Shown here one piece after another: positions 1 to 64,000 of a stretch of DNA of 64,000 nt. Made by a program: the position numbers and the translations under genes. This DNA is from an uncultured Candidatus Saccharibacteria bacterium (lineage in GTDB: Bacteria; Patescibacteriota; UBA1384; CAILIB01): positions 169,929-233,928 of the forward strand of contig CAZQKK010000001.1 of the NCBI GenBank assembly GCA_964593885.1, given 5' to 3'. The notes under the pieces are model-generated. The model worked only from the letters and a program-made list of their open reading frames with translations, was not told the origin of the DNA and made no database searches. Numbering within the stretch: position 1 is the first letter of the stretch; the number at the start of each line of letters is the position of its first letter.

Positions 1-254
<254 letters not shown>

Positions 255-279
255 CACGTATTAGCTCAAAGGAAGGGAT

Positions 280-816
280 ATGCGAGAACTCATGCTGTTT
301 GCCGCCGGTGCTAGTCTAGCCGCAACTATTTTTCTCGTGGCTGCACTTGAGCTCGTCTTTACCATAAAGCGTCGCAAGCTCCACGAGCAACTTGATGCCA
401 AGGTGAAGGAGATGAAGTCAAACTACAACCAGTCGGTAAACCAGCTGGTTATGGAAGAAGAGCAGAAGCTCCAAGAAGCTGATCAGCACGTTGAGACGGT
501 TACCAGCCAAGCAGAAGAAGAGAAAGAACAGATTGAAACTGAGTTCAAGGCTCGCATGGCTAAACTTGAAGAGGAGACCGAGAAGTCCCTAGCAAAGGCC
601 AAGGAACACGCCAAAAAGATGGAGCAGGAAGCGAAGCTCAAGGCTGAAGAGTACCTCGAGAGCCGGAAAGATGAGGTTGAGCAGGAGCTGATGAACCTTG
701 TGATGAGTGTTACCAAAAAGGTTCTCCCCCAGAGCCTCACCTACGAGATCCAGAAGGAGCTCGTCATTAACGCCTTGAAAGAGGCAAAGCTAGGTAACGG
801 TCACGCACATGAGTAG
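280..816 (+). CDS. atpF: ATP synthase Fo subunit b
   Basis: N-terminal TM helix followed by a long E/K-rich coiled coil. Its position lies between the c and delta subunits. Confidence 0.8.
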   Translation: MRELMLFAAGASLAATIFLVAALELVFTIKRRKLHEQLDAKVKEMKSNYNQSVNQLVMEEEQKLQEADQHVETVTSQAEEEKEQIETEFKARMAKLEEETEKSLAKAKEHAKKMEQEAKLKAEEYLESRKDEVEQELMNLVMSVTKKVLPQSLTYEIQKELVINALKEAKLGNGHAHE

Positions 817-1333
817 CCTTGCTCAAGAGCTTACCGGAAGCTTCATCAAGGCCGAACAGCTAGACCTCCTCTACCTCTCCATCATCAGCCTCTTGGACAT
901 GGTGAAGGACGGCGAGATTGACCTTGTCCTGGATCAAGATGGCAAGAGCGTCAAGCAGAAACGCCTGTTCATAGACAAGCTGGTAGATGGCATCCACTCC
1001 CCCGAACTCGCTGAACTCCTCCGCCAGCAACCCCTCGAGTTCTTCTACGAGAAGGACTTTGGACCCTTCTTAGAACAGCTCAAGAAAGAGGCTGATCAGT
1101 TTGAAATTGTGAGAATTACCGTCGCCCTCGAGTTTAAAGAAGCTGACCTGCGAGACATGACAGCTTTCCTCAGCGAAAAACTTGGGAAACCAACCGTGCT
1201 CAGTATCAAGGTAGACAGGAACCTCTTTGGCGGAGCAATAGTCCAACATGGTAGCTACCAGAGCGATTTTAGCCTCCACACCCAGCTTGATATTTTCAGG
1301 TCACGCTGGCACAAAGCGGTAGTAGCTCAGTAG
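809..1333 (+). CDS. atpH: ATP synthase F1 delta subunit (OSCP)
   Basis: Size and operon position fit, with a C-terminal ...LFGGAIVQHGSYQSDFSL motif resembling the delta consensus. Its end overlaps the atpF stop and the atpA start. Confidence 0.7.
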   Translation: MSSLAQELTGSFIKAEQLDLLYLSIISLLDMVKDGEIDLVLDQDGKSVKQKRLFIDKLVDGIHSPELAELLRQQPLEFFYEKDFGPFLEQLKKEADQFEIVRITVALEFKEADLRDMTAFLSEKLGKPTVLSIKVDRNLFGGAIVQHGSYQSDFSLHTQLDIFRSRWHKAVVAQ

Positions 1334-1335
1334 CC

Positions 1336-3066
1336 ATGCCAGTGCCACCAAAAGCAAAGCCCCTGAAGGCTAAACCTGCTGCCCCAAAGCGCGTCAACCC
1401 GGCAATCGCCATTACCGAGGATCTCAAGAGTAGCCTCCCAGAGCACCGCTCTGCCCCGGTAGTTGAGGAGATTGGCCAGGTAGTCTACATCGGTGACGGA
1501 ATCTGTAAGATTAGCGGACTTCCTTCGGTGAGAATGGAGGATATCGTTCAAATTGAGCCTGAAGAGGGCGACCCTATTCCAGCCCTAGTACTCGGTATGA
1601 GCGAGACGCTCATTGAGGCGGTAGTTCTCACTGACTACACCAAGATTCGGCAGGGTAACACCGTAAGGTCTAAGGGAGATGTCCTCACCATTGCTGGGGG
1701 CGAAGGAATGCTCGGGCGTATCGTCACCCCACTTGGAGAACCGCTAGATGGCAAAGGCCCCATCAACAGCCACACCCAGTACCCCGTTGAGCGACAGGCT
1801 CCAGGAGTTGCTAAACGCGCTCCCGTTGCAGACCAGTTTGAGTGTGGAGTTCTCGTGGTAGACACCCTCGTTCCACTTGGACAGGGTCAACGTGAGCTAG
1901 TGATTGGCGATAGAAAGTCTGGAAAAACCAGACTCATGGCAAACTTCATCATCAACCAGAAGGGTAAGGGGGTGTACTGCGTCTACGTTGCGATTGGCGC
2001 CCAGAAGGCAAAGATTCGTTCGCTCCAAGATATGCTGGTGAAAGCCGGGGCTATGGAATACACCTGCATCGTCATGGGTGGATCAGACTACCCACCTTCC
2101 CTCAACTACATCGCTCCCTACGCCGGGACCGCCATTGCTGAGAGCTTCATGTACGACGGCAAGCACGCCATCATCATCTACGACGACCTCTCTCGCCACG
2201 CTAAGGCCTACAGGCAAATGTCTCTCCTCCTCAAGCGCTCCCCTGGTCGTGATGCCTACCCAGGAGACATCTTCTACCTCCACTCACGCCTCCTTGAGAG
2301 GTCGGCTAAGCTGCACCCAAAGCTTGGTGGTGGCTCACTGACAGGATTCCCGATGGCCGAAACTCAGAACGGTGATAACTCTGAGTACATCGTGACCAAC
2401 TTGATGTCGATTACCGACGGCCACATCTACCTGGACGTTAACCTGATGCACGAAGGTGTGCTGCCAGCTGTTAACTCAGGATCCTCGGTATCACGCATTG
2501 GTGGAGGCGTGCAGCCACCGTGTCTACGTAAGACTGGTGAGCTGGCATCGTCCCAGATGGCGAGGTTTAACGAGGTTAAGTCATTTGAAACGCTCAACAC
2601 CGAGATTAACGAGGAAACTGAGCGTGAAATTAAACGTGGTAAACGGCTCCTCGTTATCTTTGGCCAGGACAGCAAGCTAGCACTTAGTAACGATGAGAAA
2701 ACTCTCCTGATGTACCTAGTCGTAACCGGCATGTCAGACAACGTTGAGGTGACAGATCTCAAGGTGGTCCGTGACGAACTCATCCCTTTCTACCGGGCAG
2801 GCTCATACACCGAGTACAAAGAGAAGTCTACCACTGAGAAAGACCTCAAAGCCCTAGACCCTTACATCAGAACTATCGTCACCGACTACCTGAAAACCTG
2901 TGAAGCCCCAACAGCCCGCTACCTCATTGAATCAATGGAGCAGCAGGCCGACGCTCTCCCAATCGTTCCCGATCCTGCCGCAGTAGCTGAAGCTGAGAAG
3001 CAGGCTGAGAAAGATGCCGCCGATGCCAAGAAAGCTGAGGAGAAACCAGCTGAAGAAAAGAAGTAG
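1336..3066 (+). CDS. atpA: ATP synthase F1 alpha subunit with N- and C-terminal low-complexity extensions
   Basis: P-loop GDRKSGKT and alpha-family core. 576 aa against a typical length near 510. K/P-rich N-terminal tail and K/E/A-rich C-terminal tail. Confidence 0.95.
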   Translation: MPVPPKAKPLKAKPAAPKRVNPAIAITEDLKSSLPEHRSAPVVEEIGQVVYIGDGICKISGLPSVRMEDIVQIEPEEGDPIPALVLGMSETLIEAVVLTDYTKIRQGNTVRSKGDVLTIAGGEGMLGRIVTPLGEPLDGKGPINSHTQYPVERQAPGVAKRAPVADQFECGVLVVDTLVPLGQGQRELVIGDRKSGKTRLMANFIINQKGKGVYCVYVAIGAQKAKIRSLQDMLVKAGAMEYTCIVMGGSDYPPSLNYIAPYAGTAIAESFMYDGKHAIIIYDDLSRHAKAYRQMSLLLKRSPGRDAYPGDIFYLHSRLLERSAKLHPKLGGGSLTGFPMAETQNGDNSEYIVTNLMSITDGHIYLDVNLMHEGVLPAVNSGSSVSRIGGGVQPPCLRKTGELASSQMARFNEVKSFETLNTEINEETEREIKRGKRLLVIFGQDSKLALSNDEKTLLMYLVVTGMSDNVEVTDLKVVRDELIPFYRAGSYTEYKEKSTTEKDLKALDPYIRTIVTDYLKTCEAPTARYLIESMEQQADALPIVPDPAAVAEAEKQAEKDAADAKKAEEKPAEEKK

Positions 3067-3069
3067 TAT

Positions 3070-3954
3070 ATGTCTACACTCAACGAGGTAAAGGAACAGA
3101 TGGTGGTAGTAAAGTCTGTTGGAGACTTTACTAACGCCCTCCAGCAAATTGCCACCATGAGAATGATGAAGCTTCGCGGAAAGGTGCTCCAGAGTAGACC
3201 TTTCGTGGAGGCAGCAACCAGCATCCTCAAGGAACTTCTGTCTATTAGGAATAGCCTGGACAGTGTCACCCTTATGAAACAGGATAAGAAGGGTAAAGGA
3301 GGTACTCAGGTGAAGGTTGAGACGCCTGTGTTTAACAAGCGCCGAGCAGTGATTGTAGTCACCTCAAACCAGGGTCTTTCAGGCCAGTACAACATTGAAA
3401 TCTACCGGAAGCTGGAAAAAGTGATGGCTGATGAGGCTTCTGCTGACTACTTCGTGATTGGTAAGAAAGGTCAAGAGTACTTTGCTTCAAACCGTAAGAT
3501 TAAGGTAGAAAACTTCCCCTACGAGGTAAAAGATAACTTCACCATTGAGGATCTCAAGCGCTTGATTGGGATGTTTGACTACTACGGCCACGTCACCCTC
3601 ATCTACTCACGTTTCATCAACACAGCTACCCGCGACGTAGTTGCAATTTCGATCATGAACCCCGTGCTTGAAGAGAGCGAAAAGGATAAGGAACAACCTG
3701 GAAAGTTCATCTTTGAACCTGAGCTCACCGAGCTCATTGAGGGAGTTTCCAAGAAGCTCCGTGCCGCCCTCTTCCAGCAGCAGATCTTTGATGCCCGTCT
3801 CTCCCAGTTCTCAGCTCAGATGGTGGGAATGAAAACTGCCTCAGACAACGCAAACAACCTCATCACAGACCTGAGGCTTGAGTACAACAAGGCAAGACGT
3901 AAGATGATCGATAAGAAGATTGGCGAGGTTTTCGCAGGAAGTTCCCTATGGTAG
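3070..3954 (+). CDS. atpG: ATP synthase F1 gamma subunit
   Basis: The N-terminus ...QQIATMRMMKLRGKVLQSRPF matches the gamma consensus, and the gene sits between alpha and beta. Confidence 0.9.
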   Translation: MSTLNEVKEQMVVVKSVGDFTNALQQIATMRMMKLRGKVLQSRPFVEAATSILKELLSIRNSLDSVTLMKQDKKGKGGTQVKVETPVFNKRRAVIVVTSNQGLSGQYNIEIYRKLEKVMADEASADYFVIGKKGQEYFASNRKIKVENFPYEVKDNFTIEDLKRLIGMFDYYGHVTLIYSRFINTATRDVVAISIMNPVLEESEKDKEQPGKFIFEPELTELIEGVSKKLRAALFQQQIFDARLSQFSAQMVGMKTASDNANNLITDLRLEYNKARRKMIDKKIGEVFAGSSLW

Positions 3955-4151
3955 CCAAGCAGAAGAGAAACCCCAAACACCTCTCCTACCTCATGTCGGG
4001 AACTGGCATGATTGTCTACTGGTGGGGCGTCTGGGGTATCCTAGAGCACTTTCTCCTCCCCGAACACCAGCTCATCAGCTACATCATTGGGATTAGTGCC
4101 GGCCTATCGCTCCTCTACCTGAACGATAAGAGCTTCCGAGAGCTTGGCTGA
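3948..4151 (+). CDS. small 2-TM membrane protein (67 aa) inserted between atpG and atpD
   Basis: The ORF exactly fills the 232-bp atpG-atpD gap. AGGAAG sits 6 nt upstream of the ATG. Two hydrophobic helices (IVYWWGVWGIL, ISYIIGISAGLSLLYL). Confidence 0.4.
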   Translation: MVAKQKRNPKHLSYLMSGTGMIVYWWGVWGILEHFLLPEHQLISYIIGISAGLSLLYLNDKSFRELG

Positions 4152-4179
4152 CGGAACCACCCCACATCACGTACAATAG

Positions 4180-5598
<1,419 letters not shown>

Positions 5599-5601
5599 CC
5601 T

Positions 5602-5841
5602 ATGGCACTCCAGGTAACCGTCATCAACCCTGACGAAGTCCTCTTTGAGGGTGAGGTGGAGTACATCTTAGCTCCCACCCCAAAGGGAACAGTGGGTATC
5701 TTACCTAATCATACCCCGATGTTTGCCGAGCTCAGGCCTGGTGAGGTAATCCTCCATGGAACCGAGGAGAAAAAATACACCATTGATGCGGGCCTCCTGA
5801 AAGTACGGGCTGACGAGGTGACCATTCTCATTGGATTGTAA
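5602..5841 (+). CDS. atpC: ATP synthase F1 epsilon subunit, short form (beta-sandwich domain only)
   Basis: 79 aa, ...VINPDEVLFEGEVEYILAPTPKGTVGILPNHTPMFAEL... The C-terminal helical hairpin is absent. Confidence 0.8.
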   Translation: MALQVTVINPDEVLFEGEVEYILAPTPKGTVGILPNHTPMFAELRPGEVILHGTEEKKYTIDAGLLKVRADEVTILIGL

Positions 5842-5858
5842 AAGCTTTGTATACCCTC

Positions 5859-5882
5859 GAGACTCCCATGAGTCTCTTTTTT
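5859..5882 (+). terminator. intrinsic terminator after the atp operon
   Basis: Stem gagactc / loop ccat / stem gagtctc, followed by tttttt. Confidence 0.6.
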
Positions 5883-6036
5883 GTAGGCTTCCAACTCTTT
5901 TGGATACCTCGCACTTCAATGTATATCTGGCAAAAGTGCGTCTCACCCAGTCTTTCTGGTTTCGGCTTCCAGATAGCAGAATTTCATACACCATCGTACG
6001 TTTAGGTTTTGCAACCTGACCTACACTGTTGACACC

Positions 6037-6066
6037 TATAAGCAAGCTCCCGTTTAATGGTTGTGT
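6037..6066 (+). promoter_or_regulatory. candidate sigma70-like promoter (TTGACA-N18-TTTAAT)
   Basis: This is the only good -35/-10 pair in the 270-bp intergenic region upstream of the 6161 ORF. Confidence 0.25.
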
Positions 6067-6160
6067 ATCTGTAATCTTTACAACTCGAACACCCAACTTC
6101 CCAACCTTTCCACCATTTCACCTTTTATTTGATCCCCTTTATCCGTAACTACCTGTCTCT

Positions 6161-7315
6161 ATGACAAACTTTCGTAAGGTAGTAAGCACGTTACTCTCAG
6201 TGAGTACCGCCCTTACCCTCACCGGCTTCAATTTGGCTGGTACCGCACAAGGTGCCCAGTTGAAAGAAGCGTCAGTATCCCTCGCGGACCCACGTCCAAG
6301 CACTAGTACTTCGCACACAATCACGTTTAAGATTGCAACAACAAACAACGTAGGAAGCCTACAGTTTGTCTACGCAAACACCGCTTCTGGTTCAGGTCTG
6401 CCAACTGGTCTTACCACCAACGCAAACACCACCATTACGACGTTCACCACACCTGCAAACGATGCAGCAAACTGGACCCGTACTAACCCTGCAAACGGCA
6501 CAATGCGTTTCTTCCGTTCTTCAGCTACCTCAGCTACCGCTAACGATACCTGGATTGTTACACTCCCAGCTATCACCAACAACAGCCAATCATCAGCTTG
6601 TGACGCTGTCTCAAACTCAGACTCCTGCTGGGTACAGATCACCACTTACTCAGATACTGGTTGGGCAACCCCAGTAGACAGTACCACCGCTACCTACACC
6701 ATTACAGACTCTGTAACAGTTACGGCTACGGTAGACCCAATCCTTACCTTCACCGTTGCAGCCGTTACCTCTGGTAACCTTGCATCAAACGACACAAATG
6801 CTGGTACTGGTACCACAGTAACTTCTACTGCTACCACCCTGCCATTTGGTAACGTTACCGTAGGTACTCCTAAGATGGCTCAGCACCAGCTGAACACCCA
6901 GACTAACGCTAACAACGGTTACACCATCTACGGTAAGTTCATCACTGCCGGAAATGAAGTAATGGTTGGAAACGCAGTCTCAACAAACAACATCGACAGG
7001 TTCACCGCTTCTTCCGCTACCTGGTCAAGTCCACAGACCTGGGCAGCACCAACTGGTTCAACTGCTAACGTAAACTCTGCTTGGCTTGGTGCTCGTACAA
7101 CCGACACCGACGTTGCAGGATTCAACGTTTCTGACAAGTACGGTCCTCCAGATATTCTTTCAGACTCTGGTTCAGGTAAGGCTGTCATGAGTTCAACAGG
7201 TCCTGATAACGGTTCAACCGCTGTCTACGTTACCTACAAGATTCAGGCAAACGCCTTCCAACCTGCTGACCTTTACACAGGAACATGGGTGTACAACGTT
7301 CTCGCTAGCTACTAG
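6161..7315 (+). CDS. secreted Thr/Ser/Asn-rich protein (signal peptide, low complexity), possible abundant surface or S-layer-like protein
   Basis: N-terminal signal peptide (..LAGTAQGA). Strongly biased T/S/N/A composition. Stand-alone transcription unit with its own terminator. Confidence 0.6.
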   Translation: MTNFRKVVSTLLSVSTALTLTGFNLAGTAQGAQLKEASVSLADPRPSTSTSHTITFKIATTNNVGSLQFVYANTASGSGLPTGLTTNANTTITTFTTPANDAANWTRTNPANGTMRFFRSSATSATANDTWIVTLPAITNNSQSSACDAVSNSDSCWVQITTYSDTGWATPVDSTTATYTITDSVTVTATVDPILTFTVAAVTSGNLASNDTNAGTGTTVTSTATTLPFGNVTVGTPKMAQHQLNTQTNANNGYTIYGKFITAGNEVMVGNAVSTNNIDRFTASSATWSSPQTWAAPTGSTANVNSAWLGARTTDTDVAGFNVSDKYGPPDILSDSGSGKAVMSSTGPDNGSTAVYVTYKIQANAFQPADLYTGTWVYNVLASY

Positions 7316-7333
7316 TTAGAACCTCTTGTCAGA

Positions 7334-7365
7334 AAAGCGCTCCCTCACGGGGGCGCTTTTCGTTT
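7334..7365 (+). terminator. intrinsic terminator
   Basis: aaagcgctccc-tcac-gggggcgcttt stem-loop followed by T-rich sequence. Confidence 0.55.
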
Positions 7366-7384
7366 AGTATATTTCGCCTATACT

Positions 7385-8158
7385 GTGCTCATGGAAGCAA
7401 GAACAAAGTCTATTCTCACCATTTCCCTAGGCGGGTCACTGCTCTTGGCGTTAATCCTTAGCTCTTGGCTCCCCCGATCATGCCCACTTCTCAGAGACCT
7501 GATAACCAACTGCCCTAAGCAAGTTGACCCAACATCACTGCTTTCCCCTGAGATTAAAGAGCTTAACCGTATCCCTCACCAGGATATCTTTAAAGAAACG
7601 GTAGACTTTTCAGTCCCTGCCCAGCCAAATCGTGAAGCTACCCAGGTGAGATTTACCTACCGCGGGAATTTAGAGAAACAGTTTGTCTACCTCAAAGTCA
7701 TAGAGGCAACTGGTGAGCGCGTTATCACCGTGGTTAACCACCCCCTCCTCTTCAAGCTCAACTGGCCGCGCATCTCCACCACACTCCCCAACGCTACCAT
7801 CTACCAGCGCAATCTCACCTACGCCTCTATTGATGAACTCAAGGCAAACCTCCCTAGCAAGGCTTTCTTTGCGGTAGATAGCGTCATTGCTAAAGAGTGG
7901 AACCTTAGCCCTGAGCAGTACACCCTCTTAGACTCACTCACCAGCCTTGATGGCATTGAAACCATAGCTACTAGCTACATCCCCCCAGAGCCTGACGGTG
8001 AGTGGTACAAGTTCTCCCAAACCTTCGATCTCACCAATGCATTTGTTGACGGAATTACCGGAAACCTCAAGTGGTTCCTCAAACTCCCCGGCAATAACGC
8101 AGAGGGTGAGCCATTCAGAATGAGCACCGTGAACGTCGGTTTTACCTCCAAGAAGTAA
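7385..8158 (+). CDS. hypothetical secreted / membrane-anchored protein
   Basis: N-terminal hydrophobic signal/anchor. No recognisable catalytic motifs. Confidence 0.5.
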   Translation: MLMEARTKSILTISLGGSLLLALILSSWLPRSCPLLRDLITNCPKQVDPTSLLSPEIKELNRIPHQDIFKETVDFSVPAQPNREATQVRFTYRGNLEKQFVYLKVIEATGERVITVVNHPLLFKLNWPRISTTLPNATIYQRNLTYASIDELKANLPSKAFFAVDSVIAKEWNLSPEQYTLLDSLTSLDGIETIATSYIPPEPDGEWYKFSQTFDLTNAFVDGITGNLKWFLKLPGNNAEGEPFRMSTVNVGFTSKK

Positions 8159-8223
8159 AAAAGCGCTTGCAAGCTCAAAAATTTCTGCTGATAATGGAAT
8201 TACCCAGTTCGTAGCACCCACCA

Positions 8224-9180
8224 ATGTTTCGCCTTACTCACTCTGTGGTTGGAAAGCTCCTCACCGTCTTTGCCGTAGCACTCACCCTCTTGGCGGTACC
8301 CAGTAAAACAAGCTACGCGGATACCGTTTCGGTTATCCCCCCGCGTTTTGAGCTCCGTGGTAATCCAGGCGACATCATCCAGGAAAAGCTCCGGGTCAGA
8401 AATGACAGCCAACAGAGCATTACCTACGCAATCCAGGTTGAAGACTTCCAGGCTAAGGATGATCAAGGGGGTGTAGACCTCATTGAAGGAGACGATGCCA
8501 CTGCAAAGGGTAGCTACAAGCTTGCTAGTTGGATTACTACAGACCCAGACAAAATTACCATTGCTCCAGGGGATGAAAAGGTTATCACCATCAACATCAA
8601 GATTCCAAAGACAGCAGAGCCAGGAGGTCACTTTGCCTCAGTACTCATCAAGCGTTCTGGAGGCGATGTCACCGGAGGTGCCTCTGTTGATAGCCGTATT
8701 GGAAGCCTCATTCTCCTCCGTGTCTCGGGAGCCATCACCGAGAGCGCGGCAGTAGACAGCTTCAAGGCAGAAGAGAGTATCTCACAGTACGGACCAGTCA
8801 CCTTTGCCCTAAGGACTAAGAATGATGGTAACGTACACGTCCAACCAAAGGGAACCATTGTCATCTACAACACCTTTGGAAAAGAGGTAACCAAGATCCC
8901 TCTCACCCAGGCAAACGTACTTCCAGGTTCAGCCCGTATCGTAAAGACAATCTGGGACGAAAAGAACCTCATCGGTAGGTACACCGCAACCCTTCAGGCT
9001 ACCTACGAGCAGAACACCCAACCAGGAATTGAGCCAAAGACCCTCACTGCCTCAACTACCTTCATCGTATTCCCACTCTGGCTGCTCTGGACCATTATTG
9101 GTCTCATCATCCTCATCTTCCTCCTCATTACTCAGAGAAAAGCTATCAAGAAGGCGCTCAACCGCCTCACGGCTGACTAG
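8224..9180 (+). CDS. cell-surface protein: signal peptide, beta-rich ectodomain, C-terminal TM anchor and short basic tail
   Basis: Signal peptide ..SYADTVS. The C-terminal ...FIVFPLWLLWTIIGLIILIFLLITQRKAIKK is a stop-transfer anchor. The architecture recalls DUF916/DUF3324-type (CscA-like) surface proteins, recalled from memory and not verified. Confidence 0.55.
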   Translation: MFRLTHSVVGKLLTVFAVALTLLAVPSKTSYADTVSVIPPRFELRGNPGDIIQEKLRVRNDSQQSITYAIQVEDFQAKDDQGGVDLIEGDDATAKGSYKLASWITTDPDKITIAPGDEKVITINIKIPKTAEPGGHFASVLIKRSGGDVTGGASVDSRIGSLILLRVSGAITESAAVDSFKAEESISQYGPVTFALRTKNDGNVHVQPKGTIVIYNTFGKEVTKIPLTQANVLPGSARIVKTIWDEKNLIGRYTATLQATYEQNTQPGIEPKTLTASTTFIVFPLWLLWTIIGLIILIFLLITQRKAIKKALNRLTAD

Positions 9181-9192
9181 CCCCGCAGCAGA

Positions 9193-10449
9193 ATGAGAGG
9201 GGTCCCACTGCTGCTTCGCCGCTTGATTGCCGGTAGCCTGATCACCCTGGCTACACTCTTCCCTATACTCCAACCACCGCAGGTTACCCACGCTGTGGGA
9301 GGGCTGGACCTGGCACGTGACTACATTGGAAGCCTCATTCCTGACGCTCCAAACATCTACCACGAGCTCTACTTCGTGCTACCAACAGGTTCAGAGCAGA
9401 TTAAGCCTGATGACTGGATTCTCATAGAGTTCCCCAACTACCAGCTGGTAGACATGGATGAAGCCATCTTCATTGGGAGCTTCAACACCCCAACAGTAAG
9501 CGTTGTAGGTACCACGGTAAGGATTACTGGACTAGCACTGCTGCCGGGAACCGGGGTAACCATCGCCAACGTAAAAGCCACCAACCCACCGGCTTTCGTG
9601 AGCACGGAAGTTAGGATAAAAGTTGCCGAAGATAACACTGGTTCGGTGGTGAGAAACCAAGCTACCATTATTCCTTCTGATACCAGGAGCGTGGTTAACG
9701 CAAGTGCTACCATTGAAACCCCCCTATCCTCACTCTCAATCAGTGGCTACACGGTTCCCTCAGCTTTCGTTACGGCTACAGAAAACGGAGGTGTAGCTGG
9801 TACCACCACCTCAAACGTAAACGGCTTCTTTACCTTCGTTATTACTGCCGCAGACCCTGGAAGTCATACGTACCTTATCTTTTCCACCGACCAAAATAAC
9901 CGCTCAACTGCACAGACCGCCGTCAACGTCTTCCTCATCGCCAATACCCTCACCACTGTTTCGCAAATCCTCCTCTCCTCTACCCTCGCCATTGATAAGG
10001 CTGAGATTGATCCTGGTGAGGTAATAACCTTCTACGGTACAGCAAAGCCAAACTCTCAGATTAACATCTTTGTTGAGGGTCCTCTCAGAACCTACTTCTC
10101 TAACTCCAACGCCGCAGGTGATTGGACCTTCACCCTCAGTGCCCTGGAAACCCAGGGGTATACCCCCGGTCAGTACCAGGTGTATACCATTGTGCAGGAC
10201 AACATTGGTAACCAGAGTATCACCAGTAACACGCTCACCTTCAAGGTGAAAAGCCAGGACAGTAACAACCCTGATCCTCTCTGCGATATTTCACGTGGAG
10301 ACCTCAACTGTAACAGCGTCACAAACCTAGTAGACTTTTCAATCCTACTCTACCACTGGGGCACAAATCACAAAGTTGCCGATATTAACAAAGACGGTGT
10401 GGTAAGCCTGGTAGATTTCTCGGTAATGATGTTCTACTTCACCAACTAG
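9193..10449 (+). CDS. secreted protein with Ig-like repeats and a C-terminal dockerin-like module
   Basis: Signal peptide. Two Ig-like repeats. The last 55 aa, CDISRGDLNCNSVTNLVDFSILLYHWGT...ADINKDGVVSLVDFSVMMFYF, are two calcium-binding D-x-N-x-D-G-x-V-x-x-x-D-F repeats typical of type I dockerin. Confidence 0.65.
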   Translation: MRGVPLLLRRLIAGSLITLATLFPILQPPQVTHAVGGLDLARDYIGSLIPDAPNIYHELYFVLPTGSEQIKPDDWILIEFPNYQLVDMDEAIFIGSFNTPTVSVVGTTVRITGLALLPGTGVTIANVKATNPPAFVSTEVRIKVAEDNTGSVVRNQATIIPSDTRSVVNASATIETPLSSLSISGYTVPSAFVTATENGGVAGTTTSNVNGFFTFVITAADPGSHTYLIFSTDQNNRSTAQTAVNVFLIANTLTTVSQILLSSTLAIDKAEIDPGEVITFYGTAKPNSQINIFVEGPLRTYFSNSNAAGDWTFTLSALETQGYTPGQYQVYTIVQDNIGNQSITSNTLTFKVKSQDSNNPDPLCDISRGDLNCNSVTNLVDFSILLYHWGTNHKVADINKDGVVSLVDFSVMMFYFTN

Positions 10450-10451
10450 AC

Positions 10452-11027
10452 ATGCAACCATCAGTCCTCTCTAAGCTCCCGAAAACACTCCTCTCATGGT
10501 GGAAACACCTGAGAAAGAAACACCGCCTGGTGATCTATGCACTGATCATTGCCCTAGTAACCCTCAGTGCCCCGAGTGTGATTCGTAAGGCTACAGGAGT
10601 GCTCCCAAGAACTGCCGAGTTCTACTTCCTGGATACAGGCACAAGCCTAATTACTGGACAGAGTTTCCCGGTTGAGCTCAGGGTAAAAACTGGTGAAATG
10701 CCCATTAACGCCATGGGCTTCACCATGAAGTTTGACCCCAATAAGATTGAGGTTCAGCGCATGACCACCGACAAATCTTTCTGCACCTTGTTCACCGATA
10801 ACATCTTTGACAACCAGCGCGGCACCGTCACCGTTTCGTGTGGGAGGCCAACACCTGGATTTACCGGAGACTCAATTGCCACGAGGGTAACCTTTAGAGC
10901 CAAGGTACCGGGAACTGCCACCATCTCCATTGAAGAAAGCAGCAGCCTCCTTTTGGCAAATGACGGAAAAGGAAGTAACATTAGTAAGGAAACTCCCAAG
11001 CTAACTCTGTCTATTCAACAGTTCTAG
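10452..11027 (+). CDS. type II membrane-anchored cohesin-like module protein (paralog 1)
   Basis: Basic N-terminus plus one TM helix. The ectodomain ...FPVELRVKTGEMPINAMGFTMKFDPNKIEVQRM...RGTVTVSCGRPTPGFTGDSIATRVTFRAKVPGTATISIE resembles cohesin-type beta-sandwich modules. Confidence 0.6.
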   Translation: MQPSVLSKLPKTLLSWWKHLRKKHRLVIYALIIALVTLSAPSVIRKATGVLPRTAEFYFLDTGTSLITGQSFPVELRVKTGEMPINAMGFTMKFDPNKIEVQRMTTDKSFCTLFTDNIFDNQRGTVTVSCGRPTPGFTGDSIATRVTFRAKVPGTATISIEESSSLLLANDGKGSNISKETPKLTLSIQQF

Positions 11028-11032
11028 TAGCG

Positions 11033-12178
11033 ATGCCAACGACCGTCTCCCGCATTACCGCTCTCGTAGCTAGCATTGCTCTCGTCTTTTTGGTTATTGT
11101 CTCGCCTAAGGTGAGCCGGGTTAGCGCTGCTGCCGATATGGCGGTGAGTACCAACAACACCGTCTACAGCTACGGTGATGTTGTTACCGTCACCATTAGT
11201 GTGAACACTGGTGGACAGTCAGCAAATGCCTTCCAGGGAAAGTTTACCTACCCTGCCAGTCTGTTTGAAGGAGTAAGTGGATCATTTAGCGGCTCAATCT
11301 GTTCGCTCCCTATCCAGGTTCCAGAACCCGTGGGTGGTTCTGCAAACTTCTCATGTGGGAAACCTTCTGGTTTTAATGGCACAGGAACAGTGGCAAGGGT
11401 TACCCTCAGGGTTATTGCTCAAGGTAACGCTGCTCTCCGAATTGATAACTGTGAGGTACTTGCAAACGATGGTCTCGGGACAAACATTACCGGTGGCTGT
11501 TCAGATAAGAACGTCGAAACCCTCGGGCCAAGTCCAAGCCCAACTATTGACCCTAACTATGTCCCAAGTCCTACCCCTACCCCAAAACCAAAGAAGTCAC
11601 CTACCCCCACTCCTTCTCCTACCATCAAACCTTCAAGTAGTGTTACCATCGCTATTGGTGGTCAGGTAACCCCAACCCCAACCATTACCCCACCACCAGT
11701 TGCAGAGCTAGGCGCCACAGAAACTCCTGCCCCTACCGATGAAGCCACAGCAGAGCCCGAGCAAGACCCCCAGAAGCGAACGGTTGGACAGGCAATTCAA
11801 GACATCTTCAGTGCTGGAAGGAATATCGGGAAGCTCGGTGGTAACCTCACCGGGGTAGTTGCCCTCCTCATTGCCGTTGTACCTTTCCTAGCGCTACTCC
11901 TAGCCATTCTCTACCTCGCCTACAGGCTCTACATGATGGAGCGAAGACGTAAGCGAACCCTGGATAGGCTCTTCGAGATGGAGCTCGCTGAACTGGCAGC
12001 CCTTGAAGGAAAGCTAGATCTCCTGGGCGAGAAGGGATCAAAAGGCAAGGCACAGTACCAAGAAGAGTTCAAACGAGCAAAAGAGAACATCCTCAGACAG
12101 CTCAAACCAGACTTTGCCAAACCAGTTGACGGCCCAAAGAAGAGCAAAGAAGAACCAAAGGAAAGTGAGAAGAAGTAG
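11033..12178 (+). CDS. cohesin-like module protein (paralog 2) with P/T-rich linker, C-terminal TM anchor and K/E-rich cytoplasmic tail
   Basis: Signal peptide. Module VTVTISVNTGGQSANAFQGKFTYPASLFEGV...ANFSCGKPSGFNGTGTVARVTLRVIAQGNAALRI. PSPTPTPKPK linker. TM VVALLIAVVPFLALLLAILYLAY followed by RRRKR and a coiled-coil tail. Confidence 0.6.
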   Translation: MPTTVSRITALVASIALVFLVIVSPKVSRVSAAADMAVSTNNTVYSYGDVVTVTISVNTGGQSANAFQGKFTYPASLFEGVSGSFSGSICSLPIQVPEPVGGSANFSCGKPSGFNGTGTVARVTLRVIAQGNAALRIDNCEVLANDGLGTNITGGCSDKNVETLGPSPSPTIDPNYVPSPTPTPKPKKSPTPTPSPTIKPSSSVTIAIGGQVTPTPTITPPPVAELGATETPAPTDEATAEPEQDPQKRTVGQAIQDIFSAGRNIGKLGGNLTGVVALLIAVVPFLALLLAILYLAYRLYMMERRRKRTLDRLFEMELAELAALEGKLDLLGEKGSKGKAQYQEEFKRAKENILRQLKPDFAKPVDGPKKSKEEPKESEKK

Positions 12179-12180
12179 CC

Positions 12181-13389
12181 ATGAGCCCACTCAAAAAAAC
12201 ACCAGCGAGACGCACACCAAGGCCAGCCAGGGAAACTCCTCCACAGGCTGAGGTTGCTTTCGTTTCACAACCTGAGGGCTCTCCAGATAGCAGTTTCCGC
12301 CTCCTTGATGAGCTCAGGCGTGAGCTGGAGAAGGGTAACCACCTCAACGAGCTTCGCGCCGACATCACCCGCTTAGAGGGCGAGAAGCGAAACCTCGAGC
12401 AGCAGGTTAGACACCTCGAGAGTAGGCTCCAGGCACAGCACGGCCAAGCCTCGGCAACCCTTGAGGCACTCAAGAACACCATCCGTGGACAGGTGCAGAG
12501 CCTGGACCAGCAGCTCCAAGTTTTCTCCCTAGACACCTCCCATAGCATTGAAGGACTCCTGGCAGTCCTCCACAGCGCAAGCATCCCAAATCCAGACCTC
12601 AATACCATCCCGGTGCACCACCCAGGTATCCAGCCTGAAAGCGTTGTGAGGCCCACTGCCTATGCACCTACAGCAGTTACCCACACCATCACCCCGCCTA
12701 TCCAACCTGAGCCAGTAGAGACCTTCTTTGAGCCTCTCATTGCAGAGCCTGCCCACCAAACGCACGCTCCAAACCGAAGGTTTAGGAAGATTGCCATCAG
12801 AACCTTCTTCTCTCTCCTTGGTATTGGTCTCATTGGTGGCGGCTACCTTTTCCTTCGCCCAACTACCAAAATCTACCAGGATGGCGAAGTTGCTGGCGCT
12901 GCAACAGGTGCACAAGCAACCCCTGAGCCAAGCACAAGCCCAGACCCGTACGCTGCATCGTTTGCAGAGGTTCCCTTTGAGAAAACCGAATGGGAGCTGG
13001 TAACCGATGCAGACTTCGGCATCGCCGTGCAGTTCCCATCAAATGCCTCTACCAAGGTGAAGGTAATTGGAGGTAACAACCTCTGGTTTGTCAGGAAGAG
13101 CACCTACCTCATGCGCTTCAGTAGAATTGCCACCGATGAAACGCTCGAGCAATGGTGGACCAAGAATTCCTCAACCTACACCGACCAGACCAAGGCAACC
13201 AAGATTACCTACAAGGGCAAGCCAGCAATGTACCTAGAATCCCTCGAGAAAACGCCAACTTCTGGGAGTAGCTACATCATCAAGCACGCTGGCAACATCC
13301 TCACCGTTTGGGTGAAGGATGAGCCCACTACCACCGACGACGGCAAACGCATCTCAAAGATGGTTGAGAGCCTTACCTTTACCAACTAG
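12181..13389 (+). CDS. bitopic membrane protein: cytoplasmic coiled coil, P-rich segment, TM helix, extracytoplasmic domain
   Basis: Heptad-like N-terminus (LRRELEKGNHLNELRADITRLEGEKRNLEQQVRHLESRLQ). TM IAIRTFFSLLGIGLIGGGYLFL. About 190-aa C-terminal domain. Confidence 0.5.
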   Translation: MSPLKKTPARRTPRPARETPPQAEVAFVSQPEGSPDSSFRLLDELRRELEKGNHLNELRADITRLEGEKRNLEQQVRHLESRLQAQHGQASATLEALKNTIRGQVQSLDQQLQVFSLDTSHSIEGLLAVLHSASIPNPDLNTIPVHHPGIQPESVVRPTAYAPTAVTHTITPPIQPEPVETFFEPLIAEPAHQTHAPNRRFRKIAIRTFFSLLGIGLIGGGYLFLRPTTKIYQDGEVAGAATGAQATPEPSTSPDPYAASFAEVPFEKTEWELVTDADFGIAVQFPSNASTKVKVIGGNNLWFVRKSTYLMRFSRIATDETLEQWWTKNSSTYTDQTKATKITYKGKPAMYLESLEKTPTSGSSYIIKHAGNILTVWVKDEPTTTDDGKRISKMVESLTFTN

Positions 13390-13401
13390 CAGAAAGGGAA
13401 G

Positions 13402-14607
13402 ATGGGGGCACTTCTCACCGGCTGGATACCTTGGGTAACTACCCCTCTCGCACTCTTTGCGGGGGCAGTTTTCCTGTACCTTAGCTGGTGCTCAGTTACC
13501 CACTGGTTAGCAAAGCGACAGCTCTTCCACCTGCTGCTCGCGGTACTCCTCCTTACCGCCGCTCCCCTCATATCTCTCACCATCTACATGAGCAACTGGG
13601 GCACCTTGCTTGGAATAGGGGTAGTGGGCTTTGCCAGTTTTGCCGTGAGAGATCTCATTGCAGCCAAGACAACCTACCACATCAGTTTTGTGAGAGGTCT
13701 CATCATTACAGCAGCCGTATGGATTGGACTCACCAGTCTCTTTTCGTACCAGCAGTACCAGAACTACCTCCTTCGGACCGATGAGAGGCTGAGTACCGCA
13801 ATAGAGGTGGTGAGTTCCCGTGAGCAGAAGGCTCGTGAGTTAGCTGCCAAGCTGAGTCAGGAAGACTTTGTCCTCCGCCTTGCACAAGGAGGATCACAAG
13901 CTGCTGCCATCACCGAGCTCCAGCGGTACATGGTGAGCAACCAACTCCAATTTGTTACCGTGGCTTCCACCCAGGGAACTGTACTGCTGAGAGCGCAGGA
14001 ATCAACACGGAGTGGTGATAACATCCTCGACTTCTCACCATGGGTACTCCCCGCCCTCGGCGGTGAAGTGGTGAGTGGAAAAGCTTACGATGAGCGAGGG
14101 CTGCCTACGGTTTCCGCAGCCGTTCCTGTTAGACGCGACACCGTCCCTGTAGGAGTAGTAATCCTTGGCTTCAACCTCAACCAGAACTTCGCCAGCGACA
14201 TCAGGAACCTTGGCCCTGGAGGAGTGGCCATTGGAACCGTTAGGGGTGTTAAGAGCCACAGTACTGGGAGCACCATAGAGAGTACCATTTACAGCTCGGC
14301 GGCTCTGGATGAAATTGTCAGGAAAGAGCTTGCCACTGTTGTCCAGGGTAAGAAACGTGAGAGCTTCAGCGCCCGACTCTACCTTGATAACGAGCCACAC
14401 TTGGTAAAAGCCACGGTACTGAGCACCCTAGTAACCAGCCAGCCAGTTGCAATCATTACCCTTGAAGTAGACAACAAGCTTCCCGTTAACCCGTACGCGC
14501 TCTCCCTCGTGATTATCATCCTGGGCACCGTACTCTTCAACCTCAAGATCTTCATCTCATTTGCTTCACAGCTCCCAACCATTACCCCAAGGAGGCGCCG
14601 TGGATAG
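13402..14607 (+). CDS. polytopic membrane protein with large extracytoplasmic domain (sensor-like)
   Basis: Four to five N-terminal TM helices, a domain of about 270 aa, and a C-terminal TM (LSLVIIILGTVLFNL). Confidence 0.5.
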   Translation: MGALLTGWIPWVTTPLALFAGAVFLYLSWCSVTHWLAKRQLFHLLLAVLLLTAAPLISLTIYMSNWGTLLGIGVVGFASFAVRDLIAAKTTYHISFVRGLIITAAVWIGLTSLFSYQQYQNYLLRTDERLSTAIEVVSSREQKARELAAKLSQEDFVLRLAQGGSQAAAITELQRYMVSNQLQFVTVASTQGTVLLRAQESTRSGDNILDFSPWVLPALGGEVVSGKAYDERGLPTVSAAVPVRRDTVPVGVVILGFNLNQNFASDIRNLGPGGVAIGTVRGVKSHSTGSTIESTIYSSAALDEIVRKELATVVQGKKRESFSARLYLDNEPHLVKATVLSTLVTSQPVAIITLEVDNKLPVNPYALSLVIIILGTVLFNLKIFISFASQLPTITPRRRRG

Positions 14608-15433
14608 GCTACGCACCATTACCACCCTCAGTTTCTTGCTCATTGGGGCCTTAGGGCTTCCCTACCTTGCTGAGCACAAAGATACCACCCTTAGCGTCGC
14701 AAGCACTGCTACGGTTGATCCTAAGCAGGCTGGGCGAACTGCCATCCTCTCACTGTTGCCACCTGTAGGTAAGCTAAACCCTACTAGCAACCAGAGCATC
14801 GCGGTGAAAATAGATACCGGTGGTAGCCTCGTCAAAGAAGTTGCCTTCAAAATCAGTTTCCCACCCGACCACGTAAAGGTTACCGATGTTTCTTTCGGTG
14901 ATTCATTCTGTACCATCTCACCTGTCTACAGCATCAATAACACGCTTGGGACGGTGACCCTCAGCTGCAAGTCAAATAGCCCTGGCCTCCTGGGTCAGCT
15001 TGGCACCGTTGCCACCCTCATCACTACCCCACTCCAGGCTGGCGGGGCAGCGTTCCAGTTTGACCAAACCGCTTCATCGGTAACCGCCCGGGTGAGCGAG
15101 AAAGATGTGCTCTCGTACGCAGTTGATAGAATTGTCACGTACGGAGACAGCCCTGATGACCACATTGTCGTAACCTCGGTAAGCCACCCAACAGGTAGCA
15201 GCTGCTCGTACAAATCCACCGCTGAGCTCGCCTGGCTCAAGCGAGAAGGTACCACCACCTTTGAGTACGGCTGGAACGAAGACCCTGCTGCTGAACCTGG
15301 TACCAGCACCACCTCAACAAGCATCTCTCTCCCAACAAAACCTGGGACCACCCAGTTCTTTACCGTGAGGAGCATTGGTGAGAAAGGGGTAAAGGGCAAG
15401 ATCACTAGCTACAGGGTAGTCAGTTGCCGCTAA
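14600..15433 (+). CDS. secreted cohesin-like module protein (paralog 3). The ORF-track ATG lies at 14561, and the GTG at 14600 reduces overlap with the upstream gene.
   Basis: Signal-like N-terminus LRTITTLSFLLIGALGLPYLA. Module SIAVKIDTGGSLVKEVAFKISFPPDHVKVTDVSFGDSFCTISP...LGTVTLSCKSNSPGLLGQLGTVATLIT. Confidence 0.55.
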   Translation: MDRLRTITTLSFLLIGALGLPYLAEHKDTTLSVASTATVDPKQAGRTAILSLLPPVGKLNPTSNQSIAVKIDTGGSLVKEVAFKISFPPDHVKVTDVSFGDSFCTISPVYSINNTLGTVTLSCKSNSPGLLGQLGTVATLITTPLQAGGAAFQFDQTASSVTARVSEKDVLSYAVDRIVTYGDSPDDHIVVTSVSHPTGSSCSYKSTAELAWLKREGTTTFEYGWNEDPAAEPGTSTTSTSISLPTKPGTTQFFTVRSIGEKGVKGKITSYRVVSCR

Positions 15434-15478
15434 ATCTGGTATCGTCACAGGTGTGATTTTGGTAACTCTCGTAGGAAT

Positions 15479-15553
15479 GGCAGGGTAGCTCAGGGGTAGA
15501 GCAGGAGACTCATAAGCTCTTGGTCGCGGGTTCAATTCCCGCCCCTGCCACCA
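15479..15553 (+). tRNA. tRNA with CAT anticodon, closest by eye to tRNA-Ile2 (lysidine, k2CAU) rather than elongator Met
   Basis: 75-nt cloverleaf: acceptor GGCAGGG/CCCTGCC, T-arm GCGGG-TTCAATT-CCCGC, anticodon loop CTCATAA, 3' CCA encoded. Anticodon arm and body are nearly identical to the E. coli ileX pattern (GAGCAGGNGACTCATAA...TTGGTCGC). Confidence 0.8.
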
Positions 15554-15556
15554 ATA

Positions 15557-15590
15557 TAAAAAGGCATACGAACGTATGCCTTTTTATATT
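15557..15590. terminator. bidirectional intrinsic terminator
   Basis: Stem aaaaaggcatacg / loop aa / stem cgtatgccttttt, flanked by an A-tract and a T-tract. Convergent genes end on both sides. Confidence 0.6.
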
Positions 15591-15634
15591 GCGCTAAAGA
15601 GGAAGGGAATTGAACGAGGAAAGGGTCGGAAAAC

Positions 15635-16105
15635 CTACGCTGCTGCAAGCTGCTGTCTCACCCGCCGGTGCTGCTCTCGCTCATGCAGCTTCTCTAGCTG
15701 GTAGCGCTCCAGGTGTTCACCACCAGGCATATCCTTGCTCACCTCAACACCATCGCCGCCTTTTTCAAGTGAGTGGTAGGAAATAATCATCGCTCCTACC
15801 CAGAATGGGTTCTGGAGAAGGGTGAGAAACTGAGAGCTCACACTCCCACCAAGCGTTTGTTGGAGTGCCTGGAGTTTCTCAGCACTCAAGACCCCCTGCT
15901 TCCCACTTGCTAGACCAGTGAGCACCACGTCCTCTTGGTTGCGCGCTTCTGTCTCGCTCTCATTCCAGGCATCAACCATCTTGAGAAAGTCCTTTCGCCA
16001 GGAGAGGTATTCTTCAAGAGGATCAGTCTCAGCTTCTTGGTAGTACGGCTCAGGCTCCGCGGCTGATTCGTATCGCTCTACAGAAAGCGTAAGGAACTCA
16101 CTCAC
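15635..16105 (-). CDS. hypothetical acidic protein
   Basis: ORF of 156 aa with no recognisable motifs. It is terminated by the bidirectional terminator. Confidence 0.4.
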   Translation of the reverse strand: MSEFLTLSVERYESAAEPEPYYQEAETDPLEEYLSWRKDFLKMVDAWNESETEARNQEDVVLTGLASGKQGVLSAEKLQALQQTLGGSVSSQFLTLLQNPFWVGAMIISYHSLEKGGDGVEVSKDMPGGEHLERYQLEKLHEREQHRRVRQQLAAA

Positions 16106-16147
16106 CTGGTATACTGACGGTACATCATACGTCTAGCATACCTCACC

Positions 16148-16642
16148 ATGCAGATTGCTGTCTTCTCAGACACCCACGACAACCTTGAAACCACTAAAGC
16201 TGCACTGGAAATGGTGAAGTCTCGTGGCATCACCCAAGGTATCCACCTGGGCGATTTTACCTCTCCTCCTACCATCATGCTCCTCGCAGAGTCGGGGCTT
16301 ACCTGGACGTGCGTCTGGGGAAACTGTGACGGCGACAAGTTGCTTGCCTACCGCAGAACTGAAGCTCTCGGCACCATGGACTTTGCCAACGGCGACTTTA
16401 GGGAGCACGAAGTTGAAGGTAAGAAACTCTTCCTCACCCACTACCCAGAGATTGCACGTATCGCTGCACTTTCCGGACAGTTTGATGCGGTATTCCACGG
16501 CCACAACCACCAGGCCTCAACTGAAACCATTGGGAAAACCCTCCTCGCAAACCCTGGTGAGCTCACGGGAATAAGGTTTGGGAAGCCAAGTTTTGGCATC
16601 TATAATCCCGCTGAAAACAGCCTAGAAACAATCTGGCTGTAG
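16148..16642 (+). CDS. metallophosphoesterase, YfcE/MJ0936-like
   Basis: Motifs VFSDTHDN, GDFTSP, GNCDGD and HGHNH are spaced as in calcineurin-like phosphoesterases. Confidence 0.8.
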   Translation: MQIAVFSDTHDNLETTKAALEMVKSRGITQGIHLGDFTSPPTIMLLAESGLTWTCVWGNCDGDKLLAYRRTEALGTMDFANGDFREHEVEGKKLFLTHYPEIARIAALSGQFDAVFHGHNHQASTETIGKTLLANPGELTGIRFGKPSFGIYNPAENSLETIWL

Positions 16643-16683
16643 CAAGGCTTCCCACAGCCTCAATAATCATCTATTGTGCGAAT

Positions 16684-17811
16684 ATGAGCACAGGATTTCG
16701 TGGCTTTTTTCGTATTCTCTGGCTAGGCTCCCTCTACAGCTTCGCCCTCATTGGTTTTGTCCTAACCAGTGGCTTTGTTGCGGTTAAGTTTGGCTGGAGC
16801 AACACAGCCGGAACTGTTGATACCGAGACCGAGACCTTCAATGAAACTGCCACAAAGGTTGCAAACCTTGCCAGCGCTGCAACGCCTGATGTTGTCGTAC
16901 TTGAAGACCAGCAGAATCCCACCGAGAAGCACGAGCTCTGTAAGGTAGCGATTATTGGAAAGGTTTCTGGTAAAACTGCCCACACCATCGCAACCACCTA
17001 CCAAACCCAAAACAGCCTCCCCCTCCTCATCAACATGGTGCAGGCTGCAGTCTTCAGGATGCCTGAGGATCGGCAGGCTACGCTTCGCTCGTGCGAGACC
17101 AGCACTGAACCTGTGGTACTTTCTGAACTCGTCTCAAGCCTGAACCCAGAAGGGCCATCCATCTTCGCGTGGCAGAACAGCACCCAGTGGCAGACTATCG
17201 AGAAGGCCATCCTCAAGGATGCCAAGGTTATTGCTTCTGCAGCATCCACCGCAGAGGTAAGCGAGAGATCTGTCTTGAGCGTCTGCCTCGTTGAGCAGCT
17301 GAGGCTCTACTTCACCCAGCGAGAGCTCTTTGAGAAGGTGTTTGCTCCCCTCTCCATTCTCAGTAGTGCTACCAAGAACGCTTGGGGAGTGATGGCCATC
17401 AAAGAAGAGACTGCTATCGCCACCGAAGAGCACCTCAAGGACACAAGCTCACCTTTCTACCTTGGGAGCGATAAAGCCAACCTCCTCAACTTCAGCACCC
17501 AAGATGTTGCCAGTGAAAGGTACAACCGCCTGACCAACGGGAGAGACCACAAGTACTCCTACCTCTACGGCTCGCTTTTCATTGCCCAACTACAAGCCCA
17601 GTGGGAGCGAGCTGGCCACCCTATTGCTAACCGCCCCGAGATCATGGCTACCCTCTTCAACCTAGGGTTCAAGAAGTCTAAACCAAAGGCTGACCCACAG
17701 GTTGGCGGTGCTGCTCTCACCATTGCCGATACCCAGTACAGTTTTGGCGGCCTCGCGTACGAGATCTACTACTCCGGAGTTCTCCAAGATACCTTCGCCT
17801 TTGACAAGTAG
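16684..17811 (+). CDS. hypothetical membrane-anchored protein
   Basis: N-terminal TM (ILWLGSLYSFALIGFVLTSGFVAV). No confident domain call. Confidence 0.45.
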   Translation: MSTGFRGFFRILWLGSLYSFALIGFVLTSGFVAVKFGWSNTAGTVDTETETFNETATKVANLASAATPDVVVLEDQQNPTEKHELCKVAIIGKVSGKTAHTIATTYQTQNSLPLLINMVQAAVFRMPEDRQATLRSCETSTEPVVLSELVSSLNPEGPSIFAWQNSTQWQTIEKAILKDAKVIASAASTAEVSERSVLSVCLVEQLRLYFTQRELFEKVFAPLSILSSATKNAWGVMAIKEETAIATEEHLKDTSSPFYLGSDKANLLNFSTQDVASERYNRLTNGRDHKYSYLYGSLFIAQLQAQWERAGHPIANRPEIMATLFNLGFKKSKPKADPQVGGAALTIADTQYSFGGLAYEIYYSGVLQDTFAFDK

Positions 17812-17812
17812 G

Positions 17813-19126
17813 CTACTTGAGCGAAAGTACCTCAGCCCTCGCCATGAAATCAATGATGGCAGGGTCAACGATAATGTGACGCGGACTGATAGGAGACTTG
17901 AGGTAGAGCCCCTCTAGGGTGGTACACCTACTGAGTGCCACGTACGTTTGCCCGTGGGCGAAGGCACCCTGACTGAGGTCTACAAACACCGCCTCGTACG
18001 TTTTCCCCTGAGACTTGTGCACGGTAATTGCCCAGGCGAGCCGCATGGGAACTTGGGTAAATGAGCTTGCCACATCTGCCTCAATAGTTTCATCTTCACG
18101 GTTGTACGAGTACCTCACCGTCTCCCAGGTTTCCCTGGGGATGAGGTGTTTTTTGCCATCAATGGTAACACCAACCTCGGTGTCGTTGAGCGCTGTAACC
18201 ACCCCAATTGAACCGTTCACCCAACGCTTCTCACGGTCATTCTTGAGGAGCATCACCTGAGATCCAACCTTGAGCTGGAGCACCGCCTCGGTGGGAAAGG
18301 CACTCTCCTGGAGAGCACCGGTTACCTTTGCGGTGTAGGTTTTGTGTTCCCCATGGAGGAGATTGAGCTTCTCGTGGTTGGTGCGCGAGACCACCGCGTT
18401 AGTACCGGCCAAGGTGACAAAGCTATCCTCAGGGAGCGGGACCCCCACCCGGGTGTTGAGCGTTTCGATAATCTCTTCGGTGATATCACCCTTCCTAATG
18501 GCGTTGAGAATGCGCCTGAAAGCTTCATCTTTCTGACGGAACATCGTGTTGAGCTCAAAGATACGAAGGTCTAGCCTCCGACAAGCCGGGGCATTAAAGA
18601 AGTAGATCCCCTCGTAGGTTTCGTAGAGGTACTGCGAAAGCGACTGATCAGTGACAATGGGAGGAAGCTGGTAGAGGTCGCCAAAGAAAATCATCTGCAC
18701 CCCACCAAACGGGAGGTGGGAGCCCCGGGCTAGCTGGAGCTTCCAGCTAATTGCCTCCATGAGGTCGGCGCGCACCATGGAAACCTCATCGATCACCACC
18801 ACATCTACATTCTTGAGGAGAGTACGAGTCTTATCATCTACCGTGATGTCTGCTTGGCGAAGAAGCGTAGGTGCCAGCTTGAAGAATGAGTGAATGGTTT
18901 GGCCACCAACGTTCATCGCAGCAACACCGGTTGGAGCAACTACCACCGTACGCTTCTTGGTTGTAGCGATGAAGTACTGGAGGAGGAGCGATTTCCCCGT
19001 CCCTGCTTTTCCGGTGATGAACATGGAGTCATTACCCTCTTCAATGTACTCAAGTACCTTCCGCTGCTCATCACTGAGTGTTACGTTGGTGAGGTCTGTG
19101 CTGGATGATGCTCTTCGTTTTGCCAC
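17813..19126 (-). CDS. Pif1/RecD-like superfamily-1 DNA helicase
   Basis: Walker A GKAGTGKS, Walker B VVIDEVSM, and C-terminal motif TVHKSQG. A 437-aa compact Pif1-type architecture. Confidence 0.8.
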   Translation of the reverse strand: MAKRRASSSTDLTNVTLSDEQRKVLEYIEEGNDSMFITGKAGTGKSLLLQYFIATTKKRTVVVAPTGVAAMNVGGQTIHSFFKLAPTLLRQADITVDDKTRTLLKNVDVVVIDEVSMVRADLMEAISWKLQLARGSHLPFGGVQMIFFGDLYQLPPIVTDQSLSQYLYETYEGIYFFNAPACRRLDLRIFELNTMFRQKDEAFRRILNAIRKGDITEEIIETLNTRVGVPLPEDSFVTLAGTNAVVSRTNHEKLNLLHGEHKTYTAKVTGALQESAFPTEAVLQLKVGSQVMLLKNDREKRWVNGSIGVVTALNDTEVGVTIDGKKHLIPRETWETVRYSYNREDETIEADVASSFTQVPMRLAWAITVHKSQGKTYEAVFVDLSQGAFAHGQTYVALSRCTTLEGLYLKSPISPRHIIVDPAIIDFMARAEVLSLK

Positions 19127-19235
19127 GGTATTTTCGGTACTTGTACGGTACTACCCACGTTACACTGTTTTACCGTGGATACGTAGGGGTTGGGAGTTGA
19201 ACGTCAGGATGTCCTCAGCGTAAAGCTTCGGAACA

Positions 19236-19345
19236 TCCTTCCTCGGAAACCCACGGTTTCCGACGGCTGCAAGCAGCCTGCTTTCCTCCACGGGAAAACT
19301 TCCGTTTTCCCGGCCCCTTTCCTGTTCAAATCCTGCCCTCTTTGT
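19236..19345. other. conserved structured element, copy A (hairpins ggaaacc-cac-ggtttcc, ggctg-caag-cagcc, cgggaaaac-N4-gttttcccg, then gcccctttc)
   Basis: Shares core blocks with 29134-29210, and compensatory stem changes are visible. It lies between the helicase start and the tRNA-fMet terminator. Confidence 0.4.
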
Positions 19346-19350
19346 AGTCA

Positions 19351-19387
19351 AAACAAAAGGACCATCAGCCGATGGTCCTTTTGTTTT
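19351..19387. terminator. bidirectional intrinsic terminator
   Basis: aaaaggaccatc-agcc-gatggtcctttt with flanking A-tract and T-tract. Confidence 0.55.
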
Positions 19388-19463
19388 GGTAGCGGGGGTT
19401 GGATTTGAACCAACGACCTTCTGGTTATGAGCCAGACGAGCTTCCAGGCTGCTCTACCCCGCA
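19387..19463 (-). tRNA. tRNA-Met(CAT), initiator-like (fMet)
   Basis: 77 nt. Nearly colinear with E. coli tRNA-fMet (GCGGGGT.GAGCAGCCTGG.AGCTCGTC.GGCTCATAACC.GAAGGTCGT.GGTTCAAATCC...CCCCGC.ACCA). Position 1:72 is unpaired (U:U). Anticodon loop CTCATAA. Confidence 0.8.
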
Positions 19464-19552
19464 ACAGATTTTCTCCTACTGACCTTACCTGATTTTCTCT
19501 CTATACTAGGTTGGAAGAGTACCTGAGTTGAATGTAAAGTAAACTTTACAAA

Positions 19553-19570
19553 CACAGTGCTTCTTGCCAT
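19553..19570. promoter_or_regulatory. perfect 18-bp palindrome TGTAAAGTAAACTTTACA upstream of ftsH
   Basis: 8-bp inverted arms with a 2-bp spacer, about 76 nt upstream of the ftsH start codon. Candidate operator. Confidence 0.3.
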
Positions 19571-19645
19571 ACTTACCTGGTATCGGTAGCCGGGAGTACC
19601 TAAGGAATATACCGTAAGTCATAAGATTCGTCAACCTCAAAACCC

Positions 19646-21574
19646 ATGGAACCAACCGGTAAACAGCCTCAGCAGAGCCAGAAACCCCAGCCACCACGCC
19701 GGCAAGGGTCCCCAAAGGGTAGGCCTCCAGTAATCCCAGGTATGCCTGGGCCAAACACCAACAAAAACTTCCTCTGGATTGTGCTCATTCTCATTGGTTT
19801 TGCTATCCTGTCAGCTTTCTACGCTCCGTCACGCCAGAAGCCTGAGGAAATTGGCATCTCAGATGTTGCCAACAAGGTTGCAAACAACGAGGTAAAGAAG
19901 GTTGTTGTTAAGAATGATACAGACCTCGTTATTACCCTCAAAGATGGAAAGGAACTCGTCTCTGCCATTCGTCAGGGAGATGATCTCAAAGACTTCGGCA
20001 TCACCCCAGACAAAACTGAGATTAGCATTACCTACGACAACAGCATTGCCCTCTGGCTTGCCATCCTCCAGATCATCGTTCCTTCGCTCATTATCGTAGG
20101 AATCATCATCTACCTATTCAGGGCATCTGCTGGTGCCAACATGAAGGCGATGAGCTTCGGGCAGTCCCGGGCTAAACTAGCTAACCTCTCCAAGATTCGT
20201 TTCAAGGATGTTGCCGGACTCAAAGAGGCAAAAACCGAGCTCATGGAAGAGGTTGAGTTCCTCAGAAACCCAGGCAAGTTCCTCTCACTGGGAGCCGAGA
20301 TCCCTAAGGGAGTGCTCCTCGTTGGACCTCCAGGAACCGGTAAGACCCTCCTCGCCAAGGCAGTAGCCGGCGAAGCTGGAGTACCTTTCTTCACCATTTC
20401 AGCCTCTGAGTTTGTTGAAATGTTCGTGGGTGTTGGAGCTTCACGGGTACGTGACCTCTTTGCCAAAGCCAAGAAAGCTTCACCATGTATCATCTTCATC
20501 GATGAGCTTGACGCCATTGGAAGGCAGCGTGGTGCCGGTCTCGGTGGCGGACACGATGAACGCGAGCAGACGCTCAACCAGATCCTCGTTGAAATGGACG
20601 GCTTCGAAACAGACGCAGGTGTCATCATCATGGCAGCCACCAACCGCCCAGACGTCCTCGATCCAGCCCTCCTCCGTCCAGGTAGGTTTGATCGCCGCGT
20701 TGTCGTAGATCTCCCAACCAAGTCAGAGCGTGAAGAGGTCTTGAAGATTTACGCCGCCAAAAAGCCCCTCGCTGAAGGTGTAGACCTTGCAGCCGTCGCT
20801 GGGCAAACCGCTGGACTCTCTCCTGCAGACCTCAAGAATGTCATGAACGAGGCAGCCATTCTCACCGCTCGCCGTGAAGAGAAAATTATCACCCAAGAAA
20901 TTCTCCACGAAGCTGTTGAGAAAATCCTCGTCGGCCCTGAGCGCCCTAGCCGGGTGCTCTCTGAGCACGAGAAGAAGGTTACCGCCGTCCACGAGGCAGG
21001 ACACGCCATTGTCGGACACGTCCTCCCTAATACGGATGACATCCACAAGGTTTCCATCATCAGCAGAGGGACAGCACTTGGCCTCACCTGGAGCCTCCCA
21101 CGTGAAGACACCCATCTCGTGAGCGAAAGTAAGTTTAAAGACGAGCTCGCCATGCTCTTGGGTGGAAGACTTGCTGAAATCCTCTACTTTAAGGAACCTA
21201 CCACTGGTGCTTCAAACGACCTCAAGCGCGCAACCGACATCGCCCGCCGCATGGTGGCAGACTACGGTATGAGCGAGAAGCTGGGTCTCAGAACCTACGG
21301 TGAGAAGCACGAGCAAATCTTCCTCGGCAGATCTATGGGCGAACAGCGAGACTACAGCGAAGAGCGCGCGCAGCTCATCGACATCGAGGTTACCCGCATC
21401 ATGAAGGAAGCTGAAGAAAAGGCTACCGAAACGCTCACCAAGTACCGCACCGCCCTCGATCACCTCACCGAACTCTTGCTCAACAAGGAAACGGTAAGTG
21501 GCAAAGAGCTCACTGAGATCCTCACCAACGACACCGGGATTAACAAAGACGGCGACGAAGTTTCGCAGGGGTAA
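19646..21574 (+). CDS. ftsH: ATP-dependent zinc metalloprotease FtsH
   Basis: TM region, AAA module [21 protein letters not shown] region, and zinc motif HEAGHAI. P-rich N-terminal extension. Confidence 0.95.
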
Positions 21575-23173
21575 ATGAAACGTCTCTGGGGGCTGTTCTT
21601 CGGGAAGTCATACACCGTCAAGCGGGCTAGCGCTCTCTTGGCGGTTACTGCTGTACTCAGCAACGCTCTAGGACTCTTCAGGAACATCATCTTCTACAGG
21701 CTCCTCCCGCCAGACCAGCTTGATATCTACTACGCAAGCTTCAGGATCCCTGACCTCATCTTCAACATCCTGATCCTGGGAGCTATCAGTAGCGCTTTCA
21801 TCCCAGTGCTTACCGAACACCTCGGGAAGCACCCCGAAGATGATGAAAAGTGGCGAAAGATTGCCAACCAAGTTATCAGTTGGCTCACGGCAATTCTCGG
21901 AGTACTAGCCCTCATCCTGGCTCTCATCATGCCGTGGCTGATGCAGGTTGTAGTAGCTGGCTTCGATCCGGTAAGGATGGAATCTGCAGTGCTCCTCAGT
22001 AGGATTCTCCTCGTCCAGAGTGTTTTCCTGGCTTGGTCTTTCTGTTTTGGTGGCCTCCTCAATAGCTTCAACCGGTTCTCTACCTACGCATTCGCACCGC
22101 TAGTCTACAACCTCATCCTCATTGCTGGTGGGTTTGTTGCCGCAAGCTACGGGATTACTGCCCTCGCCTACGCCGTGGTAGTAGGAGCTCTTGGCCACTG
22201 CGGTATCCAGTACCTGGAGACTAAGAGGCTAGGCTACAAACCAAAGATTGATTTCAGTGTTGGCAAAGAGCTCAAGGAAATCTTCAAGTTGATGGTTCCT
22301 CGGAGCCTCACCCTGGGTACCAGCCAGATCACGGCAATTGTTTACGTTGCTCTCGCCTCTGGTCTCACCGCCGGGTCTATCGCCATCTTCAGTGGCATGA
22401 ACGACCTCCAAACTACCCCAACAGTGATTGTGGCAAACTCCATCGCCATTGCCTTCTTCCCAACCCTCACCAAGCACCTCGCTGCGGGAGAGTGGGATTC
22501 GCTCAATACCCTGGTGCTCAAGGCAGTAAGGACAGTTCTCTTCCTCATTATTCCTACCGTTCTCCTAGGCATTATCCTACGTGCTCAGGTGGTAAGGCTC
22601 TACTTCGGTATTGGAGGAGCTGGCTGGACACTCACCGAAATTGCTATAGAAACTTTCGTCTTCTTCCTCATCGGCATCATTCCGGCTAGCCTCGTTGCCA
22701 TCCTCTTACGGATTTTCTACGGCCTCAAAGACACCCGAACCCCGCTCATCTACGGGAGCATTGCGGCGGCTGCTGGCATTATCACCGCCTACATTGGTAT
22801 CACCAAGTTTGGCGGAAACGTTGCGGTACTAGCACTTGCAACCACCGTGGTCTCAGGGGTGCAGTGTCTCTTACTCCTGGCGAAGCTCTACCAAGACAAC
22901 CGGTTTGAGCTCAGTGCCAAGATTGTGGTGAAACACTCGCTCAACTACCTCACCGGGGGGCTCATTGCCGCTGGGGTAAGTTGGTCTGTCCTCAACGTAG
23001 TGCACTGGTTCTACGTCACCACAGGCATCCTTGGAACCCAGTACATCATCGGACTCCTCATTCAGCTCGTTCTGGCTGCAACTGCTGGAGCCCTGGTATA
23101 CTACACCTACAATAAGGTACTCGGTAGCGAAGAACTCTCATGGCTCAAACGCAGCGCCTTCAAGAATCCATAG
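21575..23173 (+). CDS. murJ: lipid II flippase MurJ (MviN)
   Basis: 14-TM MOP-family protein with an N-terminus typical of MurJ (..ALGLFRNIIFYRLL..ASFRIPDLIFNILILGAISSAFIPV). Confidence 0.9.
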   Translation: MKRLWGLFFGKSYTVKRASALLAVTAVLSNALGLFRNIIFYRLLPPDQLDIYYASFRIPDLIFNILILGAISSAFIPVLTEHLGKHPEDDEKWRKIANQVISWLTAILGVLALILALIMPWLMQVVVAGFDPVRMESAVLLSRILLVQSVFLAWSFCFGGLLNSFNRFSTYAFAPLVYNLILIAGGFVAASYGITALAYAVVVGALGHCGIQYLETKRLGYKPKIDFSVGKELKEIFKLMVPRSLTLGTSQITAIVYVALASGLTAGSIAIFSGMNDLQTTPTVIVANSIAIAFFPTLTKHLAAGEWDSLNTLVLKAVRTVLFLIIPTVLLGIILRAQVVRLYFGIGGAGWTLTEIAIETFVFFLIGIIPASLVAILLRIFYGLKDTRTPLIYGSIAAAAGIITAYIGITKFGGNVAVLALATTVVSGVQCLLLLAKLYQDNRFELSAKIVVKHSLNYLTGGLIAAGVSWSVLNVVHWFYVTTGILGTQYIIGLLIQLVLAATAGALVYYTYNKVLGSEELSWLKRSAFKNP

Positions 23174-23202
23174 ATAGAACTCCTTACTCAGCCTGCTTTT
23201 TG

Positions 23203-23514
23203 GTGGCCCTCGTTGGGGTGTGCTGCTTTGTGATAGCCGCATACGCCCTGGTGAAGCTGGGTGGTGGGGCAAAGCACCTCTGGTTTACTCGCTCCACAAA
23301 CAGCAGTACCATCGATACCTCTGCAGCTTCAGATGCCCTAGAAGCAGCAAAGCAGAAAACCCAAGCCGCTGTTGACCAGGCGAAATCAGAGGCACAGTCT
23401 GCTGCCCAGAAAGAGCTTGAAGCCCAGAAGGCCGCTGCTGCAGAGGCAGCTATGGAAGCCGTGAAGCAGGAAACCCAAAAGCAGCTGGACTCATTCAAGG
23501 AAAGTTTGAAATAA
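23203..23514 (+). CDS. possible small membrane protein with Ala/Gln/Glu-rich coiled-coil tail. The start is uncertain (GTG 23203 or TTG 23200; the ORF-track ATG at 23140 overlaps murJ).
   Basis: One TM helix (LVALVGVCCFVIAAYALV) followed by a helical low-complexity region. It is followed by a terminator. Confidence 0.3.
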   Translation: MALVGVCCFVIAAYALVKLGGGAKHLWFTRSTNSSTIDTSAASDALEAAKQKTQAAVDQAKSEAQSAAQKELEAQKAAAAEAAMEAVKQETQKQLDSFKESLK

Positions 23515-23542
23515 AAAAACCTAGACGAAATGTCTAGGTTGG
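23513..23542. terminator. bidirectional intrinsic terminator
   Basis: aacctagac-gaaat-gtctaggtt with an A-run on the plus side and a T-run on the minus side. Convergent genes. Confidence 0.55.
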
Positions 23543-24280
23543 AAGAATGGGTTGCCACTCGCTCTCTTCCATTGGGTGGACGAGAGGGTTGAGACGCCTC
23601 ACCTGCTCCAGTTTGCCAGATTGACCACTCCTGAAGTGGAGGAAGTGTAAGTTATGCATCCCAGTGTGCTTGCAGATAACCGGCCAACCTTCCGGGAGTG
23701 CACCCGCAAGGACGTGTCTGATGACTTTGCTTATCTCGCCGTGTGACGAGATAACAACGGTGCCACCTCGGTGACTTTCCCCTAGCTCGGCTAGTAGGCC
23801 TTGCACCTCAGGAATGTGAGCTGTCACCGATCCACCCCCTTTACCAGGAATGAAGTCCGGATCTTGGTTGGCTTTCTTGACCATCTCGGCATGAGCCTTA
23901 CGGAACGCGTGCACACACTCGAAACCAAAAGAGGTGTCGCCCCAGTCTCGCTCTCTCACCCGGACATCTTCACGCCAGGTTACACCCGGAAAGACGATGT
24001 GAGCGGTTTGAGAGGCTCGCTCAAATGGCGAGGTGATGTAGGCGCTGGGTTCAAGTGGTGCAACGTACGTCTGGATAACTTCTGATGCAAGCCGCGCCTG
24101 TAGCAATCCTCTCCCAGTAAGGGGCCAGTGAGCATCGTCGGTAGTCATCTCAGACACCCTCCGTAGTTCCTGGAAAGCCCAGCTTAGGTTTTGGCAATCA
24201 CCCAAGAGTACCCTCTGGAGGATCTGGTTGTGGAGTGACCACCCATGACGAAACACTATCAAGTTCTCAAGTTCAATCAC
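23534..24280 (-). CDS. histidine phosphatase family protein (phosphoglycerate-mutase-like branch)
   Basis: N-terminal catalytic RHG motif (VFRHGWSLHNQ) and a conserved downstream His. Confidence 0.75.
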   Translation of the reverse strand: MIELENLIVFRHGWSLHNQILQRVLLGDCQNLSWAFQELRRVSEMTTDDAHWPLTGRGLLQARLASEVIQTYVAPLEPSAYITSPFERASQTAHIVFPGVTWREDVRVRERDWGDTSFGFECVHAFRKAHAEMVKKANQDPDFIPGKGGGSVTAHIPEVQGLLAELGESHRGGTVVISSHGEISKVIRHVLAGALPEGWPVICKHTGMHNLHFLHFRSGQSGKLEQVRRLNPLVHPMEESEWQPILPT

Positions 24281-24364
24281 GGAGAAACCCTACCAAAAAA
24301 TACTCGATATGGCAACCAGCTACCCCCTCGAAATAAACCTGAAAACCTGGTACACTCGGGGCTA

Positions 24365-26146
24365 ATGAACGCTCAAGAATCAATCAGGAACTTCTGTATT
24401 ATCGCCCACATCGATCATGGCAAGTCTACGCTTGCAGATCGAATGCTTGAGGTTACCCAAACGGTGCTCCAGCGGGAGATGAAAGAGCAGCTCTTGGATC
24501 AGATGGATCTAGAGCGCGAACGCGGCATCACCATCAAGCTCCAGCCGGTGAGGATGCTCTACAAAGATCACGTCCTCAACCTCATCGATACTCCAGGACA
24601 CGTAGACTTCTCCTACGAGGTTTCTCGCTCTCTTGCTGCGGTAGAAGGGGCAGTGCTTTTGGTAGATGCCTCGCAAGGTGTTCAAGCACAGACGCTCACC
24701 ACCCTCTACCAGGCCATTGACCAGGGGCTCACCATCATTCCGGTTATCAACAAAATTGACCTCCCCCACGCCGAGCCTGAGCGCCGCGCTGAAGAGCTCA
24801 TGAAGCTCCTAGGTTGCAAGCGCGAGGACATCCTCTTTGCCTCGGGAAAAACAGGCGTTGGGGTACCAGAAATCCTGGACCAGGTTATCAGAGACGTTCC
24901 CTCACCAAAGGGAGACCCGGAAGCTCCCCTCAGAGCCCTCGTCTTTGACTGCATCTTCGATGCCTACCGTGGGGTTGTCGCCTACATCAGGCTTGTAGAC
25001 GGAGCTCTCCCGGCCCACACAGACATTAAGCTCATCCAGGGGAACAAAGAAACCGAAGCGCTTGAGGTTGGCTACTTCCTCCCCCAGCGAAAAGCTTCAA
25101 AGGATATCAACCCAGGCGAAATTGGCTACGTGATCACCGGACTCAAAGAGGTGAGCGATATTGGGATTGGAGACACCTTCACCCTCAAGAAAACCACCAC
25201 CGATCCCCTCCCGGGATACCGCCAGGTTACCCCCATGGTCTTCGCCTCGCTCTACCCACCCGATGGTGACCAGTACACCACGCTCAGAGATGCCATCTCA
25301 AAGTACAAGCTCAACGACGCCGCCCTCACCTTCGTCCCCGAGCACTCCCCCGCTCTTGGCTTTGGTTTCAGGTGTGGCTTCCTGGGAATGCTCCACATGG
25401 AAATTGTGATCGAGCGCCTCCACCGTGAGTACAACGCCGATGTGTTTGCCACCGTTCCCTCGGTTGCCTACCAGGCTACCACCACCAGCGATGAGCTCAT
25501 CGAGGTGCAGAGTCCCGCCGAACTGCCAGATCCTTCGTCCACAAAGACAACCTCAGAGCCGTGGATTCAGCTTGAGCTGGTTTCGCCCCACGAGTACGTG
25601 GGAAACATCATGGAACTCTGCTCCCTCCACCGTGCTACCTACATCAACACCCAGTACCTGGACACAGACAGGGTTCTCCTCACCTACGAGGCTCCACTGG
25701 CCGAGATTGTTGTCTCGTTCTACGATGAGCTCAAGAGTGCCACCGCCGGTTACGCCTCCATGAGCTACAGCATGCTCGGCTTTAGAGAGGGCAACCTGGT
25801 AAAGCTGGATATCCTGATTGGGGGCGATAAGATGGAGCCGCTTGCCACCATCGTTCCTCGCTCACTGGCAGACTCCACCGGGAGGAGGCTCTGCGAGAAG
25901 CTCAAAGAGCTCATCCCGCGTCAGAACTTTGAGGTGGCCATCCAAGCAGCAGTTGGTGGAAAGGTGATCGCCCGTGAGACTATCTCAGCCTTCAGAAAAG
26001 ACGTAACAGACTACCTGTACGGTGGTGACGTTACCCGCAAAATGAAGCTGCTCAACAAGCAAAAAGAAGGTAAGAAGCGCATGAAAAAGTTTGGGAAAGT
26101 TGAAATCCCAAACAACGTCTTCATTGATCTCTTGAAGCGAACCTAA
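24365..26146 (+). CDS. lepA: elongation factor 4 (LepA)
   Basis: IRNFCIIAHIDHGKSTLADR G-domain, a C-terminal LepA-specific domain, and a K-rich end. The start is set at the internal ATG (MNAQESIRNF) to match the canonical N-terminus. Confidence 0.9.
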   Translation: MNAQESIRNFCIIAHIDHGKSTLADRMLEVTQTVLQREMKEQLLDQMDLERERGITIKLQPVRMLYKDHVLNLIDTPGHVDFSYEVSRSLAAVEGAVLLVDASQGVQAQTLTTLYQAIDQGLTIIPVINKIDLPHAEPERRAEELMKLLGCKREDILFASGKTGVGVPEILDQVIRDVPSPKGDPEAPLRALVFDCIFDAYRGVVAYIRLVDGALPAHTDIKLIQGNKETEALEVGYFLPQRKASKDINPGEIGYVITGLKEVSDIGIGDTFTLKKTTTDPLPGYRQVTPMVFASLYPPDGDQYTTLRDAISKYKLNDAALTFVPEHSPALGFGFRCGFLGMLHMEIVIERLHREYNADVFATVPSVAYQATTTSDELIEVQSPAELPDPSSTKTTSEPWIQLELVSPHEYVGNIMELCSLHRATYINTQYLDTDRVLLTYEAPLAEIVVSFYDELKSATAGYASMSYSMLGFREGNLVKLDILIGGDKMEPLATIVPRSLADSTGRRLCEKLKELIPRQNFEVAIQAAVGGKVIARETISAFRKDVTDYLYGGDVTRKMKLLNKQKEGKKRMKKFGKVEIPNNVFIDLLKRT

Positions 26147-26871
26147 ACCGCTCGGTGGGGAAACCTGAGAAAGAAGTCGGTTCCCTCGTGAATCTTGCTC
26201 TTGAAGAGTACCTCGCCTCCCATACTCGCCATGATGTGCTTCACGAGGACTAGCCCAAGTCCCGTGCCTTCGTAGGCAATCTCCTTTGCCTCTTCGCCCC
26301 GGAAAAACTCGGTGAAGAGTCTACTCTGCTCTGCTTCCGGAATACCAATACCTTGGTCTACCACGTGGATGACCGCGTAGTCTCCCTCAACGGCTGCGGT
26401 AACGGTAACCTGGCCGCCGGCTTTCGTGTACTTGATAGCGTTATCAACCAGGTTGAGAATGCACTGCTTCACGAGGGTCTTGGTGCCATAGACGGTTGGC
26501 AGCTTCTCAACGGTACCCTTCACCAGGTGCACCCCTTTGTTGTGCGAGTTGAGCTCATAGGTTGCGAGCACCTCTTCAATGAGCTCATTCAAGCTCACCG
26601 GTTCTGCCGTTGTTGTGTGCTTGCCACTCATCAACCTGAAAACCTGGAGCATATCGCCAATGAGGTGGCTCATGCTGTTAGCCTGTTCAAGGGACTTTTG
26701 GACGAGCTTCTTTGCCTCAGGATCGAGGTTCTGAATCTCGGTCATAGACTGGAGGCACCACTGCATAATTGCTACCGGTGACTTCAGCTGGTGCGAAGCC
26801 GTCAGAAAAAACTCAACCTTAGGGTCAACTGAGGGAGCGTCCAGAGCCGGAATAGGCAGTGTCGCCGGCAT
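26143..26871 (-). CDS. soluble histidine kinase core (HisKA + HATPase_c), no sensor or TM domain
   Basis: H-box FLTASHQLKSP, N-box LVDNAIKYT, and G-boxes DQGIGIP and GTGLGL. Confidence 0.8.
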   Translation of the reverse strand: MPATLPIPALDAPSVDPKVEFFLTASHQLKSPVAIMQWCLQSMTEIQNLDPEAKKLVQKSLEQANSMSHLIGDMLQVFRLMSGKHTTTAEPVSLNELIEEVLATYELNSHNKGVHLVKGTVEKLPTVYGTKTLVKQCILNLVDNAIKYTKAGGQVTVTAAVEGDYAVIHVVDQGIGIPEAEQSRLFTEFFRGEEAKEIAYEGTGLGLVLVKHIMASMGGEVLFKSKIHEGTDFFLRFPHRAV

Positions 26872-26879
26872 GCTGGGTA

Positions 26880-27533
26880 CTATACCTCTCTGTCTGAGGT
26901 GGCTGTTTCGTCAAAGAGAATAGCGATTGCAGCACCGCAGATTGCCCCCACAACTGGGAATGCAAGGTAGGTAAGGGAGTAGCTACCGAGGCCAAAAGCA
27001 ATTGCTGGGTTGAGGATACCACCGCCTGTGTGAGCACTGAGAATGAGCCCGAGCATGAGACCTCCACCAACCGTTGCTGGAACCATCGCAGCAGGAACAC
27101 GCTTGGTTACCGCTAGCATCACGGCAAAACTTAGAATCATCGTCCCAACAAACTCCCCCACAATGATTGATGTGTTGGTTGCAGTTACAGGGAGGGATGG
27201 AGCGCCAAGGAGGAGGTTTGCAAGTCTTACACCAACAAAACCACCGAGCAGCTGGCTCACGAGGTAGATACCTGCTTGCTGCAGCGAAATCTTACGGAAG
27301 AGTGCCTGTGAGATGGTAACGGCAGGATTTACGTGGGCGCCGCTCACCCAACCAAAGAACATGACGATGAGCATGAGCACCAAGCCAACCAAGAAAGGTA
27401 TAAAGGTGAACTCGTAGCCCTTAATACCAAAGTAGGCAGAGGTAATGAGGACAGCAACGGTACTTGAGAGAAATGCTGTGCCGAGGAATTCTGCGAGAAT
27501 CCAGCGAATGTAGGTAGCAGGAGCCTGTTTCAT
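26880..27533 (-). CDS. aquaporin / MIP-family channel
   Basis: Two NPA motifs (SGAHVNPAVT and GGILNPAIAFG), six TM segments, about 217 aa. Confidence 0.9.
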   Translation of the reverse strand: MKQAPATYIRWILAEFLGTAFLSSTVAVLITSAYFGIKGYEFTFIPFLVGLVLMLIVMFFGWVSGAHVNPAVTISQALFRKISLQQAGIYLVSQLLGGFVGVRLANLLLGAPSLPVTATNTSIIVGEFVGTMILSFAVMLAVTKRVPAAMVPATVGGGLMLGLILSAHTGGGILNPAIAFGLGSYSLTYLAFPVVGAICGAAIAILFDETATSDREV

Positions 27534-29020
27534 CGGTGAGGTTTCTTATGGCTTGTGTAGTGTTGTGAAGCGTAGATGCCACACGCGAGGGTAAGGATCG
27601 CAAACCCAACAAAGCCAACTGCCTGTTCAAGGGTACTGAGAGTTGGGAGATCAACGGCAAGGAATTGGAAGCTCGCCAGAATAATTGCTGCAGCACCGGC
27701 AACAACGCCAGCTGACTCATGGTGCATTCTACTGAGTGCGTAGAGCCAAATTCCCCAGACAGCGAAAAGAACAGTCTGGGTAAGACCAGTTGCTTCCTGG
27801 ACGAAGAGGATGAGGATGATTCCCCAAGCAGCAGTTGCAAGAGATCTTCGGATAATAGGTTGGAGGAGCGTCTCTCTTGGTTTAAGGTTCTGCTGCCACA
27901 AGCCGTACCACCAGTGCACGGTACCCAGTGTTGCCAGCATTACTGCTCCTAGCCAAACGCTGGTGTGCTGCCAAATTGGGCCGAAAACTGAGTAGATATT
28001 CCCCTGCACCATGAACAAAAAGTGGAGCGTAGCGAGTGACACTGCAGCAATACCCAGCATCCTAGCGGTGTAGCTTCCACCAAGGAATCCTGCCATGAGG
28101 CTCATGAGACCACCCGCAACAAGAGTGAGTACCACTGCTGTCTCATCGAGGTAGAGGTACACCCAGAGCATGGTACTTGCAGCGGCAACAGCGAGGAAGA
28201 ACTTCGCAAACGATTGCCTCGATACCTTTATCCAGGCACTTGCGGCATAGGCTAGGGATACTCCAGAGAGCGAAATAAAGGCAATCTGAAACGCCTGGTA
28301 GAGCGGATAGTTTGCGAGGAATCCAACGAGGGCGAGGTAAACCAGTGCTGTGGTAACTATGATGGTTATTCCCATCAAGTTGTTCTCGAGGGTTCGCCTC
28401 CAACCAGCAACCACCCAGAATGTCACCGCAAGGTAGGCAACGGCAAGGTAGGTACTGAGGATTCTCTCATCGGTAAATGCACCCGCTGGCTGGAGGAAGG
28501 AGATACTGGTGAGGAGGGTTGCGGCAGCCGTTGCAGTAGCGATCAGGAACCATCCCCTCCTGTTTTTCCCAGTTACGAGCATCACCACAATTGCTAGTCC
28601 GTTGATGAGGACAAGGAGCAGGCTTGGCGAGGCAACAAAGAGGAGGTTTAACCCAACGGTTAAGAACCCAACTCCAAAGAGGAGGAAGGCAGCAAGGATC
28701 ACTTGTACCTGGCTCTTATTGAGGAGGTGTACCTTTGGTTTGTGGTGCACGAGGTGAGCATGGCGCTTACCACTAGCATGGCGAAGCATGAGCTCACGAC
28801 TATCAGAAACGTCCCAGATGCCAGCCGCCCTCACAATGAGCCAGAGGGCAACGGCGGTGATGACACCGTACGCAACGTTAACTCCACCATATACCTGTAA
28901 ATCTGCGAGAAGTCCCAGGGAACCAACAGGCAAGAGGAACCAGCCTGCAATTCTTGAGGCGTTATCGCTCTTGATGAAGCGTATGAGTTGGTTGCTAGTT
29001 TTTGCGGAGAGGAGCCCCAT
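27530..29020 (-). CDS. large polytopic membrane protein (about 14 TM). The start is set at the internal ATG; the ORF-track start at 29080 lies inside the terminator repeat.
   Basis: Continuous series of hydrophobic helices. The first 20 ORF-track codons are encoded by a palindromic hairpin. Confidence 0.55.
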   Translation of the reverse strand: MGLLSAKTSNQLIRFIKSDNASRIAGWFLLPVGSLGLLADLQVYGGVNVAYGVITAVALWLIVRAAGIWDVSDSRELMLRHASGKRHAHLVHHKPKVHLLNKSQVQVILAAFLLFGVGFLTVGLNLLFVASPSLLLVLINGLAIVVMLVTGKNRRGWFLIATATAAATLLTSISFLQPAGAFTDERILSTYLAVAYLAVTFWVVAGWRRTLENNLMGITIIVTTALVYLALVGFLANYPLYQAFQIAFISLSGVSLAYAASAWIKVSRQSFAKFFLAVAAASTMLWVYLYLDETAVVLTLVAGGLMSLMAGFLGGSYTARMLGIAAVSLATLHFLFMVQGNIYSVFGPIWQHTSVWLGAVMLATLGTVHWWYGLWQQNLKPRETLLQPIIRRSLATAAWGIILILFVQEATGLTQTVLFAVWGIWLYALSRMHHESAGVVAGAAAIILASFQFLAVDLPTLSTLEQAVGFVGFAILTLACGIYASQHYTSHKKPHR

Positions 29021-29063
29021 ATGTAACCAGTGTACGGGTTTTTGGGGCAAAGAGACAAGACAA

Positions 29064-29118
29064 CTAAAAAAGACAGTCACTGACTGTCTCTTTTAGTTGG
29101 TGGGTCCACTGGGACTCT
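29064..29118. repeat. direct repeat copy 1: terminator hairpin plus 19-nt tRNA-Lys 3'-end fragment
   Basis: aaaaaagacagtcactgactgtctctttt..ttggtgggtccactgggactc is identical to 29234-29288 except for two compensatory positions in the extended stem. Confidence 0.65.
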
Positions 29119-29233
29119 CCGTCGCTTCGCTCCCAGAGAACCCACGGTTCTCTGCGCTCGCAAGCTCGCTACTCTCCTACACGGGAAAACACTGTTTTCC
29201 CGACCCCTTTCACTTTCGAGTCCCAGTCTAGTC
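29119..29233. other. conserved structured element, copy B
   Basis: agagaacc-cac-ggttctct, gcaagc block, cgggaaaac-N3-gttttcccg, acccctttc. Same order and spacing as copy A. Confidence 0.4.
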
Positions 29234-29269
29234 AAAGAAAAAAGACAGTCACTGACTGTCTCTTTTCTT
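29234..29269. terminator. bidirectional terminator (direct repeat copy 2) adjacent to tRNA-Lys
   Basis: caaagaaaaaagacagtca-c-tgactgtctcttttctttg, a near-perfect 19-bp stem. Confidence 0.55.
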
Positions 29270-29344
29270 TGGTGGGTCCACTGGGACTCGAACCCAGAAC
29301 CAATGGCTTAAAAGGCCACTGCTCTACCATTGAGCTATAGACCC
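29270..29344 (-). tRNA. tRNA-Lys(TTT)
   Basis: 75 nt: acceptor GGGTCTA/TGGACCC, anticodon loop CTTTTAA, T-arm CTGGG-TTCGAGT-CCCAG, CCA encoded. Confidence 0.85.
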
Positions 29345-29480
29345 GAAGCGAGCATGCAAGCGATGCTTGCATCAGCTTGTGATGCGAGCGAGGGTCACTG
29401 TCGCCGAAGGCGACTGAGACCTGATTTCATCCAAGCCACTCTACCAGATTAGCGACAAAAAAACACCCCCAGGAAGGGTG

Positions 29481-29735
29481 TTAGGAACGGCCAAGCGAGT
29501 CTGGCTCCTGAGGCTCAACTGTCGCAGCAGGCTGCTCGAAGAGAGTGATTACTTCTTGAGCAAGCTGATCGATCGAAAGCTCTTGGAGCCGGTGAAGTTC
29601 ATCAACGTCACCCACTCCCTCATGTGTGGCAATCTCCATCAGACGGGCAGCCTGCCAAACAGGCAAATCGGTGTCGCCTTCAGCAAGGCGCGCGGCGAGA
29701 ACAGCGAGTACAAGTTGTTTCTTCATATCTCTCAA
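29481..29735 (-). CDS. hypothetical small acidic protein
   Basis: 84-aa ORF. About 260 bp of non-coding sequence lies upstream of it. Confidence 0.3.
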   Translation of the reverse strand: MRDMKKQLVLAVLAARLAEGDTDLPVWQAARLMEIATHEGVGDVDELHRLQELSIDQLAQEVITLFEQPAATVEPQEPDSLGRS

Positions 29736-30007
29736 GTACGCTCAGTGCGCACGGAATCCTTATACCATATTCTGGTATTTCTTTCAAGAAGAACCATACC
29801 CCAGCCCTCTCACAACATATGTCTTGGCTACCTACTGTGAAAACAGGGTAATAAGTCTACGGATATGATAGAGACCCAGCACAAAGGCATGGGTCTCTCA
29901 AATCGAGTTCACTTATTCATAACCACATACCTCCACGAAGTTTGGCTAGGATTCCGAAGATCCCTAACGTAGGTCTCAGTTTACAACTCTTCCTAGAAGA
30001 ATCAACC

Positions 30008-30532
30008 TTAAGCTTCTTCTTCGCCGTAGATGCCAAAGTAAATCATCGCAAATACCGGGACCAAGAGTACCCACTCTCGCCACTGGTACACGTAAGGAGC
30101 AATCTTTGAGGCAGCAAGAATACTACTCCTCACCTCTTCAGGCATCAGGAGCAGTAGGAACATCGTGAGGAGAGAGACTGTAGCGATAGAGTAGACAACC
30201 ACTTCAAGCACACCATACCGGGAACGTCTCCCGCCTAGCTTCAGGAAAGAAGAGAGGAGGATGGTAAAGACAACCAGCAACCCCACCTGCACGGTGAAAG
30301 GAGTTGCGTTTGCCTTAAACCAAACACTATTGAAGAGCACCTGATCTCCACTAAAGAGACCAGAGACCCTTTCGCCCCAGGCAGTTGCAACAAAGTAGGA
30401 GATGTAGACGCTCACCAGGGTAGCCAGTGCTTTGTGTCGCCTAATGAGCAGACTGTACGCCAAAATAATGCCTGCGAGAGCGAGGATACCGATATCCCAA
30501 GTGATTCCTTGCATACCAGTAGTATGCGGCAT
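30008..30532 (-). CDS. small integral membrane protein (4 TM), CvpA-like topology
   Basis: Four hydrophobic helices in 174 aa. Last gene of the grpE-dnaK-dnaJ transcription unit. Confidence 0.45.
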   Translation of the reverse strand: MPHTTGMQGITWDIGILALAGIILAYSLLIRRHKALATLVSVYISYFVATAWGERVSGLFSGDQVLFNSVWFKANATPFTVQVGLLVVFTILLSSFLKLGGRRSRYGVLEVVVYSIATVSLLTMFLLLLMPEEVRSSILAASKIAPYVYQWREWVLLVPVFAMIYFGIYGEEEA

Positions 30533-30568
30533 GCTGCTTACTCAAGCAACAGGTTTACCTATGGAAGC

Positions 30569-31171
30569 CTAGGACTGGAGCTTTTTGAGCTGTTCGTACA
30601 GCTCACGTTCTCTCTTTGAAATACGACGTGGGATAACAACGCGGAGGAAAATGGTGAGGTCGCCCCTGCCACCACGGTACTGGTTTCCCTTACCCCTAAA
30701 GGTAATTTGCTGACCATCTTGGGTACCCGCTGGAAACTCAAGCTTAATCCTCTCTTTCCCAACTTGGAGCTCTAGGGTATCACCAAGAACGGCTTGAGGA
30801 ACGGTAATCTGCACCTCTGCCTGGACGTTTGCCATGGCTGCCCCAAACATATCTGAGAAGATATCGCCGAAGCCACCAAAGCCCCCGCCTCCAAAGTTGA
30901 AGTCGAAGCCTCCAGCCTGCCCGCTAAATCCTCCAGGACCTCCCCCAAAACCACCTGGACCGCCAGAAGCGCCGTACGTATCGTACTGGCGCTTTTTCTC
31001 TGGGTCAGAGAGGGTTTGGTAGGCTTCGTTTATCTTTTTGAATTCAGCCTCATCTCCTCCCTTATCTGGGTGGTGGGCGTGAGCCTTCTTCCTGAAGGCA
31101 CGCTTAATCTCGTCTGGACTTGCGTCAGTCTTTACCCCTAAGAGATCGTAGTACTCGGTGCTCCCAGCCAT
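30569..31171 (-). CDS. short DnaJ-family co-chaperone (J domain + G/F region + one C-terminal domain, no zinc finger)
   Basis: YYDLLGV...HPDK J-domain and a [12 protein letters not shown]-rich segment. No CxxCxGxG repeats. 200 aa. Confidence 0.75.
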
Positions 31172-31173
31172 TC

Positions 31174-33060
31174 CTAGCCTTGTGGCTCTGCGTCTCCCGA
31201 TGCTTTCTCGGCATCATCGGCTGGTTGCTCAGAAGCGCCCTGCTGGTACATAGCCATCCCAACTACCTGGAGTTTTTCAGAGAGTGCATTCCACTTCTCC
31301 TTAATCTTTGTAGCGTCATCTGAAGCGTGAACAGCTTTCAGCTCAGTGATGGCATCCTCTACTGCGCGGGTATCCTCAGGCTTCACATCCTTCTTTGCTT
31401 CAACAACCTCTTTCAAGGTTTTCTCGGCGGTGTAGATGAGGCTGTCTGCATCATTCCTTGCCTCAATGAGCTCTTTCTTCTTCTTGTCTTCCTCTGCGTG
31501 AGCTTCGGCATCCTGACGCATGCGCTCGACCTCTTCATCTGAGAGACCTGTGGAAGCGGTAATGGTTACCTTCTGCTCACGGTTTGTCCCTTTATCCATT
31601 GCCTTCACGTTGACGATACCGTTGGCATCGATGTCAAACGTAACCTCAATTTGTGGGACGCCACGTGGTGCTGGTGGCAGACCATCAAGCACAAAACGTG
31701 CGAGGGTTCGGTTATCAGCTGCCATTTCGCGCTCACCCTGGAGGACGTGAATTTCTACCTGGGGCTGACTGTCAGCTGCGGTAGAGAATACCTGGCTCTT
31801 GCTGGTTGGGATGGTGGTATTTCGCTCAATGAGCTTGGTCATTACTCCGCCGAGGGTTTCAATACCAAGGGAAAGTGGGGTGACATCAAGGAGGAGAACA
31901 TCTTTAACATCCCCGGCAAGTACGCCTCCGTTAACCGCAGCACCAATAGCCACTGCTTCATCTGGGTTTACTGAGCGGTTTGGCTCTTTGCCAAAGTAGG
32001 CCTTAACTGCCTCAATCACCTTTGGCATGCGGGTCTGCCCACCTACGAGGATTACCTCGTCAACCTCAGTTGGCTTGAGCTTAGCATCGGCAAGCGCCTT
32101 CTTCACCGGCTCCATTGAACGCTTCACCAAATCTTCGGTGAGCTGCTCAAACTTGGCACGGGATACCTTGAGCACGAGGTGCTTAGGACCTGATGCATCA
32201 GCGGTAATGAATGGAAGGTTTACCTCAGTTTCCTGAGCAGTTGAAAGCTCAATCTTTGCCTTTTCGGCAGCTTCCTTTACGCGCTGGATGGCGTCAATTT
32301 GGTTACCAAGATCAATTCCCTCCTGTGACTTGAACTCAGCCAGGATGTGATCCATGAGCTTCTTATCAAAGTCATCTCCTCCAAGGTGGGTATCACCGTT
32401 GGTGGCAAGTACCTCAAATGAAGCTTCACCATCGTGGCTTCCAAGCTCGAGGATGGTTACATCAAAGGTTCCGCCTCCAAGGTCGTAGACGGCAATCTTC
32501 TCGTTTTTCTTACGGTCAATACCGTAGGCAAGGGCTGCAGCAGTAGGCTCGTTGATAATGCGCTTCACCTCAAGACCGGCAATTTTTCCGGCATCTTTGG
32601 TAGCCTGACGCTGGGCATCGTTGAAGTAGGCAGGAACGGTGATCACCGCTTCTGTTACGGTCTCGCCAAGGTACGCCTCAGCATCAGCCTTGAGCTTCTG
32701 AAGGGTGAAGGCTGAAATCTCCTGTGGGGTGTATGACTTGTCTCCCATCTCAACTTCAACCATCCCGCCTTTACCACCTTTAATGGTGTAAGGTACGCGG
32801 GCTTTGTCTTCCTGGGTTTCTGGGTCATCAAACTTTCTTCCAATGAATCGCTTCACTGAAAAAATGGTGTTCTTGGCGTTGGTGGCAGCTTGACGTTTTG
32901 CCGGAATACCGACAACTCGCTCACCATCTTTCTTTACCGCAACCACTGATGGGACGGTGTTTGGACCTTCAGCAGAAGCAATAACCTTAGCGGTACCGCC
33001 TTCCATGACGGCTACTACAGAGTTGGTTGTCCCGAGGTCAATTCCGATAATTTTTGGCAT
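31174..33060 (-). CDS. dnaK: chaperone DnaK (Hsp70)
   Basis: [22 protein letters not shown], and an acidic C-terminus. Full length, 628 aa. Confidence 0.95.
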
Positions 33061-33074
33061 ATGGTTCCTCTCTA

Positions 33075-33569
33075 TTATTTAGGTGTTGGTTTGGTGTTGG
33101 TAGTGACAATGACTGGACGAATAACCTTTCCTTGCAGTTTGTAACCCCGCTGGTTTACTACCGCAACGGTATCCTCTGGAAGTTCTTCACTTTCCATGGT
33201 TCCAATTGCTTCGTGTACCTCGGCGTTAAACGGATCACCAGCCTTTACGGGAATCTCTTCCACTCCCCACTCAGCGAGAATATCGGTGAGCTGCTTTTGA
33301 ATGTGGAGAATTCCGGTAAGCCAACTTGAGTTCTGCTGATCAGCTGGAACGTGAGCCGTTGCCCGGTAGAAGTTATCCACAACGGGAAGGAGACTCTCAA
33401 CTGCTCCTGCAAGGGCGAATTGGGCGAACTGACGCTTCTCTTGCTCGAGACGTTTGCGCAGGTTTTCCTGTTCAGCTACTGAACGAAGGTAGAGTTCTTG
33501 GTAGTTTTGGGTAACCTCAGAAACATCCGGCGCACCTTCTGTCTCTTCAGTTTTTGCTTCTTTTTTCAT
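33075..33569 (-). CDS. grpE: nucleotide exchange factor GrpE
   Basis: Coiled-coil N-terminus and a C-terminal beta domain (...[37 protein letters not shown]). The start is set at MKKEAKTEE rather than the ORF-track upstream ATG. Confidence 0.85.
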
Positions 33570-33619
33570 CAAGTATGTTACGAATCTGCAGCCGCTACAT
33601 GTTTGAGGCTGCATAGAAA

Positions 33620-33649
33620 ATGTAAAGCATACTTGACATTGTGTCAAGT
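33620..33649 (-). promoter_or_regulatory. heat-shock operon promoter with overlapping palindrome: cTTGACAcaaTGTCAAg -N- TACATT
   Basis: On the minus strand, TTGACA-N17-TACATT about 50 nt upstream of grpE. The -35 element is half of a 7-bp inverted repeat (CTTGACA/TGTCAAG, 3-nt spacer). Confidence 0.5.
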
Positions 33650-33851
33650 CATCACCTATCCCAAACCTGTAGGCCTACTTCTTGTCGAGAACCTTCACCT
33701 TCTGGGTGTCCCCACTGGTGAAGTAGAAGATACAGCCAAGGATGAGGAGCACTATCCCAATTGGGACGAGGAGATCAATGAGGAGCTTTACACTGATGAA
33801 AATTACACCGGCGGTAATGAAGAGCTGCCAAGGCATGCGCATATGGGTAGG

Positions 33852-34979
33852 TTACAGGTGGTGAGATTGGGTAATGGTAAGGCGTACCGATGCGCCCACA
33901 ACCGGCACAACGAGGAACACGAAGCTTCCTATTGCAGCCAAGCCTGGGCCAATGTAAGGAATGAGACTAACAAGGGTTGGGATGAGCAGACCAATGGTGA
34001 GCGCCACGAAGAGGTCCTTGTTCTTCCGCTGGCTAATTTTAGTAAGCGAAGGAATTCGTGCCATCACCAGTTTACCCAGGAGTACTGCCCCAAACGTACC
34101 TGCAAGAAGTATGGCGAGCGCATAGCTTGCCATGAGCAGAAGCCCAACCCTCCAACCCAGGATGGTGGCAAAGAAGAGGATTGAGAGGAGAGGTAGTCCC
34201 AAGATGGTAGCAAGTCCCGTGGAGTAGGTTTTCCAACTCTCGGTGTAGGCTGCGTTTAGCACCAACCGAGTCTGCTTACCAAGGAAGAGGAGGATGAAAA
34301 AGCCAAAGAGGAGGAGGCTGAAGAAGTTGATAACTGCAAAGTTCCCGTAGGTTTCTTTCTTTGGGGTGTCTTTCGTCACAGAACCGGTAATTTTCACCAG
34401 CTCTTTACCGGTAAACTCATTTGGCGACGTGTAGTGGAGCGAACCTGCAATACTTCCACCCGTAAAGGTGAGGGTAGTAACGTTTGCTTCAACATTACCG
34501 GTTACCTTTGCCGAGCTTGCAATGGTACTGGCAGATACTGAAACATTTCCATCTACCATTCCCGCCAGTATCACCTCGCCAGCTGCTACAGAGAGGTTTC
34601 CCAAAATGTGTGCCGTATCCTTCATCGTAACCTTGCTGGCAACAATGAAGACATCTTGGCCAAATTCGCCATCAAGAACCACTTCCCCAGCGGCAACGTA
34701 TGAGTTGTAGGCAACTCCACCCAGGAGTTCAGCTTTTGAGGCTGCCACAAAGGCACTTCGCCCCACGGTCTTGGCTACGGTTACCGTTTCGCCCACCGCA
34801 AAAAGTTCACCCCTTACTGGCACTTTCATGGCAAGTGTTGTTGCCGAAAAGTAGGCATCTCCAGATACCTCTTCAGTTGGTGAGACAGTTACGCCTTGTT
34901 CAATGGTTGCGGCAAATGCTGAACCTGTCAGAAGAGTTGCAAGTACGAGACTGAGAAACACCTTGGTAAAAAACTTCAT
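33852..34979 (-). CDS. secreted beta-helical-repeat protein with C-terminal polytopic membrane region
   Basis: Signal peptide MKFFTKVFLSLVLATLLTGSAFAA. Repeated G-x-V/G-E-V motifs resemble bactofilin/DUF4097-like beta-helix repeats. Four to five C-terminal TM helices. The start is set at an internal ATG. Confidence 0.5.
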   Translation of the reverse strand: MKFFTKVFLSLVLATLLTGSAFAATIEQGVTVSPTEEVSGDAYFSATTLAMKVPVRGELFAVGETVTVAKTVGRSAFVAASKAELLGGVAYNSYVAAGEVVLDGEFGQDVFIVASKVTMKDTAHILGNLSVAAGEVILAGMVDGNVSVSASTIASSAKVTGNVEANVTTLTFTGGSIAGSLHYTSPNEFTGKELVKITGSVTKDTPKKETYGNFAVINFFSLLLFGFFILLFLGKQTRLVLNAAYTESWKTYSTGLATILGLPLLSILFFATILGWRVGLLLMASYALAILLAGTFGAVLLGKLVMARIPSLTKISQRKNKDLFVALTIGLLIPTLVSLIPYIGPGLAAIGSFVFLVVPVVGASVRLTITQSHHL

Positions 34980-35072
34980 TGGGTTGTTTAGGAGTAGCAT
35001 CCCTAGCATAGCACTTCTCAGAGCACCTGCCATACCTGGTTCATCTACGTTAAACGTAGTTTTGTGGGTATG

Positions 35073-36396
35073 GATGTCGCGCCTCACCTTCACCACCACC
35101 TGCCTAGCGTGCTTTGGGGTAGGAGTATGGCTGGGCACTCCTTACAGAGCTAACCTCCTTCTCCCAGAGCTACTCGCCGCTGTCATTCTCACCATATGTT
35201 CCTGGAGGAAGGCCTGGGTATCTTGTATTGGTTGGGGTACCGGCATCTTACTCGCTACCGGAATTGGTTTCTGTCACGTTGCAACCTACAGATCTAGGCT
35301 ACCAAAGCTCCCAGAACACATTAGGGTCTCTGAGCATGGCACCATTGTGGGATCCCCTGATAACCGTGATGACGAGAACAGACTCACCATTAGGACTAGC
35401 TACCAAGGAGTCTCGGTTACCATCCTGGTACACACACCACCTTTCCCAAAGTTTGCATTTGGGGACGAAGTTACCCTGACCGGCACAGCAGATAGGGCAA
35501 CTCGCATCGAAGACTTTGATTACCCCCTCTTCCTCGAGAGACAGGGGGTAACCCACACCATGAAACGAGCAAGAATCTCGTTTGTCAGCAAGGGAAAAGA
35601 AGGAATCACCAGCACTCTCTACAGCATCAGATCTCTCCTTGAAACAAGAATAGCCAACAGCATCCCAGAGCCTGAGGCATCACTCCTTAACGGTATCCTT
35701 CTCGGGAGCAGACAGCAACTATCAGAGGAGTTGGTGGTACAGCTACGCAAAACAGGAACAAGTCATGTTGTAGCTATTAGCGGAGCAAACATCACCATCG
35801 TGGTAGAGCTTCTCGTCCTACTCATGCCGCTCTACTCCCGTACCAGCCAGCGTAATGCAACCATTCTCATAGGTTTTGCTCTCAGCATTGCCACTGGGGC
35901 TTCGGCAAGTGTCGTGAGGGGAAGTCTTGCAGCTGCACTGGGTGCCAGTGTCAGAGCCGCCGGAAGGCCTAGGAACTCCCCCAACATCGTCCTGTTACCA
36001 GCTGTATGCATGCTGATTGCAAACCCGCTCTACCTCCGCGCAGACCCCAGCTTTCAACTCTCACTCGCAGCATACTCAGGCATCATCTTCCTCACTCCTC
36101 TGGTCCAGCGCGTTTTTTCACTGCCCCTCAAGTACATACCTGAAGTCTTGCGTGCTACCTTTACCGAAACCTCTGCAGCCACACTCGCAACCCTCCCAAT
36201 TAGCATCACAAGCTTCGGGAATGTCAGCTGGATAGGCCTGATTGCTAACCCAGCTCTGCTCTGGATGCTCCCACTCATCACTGCCTTTGGTGGAGCCTAC
36301 CTCGTGTTCCCAAACCAAGTAACTACCTCCATTCTCTGGATACTGCTCCACAGCTTTCTCAGTAGCATCCGTGTTTTTAGCAAGCTCCCATCATGA
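35073..36396 (+). CDS. comEC: competence protein ComEC/Rec2, membrane channel part (DUF4131 + competence domain)
   Basis: Polytopic protein. The region ...ISGANITIVVELLVLLMPL...SVVRGSLAAALGASVRAAGR matches the ComEC core. The start is set at ATG 35073. Confidence 0.75.
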
Positions 36397-37301
36397 AGAA
36401 AGCAATTATTACCATCATCGGAGCCCTTATTATCTCACTTTGCTTTCAGGGTGTAACTCGCCAAGAACCACACAGTGAAATCCGCCTCTGGATGCTCAAT
36501 GTTGGCCAAGGTGAAAGCATGCTCATACAGACACCCTCGGGGAAGTACCTCCTCTTTGATGGTGGTCCAGGTTCAGCGGTACTTGCTGAGCTTGGAGAGG
36601 TGCTACCCATCTGGAAACGCACCATTGATGTGGCTGTACTTTCACATCCACATGCCGATCACCTGCGTGGCCTCATTGCAGTTCTCGGTAGGTACCACGT
36701 TGATGAAATCTGGTCATCGGGGTCGCAGTACGAGAGCAGCGAATTCGCAACTTGGGTGCATCTCATTGCCGATAACCACATTCCATCACGCAACCTGGCT
36801 TTCCCAGATACTGCTTCACTAGGCGAGCTTGAAATCAAAGTACTCCACCCAACTAAACCGGTTGTGGGTAAGGTTCCAAAAGAAACACACGATGGGAACC
36901 TATCACTCCTCATCTCCTACGCTAGTCGCTCAATCTTACTTGCAGGTGACCTTGCTGAAAAACATGAAAGAGAGATAGCTAGCGCGTGCCAAAACAGTGG
37001 CTGTAGTTTAAGCTCAGATATCCTCCAAGTTGCACACCACGGCTCTGCCAGTGGTAGCTCAACTCCCTTCCTCAAGGAGGTTAGTCCTCTCGTTGCTTTG
37101 ATCCCCGTGGGCGAAGGCAACAAGTTTAAACACCCGAGAGCAGAAACCCTTGAAAGGCTCAGCAACTCTCACGCCGACGTATTTAGAACAGATAAAGATG
37201 GAAGGGTGCTCGTCGAAATTTCAGCAACCGAGATTACCGTTACCACTACATCCGGAAAGCGAGCTATTTACTCCCAAAAACCGCAACCTGCGCCGACGTA
37301 A
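36393..37301 (+). CDS. ComEC C-terminal metallo-beta-lactamase-fold domain encoded as a separate ORF
   Basis: HxHxDH motif (LSHPHADHLRGL) and ...VAHHGSASGSS. Own ATG overlapping the upstream stop (ATGA), and an N-terminal hydrophobic segment. Confidence 0.75.
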   Translation: MKKAIITIIGALIISLCFQGVTRQEPHSEIRLWMLNVGQGESMLIQTPSGKYLLFDGGPGSAVLAELGEVLPIWKRTIDVAVLSHPHADHLRGLIAVLGRYHVDEIWSSGSQYESSEFATWVHLIADNHIPSRNLAFPDTASLGELEIKVLHPTKPVVGKVPKETHDGNLSLLISYASRSILLAGDLAEKHEREIASACQNSGCSLSSDILQVAHHGSASGSSTPFLKEVSPLVALIPVGEGNKFKHPRAETLERLSNSHADVFRTDKDGRVLVEISATEITVTTTSGKRAIYSQKPQPAPT

Positions 37302-37758
37302 GCGCAATAGCTAGTGCATCAGCGGCATCATCTGGTTTAGGAATCTCTCGCAGGTTGAGAAGTAGCTGTGTCATGCGTTGCATCTGAGCCTTCTCTGCCT
37401 TCCCATAGCCAGTAAGGCCCTGCTTAACCTGTTGAGGGGTAAACTCCACAATTGGTAGCAGCGCTTGCTCAAGGACATACAGCAGTACCCCTCTCGCTTG
37501 GGATACCGTCATCACCGTTTTTTGGTTCTTGCTAAAGAAAAGCTTTTCAACCCCAACTAGCTCTGGCTTGTACTGGGCGAGGAGCGAAACAAGTCCCTGG
37601 CCAACTGCAACTAAACGCTGACTGTCAGTCATGCTCTTGTCGGTTGTAATGCAGCCGTACCCCAAGCACACTGCCTGGTCCACCCTATTAGCTTTCCCCG
37701 TATCAATTACACCCCAACCAACTAGCGCTGTACCTGGGTCGAGACCGAGAACAATCAT
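37264..37758 (-). CDS. ruvC: Holliday junction resolvase RuvC
   Basis: The N-terminus MIVLGLDPGTALVGWGV matches the RuvC catalytic-Asp signature. Confidence 0.9.
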   Translation of the reverse strand: MIVLGLDPGTALVGWGVIDTGKANRVDQAVCLGYGCITTDKSMTDSQRLVAVGQGLVSLLAQYKPELVGVEKLFFSKNQKTVMTVSQARGVLLYVLEQALLPIVEFTPQQVKQGLTGYGKAEKAQMQRMTQLLLNLREIPKPDDAADALAIALTSAQVAVFGSK

Positions 37759-38477
37759 TACTCTGAGAGGTTGGTATACACGCTCGTTACGTCATCGTGG
37801 TCTTCAAGCACCCCAATGAGGTTGGCAGCTGCTTCAAGATCAGCGTCACTCACCTCTATAGGTGTATTTGGCACCCACTCTATGTCAGCGCTCGTGACAG
37901 TAAACCCTGCAGCCTCTACCGCATCCCTGAGAGTATGGAGGCTGGAGCTGACTACGTAGACTATGCCGTGCTCATCGCCGATTACGTAGTCGTCAGCACC
38001 ACCCTCAATTGCAAGTTCCTCAAACCTCTCTACCTGGCTTTGAGGGAGGTCAACCCTAATCACGCCCTGCTGCCTGAAGAGGTACGCAACACCACCACCC
38101 TCGGCAAACCTCCCACCGTTCTTCGTTAAGATAGTTTTAATCTCAGGCGCAGTTCTGTTGCGGTTGTCGGTTAGTGCTGCAACGAGAATGGCAACATTGC
38201 CTGGTCCGAAACCCTCGTAGAGGAGCTCTTCTACCACGGCACCACCAAGCTCTCCGGTCCCCCGTTTAATTGCCCGCTCAACGTTGTCCTTAGGCATGTT
38301 AGCCTTGCGAGCGGTATCCACGGCTGTTCTCAGTGCTGGATTGAAATTAACGTCACCACCCCCTCGCCTCGCGGCAATCGAAATGGCGTTGGCGAGCCTC
38401 GTAAACACATTTGCCCGCTTTGCATCAGCCGCGGCTTTCTTGTGCTTGATTCCTGCCCACTTACTGTGTCCTGACAT
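37758..38477 (-). CDS. yebC: YebC/PmpR-family transcriptional regulator
   Basis: MSGHSKWAGIKHKK... N-terminus conserved across the family, 239 aa, upstream of ruvC as usual. Confidence 0.9.
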   Translation of the reverse strand: MSGHSKWAGIKHKKAAADAKRANVFTRLANAISIAARRGGGDVNFNPALRTAVDTARKANMPKDNVERAIKRGTGELGGAVVEELLYEGFGPGNVAILVAALTDNRNRTAPEIKTILTKNGGRFAEGGGVAYLFRQQGVIRVDLPQSQVERFEELAIEGGADDYVIGDEHGIVYVVSSSLHTLRDAVEAAGFTVTSADIEWVPNTPIEVSDADLEAAANLIGVLEDHDDVTSVYTNLSE

Positions 38478-38520
38478 ACGCGCTCCTAAGCTACTTCGTT
38501 ACTGCTGTTGTTGAGCCCCA

Positions 38521-40389
38521 CTACGTTCCTGCGGGTCGTTCCTTAGTTCCAACCATAAACTGTGCTGGCCAGGCTTTGTAGGTACTCCTGAAAACTTGGC
38601 GATTGATTTCTTTGCCGCCTCTCACAACGGTGTACGTGGCGATAGTTTTTGCGCCATCATGGGCTGACTCAATTTTCTGCTCTTCCCCAACAAAGAGAGT
38701 GTCAGTAGGAATGTATATTGGCGCACCTACAGGGAGTGTTTCAAGGATGACTGGTTTCTCAATGGTGGAGACTCTTCCGTCTGATGTTCCGTAGATTTCA
38801 AAAGTAAGGCTGTTTCCCTTGATAAATGACTGCACGAGGACTGCACTCGTAAAATCGTTTTTCCATCTGAAGTCTGGGTGGGGTCCGTAGATGGTAGCAT
38901 CAAGACCAGGCCCCACACCCCTTTCGTAGTAGCTCACCCGGTAGGAGTGGTTAGCACGCTCGGTAATCGGCAATCCAGCGTTGAGCACCGCTCTGAAGAG
39001 GGTGGTAGAAACCTGGCAGATCCCACCTCCAGCTTCCGGGACAGTACGGTTGTTCTTAATCACTAGCCCTACAGCAAACCCAGTGGACTCCTCAATGGGA
39101 CCAAGCTCATCTACCGTTGAATACACCTCGCCCGGCATCACCAGCTTACCGTTGAGGTTCTTTTGACCGAGGGTAATGTTGGTTCGACGGTTTGCTGGAC
39201 TACCCGTAAAGTCTGTTGTACCAGTACCCACCAACTGGGTGAGCCCAAGCGAAGCTAGGGTATCGCTTCGCACCGCCGGCTTTGCGGTTGTGATGATCCC
39301 TTTGATGTCTCTCTTCTCAGGAATGGTTGGGTTGAGGAGCGTGGTAGTTAGATTATTAATCGTTTCCTTCTGGTCAACCGCTGATCCGTTTGTCCCCTCA
39401 GCCACTACCACAACCTTTCCATCAACGATGCCAACCCTCCCGTTAGTTGCCCCCTTATCAAAGTTTTTCGCCCAATCAACAACCGCTTCTTCAACCAGTT
39501 TTGCATTTAAAGCGAGCTTGAGTGAAGTAGCCTTACCCGCTCCATCTCGAGCAACCTCGCTGGTAAGCCAACTAGCGAGCCTTGATGGTTCAATAACCCC
39601 GTTGCCTACATCACTAAATCTCACGTACCACGTATCAGCGAGCAATTTTTCCGCTTGCAACCTTGCTGCCTGTGCCTGTTCGGTGGAAAGCTCTGGCTGG
39701 AACGGCGATACCTCAAGTTCTACCTGTGGATTTCCGCTCACAAAAGCACGGTAGAGCGAGGCTTCAAATGTGGTATCGTTGAGGCGCTTTCCTGGCTTTC
39801 CGGCGAGAACGGTTACACTCCGAGAACTAATCGCAAGCGTGGTCTCGTTGTGACTTACCTCAATATCTTTAAGGACGTTACTGGCAAACTGCTTTCTTCC
39901 CTCTTCACTAAACGTCGTAAAACCTAGCTCTTCTCTGTGCTCAGAGAAAGGAGCGACTGCAAGCTTCTTGAGCTGTTGAGGGGTATCACCACCCTTCTCT
40001 GCTTCCCACAGACTGTCGAGAGCAGTAGTAACGGCAAAGGAAGTTCCAAGCTCTGCTGGACTCACTTCCCATTTCTTATCACCGAAACTGAGCTTGAGTT
40101 TACTCTCACCAAATTGAGAAGCCTTCGCCAGCAGCTTTGCCTCTGCTTCTTGTCGTGTGAGACTAGAAACCTCCACACCAGCCACGTAGGTTCTCGGAAG
40201 GTACCTATCTGCGTACCAAAAAGCGTAGGTAGCTGCAGCACCAACCACAAGGAGTAGGCTCCCTACTGCAATGAGGTAGGGAGAGCGCCAGGGAACCTGG
40301 GGAAGCTTCCCGAACATCAAAGCAGCCCGCTTTGCCGTGGGCACTTTCGCCTCCACCCTCTGCTGCTTTGCGTTACGCTGACTCTTCAT
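38521..40389 (-). CDS. VanW-family protein with N-terminal TM anchor and C-terminal G5-like domain
   Basis: The VanW core ...GGGICQVSTTLFRAVLNAGLPITERANHSYRVSYYERGVGPGLDATIY is clear. Single N-terminal TM. Confidence 0.75.
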   Translation of the reverse strand: MKSQRNAKQQRVEAKVPTAKRAALMFGKLPQVPWRSPYLIAVGSLLLVVGAAATYAFWYADRYLPRTYVAGVEVSSLTRQEAEAKLLAKASQFGESKLKLSFGDKKWEVSPAELGTSFAVTTALDSLWEAEKGGDTPQQLKKLAVAPFSEHREELGFTTFSEEGRKQFASNVLKDIEVSHNETTLAISSRSVTVLAGKPGKRLNDTTFEASLYRAFVSGNPQVELEVSPFQPELSTEQAQAARLQAEKLLADTWYVRFSDVGNGVIEPSRLASWLTSEVARDGAGKATSLKLALNAKLVEEAVVDWAKNFDKGATNGRVGIVDGKVVVVAEGTNGSAVDQKETINNLTTTLLNPTIPEKRDIKGIITTAKPAVRSDTLASLGLTQLVGTGTTDFTGSPANRRTNITLGQKNLNGKLVMPGEVYSTVDELGPIEESTGFAVGLVIKNNRTVPEAGGGICQVSTTLFRAVLNAGLPITERANHSYRVSYYERGVGPGLDATIYGPHPDFRWKNDFTSAVLVQSFIKGNSLTFEIYGTSDGRVSTIEKPVILETLPVGAPIYIPTDTLFVGEEQKIESAHDGAKTIATYTVVRGGKEINRQVFRSTYKAWPAQFMVGTKERPAGT

Positions 40390-40606
40390 CTTCTCGCATA
40401 ATTTGGTTGAGAATGGTCTTTGCTAGTTCTGTCTTTTCCATTTCAGCCTCTCGTTCCGGGAGTAGCTGAAAAACGTAGCGGGTACCCAAGGGTGAGATTG
40501 GCTCAACATCTTGCTTTGGAATCTTTACCTCCTGGCCATCCTCAAATGCAAAAACTGCATTGCCAGATTCGATTCTCTTGAGTTCTGCTGGAATACGGGT
40601 GAGCAT
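40373..40606 (-). CDS. small hypothetical protein
   Basis: 77-aa ORF overlapping the VanW start by 17 nt. No motifs. Confidence 0.3.
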   Translation of the reverse strand: MLTRIPAELKRIESGNAVFAFEDGQEVKIPKQDVEPISPLGTRYVFQLLPEREAEMEKTELAKTILNQIMREDEESA

Positions 40607-40614
40607 CTTGTGTT

Positions 40615-41217
40615 CTACTGCTGAGGAGTAACCAGGGCTTCATAGGTTCCCGATGCTCCCAACCTAGCGTATGAAGCAACAAGCCAGCCACCAGTACCGA
40701 CAGGGGCTTGTACCAACATCATGGTAGTTGTGACACTTGGGATATCCCTACCTGCTCTATCTACCCGATCCTCTTTGATGGTAAGCTTCCACCCTACCTG
40801 CTCCTTTTCAGCAGCGGTAAGAGTATGTCCACTCACCTTTTCACTCGCGTTGCTGGCCAAAAATAGCTTGCTGGTTTCATCACCTAGGAAAAGCTGCTTG
40901 TACGTGGCGGCGTCTTCAGTGGTCCTATCCAGCGTGAAGTAGCTAGCCAGCCGCTCAGCATCAGCGTCTGCATAGGCAGCATAAAAGTTTGAGAGAAATA
41001 CACTGACGCTCTCATCTACGAGTACCGCCTCGTCAACAGCAACAACTGCAGCTGTTTTATCTCGCCCACTCACCTTTTCGCTTGCCGGAATGACTGCTGG
41101 CCCCAGGACTACCCTACTACTAACAATTGCCTGCATAACAATCCAGAGCACCCCTGCAATTACCGCCACAATGGCGACAATGGCTGGAGCTGACGACCGA
41201 GATTGATTGGTAGACAT
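40615..41217 (-). CDS. hypothetical membrane-anchored extracytoplasmic protein
   Basis: N-terminal signal anchor (PAIVAIVAVIAGVLWIVMQAIV). Confidence 0.45.
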   Translation of the reverse strand: MSTNQSRSSAPAIVAIVAVIAGVLWIVMQAIVSSRVVLGPAVIPASEKVSGRDKTAAVVAVDEAVLVDESVSVFLSNFYAAYADADAERLASYFTLDRTTEDAATYKQLFLGDETSKLFLASNASEKVSGHTLTAAEKEQVGWKLTIKEDRVDRAGRDIPSVTTTMMLVQAPVGTGGWLVASYARLGASGTYEALVTPQQ

Positions 41218-41231
41218 TCTGTATATGTTAG

Positions 41232-41999
41232 CTAGTAGCTCCCTCGCTTCAACCTACGTCTAATGCCCGAAAGATCACGTAGTGCCCTGAAACCCGCCCT
41301 CACGGCTCGGAGCTTTGAGTCTCGAGAATCGTACCAATCAACCGGTACCTCTTTCACTGCATACCCTAGATGACGTGATATCGTCAAGGTTTCAACATCA
41401 AAGAGCCACCCTGCAACGTGCTGCTTAGAAAAGATTGCTGATGCTGCTGCGGCTGAGAAGAGCTTGAAACCGCACTGCGTATCCCGAATACCTGGGAGGA
41501 GCGAACTCTGAATCACCACGTTCCAAACGCGGGAGACAATTCGCCGTTTCAGCGGTTGCTTCACCTTAATACTGTCAGGTTTCAGGTAGCGCGAGCCAAT
41601 GATTACCTCAAAACTACCGGTGTGTACGAGCAGCTTTTCAACTTCTGCAATGGGAGTTGAGGCATCCGCATCCATGAAAAGCCTCCAGTCACCCTTTGCA
41701 GCAAGCATACCTTGGGCAACAACTGCTCCCTTTCCTCGGTTCACCTGGTTCTCAAGAAGGGTGAGCTGCTGAAAACGTTGTGAAATCTCACGTACTACCT
41801 TGGCAGTAGCGTCGGTACTCCCATCATCAACCACCAGCACCTCTACACTGAACTGCTGACGCTCAACCCAGTCCCTCACCAAAGCAAGCGTCTCTGGGAG
41901 ACGTTTCTCTTCGTTGTAGGCGGGAATGATGATAGAAAGGTGGACTGACATACCTTCAGGATACCAGAAGCTCAGCGTGATTCTATTCGTGATATCCAC
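41232..41999 (-). CDS. family 2 glycosyltransferase, polyprenyl-phosphate sugar synthase (DPM1/GtrB-like)
   Basis: LSIIIPAYNEE...VVDDGSTDAT... and a DAD motif (FMDADAS). Confidence 0.8.
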   Translation of the reverse strand: MDITNRITLSFWYPEGMSVHLSIIIPAYNEEKRLPETLALVRDWVERQQFSVEVLVVDDGSTDATAKVVREISQRFQQLTLLENQVNRGKGAVVAQGMLAAKGDWRLFMDADASTPIAEVEKLLVHTGSFEVIIGSRYLKPDSIKVKQPLKRRIVSRVWNVVIQSSLLPGIRDTQCGFKLFSAAAASAIFSKQHVAGWLFDVETLTISRHLGYAVKEVPVDWYDSRDSKLRAVRAGFRALRDLSGIRRRLKRGSY

Positions 42000-43459
42000 G
42001 TTTCCAACTGCTGTGGGAGCGAGTTTGAGAGTTTACCCAAGAAAAGGTAGGCCATAGCCACCATTGCACCGAGGCTCAACACGAAGAAGGCTTGGAGTAA
42101 CCTCGAGGTCTCAAGGAAGCTCTCGAGGAGTGCGCGGTCTAGGACTCCTTTTACAAGGTAGAGTGCGCCGCCAAACCCTAGCGCTAGCACGAGCATCGGC
42201 AGGTACTTCCTAATGGGAAGGTTTAGTCCTAGCTGGTATCTCGCCAACACGAGGAGGATCACCGTACTCAGCGTTTCAGTGGCAACGGTTACCCATGCTG
42301 CACCCATGTAGCCAAAGTGCGGGATCACAACCATGTTTGCAATGAGATTGAGGGCAAGCATGGTGAGCTTAACCTGCACCAGTAGTTTCTGCTTACGGGC
42401 AACCACGAGGATGTGACTGAGGAGGCTCCCCACAAACCATGCAATGAGCGCCAAGCTCAGCACCTGTAGAGCACTCGCAGCTTCAAAGATGTTTGCCCGT
42501 GTGAGAACGGCCATGATGTAGGGTGCAAAAAAGCCAACCAGTAGTACTATGGGAAGCACCGACCAGAGTAGGAGGCCTGCGGCGATCTCAAAGAGGTGAG
42601 AAAGTCTCTCGCTCTTTGCATCCACGGCTTCTGCAAAAGCTGGGAAGAGGCTTCCCACAAACATTGAGGGTAGCACCAGGAGAATCTCCATAATTTTGTA
42701 GCTATTTGCGTATATCCCCACCTCTACTGGGTTACGCAGCAGCACCAGGAGGAAGCTGTCTACCTTAAAGTGGAGTACGGTGAGAACTGCAAGTACTGCC
42801 AAGGGAGATACCTCACGGAGGAGCTTCTTGAAATCAGCGGCAGTAATCCCAAATCTAAGCTTCACGTAACGCCTCGAGAGTACGTACGAGATAGCCAGGT
42901 TAAGTAACCCACCACAGAGCACCACTGCTGTGGCAAGTACCAGCTGGTTGTCTGGAGATGCAGCCCTCACCACAACGAGCGTCAGGATGAGGATGAGTAA
43001 CCTACCAACAGCATCTCCAAAGCTTGCTCGAGCCATTGCCAACTCAAGCTGGAAGACGCTGACAAAGACCTGGTTAAGGAGGAGCACAAACTGCCCAAGT
43101 GAGATGAGGGCAACTGGCAAGATGAGCTGGTGGTAGGCAGGTATCACCATCGCAACGAGAGGAGCAAGGGCTAGCAGTACTGCGGCAGTTAGCACCCTGA
43201 AGGTAGCTACCTTTGAGGTGAGTTCGCGTCTACTGCCAGTAACTCGCGACCCTTCCCGTAGGTAGTAGGTGGTGAGACCCATGTCAGCCGCAACGGCAAA
43301 GAAGGTTCCAAAAAGGGTTACTGAACTGAGCAACCCCCAGCGCTCAGGCCCAAGTGAGGAGTTGAGAACTGAAACGGTAACCAGGGAGAGAACTGTGGTG
43401 ACGATTCTCCCAATAACCTGGGCGATGGTGTTACTTGCGACCTGGTTTGAGAGGCTCAC
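41972..43459 (-). CDS. polysaccharide flippase, Wzx-type (MOP superfamily)
   Basis: About 14 TM, 495 aa, MOP-like N-terminal helix pattern. Confidence 0.7.
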   Translation of the reverse strand: MSLSNQVASNTIAQVIGRIVTTVLSLVTVSVLNSSLGPERWGLLSSVTLFGTFFAVAADMGLTTYYLREGSRVTGSRRELTSKVATFRVLTAAVLLALAPLVAMVIPAYHQLILPVALISLGQFVLLLNQVFVSVFQLELAMARASFGDAVGRLLILILTLVVVRAASPDNQLVLATAVVLCGGLLNLAISYVLSRRYVKLRFGITAADFKKLLREVSPLAVLAVLTVLHFKVDSFLLVLLRNPVEVGIYANSYKIMEILLVLPSMFVGSLFPAFAEAVDAKSERLSHLFEIAAGLLLWSVLPIVLLVGFFAPYIMAVLTRANIFEAASALQVLSLALIAWFVGSLLSHILVVARKQKLLVQVKLTMLALNLIANMVVIPHFGYMGAAWVTVATETLSTVILLVLARYQLGLNLPIRKYLPMLVLALGFGGALYLVKGVLDRALLESFLETSRLLQAFFVLSLGAMVAMAYLFLGKLSNSLPQQLETWISRIESR

Positions 43460-43483
43460 CTGAGATTTGTTAGGCGGGAAATG

Positions 43484-44143
43484 CTAGTTAAAGAAACCTG
43501 AGTACTTTCCATCCGAGGTACTTTTCTTGTAGCTAGCAATTTTTGCACCTGAAAGAGTAAACAGCCTACGCCTCATGGTCTCAACTCCCTCTGAGGTAAC
43601 TGTTTCATCTACGGTTATGTTGGTTGAGGTTGCACTCACCAACGTCACCTTTGTGATGGTGAAGGTTACCGAGGCACTCTGGAAGAGTGTTGGCCCGCCA
43701 GGGATACCTTGCAGGTCTTTCCCATCCTTGAGGAGGCTCAGGAGCTCTCTCTCATCGTTTGTAGCAGGGGCGGTAAACTGCTGAAAGATGAGTTCAACGT
43801 TTTGCTGTCTGTAGGCACTATAGAAAGTAGTAACCACCGCTGGAAGCTCAGCCGAAACGCTGGCACTAGGAGTTGGGGTTGGTGTTGATATGGGAGTAGC
43901 GGAAGGACTGGGAGTTGGGCTACTAGAGGGCGTAGACGAAACTACGGGGGTTGGGGTTGGTGTTGATGTGGGAGTACCACCAAAGCTTCCTTTAGTTACA
44001 ACCAGTGTAAGTGAAGCCACCGCTAGGAAGCAGATAACATAGGCTGAAATGGGCACGAGTTGCCGAGAATGGTGGCGCATCTGAAAGAATTGGAAGGTTA
44101 AACAGCTTACCTCTATGGTACACAAATCTGTGAGCTTTGCCAT
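43484..44143 (-). CDS. hypothetical membrane-anchored protein with T/P/S-rich linker
   Basis: TM followed by a TPTSTPTPTP linker and a C-terminal domain. Confidence 0.4.
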   Translation of the reverse strand: MAKLTDLCTIEVSCLTFQFFQMRHHSRQLVPISAYVICFLAVASLTLVVTKGSFGGTPTSTPTPTPVVSSTPSSSPTPSPSATPISTPTPTPSASVSAELPAVVTTFYSAYRQQNVELIFQQFTAPATNDERELLSLLKDGKDLQGIPGGPTLFQSASVTFTITKVTLVSATSTNITVDETVTSEGVETMRRRLFTLSGAKIASYKKSTSDGKYSGFFN

Positions 44144-44242
44144 GAAAGTCTCCTGACAACCCTTGTGAGGAGGAGCGCATCAGGCTACCGTAATACTGAT
44201 AGTTTTTGCACTTCAAGCAAGTCCCTTCGTAACATCGCCCCC

Positions 44243-45337
44243 ATGAAACGTGTTGCCGTTGTCTTTGGAACGAGACCAGACGCCATTAAAATGGCTCCCA
44301 TTCTCTTGGAGCAGCCAAACTTCCCAGATCTTGAACTGATCCCAATCTCAAGTGGCCAGCACAAGGAGATGCTGCAGCCGGTACTCTCACTCTTTGGCAT
44401 TACCCCGGCTCACGATGCGGCAATTATGGATCACAACCAGTCACTGGATACCCTTACAGCAAAAGCAATCACTGGACTAGGCAAGATTTTTGATGAGGTT
44501 AAGCCTGACATCGTGCTCGCTCACGGTGATACTACTACCGGATTTGCAGCCTCAGTCGCAGCATTCTATCGGGGTATTCCCGTAGGTCACGTGGAAGCAG
44601 GGTTGCGCACACCAACCATTAGAAACCCATTCCCAGAAGAGATGAACCGCCGGGTCATCGACCAGTTGAGCACCTTCCACTTCGCTCCAACCAGCTGGGC
44701 TGCTGACAACCTCGTCCGCGAAGGGTTCTCGCCAATCACTACTGGCAATACCGTCATTGATGCCCTCCACTTTGTCAGAGCGGGCAACCCACAGCTTCCA
44801 GATTCACTTGAGGCACTTGCACACGACCACAGGGTTATCCTCCTCACCACCCACCGGAGAGAGAATATTGGTGAAGGCATGGAGCACATCTTTGAGGCAG
44901 TGAGGGACATTGTAGAAGCTAATCCTGATGTCAGTGTTGTCTTTCCCATTCACCTCAATGCAGCGGTGAGGAACATCGCCTCCTCAATTTTGAGTAACCT
45001 ACCTCAGGTTCACATCATTGAACCTCTCGCATACCCAGAACTCGTTTCACTCCTCTCACGCGCATACCTTGTCATGACCGACAGTGGTGGCATCCAGGAA
45101 GAAGCTCCAGCATTTGGAAAGCCAGTTATCGTACTCCGAGAAACTACTGAGAGACCTGAGGTAATATCCGCAGGCTGCGGCAAGCTTGTTGGTTCAAATA
45201 GAGAGCTCATCTCCTCCACCGTGAATAACCTGTTGCAAAACCGGGATGCCTACGATGAAATGGCAGGATCAGAGAATCCCTACGGCGAACCAGGAGCCTC
45301 AACTAAAATCCTCCAAACCATCCTAGACCATGATTAA
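44243..45337 (+). CDS. wecB: UDP-N-acetylglucosamine 2-epimerase (non-hydrolysing)
   Basis: MKRVAVVFGTRPDAIKMAP... HTGFA-equivalent and the full epimerase_2 layout. The start is set at the internal ATG. Confidence 0.9.
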   Translation: MKRVAVVFGTRPDAIKMAPILLEQPNFPDLELIPISSGQHKEMLQPVLSLFGITPAHDAAIMDHNQSLDTLTAKAITGLGKIFDEVKPDIVLAHGDTTTGFAASVAAFYRGIPVGHVEAGLRTPTIRNPFPEEMNRRVIDQLSTFHFAPTSWAADNLVREGFSPITTGNTVIDALHFVRAGNPQLPDSLEALAHDHRVILLTTHRRENIGEGMEHIFEAVRDIVEANPDVSVVFPIHLNAAVRNIASSILSNLPQVHIIEPLAYPELVSLLSRAYLVMTDSGGIQEEAPAFGKPVIVLRETTERPEVISAGCGKLVGSNRELISSTVNNLLQNRDAYDEMAGSENPYGEPGASTKILQTILDHD

Positions 45338-46625
45338 AAAGGCGCTCGGTACCGCTAGACGCCTTGCTTTCTCGGAGTCTGGGAAGAACACTGGAATAGT
45401 TTTTTTTAGCAACCTTGTTGCATCTGCACTTGGTTTCTTCGCCACCCTCTTCGTCACCAGGGCACTGGGGCCAACCAGTTTTGGGGTTGTAGCCACCGCT
45501 ATCGCCCTCATGACCACCGTTGTGGCAATGACCGATCTAGGACTCAGTACCACTGGGGTACGATTCATTTCGGAGCACCTCAGCAAAAACATCCCCCGCG
45601 CTCACGCCTTCCTCAAGGTTATCTTCAAAATTGAAATTGGCATTGGTCTCATCATTCTTACTGCCGGGATTCTTGGAGCTCCCATTATTGCCAACCTCAT
45701 TGGCCAGGGAAACAACCCAAACCTTGCACTCCTCGCCCTCATTGGAGCCGCAGCACTCTCCACAGGAGCCTTCTACACCATTACCCTCCAGGCCTACCAG
45801 AGGTTTGCCTTCTTCTCAATCCTTGGGATCATCAATGGCGCAAGTCGGCTCATCATCCTTGGGCTGCTCTTTGCAAACGGAAGCTTCACCATCATGAACG
45901 TTTTGGCGGCGTACGCTCTTGCCCCACTAGTTGGACTGGTTGCAGGCTACTTCTTCATCCCCCGCGACTTCCTCAAGTCACACGAACCAAAACTCGAGCG
46001 CGAGGTCATCCCCGAGATTGTCTCGTTTGGAAAGTGGACGATGCTCTCCTTCTTCGTGATGAGTCTCGTTTCCCGCCTCGATGTGATAGTACTCGGCAAG
46101 CACGCTGCAGCGGCTGATGTCGGACAGTACGGTGCCGCAATACAGCTCATCACCGCTATGCCACTCCTGGTTGGATCGATCACCTCGGTACTCCTCCCTA
46201 AATCAGGCACCATGGGCAGCATCCAGCAGCTGCGCAGCTTTGTGAAGAAGAGTCTAGCCGGCAGCACCATGGTCTTCATCTGCCTCCTTCCTTTCGTCAT
46301 CTTTTCGGGTCCACTCATTACCCTCCTCTTTGGGAGCGAATACAGCAGCGCCACCCCCCTCTTCCAAATTCTTGCCTGGGGGTACATGCTCTCACTCTTC
46401 ATTAACCCAGCGAGCATCATCCTCTTTAGGCTCAATAAGCCCCAGTACGCAGCTCTCAGCAACGGGGTGCAGTTTCTCGTTGGAATCGTACTCTACACCA
46501 CGCTTATCCCTCACTTCGGTGCTCTTGGTGCTGCTTGGTCAAATGCGGCCGTCTCAATTTCAGGATCAATCGTAATTATTCCAGCCGTCATCATACTCCT
46601 GAGACAGCCCGATCGCGAGATCTAA
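45330..46625 (+). CDS. second polysaccharide flippase/transporter, Wzx-type (MOP superfamily)
   Basis: Polytopic, 431 aa, MOP-like. Confidence 0.65.
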   Translation: MIKKALGTARRLAFSESGKNTGIVFFSNLVASALGFFATLFVTRALGPTSFGVVATAIALMTTVVAMTDLGLSTTGVRFISEHLSKNIPRAHAFLKVIFKIEIGIGLIILTAGILGAPIIANLIGQGNNPNLALLALIGAAALSTGAFYTITLQAYQRFAFFSILGIINGASRLIILGLLFANGSFTIMNVLAAYALAPLVGLVAGYFFIPRDFLKSHEPKLEREVIPEIVSFGKWTMLSFFVMSLVSRLDVIVLGKHAAAADVGQYGAAIQLITAMPLLVGSITSVLLPKSGTMGSIQQLRSFVKKSLAGSTMVFICLLPFVIFSGPLITLLFGSEYSSATPLFQILAWGYMLSLFINPASIILFRLNKPQYAALSNGVQFLVGIVLYTTLIPHFGALGAAWSNAAVSISGSIVIIPAVIILLRQPDREI

Positions 46626-46627
46626 GC

Positions 46628-47677
46628 TCAGTAGTTCTCCCAGAGTTTCAGGTAGCACTGGGTGAGCGCCTCGTAGGTTGCAGCCTCAGCAAATTCTCTC
46701 GACCGCCTCCTTGCTTCGCCACTCAGGTGGTCAGCCGTCTCAAGTGCCGCAGCAAGCTGATCTACCGTAGTAGTAATGAAAATATCTGCAGCGTAGGGTG
46801 CTGAGGATAGGTAGTCAACTTTGAGTGGGTTATCAGCAAACGAAACCACAGGTTTTTCGGCGTAGAGTGCCTCAAGAATGCCAAGGTACCCGCTGGTCAA
46901 AACAACCTGTGTGCCGGAGGTATAATCAGCTGGATTGGCAACCATCCCAAGGAAAGAAATCTGCAACCCCTCCACTTGCTCCTGTAACCTAGACTTGAGT
47001 GGGCCATCACCGCAGATTATCGCACGCTTCTCAGGATGCTGCTTCAAGTGCGAAGCCAGTGCCTCAATGTAGGCTTCACAGCCAGTATCTGGCGAAAGCC
47101 TCCCAACAAAACAGAAATCAGAAGGTATCGGCTCAACATGAGCTGGTGGTGCATAGGCCCCCCATTCCACCACATCACACGTCACCCCAAACCACCTTTC
47201 AATGAAGGATCCTGCACACATGGCTCCTTGAACCGTAGCTTGCATAGCCAGCTTTCGCTCCCTACTCTCATCAGTTACCGGGTAGCCTTCAAAGCCGTGG
47301 AAGGTGAGGTAGCGTCTGGCAGCAGGAGCGAAACGCTGCAGCGCCTTGAGCACCACATCGTGGCCGTGGATGATATCGTACGTTCTCATCAGGCGTGCAT
47401 GCTGCAGCGCCCAGGCAGCGGCCTGGAGCTGGCCGTTCCTAGTGGGCCCACTCCCGAGGAGCCTGAACACCCTCACCCCTTTTTCAACCGATTCTCTAGG
47501 TGGTTTTTGACGGTGCGAAAAGTGGCTTGAGTCGTTTCGCTCCAAACCTTCCCGCTGGAACGTGAGGACGTCAACGTGGTGACCAAGCTGCTGCAGCTCG
47601 GCACAAACTCCCGCGAGGTGACGCTCAACCCCACCAGTGTAGGGAGCGTAGCTTGAGGTGACCATGAGAATCTTCAT
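46628..47677 (-). CDS. family 1 (GT4-like) glycosyltransferase
   Basis: MKILMVTSSYAPYTGGVERHL... N-terminal GT-B pattern. Confidence 0.8.
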   Translation of the reverse strand: MKILMVTSSYAPYTGGVERHLAGVCAELQQLGHHVDVLTFQREGLERNDSSHFSHRQKPPRESVEKGVRVFRLLGSGPTRNGQLQAAAWALQHARLMRTYDIIHGHDVVLKALQRFAPAARRYLTFHGFEGYPVTDESRERKLAMQATVQGAMCAGSFIERWFGVTCDVVEWGAYAPPAHVEPIPSDFCFVGRLSPDTGCEAYIEALASHLKQHPEKRAIICGDGPLKSRLQEQVEGLQISFLGMVANPADYTSGTQVVLTSGYLGILEALYAEKPVVSFADNPLKVDYLSSAPYAADIFITTTVDQLAAALETADHLSGEARRRSREFAEAATYEALTQCYLKLWENY

Positions 47678-47802
47678 ACGCCTATGCTAGCAGGTTCTCT
47701 CGTTTTCTACCCAGTTGAAAGGTCTACTACTTGAGCCTCTCTCGATTGCTACCAGGTCTGATTCTGTGTATCATCAGGTAAGTATTCTTCATAACAACTC
47801 CC

Positions 47803-48417
47803 ATGCAGCAACCTCCTCTCACCAAGGTTATCCTCAAAAATATTTGGATTATCGCTGTGGCAATTGTCGCCTCTGTTGGCACCTTCGCCTACTACAGCAG
47901 CCAGAACGTCCCCCAGTACGCCATCGCCAGCATTACCATTATCCCAGACAAGGATATCCCTTCAATCAGTGCGGTTTCAGGTCAAGATGTTCTCAATTCT
48001 GCAGGATACTTCAGTAGTGTGGTGAGGAGCTGGTTTGTTACCCCCACCTTCACCAAAGATGTGTACACTGCAGCAGGTGTATCTCTCTCAGATGCTGCCC
48101 TCGCCAAGGCTCCTTTCACCCTCCAGTCACTCCAGAGCCCACTTGCCTACCAGGTTCAAAACCGGGTCTACCCAGATTCAAAAGCAGACGACATCAAGCT
48201 CGTAGATGCCGCTGTCTACCAGCTGAAGCAGCGAGTTACAGACTTCAATCTCAGCGCTGAAAGGAGCCTCAAGTTCAGCATTGCTGCAGAGGAAACCATC
48301 GTGGTAACCCGTGACAGTAGCGCCACTCTCGTCAAAATGGTTGCTCCTATCTTCGGACTCTTCCTTGGAATCTTCGTTATCATCATCCGCGAGACCACCC
48401 GCCGACGCGCCAAGTAA
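47803..48417 (+). CDS. Wzz-like chain-length-regulator topology protein (short)
   Basis: TM near the N-terminus, periplasmic segment of about 150 aa, C-terminal TM followed by RRRAK. Confidence 0.4.
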   Translation: MQQPPLTKVILKNIWIIAVAIVASVGTFAYYSSQNVPQYAIASITIIPDKDIPSISAVSGQDVLNSAGYFSSVVRSWFVTPTFTKDVYTAAGVSLSDAALAKAPFTLQSLQSPLAYQVQNRVYPDSKADDIKLVDAAVYQLKQRVTDFNLSAERSLKFSIAAEETIVVTRDSSATLVKMVAPIFGLFLGIFVIIIRETTRRRAK

Positions 48418-48420
48418 CCT

Positions 48421-49380
48421 ATGCGCGTCAGCCTGATCACCACGGTCAGGAATGAGGCTCTGACTATCTCCTCATTCCTGGAAGGACTCTTCAAGCAAAC
48501 TCGCCAACCGGATGAGGTTGTCATTGCTGACGGTGGTTCAACCGATGGTACCGTTGCCGCCATTACCAAGTTTGCCAAACAGCATCCCCACATAAAGGTC
48601 ATTGAGGCCCCGGGTAACATTGCGGTTGGCAGAAACGCTGCCATTGCGGCTGCAACCCACGACATCATCGCCGTTACCGATGCTGGCAGCACAGCTGACG
48701 CCTCGTGGCTTGAGGAAATCCTCAAACCTTTCTCTGACAAAAATGTGAGCGTCAGTTCAGGCTATTTCCAGGTTGCGCCCACCAATACCTTTGAGGCAGT
48801 CTCAAGTGCCTTGATCAACCAAACCGCTGCAGAGCTCAACGACGACTGGCTTCCATCATCGAGGAGTATCGCTTTCACTAAATCCGCCTGGGAAGCGGTT
48901 GGCGGCTACCCTGAGCACCTTACCCTCGCCGGTGAAGACACCCTCTTCGACCTCAACCTCAAACGCAAAGGTTTCGTCTTTAAGTTCGCCCCAAAAGCAG
49001 TAGTATTCTGGCAGCCAAGGAGTAATCTCAAGGCGTTCTGCAAGCAACAGTTCAGCTACGCCAGAGGCGATGGCCAGTACTGGCCTGGTTCTGTGGGGTA
49101 CGGAAAGAAGCTACTGTTCTACGTACTGCTCGCAGCCACTAAGATTGCATCCCTCATACTGGTCATCCCAGAGCTCTACCTTGCCGTTGTCGTGATCTAC
49201 CTGGCGTACCTCCTGTTCAGGGTGCGAAAAACCTGGATGCGTAGCCACAATGCTTGGTACACCATTGCCTCTATTCCCCTCGTTGCCATCTTTGATCTCA
49301 CCAACCTCGCAGGCTTCCTGAAGGGGGTTTTTGAGTGGTGCCGGTACCCTAAGTACCGCAAGGAGTCACATGCAGGGTAA
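48421..49380 (+). CDS. family 2 glycosyltransferase
   Basis: VSLITTVRNEA...VVIADGGSTDGT and a DxD region. Confidence 0.8.
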   Translation: MRVSLITTVRNEALTISSFLEGLFKQTRQPDEVVIADGGSTDGTVAAITKFAKQHPHIKVIEAPGNIAVGRNAAIAAATHDIIAVTDAGSTADASWLEEILKPFSDKNVSVSSGYFQVAPTNTFEAVSSALINQTAAELNDDWLPSSRSIAFTKSAWEAVGGYPEHLTLAGEDTLFDLNLKRKGFVFKFAPKAVVFWQPRSNLKAFCKQQFSYARGDGQYWPGSVGYGKKLLFYVLLAATKIASLILVIPELYLAVVVIYLAYLLFRVRKTWMRSHNAWYTIASIPLVAIFDLTNLAGFLKGVFEWCRYPKYRKESHAG

Positions 49381-50098
49381 GATTTCAGCCGTCATTATCG
49401 CCCGTGACGAAGAGGAAACCATTGAGAGCTGCCTCCGTTCCCTGAAAGGATGCCCGAGCATCGGTGAGTGCATTGTACTCATTGACGATAGAACCACGGA
49501 TGCAACCGAAGTAAAAGCAAAGATGCTAGCGGATGTGGTAAAAACAGCCACCTTCGAAGACTTCTCACAGATGAAGAATGCCGCCCTCGCCCTCGCTACA
49601 AAGCCGTGGTCACTCCTTATAGACGCAGACGAGCAGCTCAGCCCCGAGCTCTCCCACGAGCTTCAGCACCTCAAACCAGAAGGTCACACCGCCTTCCTCA
49701 TTCCTGAAAAGAACTACCTCGGCACCAAGTGGCTTAGGTACGGCGGCCTCTACCCCGACTACCACATCAGGTTATTTAAGACTGGAAGTGCCACCTACAA
49801 GGGAGCAGTCCACGAAACCCTCACCTACGCAGGTTCAACTGGCAAGCTCACCGGTGCCTTCCTCCACGCAACCTACCGCGATAACTCTGAGCTCTTCGCA
49901 AAGGTGAGAAAGTACGCCGCGCTTGAGGGTGAAGGTGTAGCGAAGAGCTTGAAAAAAGCCTACTTCATGGGGGTAAAGCGTTTCTTCGGCGTCTACGTAA
50001 AAGATCTGGGCATGTTAGATGGCGTAGCCGGGCTTACCCACGCGTACGCCCTCGCCTACTACCAGGTGCTGAAGTACCACCCTAAGAGGAAAGGCTAA
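49370..50098 (+). CDS. family 2 glycosyltransferase
   Basis: ISAVIIARDEEETIESCL...LIDDRTTDAT. Start at ATG 49370 (AGGAGT RBS) rather than the ORF-track 49331. Confidence 0.75.
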   Translation: MQGKISAVIIARDEEETIESCLRSLKGCPSIGECIVLIDDRTTDATEVKAKMLADVVKTATFEDFSQMKNAALALATKPWSLLIDADEQLSPELSHELQHLKPEGHTAFLIPEKNYLGTKWLRYGGLYPDYHIRLFKTGSATYKGAVHETLTYAGSTGKLTGAFLHATYRDNSELFAKVRKYAALEGEGVAKSLKKAYFMGVKRFFGVYVKDLGMLDGVAGLTHAYALAYYQVLKYHPKRKG

Positions 50099-50100
50099 CC

Positions 50101-51192
50101 ATGCGTATCGCACAGGTAAGCATCAGCTACAAACCTATCCTTGGCGGTCAAGAGGTCTACATTGATGAGCTCAATGGTGTTCTGGAACAGGCAGGTCACA
50201 CCACCCACACCTTTCAGCGCGATAACGGCTACGTTGACCCCAAGGTAACCCTGGTATCCCACCCAAGCTTCTTGAGGCCAGTCATGGGTTTCAACCTCGG
50301 TCTCCTCAAACACACCAAGTCACTGAAGTCGTACGATAGGTTGGTCATCCACTACCCAGATCACTACCCAACTCTTAACTGGCACAAGGGTGCTGTGGTT
50401 CTCACCCACGGGGTGAACTGGGAACTTGATCCTCCAAAGAAGCGCTCAAGGCGTATCCAGCTCGCCCGCTACGCGCTCAAGCGAGCGCCGATTCTGGTTG
50501 CAAACGATACCCACTTCTACCGCACGCTCGGGATTGAGGTTGCACCTGGTACCCACGCTTTCAGTGAGGTAGCCCCCAACCGCTGGTACATCCCAAACTG
50601 CGTTGATACCACAACCTTTTCACGTACCACCCCCCACCAGAAGCTGCCAGCAGGTAAGTGCATTGTGGTGCCCAGGAATGTCACCCCTGCTCGCGGAGTT
50701 GACCTTGCCGTATCTGCTTTCATCGCTATAGCTGATGAGTTTCCTGAAACTAACCTTGTCATTGTTGGACAAGCTCTCCCAAACTTGGAGTCAGAAGCCT
50801 ACCTCAACGACATCCACGAGCAGGTAGCTGCTGCCAACCTCAAAGAACGGGTGATCTTCCTTGGCTCCATTCCACACCATGAAATGCCAGCTATTTTTTC
50901 AGGAGCTGTTCTCACCGTAATCCCAACCCGCGCTAACGAGGGAACCGCTCTCTCCGCCCTTGAGAGTATGAGCTGCGGCACGCCAACGGTAGTAACTGCT
51001 GTTGCAGGTCTCCAAGACCTCCCTGCCACCCAAGCCCTCCCAACCCCCGATTCCCTGGCTGAGGCAATGCGTGGTGCCCTCCATAACCCAACGGTGGGAG
51101 CGATCCAGCAGGAAACGGTGCGTGAAAGCTTTAACCTTGACCTCTGGGCCAAAGCGTGGCGCAATGTACTTGAAACACCTCCCCATGCGTAA
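50101..51192 (+). CDS. family 1 (GT4-like) glycosyltransferase
   Basis: C-terminal GT-B donor-binding region ...EGTALSALESMSCGTPTVVT. Confidence 0.8.
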   Translation: MRIAQVSISYKPILGGQEVYIDELNGVLEQAGHTTHTFQRDNGYVDPKVTLVSHPSFLRPVMGFNLGLLKHTKSLKSYDRLVIHYPDHYPTLNWHKGAVVLTHGVNWELDPPKKRSRRIQLARYALKRAPILVANDTHFYRTLGIEVAPGTHAFSEVAPNRWYIPNCVDTTTFSRTTPHQKLPAGKCIVVPRNVTPARGVDLAVSAFIAIADEFPETNLVIVGQALPNLESEAYLNDIHEQVAAANLKERVIFLGSIPHHEMPAIFSGAVLTVIPTRANEGTALSALESMSCGTPTVVTAVAGLQDLPATQALPTPDSLAEAMRGALHNPTVGAIQQETVRESFNLDLWAKAWRNVLETPPHA

Positions 51193-52582
51193 GCTCGCCC
51201 AATTTCTCGCCAACCCCACTGGCGCCGTAATCGCTACGGTGCTCGTAGTAGCTATGGGAAGCTACCTCTACTTCAATGGCTTGGGCTTCCTGACCGATGT
51301 CCTGATTGCGCTCGCTACCGCCCTCCTCCTCACCTTCCTCTACGAAAAGCCAGAGTGGTGCCTCTACCTCCTCATCTTCGCCATTCCTTTTAATGGGAAG
51401 GATATTGTTGGACCAATCCGCCTCACTGAGATTGTTACCCTCCTCACCATCATCGTCTTCACATTGAGGTACCTTCGCGGCAAGCAGCCTGATGGGGTAA
51501 GGCCAACATTTCTCTTCCTGGTACTTGGTGCTTTCCTGCTGAGTAACGCCATCTCTGCCTTTGGATCAATTGTGCCCCAGGTATCTGCCCAACGTATCCT
51601 GGTCTTAGGCTACCTGATAACCCTCAGCTTCCTCGTAGGACAGCTTGTGACCAAGCGTGAAGCTCTAGAAAAGCTGGTAAAGGTCTTGCTCATTTCGTTC
51701 ACTACCTTTGGGGTGTACGGCATCGCCCAGTTCCTCAGTCCTTGGTACCGTACCGTCGCCTTTGCTAACGTTTGGAATGTGAACGGACTCCCCCGCGTTA
51801 CCCTCTTCTACGGCGACCCTAACTTGGTTTCAGGCTACATGGTGGTTGCCATCCTGTTCTGCCTCTCGCTCTACCTCAACAACCTCTACCGGAAAGGCTG
51901 GCTACTGAGAATCGCTCTCGTGAGCATGACACTGTCAGTGTTCCTCACCTTTTCAAGGAGTGGCCTGTTAGCGCTTGCGGTAGGGGTAGCCTTCCTCTTA
52001 GCAATGCACCTCCGTCCTACCGTTGTGAAGCGAACGCTTCAGCTCTCAGGTACGGCACTCCTAGTACTTGTTCTTGCCTACAACACCGTGAAGCCAGTGC
52101 AGAAAGTGCTCCAGCCAGTGGTCTTGAGGATTACCCAGATTACGGACACTAAAGTTGAGTCTGTTGGTGCTCGCTTCGTAGCATACGAAACAGCAATTGA
52201 AATGGTGAGAGACCACCCATTCTTTGGGGTTGGTCCTGATGTTTTCCCCTACGAGTACGATGTGAGAACTGGGGTAACTGCTCCCGAGCCCCACGTTGTT
52301 CCCCACAACCTACTCCTTGAGATCATTTCTGAAAAAGGCTTAGTTGGCCTCTCGCTCTACCTCGCTTTCATTCTTACCCTCATCTACGCGGTGAGGCGCT
52401 CGCTTCAGCAACTTACTCCAGAAGAAACCACCACCCGTGCGGTGCTCCAGTGGATTCTCGCCTGGCTTCCTGCCTTCTTCACGCTCACCCTCTTCCTTAC
52501 CGGTATGTACGAGGTCTACTTCTGGTTCCTCACCGGTATCGTATACGCAATTGCTAGTCGGCTACCGTGGCACCAGCAATAG
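51186..52582 (+). CDS. O-antigen ligase/polymerase-like (Wzy_C-type) membrane protein
   Basis: Polytopic protein with ...LTFSRSGLLALAVGVAFL... and a periplasmic loop. Start at ATG overlapping the upstream stop (ATGCGTAAG). Confidence 0.6.
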
Positions 52583-53736
52583 TAAGCTTCGTTACCATCC
52601 TCTTTCTCCCAGCGTATGAGCTGCGTTTCTCGCTTGCTGGTATCCGGTTCAATGCCCTAGACCTCATCCTCCTTGCCGCATCTATCTTCCTGCTCCTCAG
52701 CAATAGGGGGGCGAAACCAACCAACCCACTCCCAAAAAGGGTGATGGTGCCAGCACTCGTACTTACCTTTGCAGCAGCGGTGAGCGTAGCCTTTGCCCCA
52801 GACAGCAGCTCAGCCCTCGGTATCCTCAAGAGCTGGTTCATCCTCCCTACAGTGTTTGCCTACGCCATCTGGCGAGAGGAAATCCCCCTCAAAAATCTGA
52901 GAGCTGCCCTCACTGCAAGTGGTGCCATTGCGGCTACCTACGCAATCTTCCACTTCTACCTCACTGATGCCTGGGTAGACTACGAGGGAGTAAAACGGGC
53001 TGTTGGGTTCTTTAGCCAGCCAAACTACCTCGCCCTCTTCATCGCCCCCATTCTCACCCTCGCCATAGCAGGATTACGTGAGAATACCGGCAAGCTGCAG
53101 CGGAGCTTTACCGTTGCTGCAATCCTCAGCATGGTAGTTGCAGTGATCCTTTCATACTCTCGTGCAGGCATCCTCACCGTTGCCATTTGTATCCCGCTCA
53201 TCGCCCTTTTCCAGTACGGTTGGAAGCAACTCACACTCAGTCTCGGTATCGGAGCGATGCTCTTTGCAGCCGCTTACGCCAGCATCCCATCTTTCCAGAA
53301 ACGCTTTGTCAGCATCTTAGATACCAAGAGTCAGACAACCAGTAGAACGAGGGTGGAGATTACCCAAGCATCCCTCAACATGCTTGAAGCTCACCCATTA
53401 ACCGGGATTGGCCTCGGGGGGTACCAGGATGCATACAGCACCTATAGGATCCCCAATGCCCTCGAGCAAGAGGTGCTCCACCCCCACAACGTCTACCTCG
53501 CTTTCTGGACACAGACAGGAATCCTCGGCCTCTTAGCTTTCATTACCCTTGCAGCCACAGCTTTCCTCAAGAAGCTCAGGAGTAGCAGTGGCGAAGTGCG
53601 TGCGGCAGCACTCGCGGGAGTGAGCATCTTGCTGATCGGCTTCTTCGATACCGCCTACTGGAAGAACGACCTCTCCCTCGTTTTCTGGATTCTCGTCGCC
53701 ATGACGAGCTTTAAAGCAAGGAGCTCCCGTGGGTAA
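52567..53736 (+). CDS. second O-antigen ligase/polymerase-like membrane protein
   Basis: Polytopic, ...LSYSRAGILTVAICIPL... Wzy_C-like region. Confidence 0.6.
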   Translation: MAPAIVSFVTILFLPAYELRFSLAGIRFNALDLILLAASIFLLLSNRGAKPTNPLPKRVMVPALVLTFAAAVSVAFAPDSSSALGILKSWFILPTVFAYAIWREEIPLKNLRAALTASGAIAATYAIFHFYLTDAWVDYEGVKRAVGFFSQPNYLALFIAPILTLAIAGLRENTGKLQRSFTVAAILSMVVAVILSYSRAGILTVAICIPLIALFQYGWKQLTLSLGIGAMLFAAAYASIPSFQKRFVSILDTKSQTTSRTRVEITQASLNMLEAHPLTGIGLGGYQDAYSTYRIPNALEQEVLHPHNVYLAFWTQTGILGLLAFITLAATAFLKKLRSSSGEVRAAALAGVSILLIGFFDTAYWKNDLSLVFWILVAMTSFKARSSRG

Positions 53737-54853
53737 GCTGAGGATTGGCATCGACGCCCGGGTTTGGCGAATTGAGACAGGTGGCATTGCACGCTACACC
53801 CAGGCACTGGTACGAGGACTCCTGGAACAAGACAAGGTGAACGAGTACACCATCATCGTCAACAAGGAAGACGCCAAACACCTCCACATCTCAGCTCCCA
53901 ACCTCAAGGTTCTCAAGGTAAACATCCCCCAGTTCTCGGTGGCAGAGCAGCGTGAGTTTCTCCACATCCTCAACCAGGAGAAGTTTGACCTCGTCCACTT
54001 CACCAACTTCAACCACCCCATTCAGTACCGAGGCAAGTTTGTCGTCACCATCCACGATCTCATCATGTACCGCTTCCCCAGTGGTGCCCAAACCAAGTCG
54101 CTCATCCGTAAGCTAGCGTACCGCCTGATAGTGAGGCACACGAAGCGTGCCCTCAAGGTGATCGTCCCGAGCACCGCCACCGCCGAAGACTGTGTAGCAC
54201 TCCTTGGCCTCAAAGATTCTCAAATGGTGGTCATTCCCCACGGTGGACCAACTCACGTCACCGTCTCACCTAGCGAGATCACCAAGGTTCTCACCAAGTT
54301 TGGTATTGGCAAAGACTACATCCTTTTCGTGAGCAGGTGGGAGCGATACAAGGGTCTCGATACCCTCCTGGAGGCCTTCGCCATCCTTCGCCAATCCTTC
54401 CCAGACCTCACCCTTGTTGTCTGCGGAAAACCTGTTGCCACTAGTCCAGACGTTGCCGGCTTGGTGCGGATTGCCCAAGAGGCAGACCTCAAGGTGGTTA
54501 CCCCAGGCTTCGTCACCGATGCTGAACTAGGCGCCCTCTACCAAGGAGCGAAGGTATACGTGCACCCAAGCCGTTACGAAGGCTTTGGCCTTATGATCCT
54601 GGAGGCCTTCGCTGCGGGCACCCCGGTGGTTACCAGTAACGTTTCGTGCCTCCCAGAAGTTGCGGGAAACGCCGCAGTCCTCGTTAATCCAACAGACCCA
54701 GTTGAGCTTGCTGAAAGCATTAGGAGTATCCTCAAAGACCCCGCCCTAGCTGAAAAGCTACAGCATGCTGGTCTAGCGCGTGCTGCCATCTATACCTGGA
54801 AGAAAACCGCCGCCTCCACCCTCAGTACCTACCTGCAAGCCCTAACAAAGTAG
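53729..54853 (+). CDS. family 1 (GT4-like) glycosyltransferase
   Basis: ...VHPSRYEGFGLMILEAFAAGTPVVTSN... EX7E region. Confidence 0.8.
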   Translation: MGKLRIGIDARVWRIETGGIARYTQALVRGLLEQDKVNEYTIIVNKEDAKHLHISAPNLKVLKVNIPQFSVAEQREFLHILNQEKFDLVHFTNFNHPIQYRGKFVVTIHDLIMYRFPSGAQTKSLIRKLAYRLIVRHTKRALKVIVPSTATAEDCVALLGLKDSQMVVIPHGGPTHVTVSPSEITKVLTKFGIGKDYILFVSRWERYKGLDTLLEAFAILRQSFPDLTLVVCGKPVATSPDVAGLVRIAQEADLKVVTPGFVTDAELGALYQGAKVYVHPSRYEGFGLMILEAFAAGTPVVTSNVSCLPEVAGNAAVLVNPTDPVELAESIRSILKDPALAEKLQHAGLARAAIYTWKKTAASTLSTYLQALTK

Positions 54854-54854
54854 C

Positions 54855-55721
54855 ATGCCCCCACTCCTTAAACTCCTCAGGCCTAGACACTGGATTAAGA
54901 ACTTCCTCCTTGCTGCCCCCCTTGTATTCGCGGGAAGGTTCTTGAGCGTAGACCTGAGTAACCTACTCCTCGCCTTCGTTGCCTTCTGTGCAGTGGCAAG
55001 CAGCATCTACGTGGTAAACGATATTGCCGATGCACCCCAAGACAGGAAACACCCCGACAAAAAACACCGCCCCATTGCCGCCGGCACCGTTTCACCAACT
55101 ACAGGGTGGATTACGGTTGTTGTCCTGCTCCTTGCCGCCACAGCTGTTTCCCTAACACTACCAACAAGTTTCCAGGTCACACTCCTCACCTACGGAATCA
55201 TTAATGCCGCCTACTCTTTCTCCCTGAAGCACAAGCTGATTATCGACGTGATGATTCTCTCATTTGGCTTTGTCCTCCGTGTCATTGCCGGTGGCTTTGC
55301 GGTTGGCATCGCCCTTTCTAACTGGATCATTCTCTGTACTTTCTTCGGAGCCCTCTTCATCGGCTTTGGGAAGCGAAAGAACGAGACAGATATCTTGCAG
55401 GATGAGTCCAGAGAACACCGAAAGGTTCTCGAGAACTACACCACCAGCTTCATCAACCAGCTCCTGGGAACCACCGCCGCAATGACCATCATGAGCTATG
55501 CGCTCTACACCATTGACCCAGCCACCTCCCGCCACTTTGGCACTACCAACTTGGTCTACACCCTACCGTTTGTGGTCTACGGTGTTTTTAGGTACTTCCA
55601 CCTCATGTACAACCGCACCGCAGGTGCTGACCCAACCAAAATTTTCTCGAGAGACCGCGCCATCCAGCTCTGCTTCATCGCCTGGATTATCACCTTCTAC
55701 ATCGTGATTAAACTTGCGTAA
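54855..55721 (+). CDS. UbiA-family prenyltransferase, decaprenyl-phosphate phosphoribosyltransferase-like
   Basis: The N-terminus LLRPRHWIKNFLLAAPLVFAG... and the Asp-rich motif VNDIADAPQDRKHP match the DPPR-synthase subgroup as I recall it. Confidence 0.7.
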   Translation: MPPLLKLLRPRHWIKNFLLAAPLVFAGRFLSVDLSNLLLAFVAFCAVASSIYVVNDIADAPQDRKHPDKKHRPIAAGTVSPTTGWITVVVLLLAATAVSLTLPTSFQVTLLTYGIINAAYSFSLKHKLIIDVMILSFGFVLRVIAGGFAVGIALSNWIILCTFFGALFIGFGKRKNETDILQDESREHRKVLENYTTSFINQLLGTTAAMTIMSYALYTIDPATSRHFGTTNLVYTLPFVVYGVFRYFHLMYNRTAGADPTKIFSRDRAIQLCFIAWIITFYIVIKLA

Positions 55722-55726
55722 ATCGT

Positions 55727-56689
55727 ATGAAGGCAAACTCCCGAGCCGTTTTTCTCTCTATTGCCGCTGCTGCCTGCATCTACCTAGGTCTTGCGGTTTG
55801 GAGCAACTTCCACGATGTCAGTGAAGCATTTGAGCAGTTTACCTGGTGGTACTTCCCAATTATTCTCACGCTCACCTTCAGCAACTACCTCATCCGTTTT
55901 GGTACCTGGCAGTTCTACCTCTCGCGCCTCGGGATTACCTCCATCCCCCGCAGAGATTCCTTCCTCATCTACCTCTCGGGGTTTGCGATGTCGATTACCC
56001 CAGGGAAACTGGGCGAAGTTATCCGCGCGTTCCTCCTCAAGCGATCTCACGGCATTCCGGTAAGTAAGACCGGGGGACTGGTGTTAGTAGATAGACTCAC
56101 CGACCTCGCCGCCCTCGTAATCATCGCCACGGTAGGAGCGATTCAGTTCTCCTACGGCACGAAGCTCTTGGTTGGGGTAGCCATTGCCATCTCGGTGGTG
56201 CTCTTCGTTATTTCGCACCAAGCTACCGCTGAAAAAGTACTAGCTCTCTTGGGTAGGATACCCGCGCTCGGGAAGCGGAGCGAGAAGCTCAATGAGCTCT
56301 ACAAGAGCACGGGCGTACTCCTTCGCCCCAAGAACCTCATTCCCATCCTCATCTTCTCTACTGTTTCCTGGAGCTTTGAGGCCCTCGGTTTCTGGCTAGC
56401 CATGCAAGGCCTAGGACTTGAGACTAGCATCTGGAGTGCCGCTTTCATCTACGCTTTCTCAACCGTTATTGGCGCACTCTCAATTCTTCCCGGAGGCCTT
56501 GGGCTCACCGAGGGGAGCATGGCCGGGCTCCTCGTGCTCATCAATGTTCCTAAGGCTGCTGCCACCGCCACTACCTTCATCATCAGGGTGGCAACCCTCT
56601 GGTTTGGGGTAGCCATTGGCGCCATCTCGCTCGCCATCTTTGAGAAACGCTTCAAGCCCCAGGGTGAAGCTGGTATGATGGCCGAGTAA
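55727..56689 (+). CDS. LPG-synthase-TM / UPF0104-family membrane protein (putative lipid-linked sugar flippase)
   Basis: 8-TM pattern with ...GFAMSITPGKLGEVIRAFLLK... characteristic of the family. Confidence 0.6.
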   Translation: MKANSRAVFLSIAAAACIYLGLAVWSNFHDVSEAFEQFTWWYFPIILTLTFSNYLIRFGTWQFYLSRLGITSIPRRDSFLIYLSGFAMSITPGKLGEVIRAFLLKRSHGIPVSKTGGLVLVDRLTDLAALVIIATVGAIQFSYGTKLLVGVAIAISVVLFVISHQATAEKVLALLGRIPALGKRSEKLNELYKSTGVLLRPKNLIPILIFSTVSWSFEALGFWLAMQGLGLETSIWSAAFIYAFSTVIGALSILPGGLGLTEGSMAGLLVLINVPKAAATATTFIIRVATLWFGVAIGAISLAIFEKRFKPQGEAGMMAE

Positions 56690-56711
56690 GCAACCCGATA
56701 AAACTTCAGCT

Positions 56712-57758
56712 ATGTCAGAATCTAAAACCGTTTTCATTACCGGAGGAGCTGGGTTCCTCGGTATCAACCTTACCCGCCACCTCCTTGGTAAGGGTTACAA
56801 GGTAATCAGCTACGATGTTCTCCCGTTTGACTACCCAGAAAAGGACCAGATTACCGCAGTAAGTGGCGATATTAGAGACGCTGCAGCCCTCAAGAAAGCA
56901 ATGCAGGGAGCTGACTTTGTCGTGCACACCGCAGCCGCCCTCCCCCTCTACACACCAGAGGAAATTTACACCACAGATGTTGAGGGAACCCGTAACGTCC
57001 TTCAAACTGCCTTAGACCTCAAGGTTGAGCGTTTTGTCCACATTTCCTCAACCGCCGTCTACGGTATCCCCGACCACCACCCCCTCTGCGAAGACGACAG
57101 GCTAGACGGAGTTGGACCCTACGGCGAAGCAAAGATCCTAGCAGAGTACGAGTGTCTCAAGTACCGAGCAAAAGGAATGGTTACCAGCATCATCAGGCCT
57201 AAGTCATTTGTAGGACCAGAACGCCTCGGTGTATTTGCCCTCTTCTATGACTGGGCAAAGGACAAGAAAGGCTTCCCAATGATTGGGAACGGCAAGAATC
57301 GCTACCAGCTCCTAGACGTGGAGGATCTCTGCGAGGCAATTTGGCTCTGTCTCACAAAACCTGAGGACAAGGTAAACGATGTCTTCAACATTGGCGCCAA
57401 GGAGTTTACCACCATGGCCGAGGACTACCAGGCTGTCCTTGATGAAGCTGGCCACGGCAAGAAGATTAAGGGTCTCCCCGCCAGTCCAATCATCATGATT
57501 CTCCGTGCCATGGAGGCCATGAAAGTTTCACCTCTCTACAAGTGGGTGTACGAGACTGCCTCAAAGGACTCCTTTGTCTCAATTGAGAAAGCTGAGAGGC
57601 AGCTAGGCTACAAGCCAAAGTACTCAAACAAAGACGCCATGATCCGTAACTACCGCTGGTACGTGGCAAACGTTGAGAAGTTTTCCAAGCAGTCTGGAGT
57701 TACCCACCGCGTGCCATGGAAGCAGGGCGCTCTCGGGTTCTTCAAGATGTTCTTCTAG
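56712..57758 (+). CDS. NAD-dependent epimerase/dehydratase (extended SDR)
   Basis: TGGAGFLG Rossmann motif and a YxxxK-type catalytic region. Confidence 0.85.
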   Translation: MSESKTVFITGGAGFLGINLTRHLLGKGYKVISYDVLPFDYPEKDQITAVSGDIRDAAALKKAMQGADFVVHTAAALPLYTPEEIYTTDVEGTRNVLQTALDLKVERFVHISSTAVYGIPDHHPLCEDDRLDGVGPYGEAKILAEYECLKYRAKGMVTSIIRPKSFVGPERLGVFALFYDWAKDKKGFPMIGNGKNRYQLLDVEDLCEAIWLCLTKPEDKVNDVFNIGAKEFTTMAEDYQAVLDEAGHGKKIKGLPASPIIMILRAMEAMKVSPLYKWVYETASKDSFVSIEKAERQLGYKPKYSNKDAMIRNYRWYVANVEKFSKQSGVTHRVPWKQGALGFFKMFF

Positions 57759-57763
57759 AGTGT

Positions 57764-58435
57764 ATGAAAGTTAAGGCCGAGCTCCACTGCCACAGCGAGT
57801 ACTCAAGGGATAGCTCGGTTTCGCTTGAGGCCATTATCCAGCGGTGTAAAGAAGAGAACATCAGGGTCATCGCCCTCACTGACCACGATGAAATTGCGGG
57901 AGCAGTGCGTCTCAAGGAAATCGCCCCAAAGTGGCTTAAGGTAATTATTGGCGAAGAAATTGCCACCGCCCAGGGAGATGTCATTGGTCTCTTCCTCAAG
58001 GAGCGCATCGCCCCACGCCAGGGCATCAAGCAGACCATCCACCAGATTAAGGAGCAGGGAGGAGTTGTCCTCCTTCCCCACCCTTTCGACAGGATTAGGA
58101 GAGAAGCAGTGGGCGAAGTTACCGCCTCGCGCATTGTGAGAGACATTGATTTCCTCGAGATCTTCAACTCACGTTGCGTCTTTGGGGGCGATAACGCTAA
58201 GGCAACCATCTTTGCAGCGGAACAGAGCCTTCCCGTGTTCGTCGGTTCTGATGCTCACACGCTACCGGAGTACGGGCGAGCCACCAACCTCATGGAAGAG
58301 TTCAGTACCCCAAAAGAGTTTGTGGCAAACCTCAAAGACGCCACCTTTGAAATGAGGAAGTCTCCTCTGAAAGTGCACCTTACCACCAAGTTTGTAAAAA
58401 TTGCGAAGAAACGCGCAAAGAAGCACTCTCACTAG
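57764..58435 (+). CDS. PHP-domain phosphoesterase (possibly CpsB-like)
   Basis: ELHCHSEYSRDS...LTDHD...HP... His/Asp motifs of the PHP fold. Start at the internal ATG. Confidence 0.7.
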   Translation: MKVKAELHCHSEYSRDSSVSLEAIIQRCKEENIRVIALTDHDEIAGAVRLKEIAPKWLKVIIGEEIATAQGDVIGLFLKERIAPRQGIKQTIHQIKEQGGVVLLPHPFDRIRREAVGEVTASRIVRDIDFLEIFNSRCVFGGDNAKATIFAAEQSLPVFVGSDAHTLPEYGRATNLMEEFSTPKEFVANLKDATFEMRKSPLKVHLTTKFVKIAKKRAKKHSH

Positions 58436-58477
58436 CTGACCAACTTCTCTCGTTTTGTCTTCTGCTAGTATGGGCAC

Positions 58478-60292
58478 ATGCGCAGACGCTACCTGGTACT
58501 TACCGCCTTCGTTGCTTTTCTCTTCTTTGCTTCGGTAGCCGCAGCAACAGCTTCCTACCGAAGCCTCGAGTACGTTCTCGTTGGGGTAAGGCAGCTTGAG
58601 AGTGGAAAAAATCTCCTCATCAGCAACCCACCCGAGGCACGGCAAGCTTTCACCAGCGCATCTGCCTCATTCAAGATTGCCTCAGGCATCCTCCTCGCCA
58701 GCCCTTGGTACGGCAAGCTTCTCACCCCCATTCCTCCTTTCAGGTGGCACGTCCAACTCATGCGGGCTAGCAACGAGCTAGCAAAGATGGGTGAGGTAGC
58801 TTTGGTGCTCAGTGAAGATTTCCCAGCTGTTGCCTTAGATCAACCCGACGTCAGCACCTTAGTTAGCCAACTGAGTAGTACCTATGTGAACTGGGAAACG
58901 AGAAACCAGGGAAACCTCAACGAACTTGAACTGAGGACCAAACGCGCAGAGGAAGAACTCTCTCACATTCCTTACTGGGTGTTCCTTGATAAACGCAATG
59001 AAGTTGCATCTATCAGGAACAATCTGAAGACCCTCACCACAGGTATCCCTGAAATCAGAACAACAAGCAGCGAGCTGCAGAGGGTACTTGGCAAGGGTGA
59101 CAGCAATCCTCACCAGGTTGCCGTTCTCTTCCAGAATAGCGCTGAGCTTAGACCATGCGGTGGGTTTCCTGGTAGCTTCGCCTACCTCAATGCGAGTGGT
59201 GGTACCATCAGACAGTTTCAGTTCGGTCCAAACGTCTACAAGCTCGACAGGCCATACGAGCGGGTAAGCGGAAAGACACCCCCCATTCCCCTCCAAACCA
59301 TCACTGCATTCTGGGGCTTCGTGAACAGCTGCTCAGGAGATGGTTTTCTGGAAAGCTACAGCCCGCGCGTCAACGAGATGTTCTCAGCCGCATCCGGCAC
59401 GTCCCCGGAAGGTCTCATCTACGTGAACAGTAGCATTCTCAGCAACCTCCTCGAGATCACCGGTCCGGTCAAACTCCCCAACGGAGTAACAGCAACCAGC
59501 GAAACGATTAGCACCGAACTCACCCGAGAAGTAGAGCTCAACTACTTTAAGAAATCCGAAAACGTGACGGTAAATGAGCCAAAGAGCATCCTCAATGAAC
59601 TCATCCCCGTTCTCCTCAGGCAGCTGAGCAAGCAAGAGAACGTTGGAACCAAGGTTACCACCCTCGTGCAAGATGCCGTTCGTTCAAAGTCTCTCCAGCT
59701 CTGGTTCAAAGATCCTATCCTCATGCAGAGCCTGCGGCCACTCACCCCACGTGACACTCCTATTTCAGGCACTTCCTGGCTCAAGCTCGTAAACTCAAAC
59801 CTTGCTGGCATGAAATCTTCGGAAAAGATGCTCCAGACCACCCACATTGATGTTGCTAAGCCCTTCTTTGGTGAAGAAGCTACCTACACCGTTACAATCA
59901 CGAGAACCCACACTGGGGATGGTATCTGGCCAGACGCCATTAATCGCAACTACCTTGAAGCCTACCTTCCCCCCGAAGCAACCATTACCAAGCAACCCAC
60001 GCCTATTGGGGGTGATTACACCATTGATGGCGGGCTACTCATGCAAAATAAGCTTGTACCAGTTGACCAAAGCTCTGTCAGAATTGAGGATGGTACGGGG
60101 TGGAAACGTATAGGGTGGTGGGCAACTACCGCAATCAGCGGATCCACAAACTACACATTCAGTTACAAGCTACCAATTGCGATCTACCCTCCTGACAGCT
60201 TTGCGTACCTCAAACAGAGTGGAAGTAACGATACACTCGAAATGTTTGGAACAAGCCACATAGTGAGCACCAACCTGTACTTGAAAAGGTAG
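58478..60292 (+). CDS. membrane-anchored extracytoplasmic protein, DUF4012-like
   Basis: N-terminal TM. About 600 aa with the ...LRPCGGFPGSFAYL... motif I associate with DUF4012 proteins of glycan loci. Family assignment is from memory. Confidence 0.45.
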   Translation: MRRRYLVLTAFVAFLFFASVAAATASYRSLEYVLVGVRQLESGKNLLISNPPEARQAFTSASASFKIASGILLASPWYGKLLTPIPPFRWHVQLMRASNELAKMGEVALVLSEDFPAVALDQPDVSTLVSQLSSTYVNWETRNQGNLNELELRTKRAEEELSHIPYWVFLDKRNEVASIRNNLKTLTTGIPEIRTTSSELQRVLGKGDSNPHQVAVLFQNSAELRPCGGFPGSFAYLNASGGTIRQFQFGPNVYKLDRPYERVSGKTPPIPLQTITAFWGFVNSCSGDGFLESYSPRVNEMFSAASGTSPEGLIYVNSSILSNLLEITGPVKLPNGVTATSETISTELTREVELNYFKKSENVTVNEPKSILNELIPVLLRQLSKQENVGTKVTTLVQDAVRSKSLQLWFKDPILMQSLRPLTPRDTPISGTSWLKLVNSNLAGMKSSEKMLQTTHIDVAKPFFGEEATYTVTITRTHTGDGIWPDAINRNYLEAYLPPEATITKQPTPIGGDYTIDGGLLMQNKLVPVDQSSVRIEDGTGWKRIGWWATTAISGSTNYTFSYKLPIAIYPPDSFAYLKQSGSNDTLEMFGTSHIVSTNLYLKR

Positions 60293-60344
60293 CAACTACA
60301 GATAGTCAATCTTACAACTACGAGGCGCATACGCTACTATAGAC

Positions 60345-61763
60345 ATGATGCTTCAACGTATACTCACCTGGTTAAAGCGTGAATGGATTATTGTCGCCCT
60401 CTTCGTAGGGTTTACTGTTTTGTATAGTGTCTATTCCATAGTGAGACACGTCAATTTCCAGAGTGGCTATGACTTAGGTATTTTTAACCAGGCCATGTGG
60501 CTGTACAGTCACTTCTTAGAGCCCTATATTACCGTTCATCAGCGATTTATCCTTGGTGAGCATTTTCACCCAATTCTCATCCTCTTCGTACCCATCTACT
60601 GGTTATCCCCTCGCGCAGAGACACTCCTGGTTATACAAGCCGCAGCTGTTTCAGCAGCGATATTTCCGATCTACTACTTCTCACGTTCCCGTTTAGGTCA
60701 GATCCCAGCATATCTTGTCTCTGTTGCAGCTATTTCATACTGGGGCCTGCAAATCGGGGCGGCGTTTGATTTTCACGAGGTAGCCATTGCAGTGCCGTTG
60801 ATTGCTGGGATGATTTGGGCACTAGATGCTAAACGATGGACCTACTACTGGATATTCCTTGCTGGAGTTTTGCTGTGTAAAGAAGACTTATCCCTCCTGA
60901 TCGCAGCCACGGGGTTGGTACTCCTGGTGAAAAAAGAATGGTGGAAGGGCTTGCTCACCACAGGGATTGGGATTGGCTGGTTCTTTTTGCTTACGAAGAC
61001 CATTATGCCCTACTTTGCTGGAAATGCTTACGGTTTTTGGTCATACAATAACATTGCTCCAGATTTACCTAGCGCGGTCAGAGTTCTGATAAAAGATCCA
61101 AACTTCATTTACCAAACCTTCATTACCCCTGAAGTTAAGTTGCATACGCTCATCTTTACGTTTGCAGGTGCTCTCTACCTTTTCCTCTTCTCTCCCTACC
61201 TCATTATGATGGTACCGCTGCTAGCAGAGCGCTTCTTATCAGGAATTGATAGCTATTGGATAGTCAACTACCACTACACCATGACACTAGCCCCAGTTAT
61301 TGCCATGGCGGCAATAGATGGAATCTATACAATTGGTAAGGCTCTCGGAAAAGTACGGCCAAAACTAAAAGTAGCGTTCTGGTGGGTTGGAGCAACTAGC
61401 TTCATTGCAGCATCTATCTTTATTACACTCGAAAAAGGTATGCCCCTTTCTGCCTTCACTCGTCGAGCCATTTACCGATATGCTCTTCACCCATTTAAAG
61501 GAGGACCGGAAGCACTTTCACGTATTCCTAAGGACGCCGTCGTAGCAGCTCAAGATGCACTAATTCCGCACCTCAGTAGTCGTGAAAAAATATATGAACT
61601 TCTGGACCCTACAGCTGATCCCGATTACTATATTGTGAACTACGAGCTTGCAGCCTGGCCCTATTTCCCTGATCAAATTGCAAAGCACATGCTTGATGAA
61701 CAGAACAATGGGTACGTCAGCATTTACAAGGTTGATAACTGGGAAATTCTCAAAAAACAGTAG
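60345..61763 (+). CDS. polytopic membrane protein, DUF2079-like (GT-C-fold candidate glycosyltransferase)
   Basis: ...FQSGYDLGIFNQAMW... near the N-terminus. About 10 TM followed by a C-terminal soluble domain. Confidence 0.5.
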   Translation: MMLQRILTWLKREWIIVALFVGFTVLYSVYSIVRHVNFQSGYDLGIFNQAMWLYSHFLEPYITVHQRFILGEHFHPILILFVPIYWLSPRAETLLVIQAAAVSAAIFPIYYFSRSRLGQIPAYLVSVAAISYWGLQIGAAFDFHEVAIAVPLIAGMIWALDAKRWTYYWIFLAGVLLCKEDLSLLIAATGLVLLVKKEWWKGLLTTGIGIGWFFLLTKTIMPYFAGNAYGFWSYNNIAPDLPSAVRVLIKDPNFIYQTFITPEVKLHTLIFTFAGALYLFLFSPYLIMMVPLLAERFLSGIDSYWIVNYHYTMTLAPVIAMAAIDGIYTIGKALGKVRPKLKVAFWWVGATSFIAASIFITLEKGMPLSAFTRRAIYRYALHPFKGGPEALSRIPKDAVVAAQDALIPHLSSREKIYELLDPTADPDYYIVNYELAAWPYFPDQIAKHMLDEQNNGYVSIYKVDNWEILKKQ

Positions 61764-61818
61764 CAACCCTAGCCTACCTGTGGCATTACTCAACACCTCT
61801 CTCTCAAGCAAGTACTAA

Positions 61819-61845
61819 AAAAGCTCCCTACATGAGGGAGCTTGG
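61819..61845. terminator. bidirectional intrinsic terminator
   Basis: aaaaaagctccct-acat-gagggagctt. Confidence 0.55.
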
Positions 61846-61860
61846 AATGTGGTGCGGCAA

Positions 61861-62409
61861 CTACTTCTTCGCGGTCTCCTTGATGAGGTCCTCAAGGAGT
61901 ACCCTGTCAGCTTCCCCAAGGGTCATGAGAAACGCTTGTGTTTCCTCGGGGTTAATCTGATAGCCCTCATCATCACTTCCGCTGGGGCGGAAGTTGATAG
62001 CGCCATGTGGATTTGGCCACATCGCCGGGCTTTCAGTTGGCCAGGTGACATCTGCCACCCAACCTGAACGCGTCTGGGTTTCATCACGCCAGTTGATGGT
62101 GTAGGTGTCACCATCAGGGAGCGTGACCCGGCCTTCCTCATCTGCCTGATGCAGTGCGAGAATCAGCTTGAACTGCTCAAAGTGCAAGTTGTTCGTGCCA
62201 GAGTGACAGAGTAGGCTCCACCCTTCAGAATTCCTCAACTTCTTGAGGATCGATCCTGTTTTCACCGTCACCTTTTCAAAACGAGAGTGATTCTCCTGCG
62301 CAATTTTTGCGATTTGCGCTAACGCTTCTGGACTAAGATGCATCGTATTCCCAACCTTGTCCCTCTGTACGAGGTAGGCGAAGCATACCAAAATACCCCG
62401 TAAAGTCAA
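61861..62409 (-). CDS. hypothetical protein
   Basis: 182-aa ORF with no motifs. The true start is probably the internal MHLSPEA. Confidence 0.4.
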   Translation of the reverse strand: MTLRGILVCFAYLVQRDKVGNTMHLSPEALAQIAKIAQENHSRFEKVTVKTGSILKKLRNSEGWSLLCHSGTNNLHFEQFKLILALHQADEEGRVTLPDGDTYTINWRDETQTRSGWVADVTWPTESPAMWPNPHGAINFRPSGSDDEGYQINPEETQAFLMTLGEADRVLLEDLIKETAKK

Positions 62410-62429
62410 TTACCTTTTGCCTCGGAACG

Positions 62430-62455
62430 AAAAAAGCGTCCACAGAGGACGCTTT
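62430..62455 (-). terminator. intrinsic terminator (minus strand)
   Basis: On the minus strand: gcgtcc-tctgt-ggacgc followed by tttttt. Confidence 0.5.
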
Positions 62456-62461
62456 GAAATG

Positions 62462-62872
62462 TTACACCTTCTCGAAGTCTGCAATGGTTACAACTCGGTA
62501 GTAACCTTTATCAGACCTCAGGTGAAGCTCGTACCGCTTATCAGGAGGAGGCGGCACTCCACCCACGCACATCTTTTTCCTCAGCTTCGGCACTACCGCG
62601 AGAACCCAGTGCTTGTACCCAAGGTACTGTAGCTCAGTTCCAACAGGGTATCGCATCTGCATCTCTCGGATTTCCTGGAGACGCTGCCTTTCTGTCATGC
62701 ATAGGAACCTGGTGTCATAGTGATTGCGAAACCACTTAGCAACCGATTCGTTCTGAAGAGGCAGGAGAAGACAAATGTTCTCTCGCTGCGCCTTGATGAC
62801 CAGTGGCTGAACAACCAGAGGAAATGTCTCCACCTTATTCCGCGATGTTGCCAGCATGTTAAGTTCACGCAT
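62462..62872 (-). CDS. hypothetical protein
   Basis: 136-aa ORF with its own terminator. Confidence 0.4.
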   Translation of the reverse strand: MRELNMLATSRNKVETFPLVVQPLVIKAQRENICLLLPLQNESVAKWFRNHYDTRFLCMTERQRLQEIREMQMRYPVGTELQYLGYKHWVLAVVPKLRKKMCVGGVPPPPDKRYELHLRSDKGYYRVVTIADFEKV

Positions 62873-62981
62873 ATTGCCAACCTACGCCGCCTTTCTACCA
62901 TATTTCGCACTAATTGTCCAGGTACTTGGTAGGATAAGCTGCAAAATACAAAAATTCCTGGTATAGTCCGTAACGTACCTA

Positions 62982-63067
62982 GGAAGGGTGGCAGAGTGGT
63001 CTATTGCAACGGTCTTGAAAACCGTCGAGTGAAAGCTCCGTGGGTTCGAATCCCACCCCTTCCGCCA
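62982..63067 (+). tRNA. tRNA-Ser(TGA)
   Basis: 86 nt with a long variable arm. Acceptor GGAAGGG/CCCTTCC, anticodon loop CTTGAAA, T-arm TGGG-TTCGAAT-CCCA, discriminator G, CCA encoded. Confidence 0.85.
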
Positions 63068-63075
63068 ACGTAAAT

Positions 63076-63103
63076 GGTCAACCGAAAGGTTGGCCTTTTG
63101 CGT
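63076..63103 (+). terminator. intrinsic terminator after tRNA-Ser
   Basis: ggtcaacc-gaaa-ggttggcc followed by ttttg. Confidence 0.5.
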
Positions 63104-63138
63104 TTGAGAATACCAGGTTAGAGCCGTATACTGGTTGC

Positions 63139-64000
63139 ATGGGTTGGATTACCTATTCCCTTATCACCTCGTTCCTCATCTCAGCGGTAACCATTTCTGA
63201 GAAGCACGTCCTTCATGACAGGAGTAGTGCTTCGTATACCGCCGTTCACTCCATCCTCACCTGTATTATTTCGCTCCCACTCCTCGCCCTAGCTGGGTTC
63301 CCCTCATTCACCGTTATTTCTTTCTTTGCGGTACTCTTCGTTGGTATCATCGCCTCTTTTGCCCTCTTCCTCAGCATCAAATCTCTCAAAGAGATGGATA
63401 TTAGCGTAACCGCACCACTCTTTGTACTCACACCTGCACTCACTTCTCTCCTTGCAGCCTTTTTTCTTGGAGAGCATCTCTCGTACCTCCAGACAACAGG
63501 ATTGTTTGTGATTATTCTCGGGACGTACCTACTTCAATTGAGACCCCATGATCACATCCTTACCCCGCTAAAGCGCATCTGGGCATCCCCAAAGTTGCAC
63601 CTCGTATTTCTAGCGCTTCTTATTTACAGTGTCTGTTCGCTTACCGATAGGTTCATCCTCACGAGAACTTCACTCACTCCAATGCAGTACCAGGTCACCG
63701 TGCAGATTTGGTTTGCGATATTCCACACCGCCTACCTAGTAAAGCTGCGCGGAAGCTTCAAGCCGGTCATCACTGCTCTCAGGCAGAGTACGTGGGAAAT
63801 GCACGGCGTCGCTCTCCTCACCGTAGCTAGTAGGCTAGCTCAAGCAACCGCAACCTCTATCGCTCCAGCAGTAGGCCCTGTCATCGCAATAAAACGAAGC
63901 GGATCCCTCTTCACAACCTTAGTTGGAGGCGAACTCTTCCACGATAAGTTTCTCTTCCAGAGGGTTGGGGCATGTGGTGTGATGCTGATTGGTATTGTTC
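63139..64000 (+). CDS. EamA/DMT-superfamily transporter (3'-partial, runs off the window)
   Basis: My own translation: MGWITYSLITSFLISAVTISEKHVLHD... about 10 TM with a duplicated EamA-like helix pattern. No stop codon before the end of the window. Confidence 0.65.
   Translation, partial: MGWITYSLITSFLISAVTISEKHVLHDRSSASYTAVHSILTCIISLPLLALAGFPSFTVISFFAVLFVGIIASFALFLSIKSLKEMDISVTAPLFVLTPALTSLLAAFFLGEHLSYLQTTGLFVIILGTYLLQLRPHDHILTPLKRIWASPKLHLVFLALLIYSVCSLTDRFILTRTSLTPMQYQVTVQIWFAIFHTAYLVKLRGSFKPVITALRQSTWEMHGVALLTVASRLAQATATSIAPAVGPVIAIKRSGSLFTTLVGGELFHDKFLFQRVGACGVMLIGIV

Follow-up and report, generated by a model that had tools for sequence, protein, structure and literature searches.

A putative family of structured RNA elements in Patescibacteria whose closing stem matches the neighbouring tRNA gene

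The tRNA-Lys gene in the 64-kb stretch of DNA analysed here, which we refer to as the window, is followed by a short insert belonging to an element family that is widespread in Patescibacteria and apparently previously undescribed. Judged from the sequences, each element specifies a predicted RNA of ~130 nt that is read in the direction of the tRNA and appears to build its closing stem from the target gene, one strand being an inverted and the other a direct copy of the 3'-terminal part of the neighbouring tRNA, which spans the T-loop to the acceptor strand. Orthologous sites occur with and without the element, the target gene being left intact. We infer, with a probability of about one half, that it is a non-autonomous mobile element that is co-transcribed with tRNAs and spreads by copy-choice. 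Much of bacterial diversity belongs to Patescibacteria, whose tiny genomes are considered to be poor in repetitive and selfish DNA.

Results

A duplicated tRNA 3' end next to tRNA-Lys

The preliminary description of this locus had reported a perfect 52-nt direct repeat containing the last 19 nt of tRNA-Lys. Sequence comparison located the repeat at 29067-29118 and 29237-29288 as reported, but showed it to be imperfect, with 49 of 52 positions matching. It comprises 29 identical nucleotides corresponding to a hairpin, three mismatched positions (AGT vs CTT) and 20 identical nucleotides (TGGTGGGTCCACTGGGACTC) that represent the reverse complement of the final 20 nt of tRNA-Lys. The tRNA part of the repeat is thus 20 nt rather than 19 nt long, the encoded CCA included. 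In a repeat search, the similarity could be extended to 65 nt at 89% identity (Table 1), with an A-B-A layout and a spacing of 172 nt. The DNA enclosed by the 52-nt copies, previously put at ~115 bp, is small as described, its exact length being 118 nt (29119-29236). Moreover, both ARAGORN and Rfam placed the tRNA gene such that the nearer repeat copy coincides with its genuine 3' end, as had been proposed. Immediately 3' of the tRNA, the terminator-like hairpin T1 displays 19-nt arms followed by a T run on the tRNA strand, and each repeat copy retains such a stem, with 19-nt arms that are 95% complementary. The mismatches lie symmetrically on either side of the hairpin (read on the RNA strand, AAG...CTT in one copy and ACT...AGT in the other); these differences between T1 and its counterpart T2 are compensatory. 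Because no other long repeat exists in the window, where the remaining repeat families reach at most 52 nt and at most 93% identity, the tRNA-Lys repeat is far beyond chance.

Table 1. Positions of the tRNA genes, repeat copies and predicted element parts in the window
Feature	Position	Strand	Basis
tRNA-Lys(UUU) gene with encoded CCA	29270-29344	-	ARAGORN; Rfam tRNA, 76.9 bits
Target segment X1, final 20 nt of tRNA-Lys (tRNA part of repeat copy 2)	29270-29289	-	
Terminator-like hairpin T1, immediately 3' of tRNA-Lys, in repeat copy 2	29233-29271	-	inverted-repeat search; sequence
Direct repeat, copy nearer the tRNA	29225-29289	.	89% over 65 nt; local alignment 55/60
Direct repeat, copy farther from the tRNA	29053-29117	.	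repeat search; local alignment
Terminator-like hairpin T2, 3' of element B; T1 duplicate with compensatory changes	29061-29099	-	inverted-repeat search
Element B, 5' arm (ACTGGGACTCGAA on the RNA strand)	29215-29227	-	sequence; family-wide arm test
Element B, core	29118-29214	-	covariance model R2; fold z; covariation
Element B, junction strand GAAAGGGGUC in core	within 29118-29214	-	
Element B, hairpin P2	29182-29202	-	
Element B, hairpin P4	29134-29154	-	
Element B, GCGAAGC mini-hairpin	29124-29130	-	
Element B, 3' arm (X2), sense copy of the final 20 nt of tRNA-Lys with CCA	29098-29117	-	
Copy A of the element family, 3' of tRNA-Met	19182-19333	-	R2
tRNA-Met upstream of copy A	19387-19463	-	
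Membrane-protein gene, 3' of element B	27530-29022	-	516-aa ORF vs 496-aa called gene (contig L001)

The duplication also affects how the downstream gene is read. Its mechanically predicted ORF, encoding 516 aa, starts from a GTG at 29080 within hairpin T2, while an independent assembly of the same sequence (contig L001) has the gene called at 496 aa, corresponding to an ATG start at 29022. The suggestion that the first 20 codons of the ORF are in fact hairpin sequence is thereby borne out. Contig L001 itself ends ~120 nt beyond the start of this gene, a point that would fall inside element B.

Two copies of the element in the window

Reading the tRNA strand between the repeats, we found ACTGGGACTCGAA, then a core composed of GAAAGGGGUCGGGAAAAC-loop-GUUUUCCCGUG...AACCGUGGGUU...GCGAAGCGAC, and then the sense copy GAGUCCCAGUGGACCCACCA. 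The leading arm ACTGGGACTCGAA is the exact reverse complement of the T-loop and 3' T-stem of tRNA-Lys (TTCGAGTCCCAGT), and in the predicted fold, 29108-29117 pairs with 29218-29227 to yield the closing stem P1. Between P2 and P4, the core harbours a variable hairpin region. Covariance model R2 matched this element, termed B, at 29128-29221 with 61.3 bits (E = 1.5e-18), and its fold had a z-score of -4.0. A second full copy, A, was matched with 73.5 bits (E = 1.4e-22) at 19238-19331. The 5' arm of copy A (GGATTTGAAC, GGAUUUGAAC) is antisense to the T-loop of its own tRNA-Met, and the 3' end of the same tRNA recurs in degenerate form as the 3' arm. According to the R2 scan, A and B are the only full copies in the window, and the window tRNA-Ser is not followed by an element. 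A candidate third copy after tRNA-Met 15479-15553 reached just 5.4 bits and was discarded, being a remnant at best, and a 12.5-bit match at 34092-34174 lies in coding sequence and was regarded as noise. Of the two origins initially considered for the insert, a miniature element at a tRNA agrees with these data, the duplicated tRNA 3' end bracketing a genuine small insertion, whereas a scar left by the excision or deletion of an island does not, given that the insert contains a conserved, covarying RNA structure.

A family widespread in Patescibacteria

For a census, one genome per species was scanned for the 18-nt core motif, returning at least 119 loci. Counting as true members those that combine the motif with the P2 hairpin, we obtained 102 among the matches listed, most of them in metagenome-assembled genomes named as Patescibacteria/CPR. 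The host names include Saccharibacteria, Parcu-/Paceibacteria, Kaiser-, Morani-, Jorgensen-, Colwell-, Taylor- and Berkelbacteria as well as WS2. A covariance model uncovered further divergent copies inside single 8-kb loci. The search for other copies advised in the preliminary description thus led to copy A in the window and to more than 100 relatives in other genomes.

When Rfam was searched at gathering and at permissive thresholds, only the tRNA itself passed and the core was left without a family, its best match being sroE at 16 bits compared to a gathering score of 51. Likewise, no known RNA was detected by Rfam beside the tRNA-less members. Full-text literature searches, made both with the core sequence and on the subject of tRNA-linked RNAs or elements of CPR bacteria, returned nothing relevant. 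SRP RNA, RNase P RNA, tmRNA, retron ncRNA, group I and II introns and the known riboswitches and ribozymes were rejected as identities of the element owing to missing defining motifs, to its multi-copy nature, or to negative ARAGORN or Rfam results. A phage or viral vector was discarded, viral contigs being essentially devoid of the family.

Stem arms match the adjacent tRNA gene

Among the matches listed, 56 of 102 members have a tRNA ending at most 120 nt upstream, with ~18 isotypes represented. In all 56, tRNA and element are co-oriented; the opposite strand was never observed. To relate the arms to the target, each element was compared with its own tRNA, using the tRNAs of other loci as control and their 95th percentile as cut-off. 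The 3' arm repeats the terminal 15-22 nt of the tRNA at its own locus, with a mean score of 13.4 compared to 6.0 in the control, and exceeds the cut-off in 44 of the 56 listed members; hence, other copies are also flanked by fragments of their own tRNA, as had been asked of them. The 5' arm represents this stretch in reverse complement (12.2 vs 6.6); here, 39 of the 56 were above the cut-off. Its inner part tracks the T-loop variants TCGAAC, TTGAAC and TTCGGAC and is therefore templated from the real tRNA. The 5' arm matches the true tRNA T-loop and not the GTGAGA found at the element's own 3' junction, which in most elements reads GCGAC-GUGAGA|UCC as compared to GGUUCGA|UCC in the tRNA.

The two edges of the direct copy behave differently. 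Its left edge is constant and lies in the T-loop, whereas the right edge varies from 0 to ~65 nt past the tRNA, often coinciding with the discriminator or CCA. At L006, L035, L038, L039, L041 and window B, it is located 11 to ~65 nt within the gene flank, and flank duplications of 27-85 nt are seen at L006, L035, L038, L041, L083, L104, L077, L017 and window B. In the latter, the direct copy takes in the whole terminator, which accounts for the 52-65-nt repeat described above. That terminators following the 3' arm are element-borne was rejected as a general rule.

The treatment of CCA is informative about the template. At the 28 loci where the tRNA gene does not encode CCA, the element carries it in only four cases, and the trailer of the own gene is repeated in 11. 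In most loci, the copied template is thus genomic DNA rather than mature tRNA, and reverse transcription of CCA-tailed mature tRNA can be dismissed as the general source of the 3' arm. L114 is a possible exception. Here, the tRNA-matching segment is an internal cassette with element-borne sequence on both sides, and its CCA is absent from the genes. This arrangement would fit another route, either template switching onto a tRNA or short-patch conversion.

A predicted RNA read from the tRNA strand

Besides the junction GAAAGGGGUC and the hairpin CGGGAAAAC/GUUUUCCCG, the near-invariant core includes an AAACC/GGUUU hairpin that covaries and, in some cases, additional hairpins. Single members share a multi-branch fold with z-scores from -2.9 to -7.0. 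Covariation was assessed on 131 distinct sequences in a covariance-model-based alignment, in which 92.2% of cells paired, whereas column shuffles gave 84.9% and slid partners no more than 71%. For covariation, the score amounted to 0.155 vs 0.063, a value reached by 0 of 500 shuffles. Double-sided changes occurred in all eight pairs of P4, and the divergent orthologues L122 and L128 exhibit compensatory variants of both P2 and P4. Aligning whole elements with MAFFT and RNAalifold recovered P2 only, because the length-variable hairpins shift the arms out of register; the covariance model was therefore built on the 5' two-thirds of the element with a specified structure.

The strand could be assigned by the P2 tetraloops, since GNRA loops occur in 41 of 86 cases on the tRNA strand but in 1 of 86 on the other strand. 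Two further measures did not contribute: an apparent A·C excess in the wobble-pair asymmetry proved to be a bulged-A register artefact and did not tell the strands apart, and terminator-like hairpins were equally frequent on both. The genomic context agrees with an RNA on the tRNA strand, as in L041 and L114 a tRNA without terminator precedes the element, and in L109 the order is promoter, core and tRNA operon. Taken together, the compensatory helices and strand-specific motifs are those expected of a structured non-coding RNA, which the element is accordingly predicted to be.

Filled and empty sites

To compare the tRNA-Lys locus among relatives, metagenome contigs were scanned for the exact 3' end of the window tRNA-Lys. 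In L122 and L128, both syntenic and sharing an identical tRNA, the element is present, with neighbouring genes 57-60% identical to those of the window. A further filled and syntenic site, the fourth, is L057, where the acceptor stem of the tRNA differs and the element arm matches this local tRNA. In L129, also syntenic, the element is absent and nothing but a terminator follows the tRNA, and L131, non-syntenic with a near-identical tRNA, is probably empty. The comparison of orthologous loci proposed at the outset thus revealed sites of both kinds. Because L122 lacks a flank duplication, the terminator duplication of the window is lineage-specific.

Individual loci also carry marks that point to insertion. 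In L041, the distal flank copy runs into an intact terminator, whereas the proximal copy breaks off within the loop of this hairpin, a geometry that would be expected for insertion with target duplication. Because of this cut, the distal copy represents the original DNA, the tRNA having lost its own terminator. L039 is a true tandem array, L006 has an 83-nt repeat flanking the core on both sides, and L093 contains two units 144 nt apart. Copies resembled each other more within genomes (0.765) than between genomes (0.679; p = 3e-5). The copies at tRNA-Arg and tRNA-Gly in L114 are 93.5% identical, their homology running through the core and resuming after a ~12-nt tRNA-specific segment with CCA, followed by a shared terminator; only the Arg copy, which looks older, has a matched outer 5' arm.

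Genes that might account for such mobility were not detected where we searched. The 30 largest ORFs of the window include no integrase, reverse transcriptase (RT), transposase or polymerase, no mobility gene recurred in a neighbour-gene survey of 96 element loci, and viral contigs yielded no gene for a mobilising enzyme.

fusA as a second target

A subgroup without tRNA shows the same layout, with arms and flank repeat antisense to the 5' end of fusA, the gene encoding EF-G. These copies begin in the codons of the G1 motif (I-I-A-H-I/V-D-A/H-G-K), and the duplication comprises up to 66 of 66 nt, reaching the start codon. The element strand is opposite to the gene. EF-G is the sole protein family that recurs near the listed elements, being found at 14 loci. 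The family is thus specific for two ultra-conserved motifs.

Discussion

In the mechanism that we favour, the element would ride on tRNA transcription, as suggested by several loci where the element follows a tRNA that lacks its own terminator. A hypothetical template-switching polymerase supplied in trans, working by copy-choice or in a target-primed manner, could then copy the element to new sites. An anchor for copying at GTTCGA, the conserved and palindromic motif of the T-loop, would fix the left edge, and a variable exit point would account for the inconstant right edge. The conserved RNA fold may be the feature recognised by mobilising or processing enzymes, and the tRNA-like stem might permit trimming of the RNA by RNase P and RNase Z. 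Tandem arrays could result from re-insertion or from slippage between two direct copies, and the inverted arm from strand switching at the T-loop palindrome or from later, hairpin-templated correction against the tRNA. Against this reading stands that the mobilising activity is hypothetical, with no enzyme gene encountered beside the copies, among the 30 largest window ORFs or on viral contigs, and that a simple target duplication does not account for the inverted 5' arm. Moreover, the tRNA-Lys copy is common to relatives at ~60% protein identity, and an old, vertically inherited and possibly functional RNA, its arms matched by conversion or selection, is equally compatible with this observation.

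The latter point leads to an explanation without mobility, in which the element is an old tRNA-linked RNA gene serving as a processing, stability or regulatory module, with selection or short-patch conversion keeping its stem matched and secondary slippage between the two direct copies producing the flank repeats. The strong conservation and covariation of the core across several Patescibacteria lineages would be well explained, as would its retention at the tRNA-Lys orthologues, the arms that track the local tRNA in L057, and the constant co-orientation with tRNAs, including positions in tRNA operons or as leader in L068, L037, L097 and L109. The lineage-specific terminator duplication in the window, missing in L122, is in line with this reading, and the duplications ending at or in the 5' arm (L006, L038 and window B) may be viewed as a truncated second unit. 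Nevertheless, we consider this scenario somewhat unlikely. The element is present or absent at orthologous sites and missing after many tRNAs, including tRNA-Ser of the window, copies with 93.5% identity reside at different tRNAs of one genome, and insertion in L041 occurred within the loop of a pre-existing terminator. Furthermore, the opposite orientation at fusA leaves no consistent logic of a sense or antisense regulator. At the other extreme, a chance or one-off local duplication in tandem, taking in the 3' end of the tRNA along with the terminator and involving no element at all, would produce the observed A-B-A layout with its 172-nt spacing. We regard this as refuted for all practical purposes, as the B segment belongs to a structured family of more than 100 members and the layout recurs at 56 listed tRNA loci and at fusA. 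The scenario that would have undone the initial proposal, an ancient duplication lacking both polymorphism and further copies, is thereby excluded, as it is by the filled and empty sites.

Mobility might also be brought about by an integrase, as implied by the original interpretation of the repeats as attL and attR. Here, a tyrosine recombinase acting in trans on a CIME-like miniature element would cross over in the T-loop or in the G1-motif region of fusA, the element carrying a replacement gene end. Direct repeats of the tRNA 3' end that flank an insert and leave the target gene intact are exactly what such a process generates, and tRNA 3' ends as well as the G1-motif region of translational GTPases are classic attachment sites, an example of the latter being SXT in prfC. 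The occurrence of filled and empty orthologous sites is likewise in agreement, and so are the tandem arrays, which are known for integrative elements. Still, we judge this explanation to be unlikely and the attL/attR assignment to be unproven and a poor fit. No integrase was found in or near the copies (30 largest ORFs of the window; 96 loci), the right repeat boundary wanders from 0 to ~65 nt beyond the tRNA, and att recombination does not create an inverted arm. An element-borne att site would be expected to stay with one tRNA, whereas closely related cores are found at many isotypes with arms matched to each, and the same family also occupies the 5' end of fusA. In addition, GNRA loops and helix covariation point to RNA rather than to duplex arm sites bound by protein. 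A guide-like role is conceivable as well, the core being a scaffold and the 3' segment, identical to a nearby target that adjoins a short motif (GGTTC, GCGTC), directing a trans-acting RNA-guided protein (TnpB-, IscB- or Cas12k-like) in homing or regulation. The order of scaffold and matching segment, the latter starting at a fixed motif, would be in accordance with this idea, as would the location 20-100 nt downstream of the matched site in a single orientation with the target intact, and the exchangeable cassette that the matching segment of L114 forms in conserved sequence. We find such a role highly improbable, however, because neither the 30 largest ORFs of the window nor the 96 loci include a nearby TnpB, IscB or Cas gene, Rfam reports no match to omega RNA families, the supposed guide is mostly sequestered in stem P1 by the 5' arm, and the match often continues 27-85 nt into the flank, far beyond the length of a guide.

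Going beyond the copy-choice reading itself, the family may constitute a new class of mobile element, although we put this forward tentatively and would lean against it at present. A small RNA would hitch-hike on tRNA transcription, be mobilised in trans by a template-switching polymerase or RT and, wherever it lands, re-program its closing stem with copies of the target taken in both orientations, such that a single core could serve any tRNA gene as well as fusA across Patescibacteria, as a self-retargeting bacterial counterpart of SINEs. The family would offer a possible example of target-templated retargeting, the mobile unit incorporating a copy of the site where it lands into its structure. 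Confirmation of an RNA-templated mechanism would make it the first SINE-like system known from bacteria. Yet the family is of interest whichever mechanism holds. It would represent a new abundant class of non-coding RNA in Patescibacteria, and even as a functional tRNA-linked RNA, its tRNA-matched minihelix implies an unrecognised tie to tRNA processing. On the practical side, the element would be a recurrent source of assembly breaks and mis-called gene starts, as exemplified by the end of contig L001 and the ORF start placed 20 codons early.

Comparison with known systems

Several known systems share individual traits with the element. In tRNA-targeting integrative elements and CIMEs, and in SXT/R391 elements residing in the 5' end of prfC, a repeat of the tRNA 3' end likewise brackets the insert, the target stays intact and the choice of targets is similar. 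The repetition of the tRNA 3' part at both ends of the insert is indeed found here (20 nt in the window; 44 of 56 listed loci). In contrast to these elements, the insert is merely ~130 nt long with a conserved RNA structure and no integrase, a recombinase gene being absent from the 118-nt insert and the 30 largest ORFs of the window and not recurring in the 96 loci. Repeat length varies by locus rather than having the fixed extent of an att core or overlap, with a constant left edge and a right edge ranging from the discriminator to ~65 nt. An extra inverted copy of the target is present, and one close core spans many isotypes with arms matched to each. Integron attC sites, which act as folded single strands, also have a closing stem that is conserved in structure and not in sequence, and the likeness includes an inner stem ending in ...AAC / GTT... 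and an outer stem that is in part target-derived. Unlike attC sites, the element has GNRA loops and purine-rich junctions that point to RNA, and it comes with no IntI gene or cassette ORF and uses other targets.

Among RNA-guided systems, TnpB/IscB omega RNAs and the homing crRNAs of type V-K CASTs, which target tRNA genes, similarly present a scaffold followed by a target-identical segment, and share homing to tRNAs and one-way downstream insertion. They differ in their nuclease or transposase, for which we found no counterpart, and in that the matching segment of the element is base-paired, extends tens of nucleotides into the flank and gives no Rfam match. An acceptor/T-stem-like closing helix is also known from tmRNA, the YrlA Y RNA and viral tRNA-like structures, and many members of the family possess a 3' discriminator-CCA tail; the 5' end of the element, GGAUUCGAAC-GGGA, resembles the 5' tRNA-like region of tmRNA. 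As opposed to these RNAs, the element is multi-copy, its stem copies the adjacent tRNA, and it has no tag frame and no T-loop or D-loop analogue, ARAGORN being negative. MITEs and REPINs are comparable in being short, non-coding, multi-copy, hairpin-forming and intergenic after genes. MITEs have element-borne terminal inverted repeats and short target-site duplications of constant length, however, whereas the inverted repeats of the present family are copied from the target, with locus-specific arms that match the local tRNA, long duplications varying between 17 and 85 nt and a highly specific choice of target.

We know of no SINE-like elements in bacteria. SINEs mobilised by LINE target-primed retrotransposition are also small, non-autonomous RNA-coding units with a tRNA-like end, target duplications of variable size and one defined edge. 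A related parallel is the capture of tRNAs by the RT of the Neurospora Mauriceville retroplasmid, whose variants with an embedded tRNA are made by template switching, as L114 likewise holds a tRNA segment with non-encoded CCA. The present family departs from both in lacking an RT partner in the window or the element loci and in copying mostly genomic DNA together with the gene flank. What it has in common with SINE-like retroposons is a duplication of variable length in combination with a preferred nick motif, as observed among others for the insertion in L041.

Hairpins and genes around the tRNA-Lys element

The two terminator-like hairpins of this locus, one following tRNA-Lys (29233-29271) and the other following element B, the family copy behind this tRNA (29061-29099), differ solely by paired compensatory substitutions at the stem base (CAAAG...CTTTG vs CAACT...AGTTG). 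Since only compensatory differences separate them, selection appears to maintain the hairpin form of both duplicates. Two further strong hairpins, which read GATGCAAGCATCGCTTGCATGC and GTCGCCTTCGGCGAC along the tRNA strand, lie in the tRNA-Lys leader between the terminator of the upstream gene and tRNA-Lys.

An independent assembly of the same sequence, Logan contig SRR12404947_41207 (L001), spans 5448 nt, with the downstream gene ending at 5327 and the contig end lying ~120 nt beyond the start of that gene. By coordinate mapping, this contig end falls inside element B; repeats of the family probably break up short-read assemblies of these genomes.

Elsewhere in the window, 3' of tRNA-Met 15479-15553, the segment GGGAATTGAACGAGGAAAGGGTCGGAAAACC is similar to the 5' arm and the beginning of the core of the family, and GGGAATTGAAC is antisense to the T-loop of that tRNA. 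Because the covariance model scored this site at only 5.4 bits, a third element copy has probably decayed here to a remnant. A PIF1-like / RecD-like helicase gene begins immediately downstream of copy A, the element following another tRNA-Met. Enzymes of the lysyl-phosphatidylglycerol-synthase type, whose membrane domain is also encoded here, use aminoacyl-tRNA.

Additional features of the window
Feature	Position	Strand	Remark
tRNA-Lys leader, ~120 nt	29345-29470	-	upstream of tRNA-Lys
Element-like site, probable remnant	15603-15635	+	3' of tRNA-Met 15479-15553
PIF1-like / RecD-like helicase gene	17813-19126	-	Pfam PIF1, 1e-32
Lysyl-phosphatidylglycerol-synthase-type membrane domain (LPG_synthase_TM)	55727-56689	+	

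Unusual members and a related element

Typical members of the family also occur in MAGs labelled Gammaproteobacteria, Bdellovibrionales or Bathyarchaeia (loci L010, L037, L064, L072, L077, L090, L100 and L109); one of these MAGs has a chromosome of 886 kb. Misclassification, or mis-binning of CPR contigs, probably accounts for the labels. One subgroup of the family (L011, L015, L018, L034, L042, L047, L058 and L102) is adjoined by neither a tRNA gene nor fusA. In its members an additional small hairpin separates the 5' arm from the core, and the element is embedded among GGAGG/CCTCC-rich repeats.

At locus L101, a different element occupies the stretch from ~90 to ~260 nt after tRNA-Arg(gcg). 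It has, in this order, an arm antisense to the T-arm of this tRNA (CAGGAATCGGAC), a core unrelated to that of the family and a sense copy (CCGATTCCCTGCC). The layout is the same and the core is not, which suggests that target-copying elements with various cores make up a wider superfamily.
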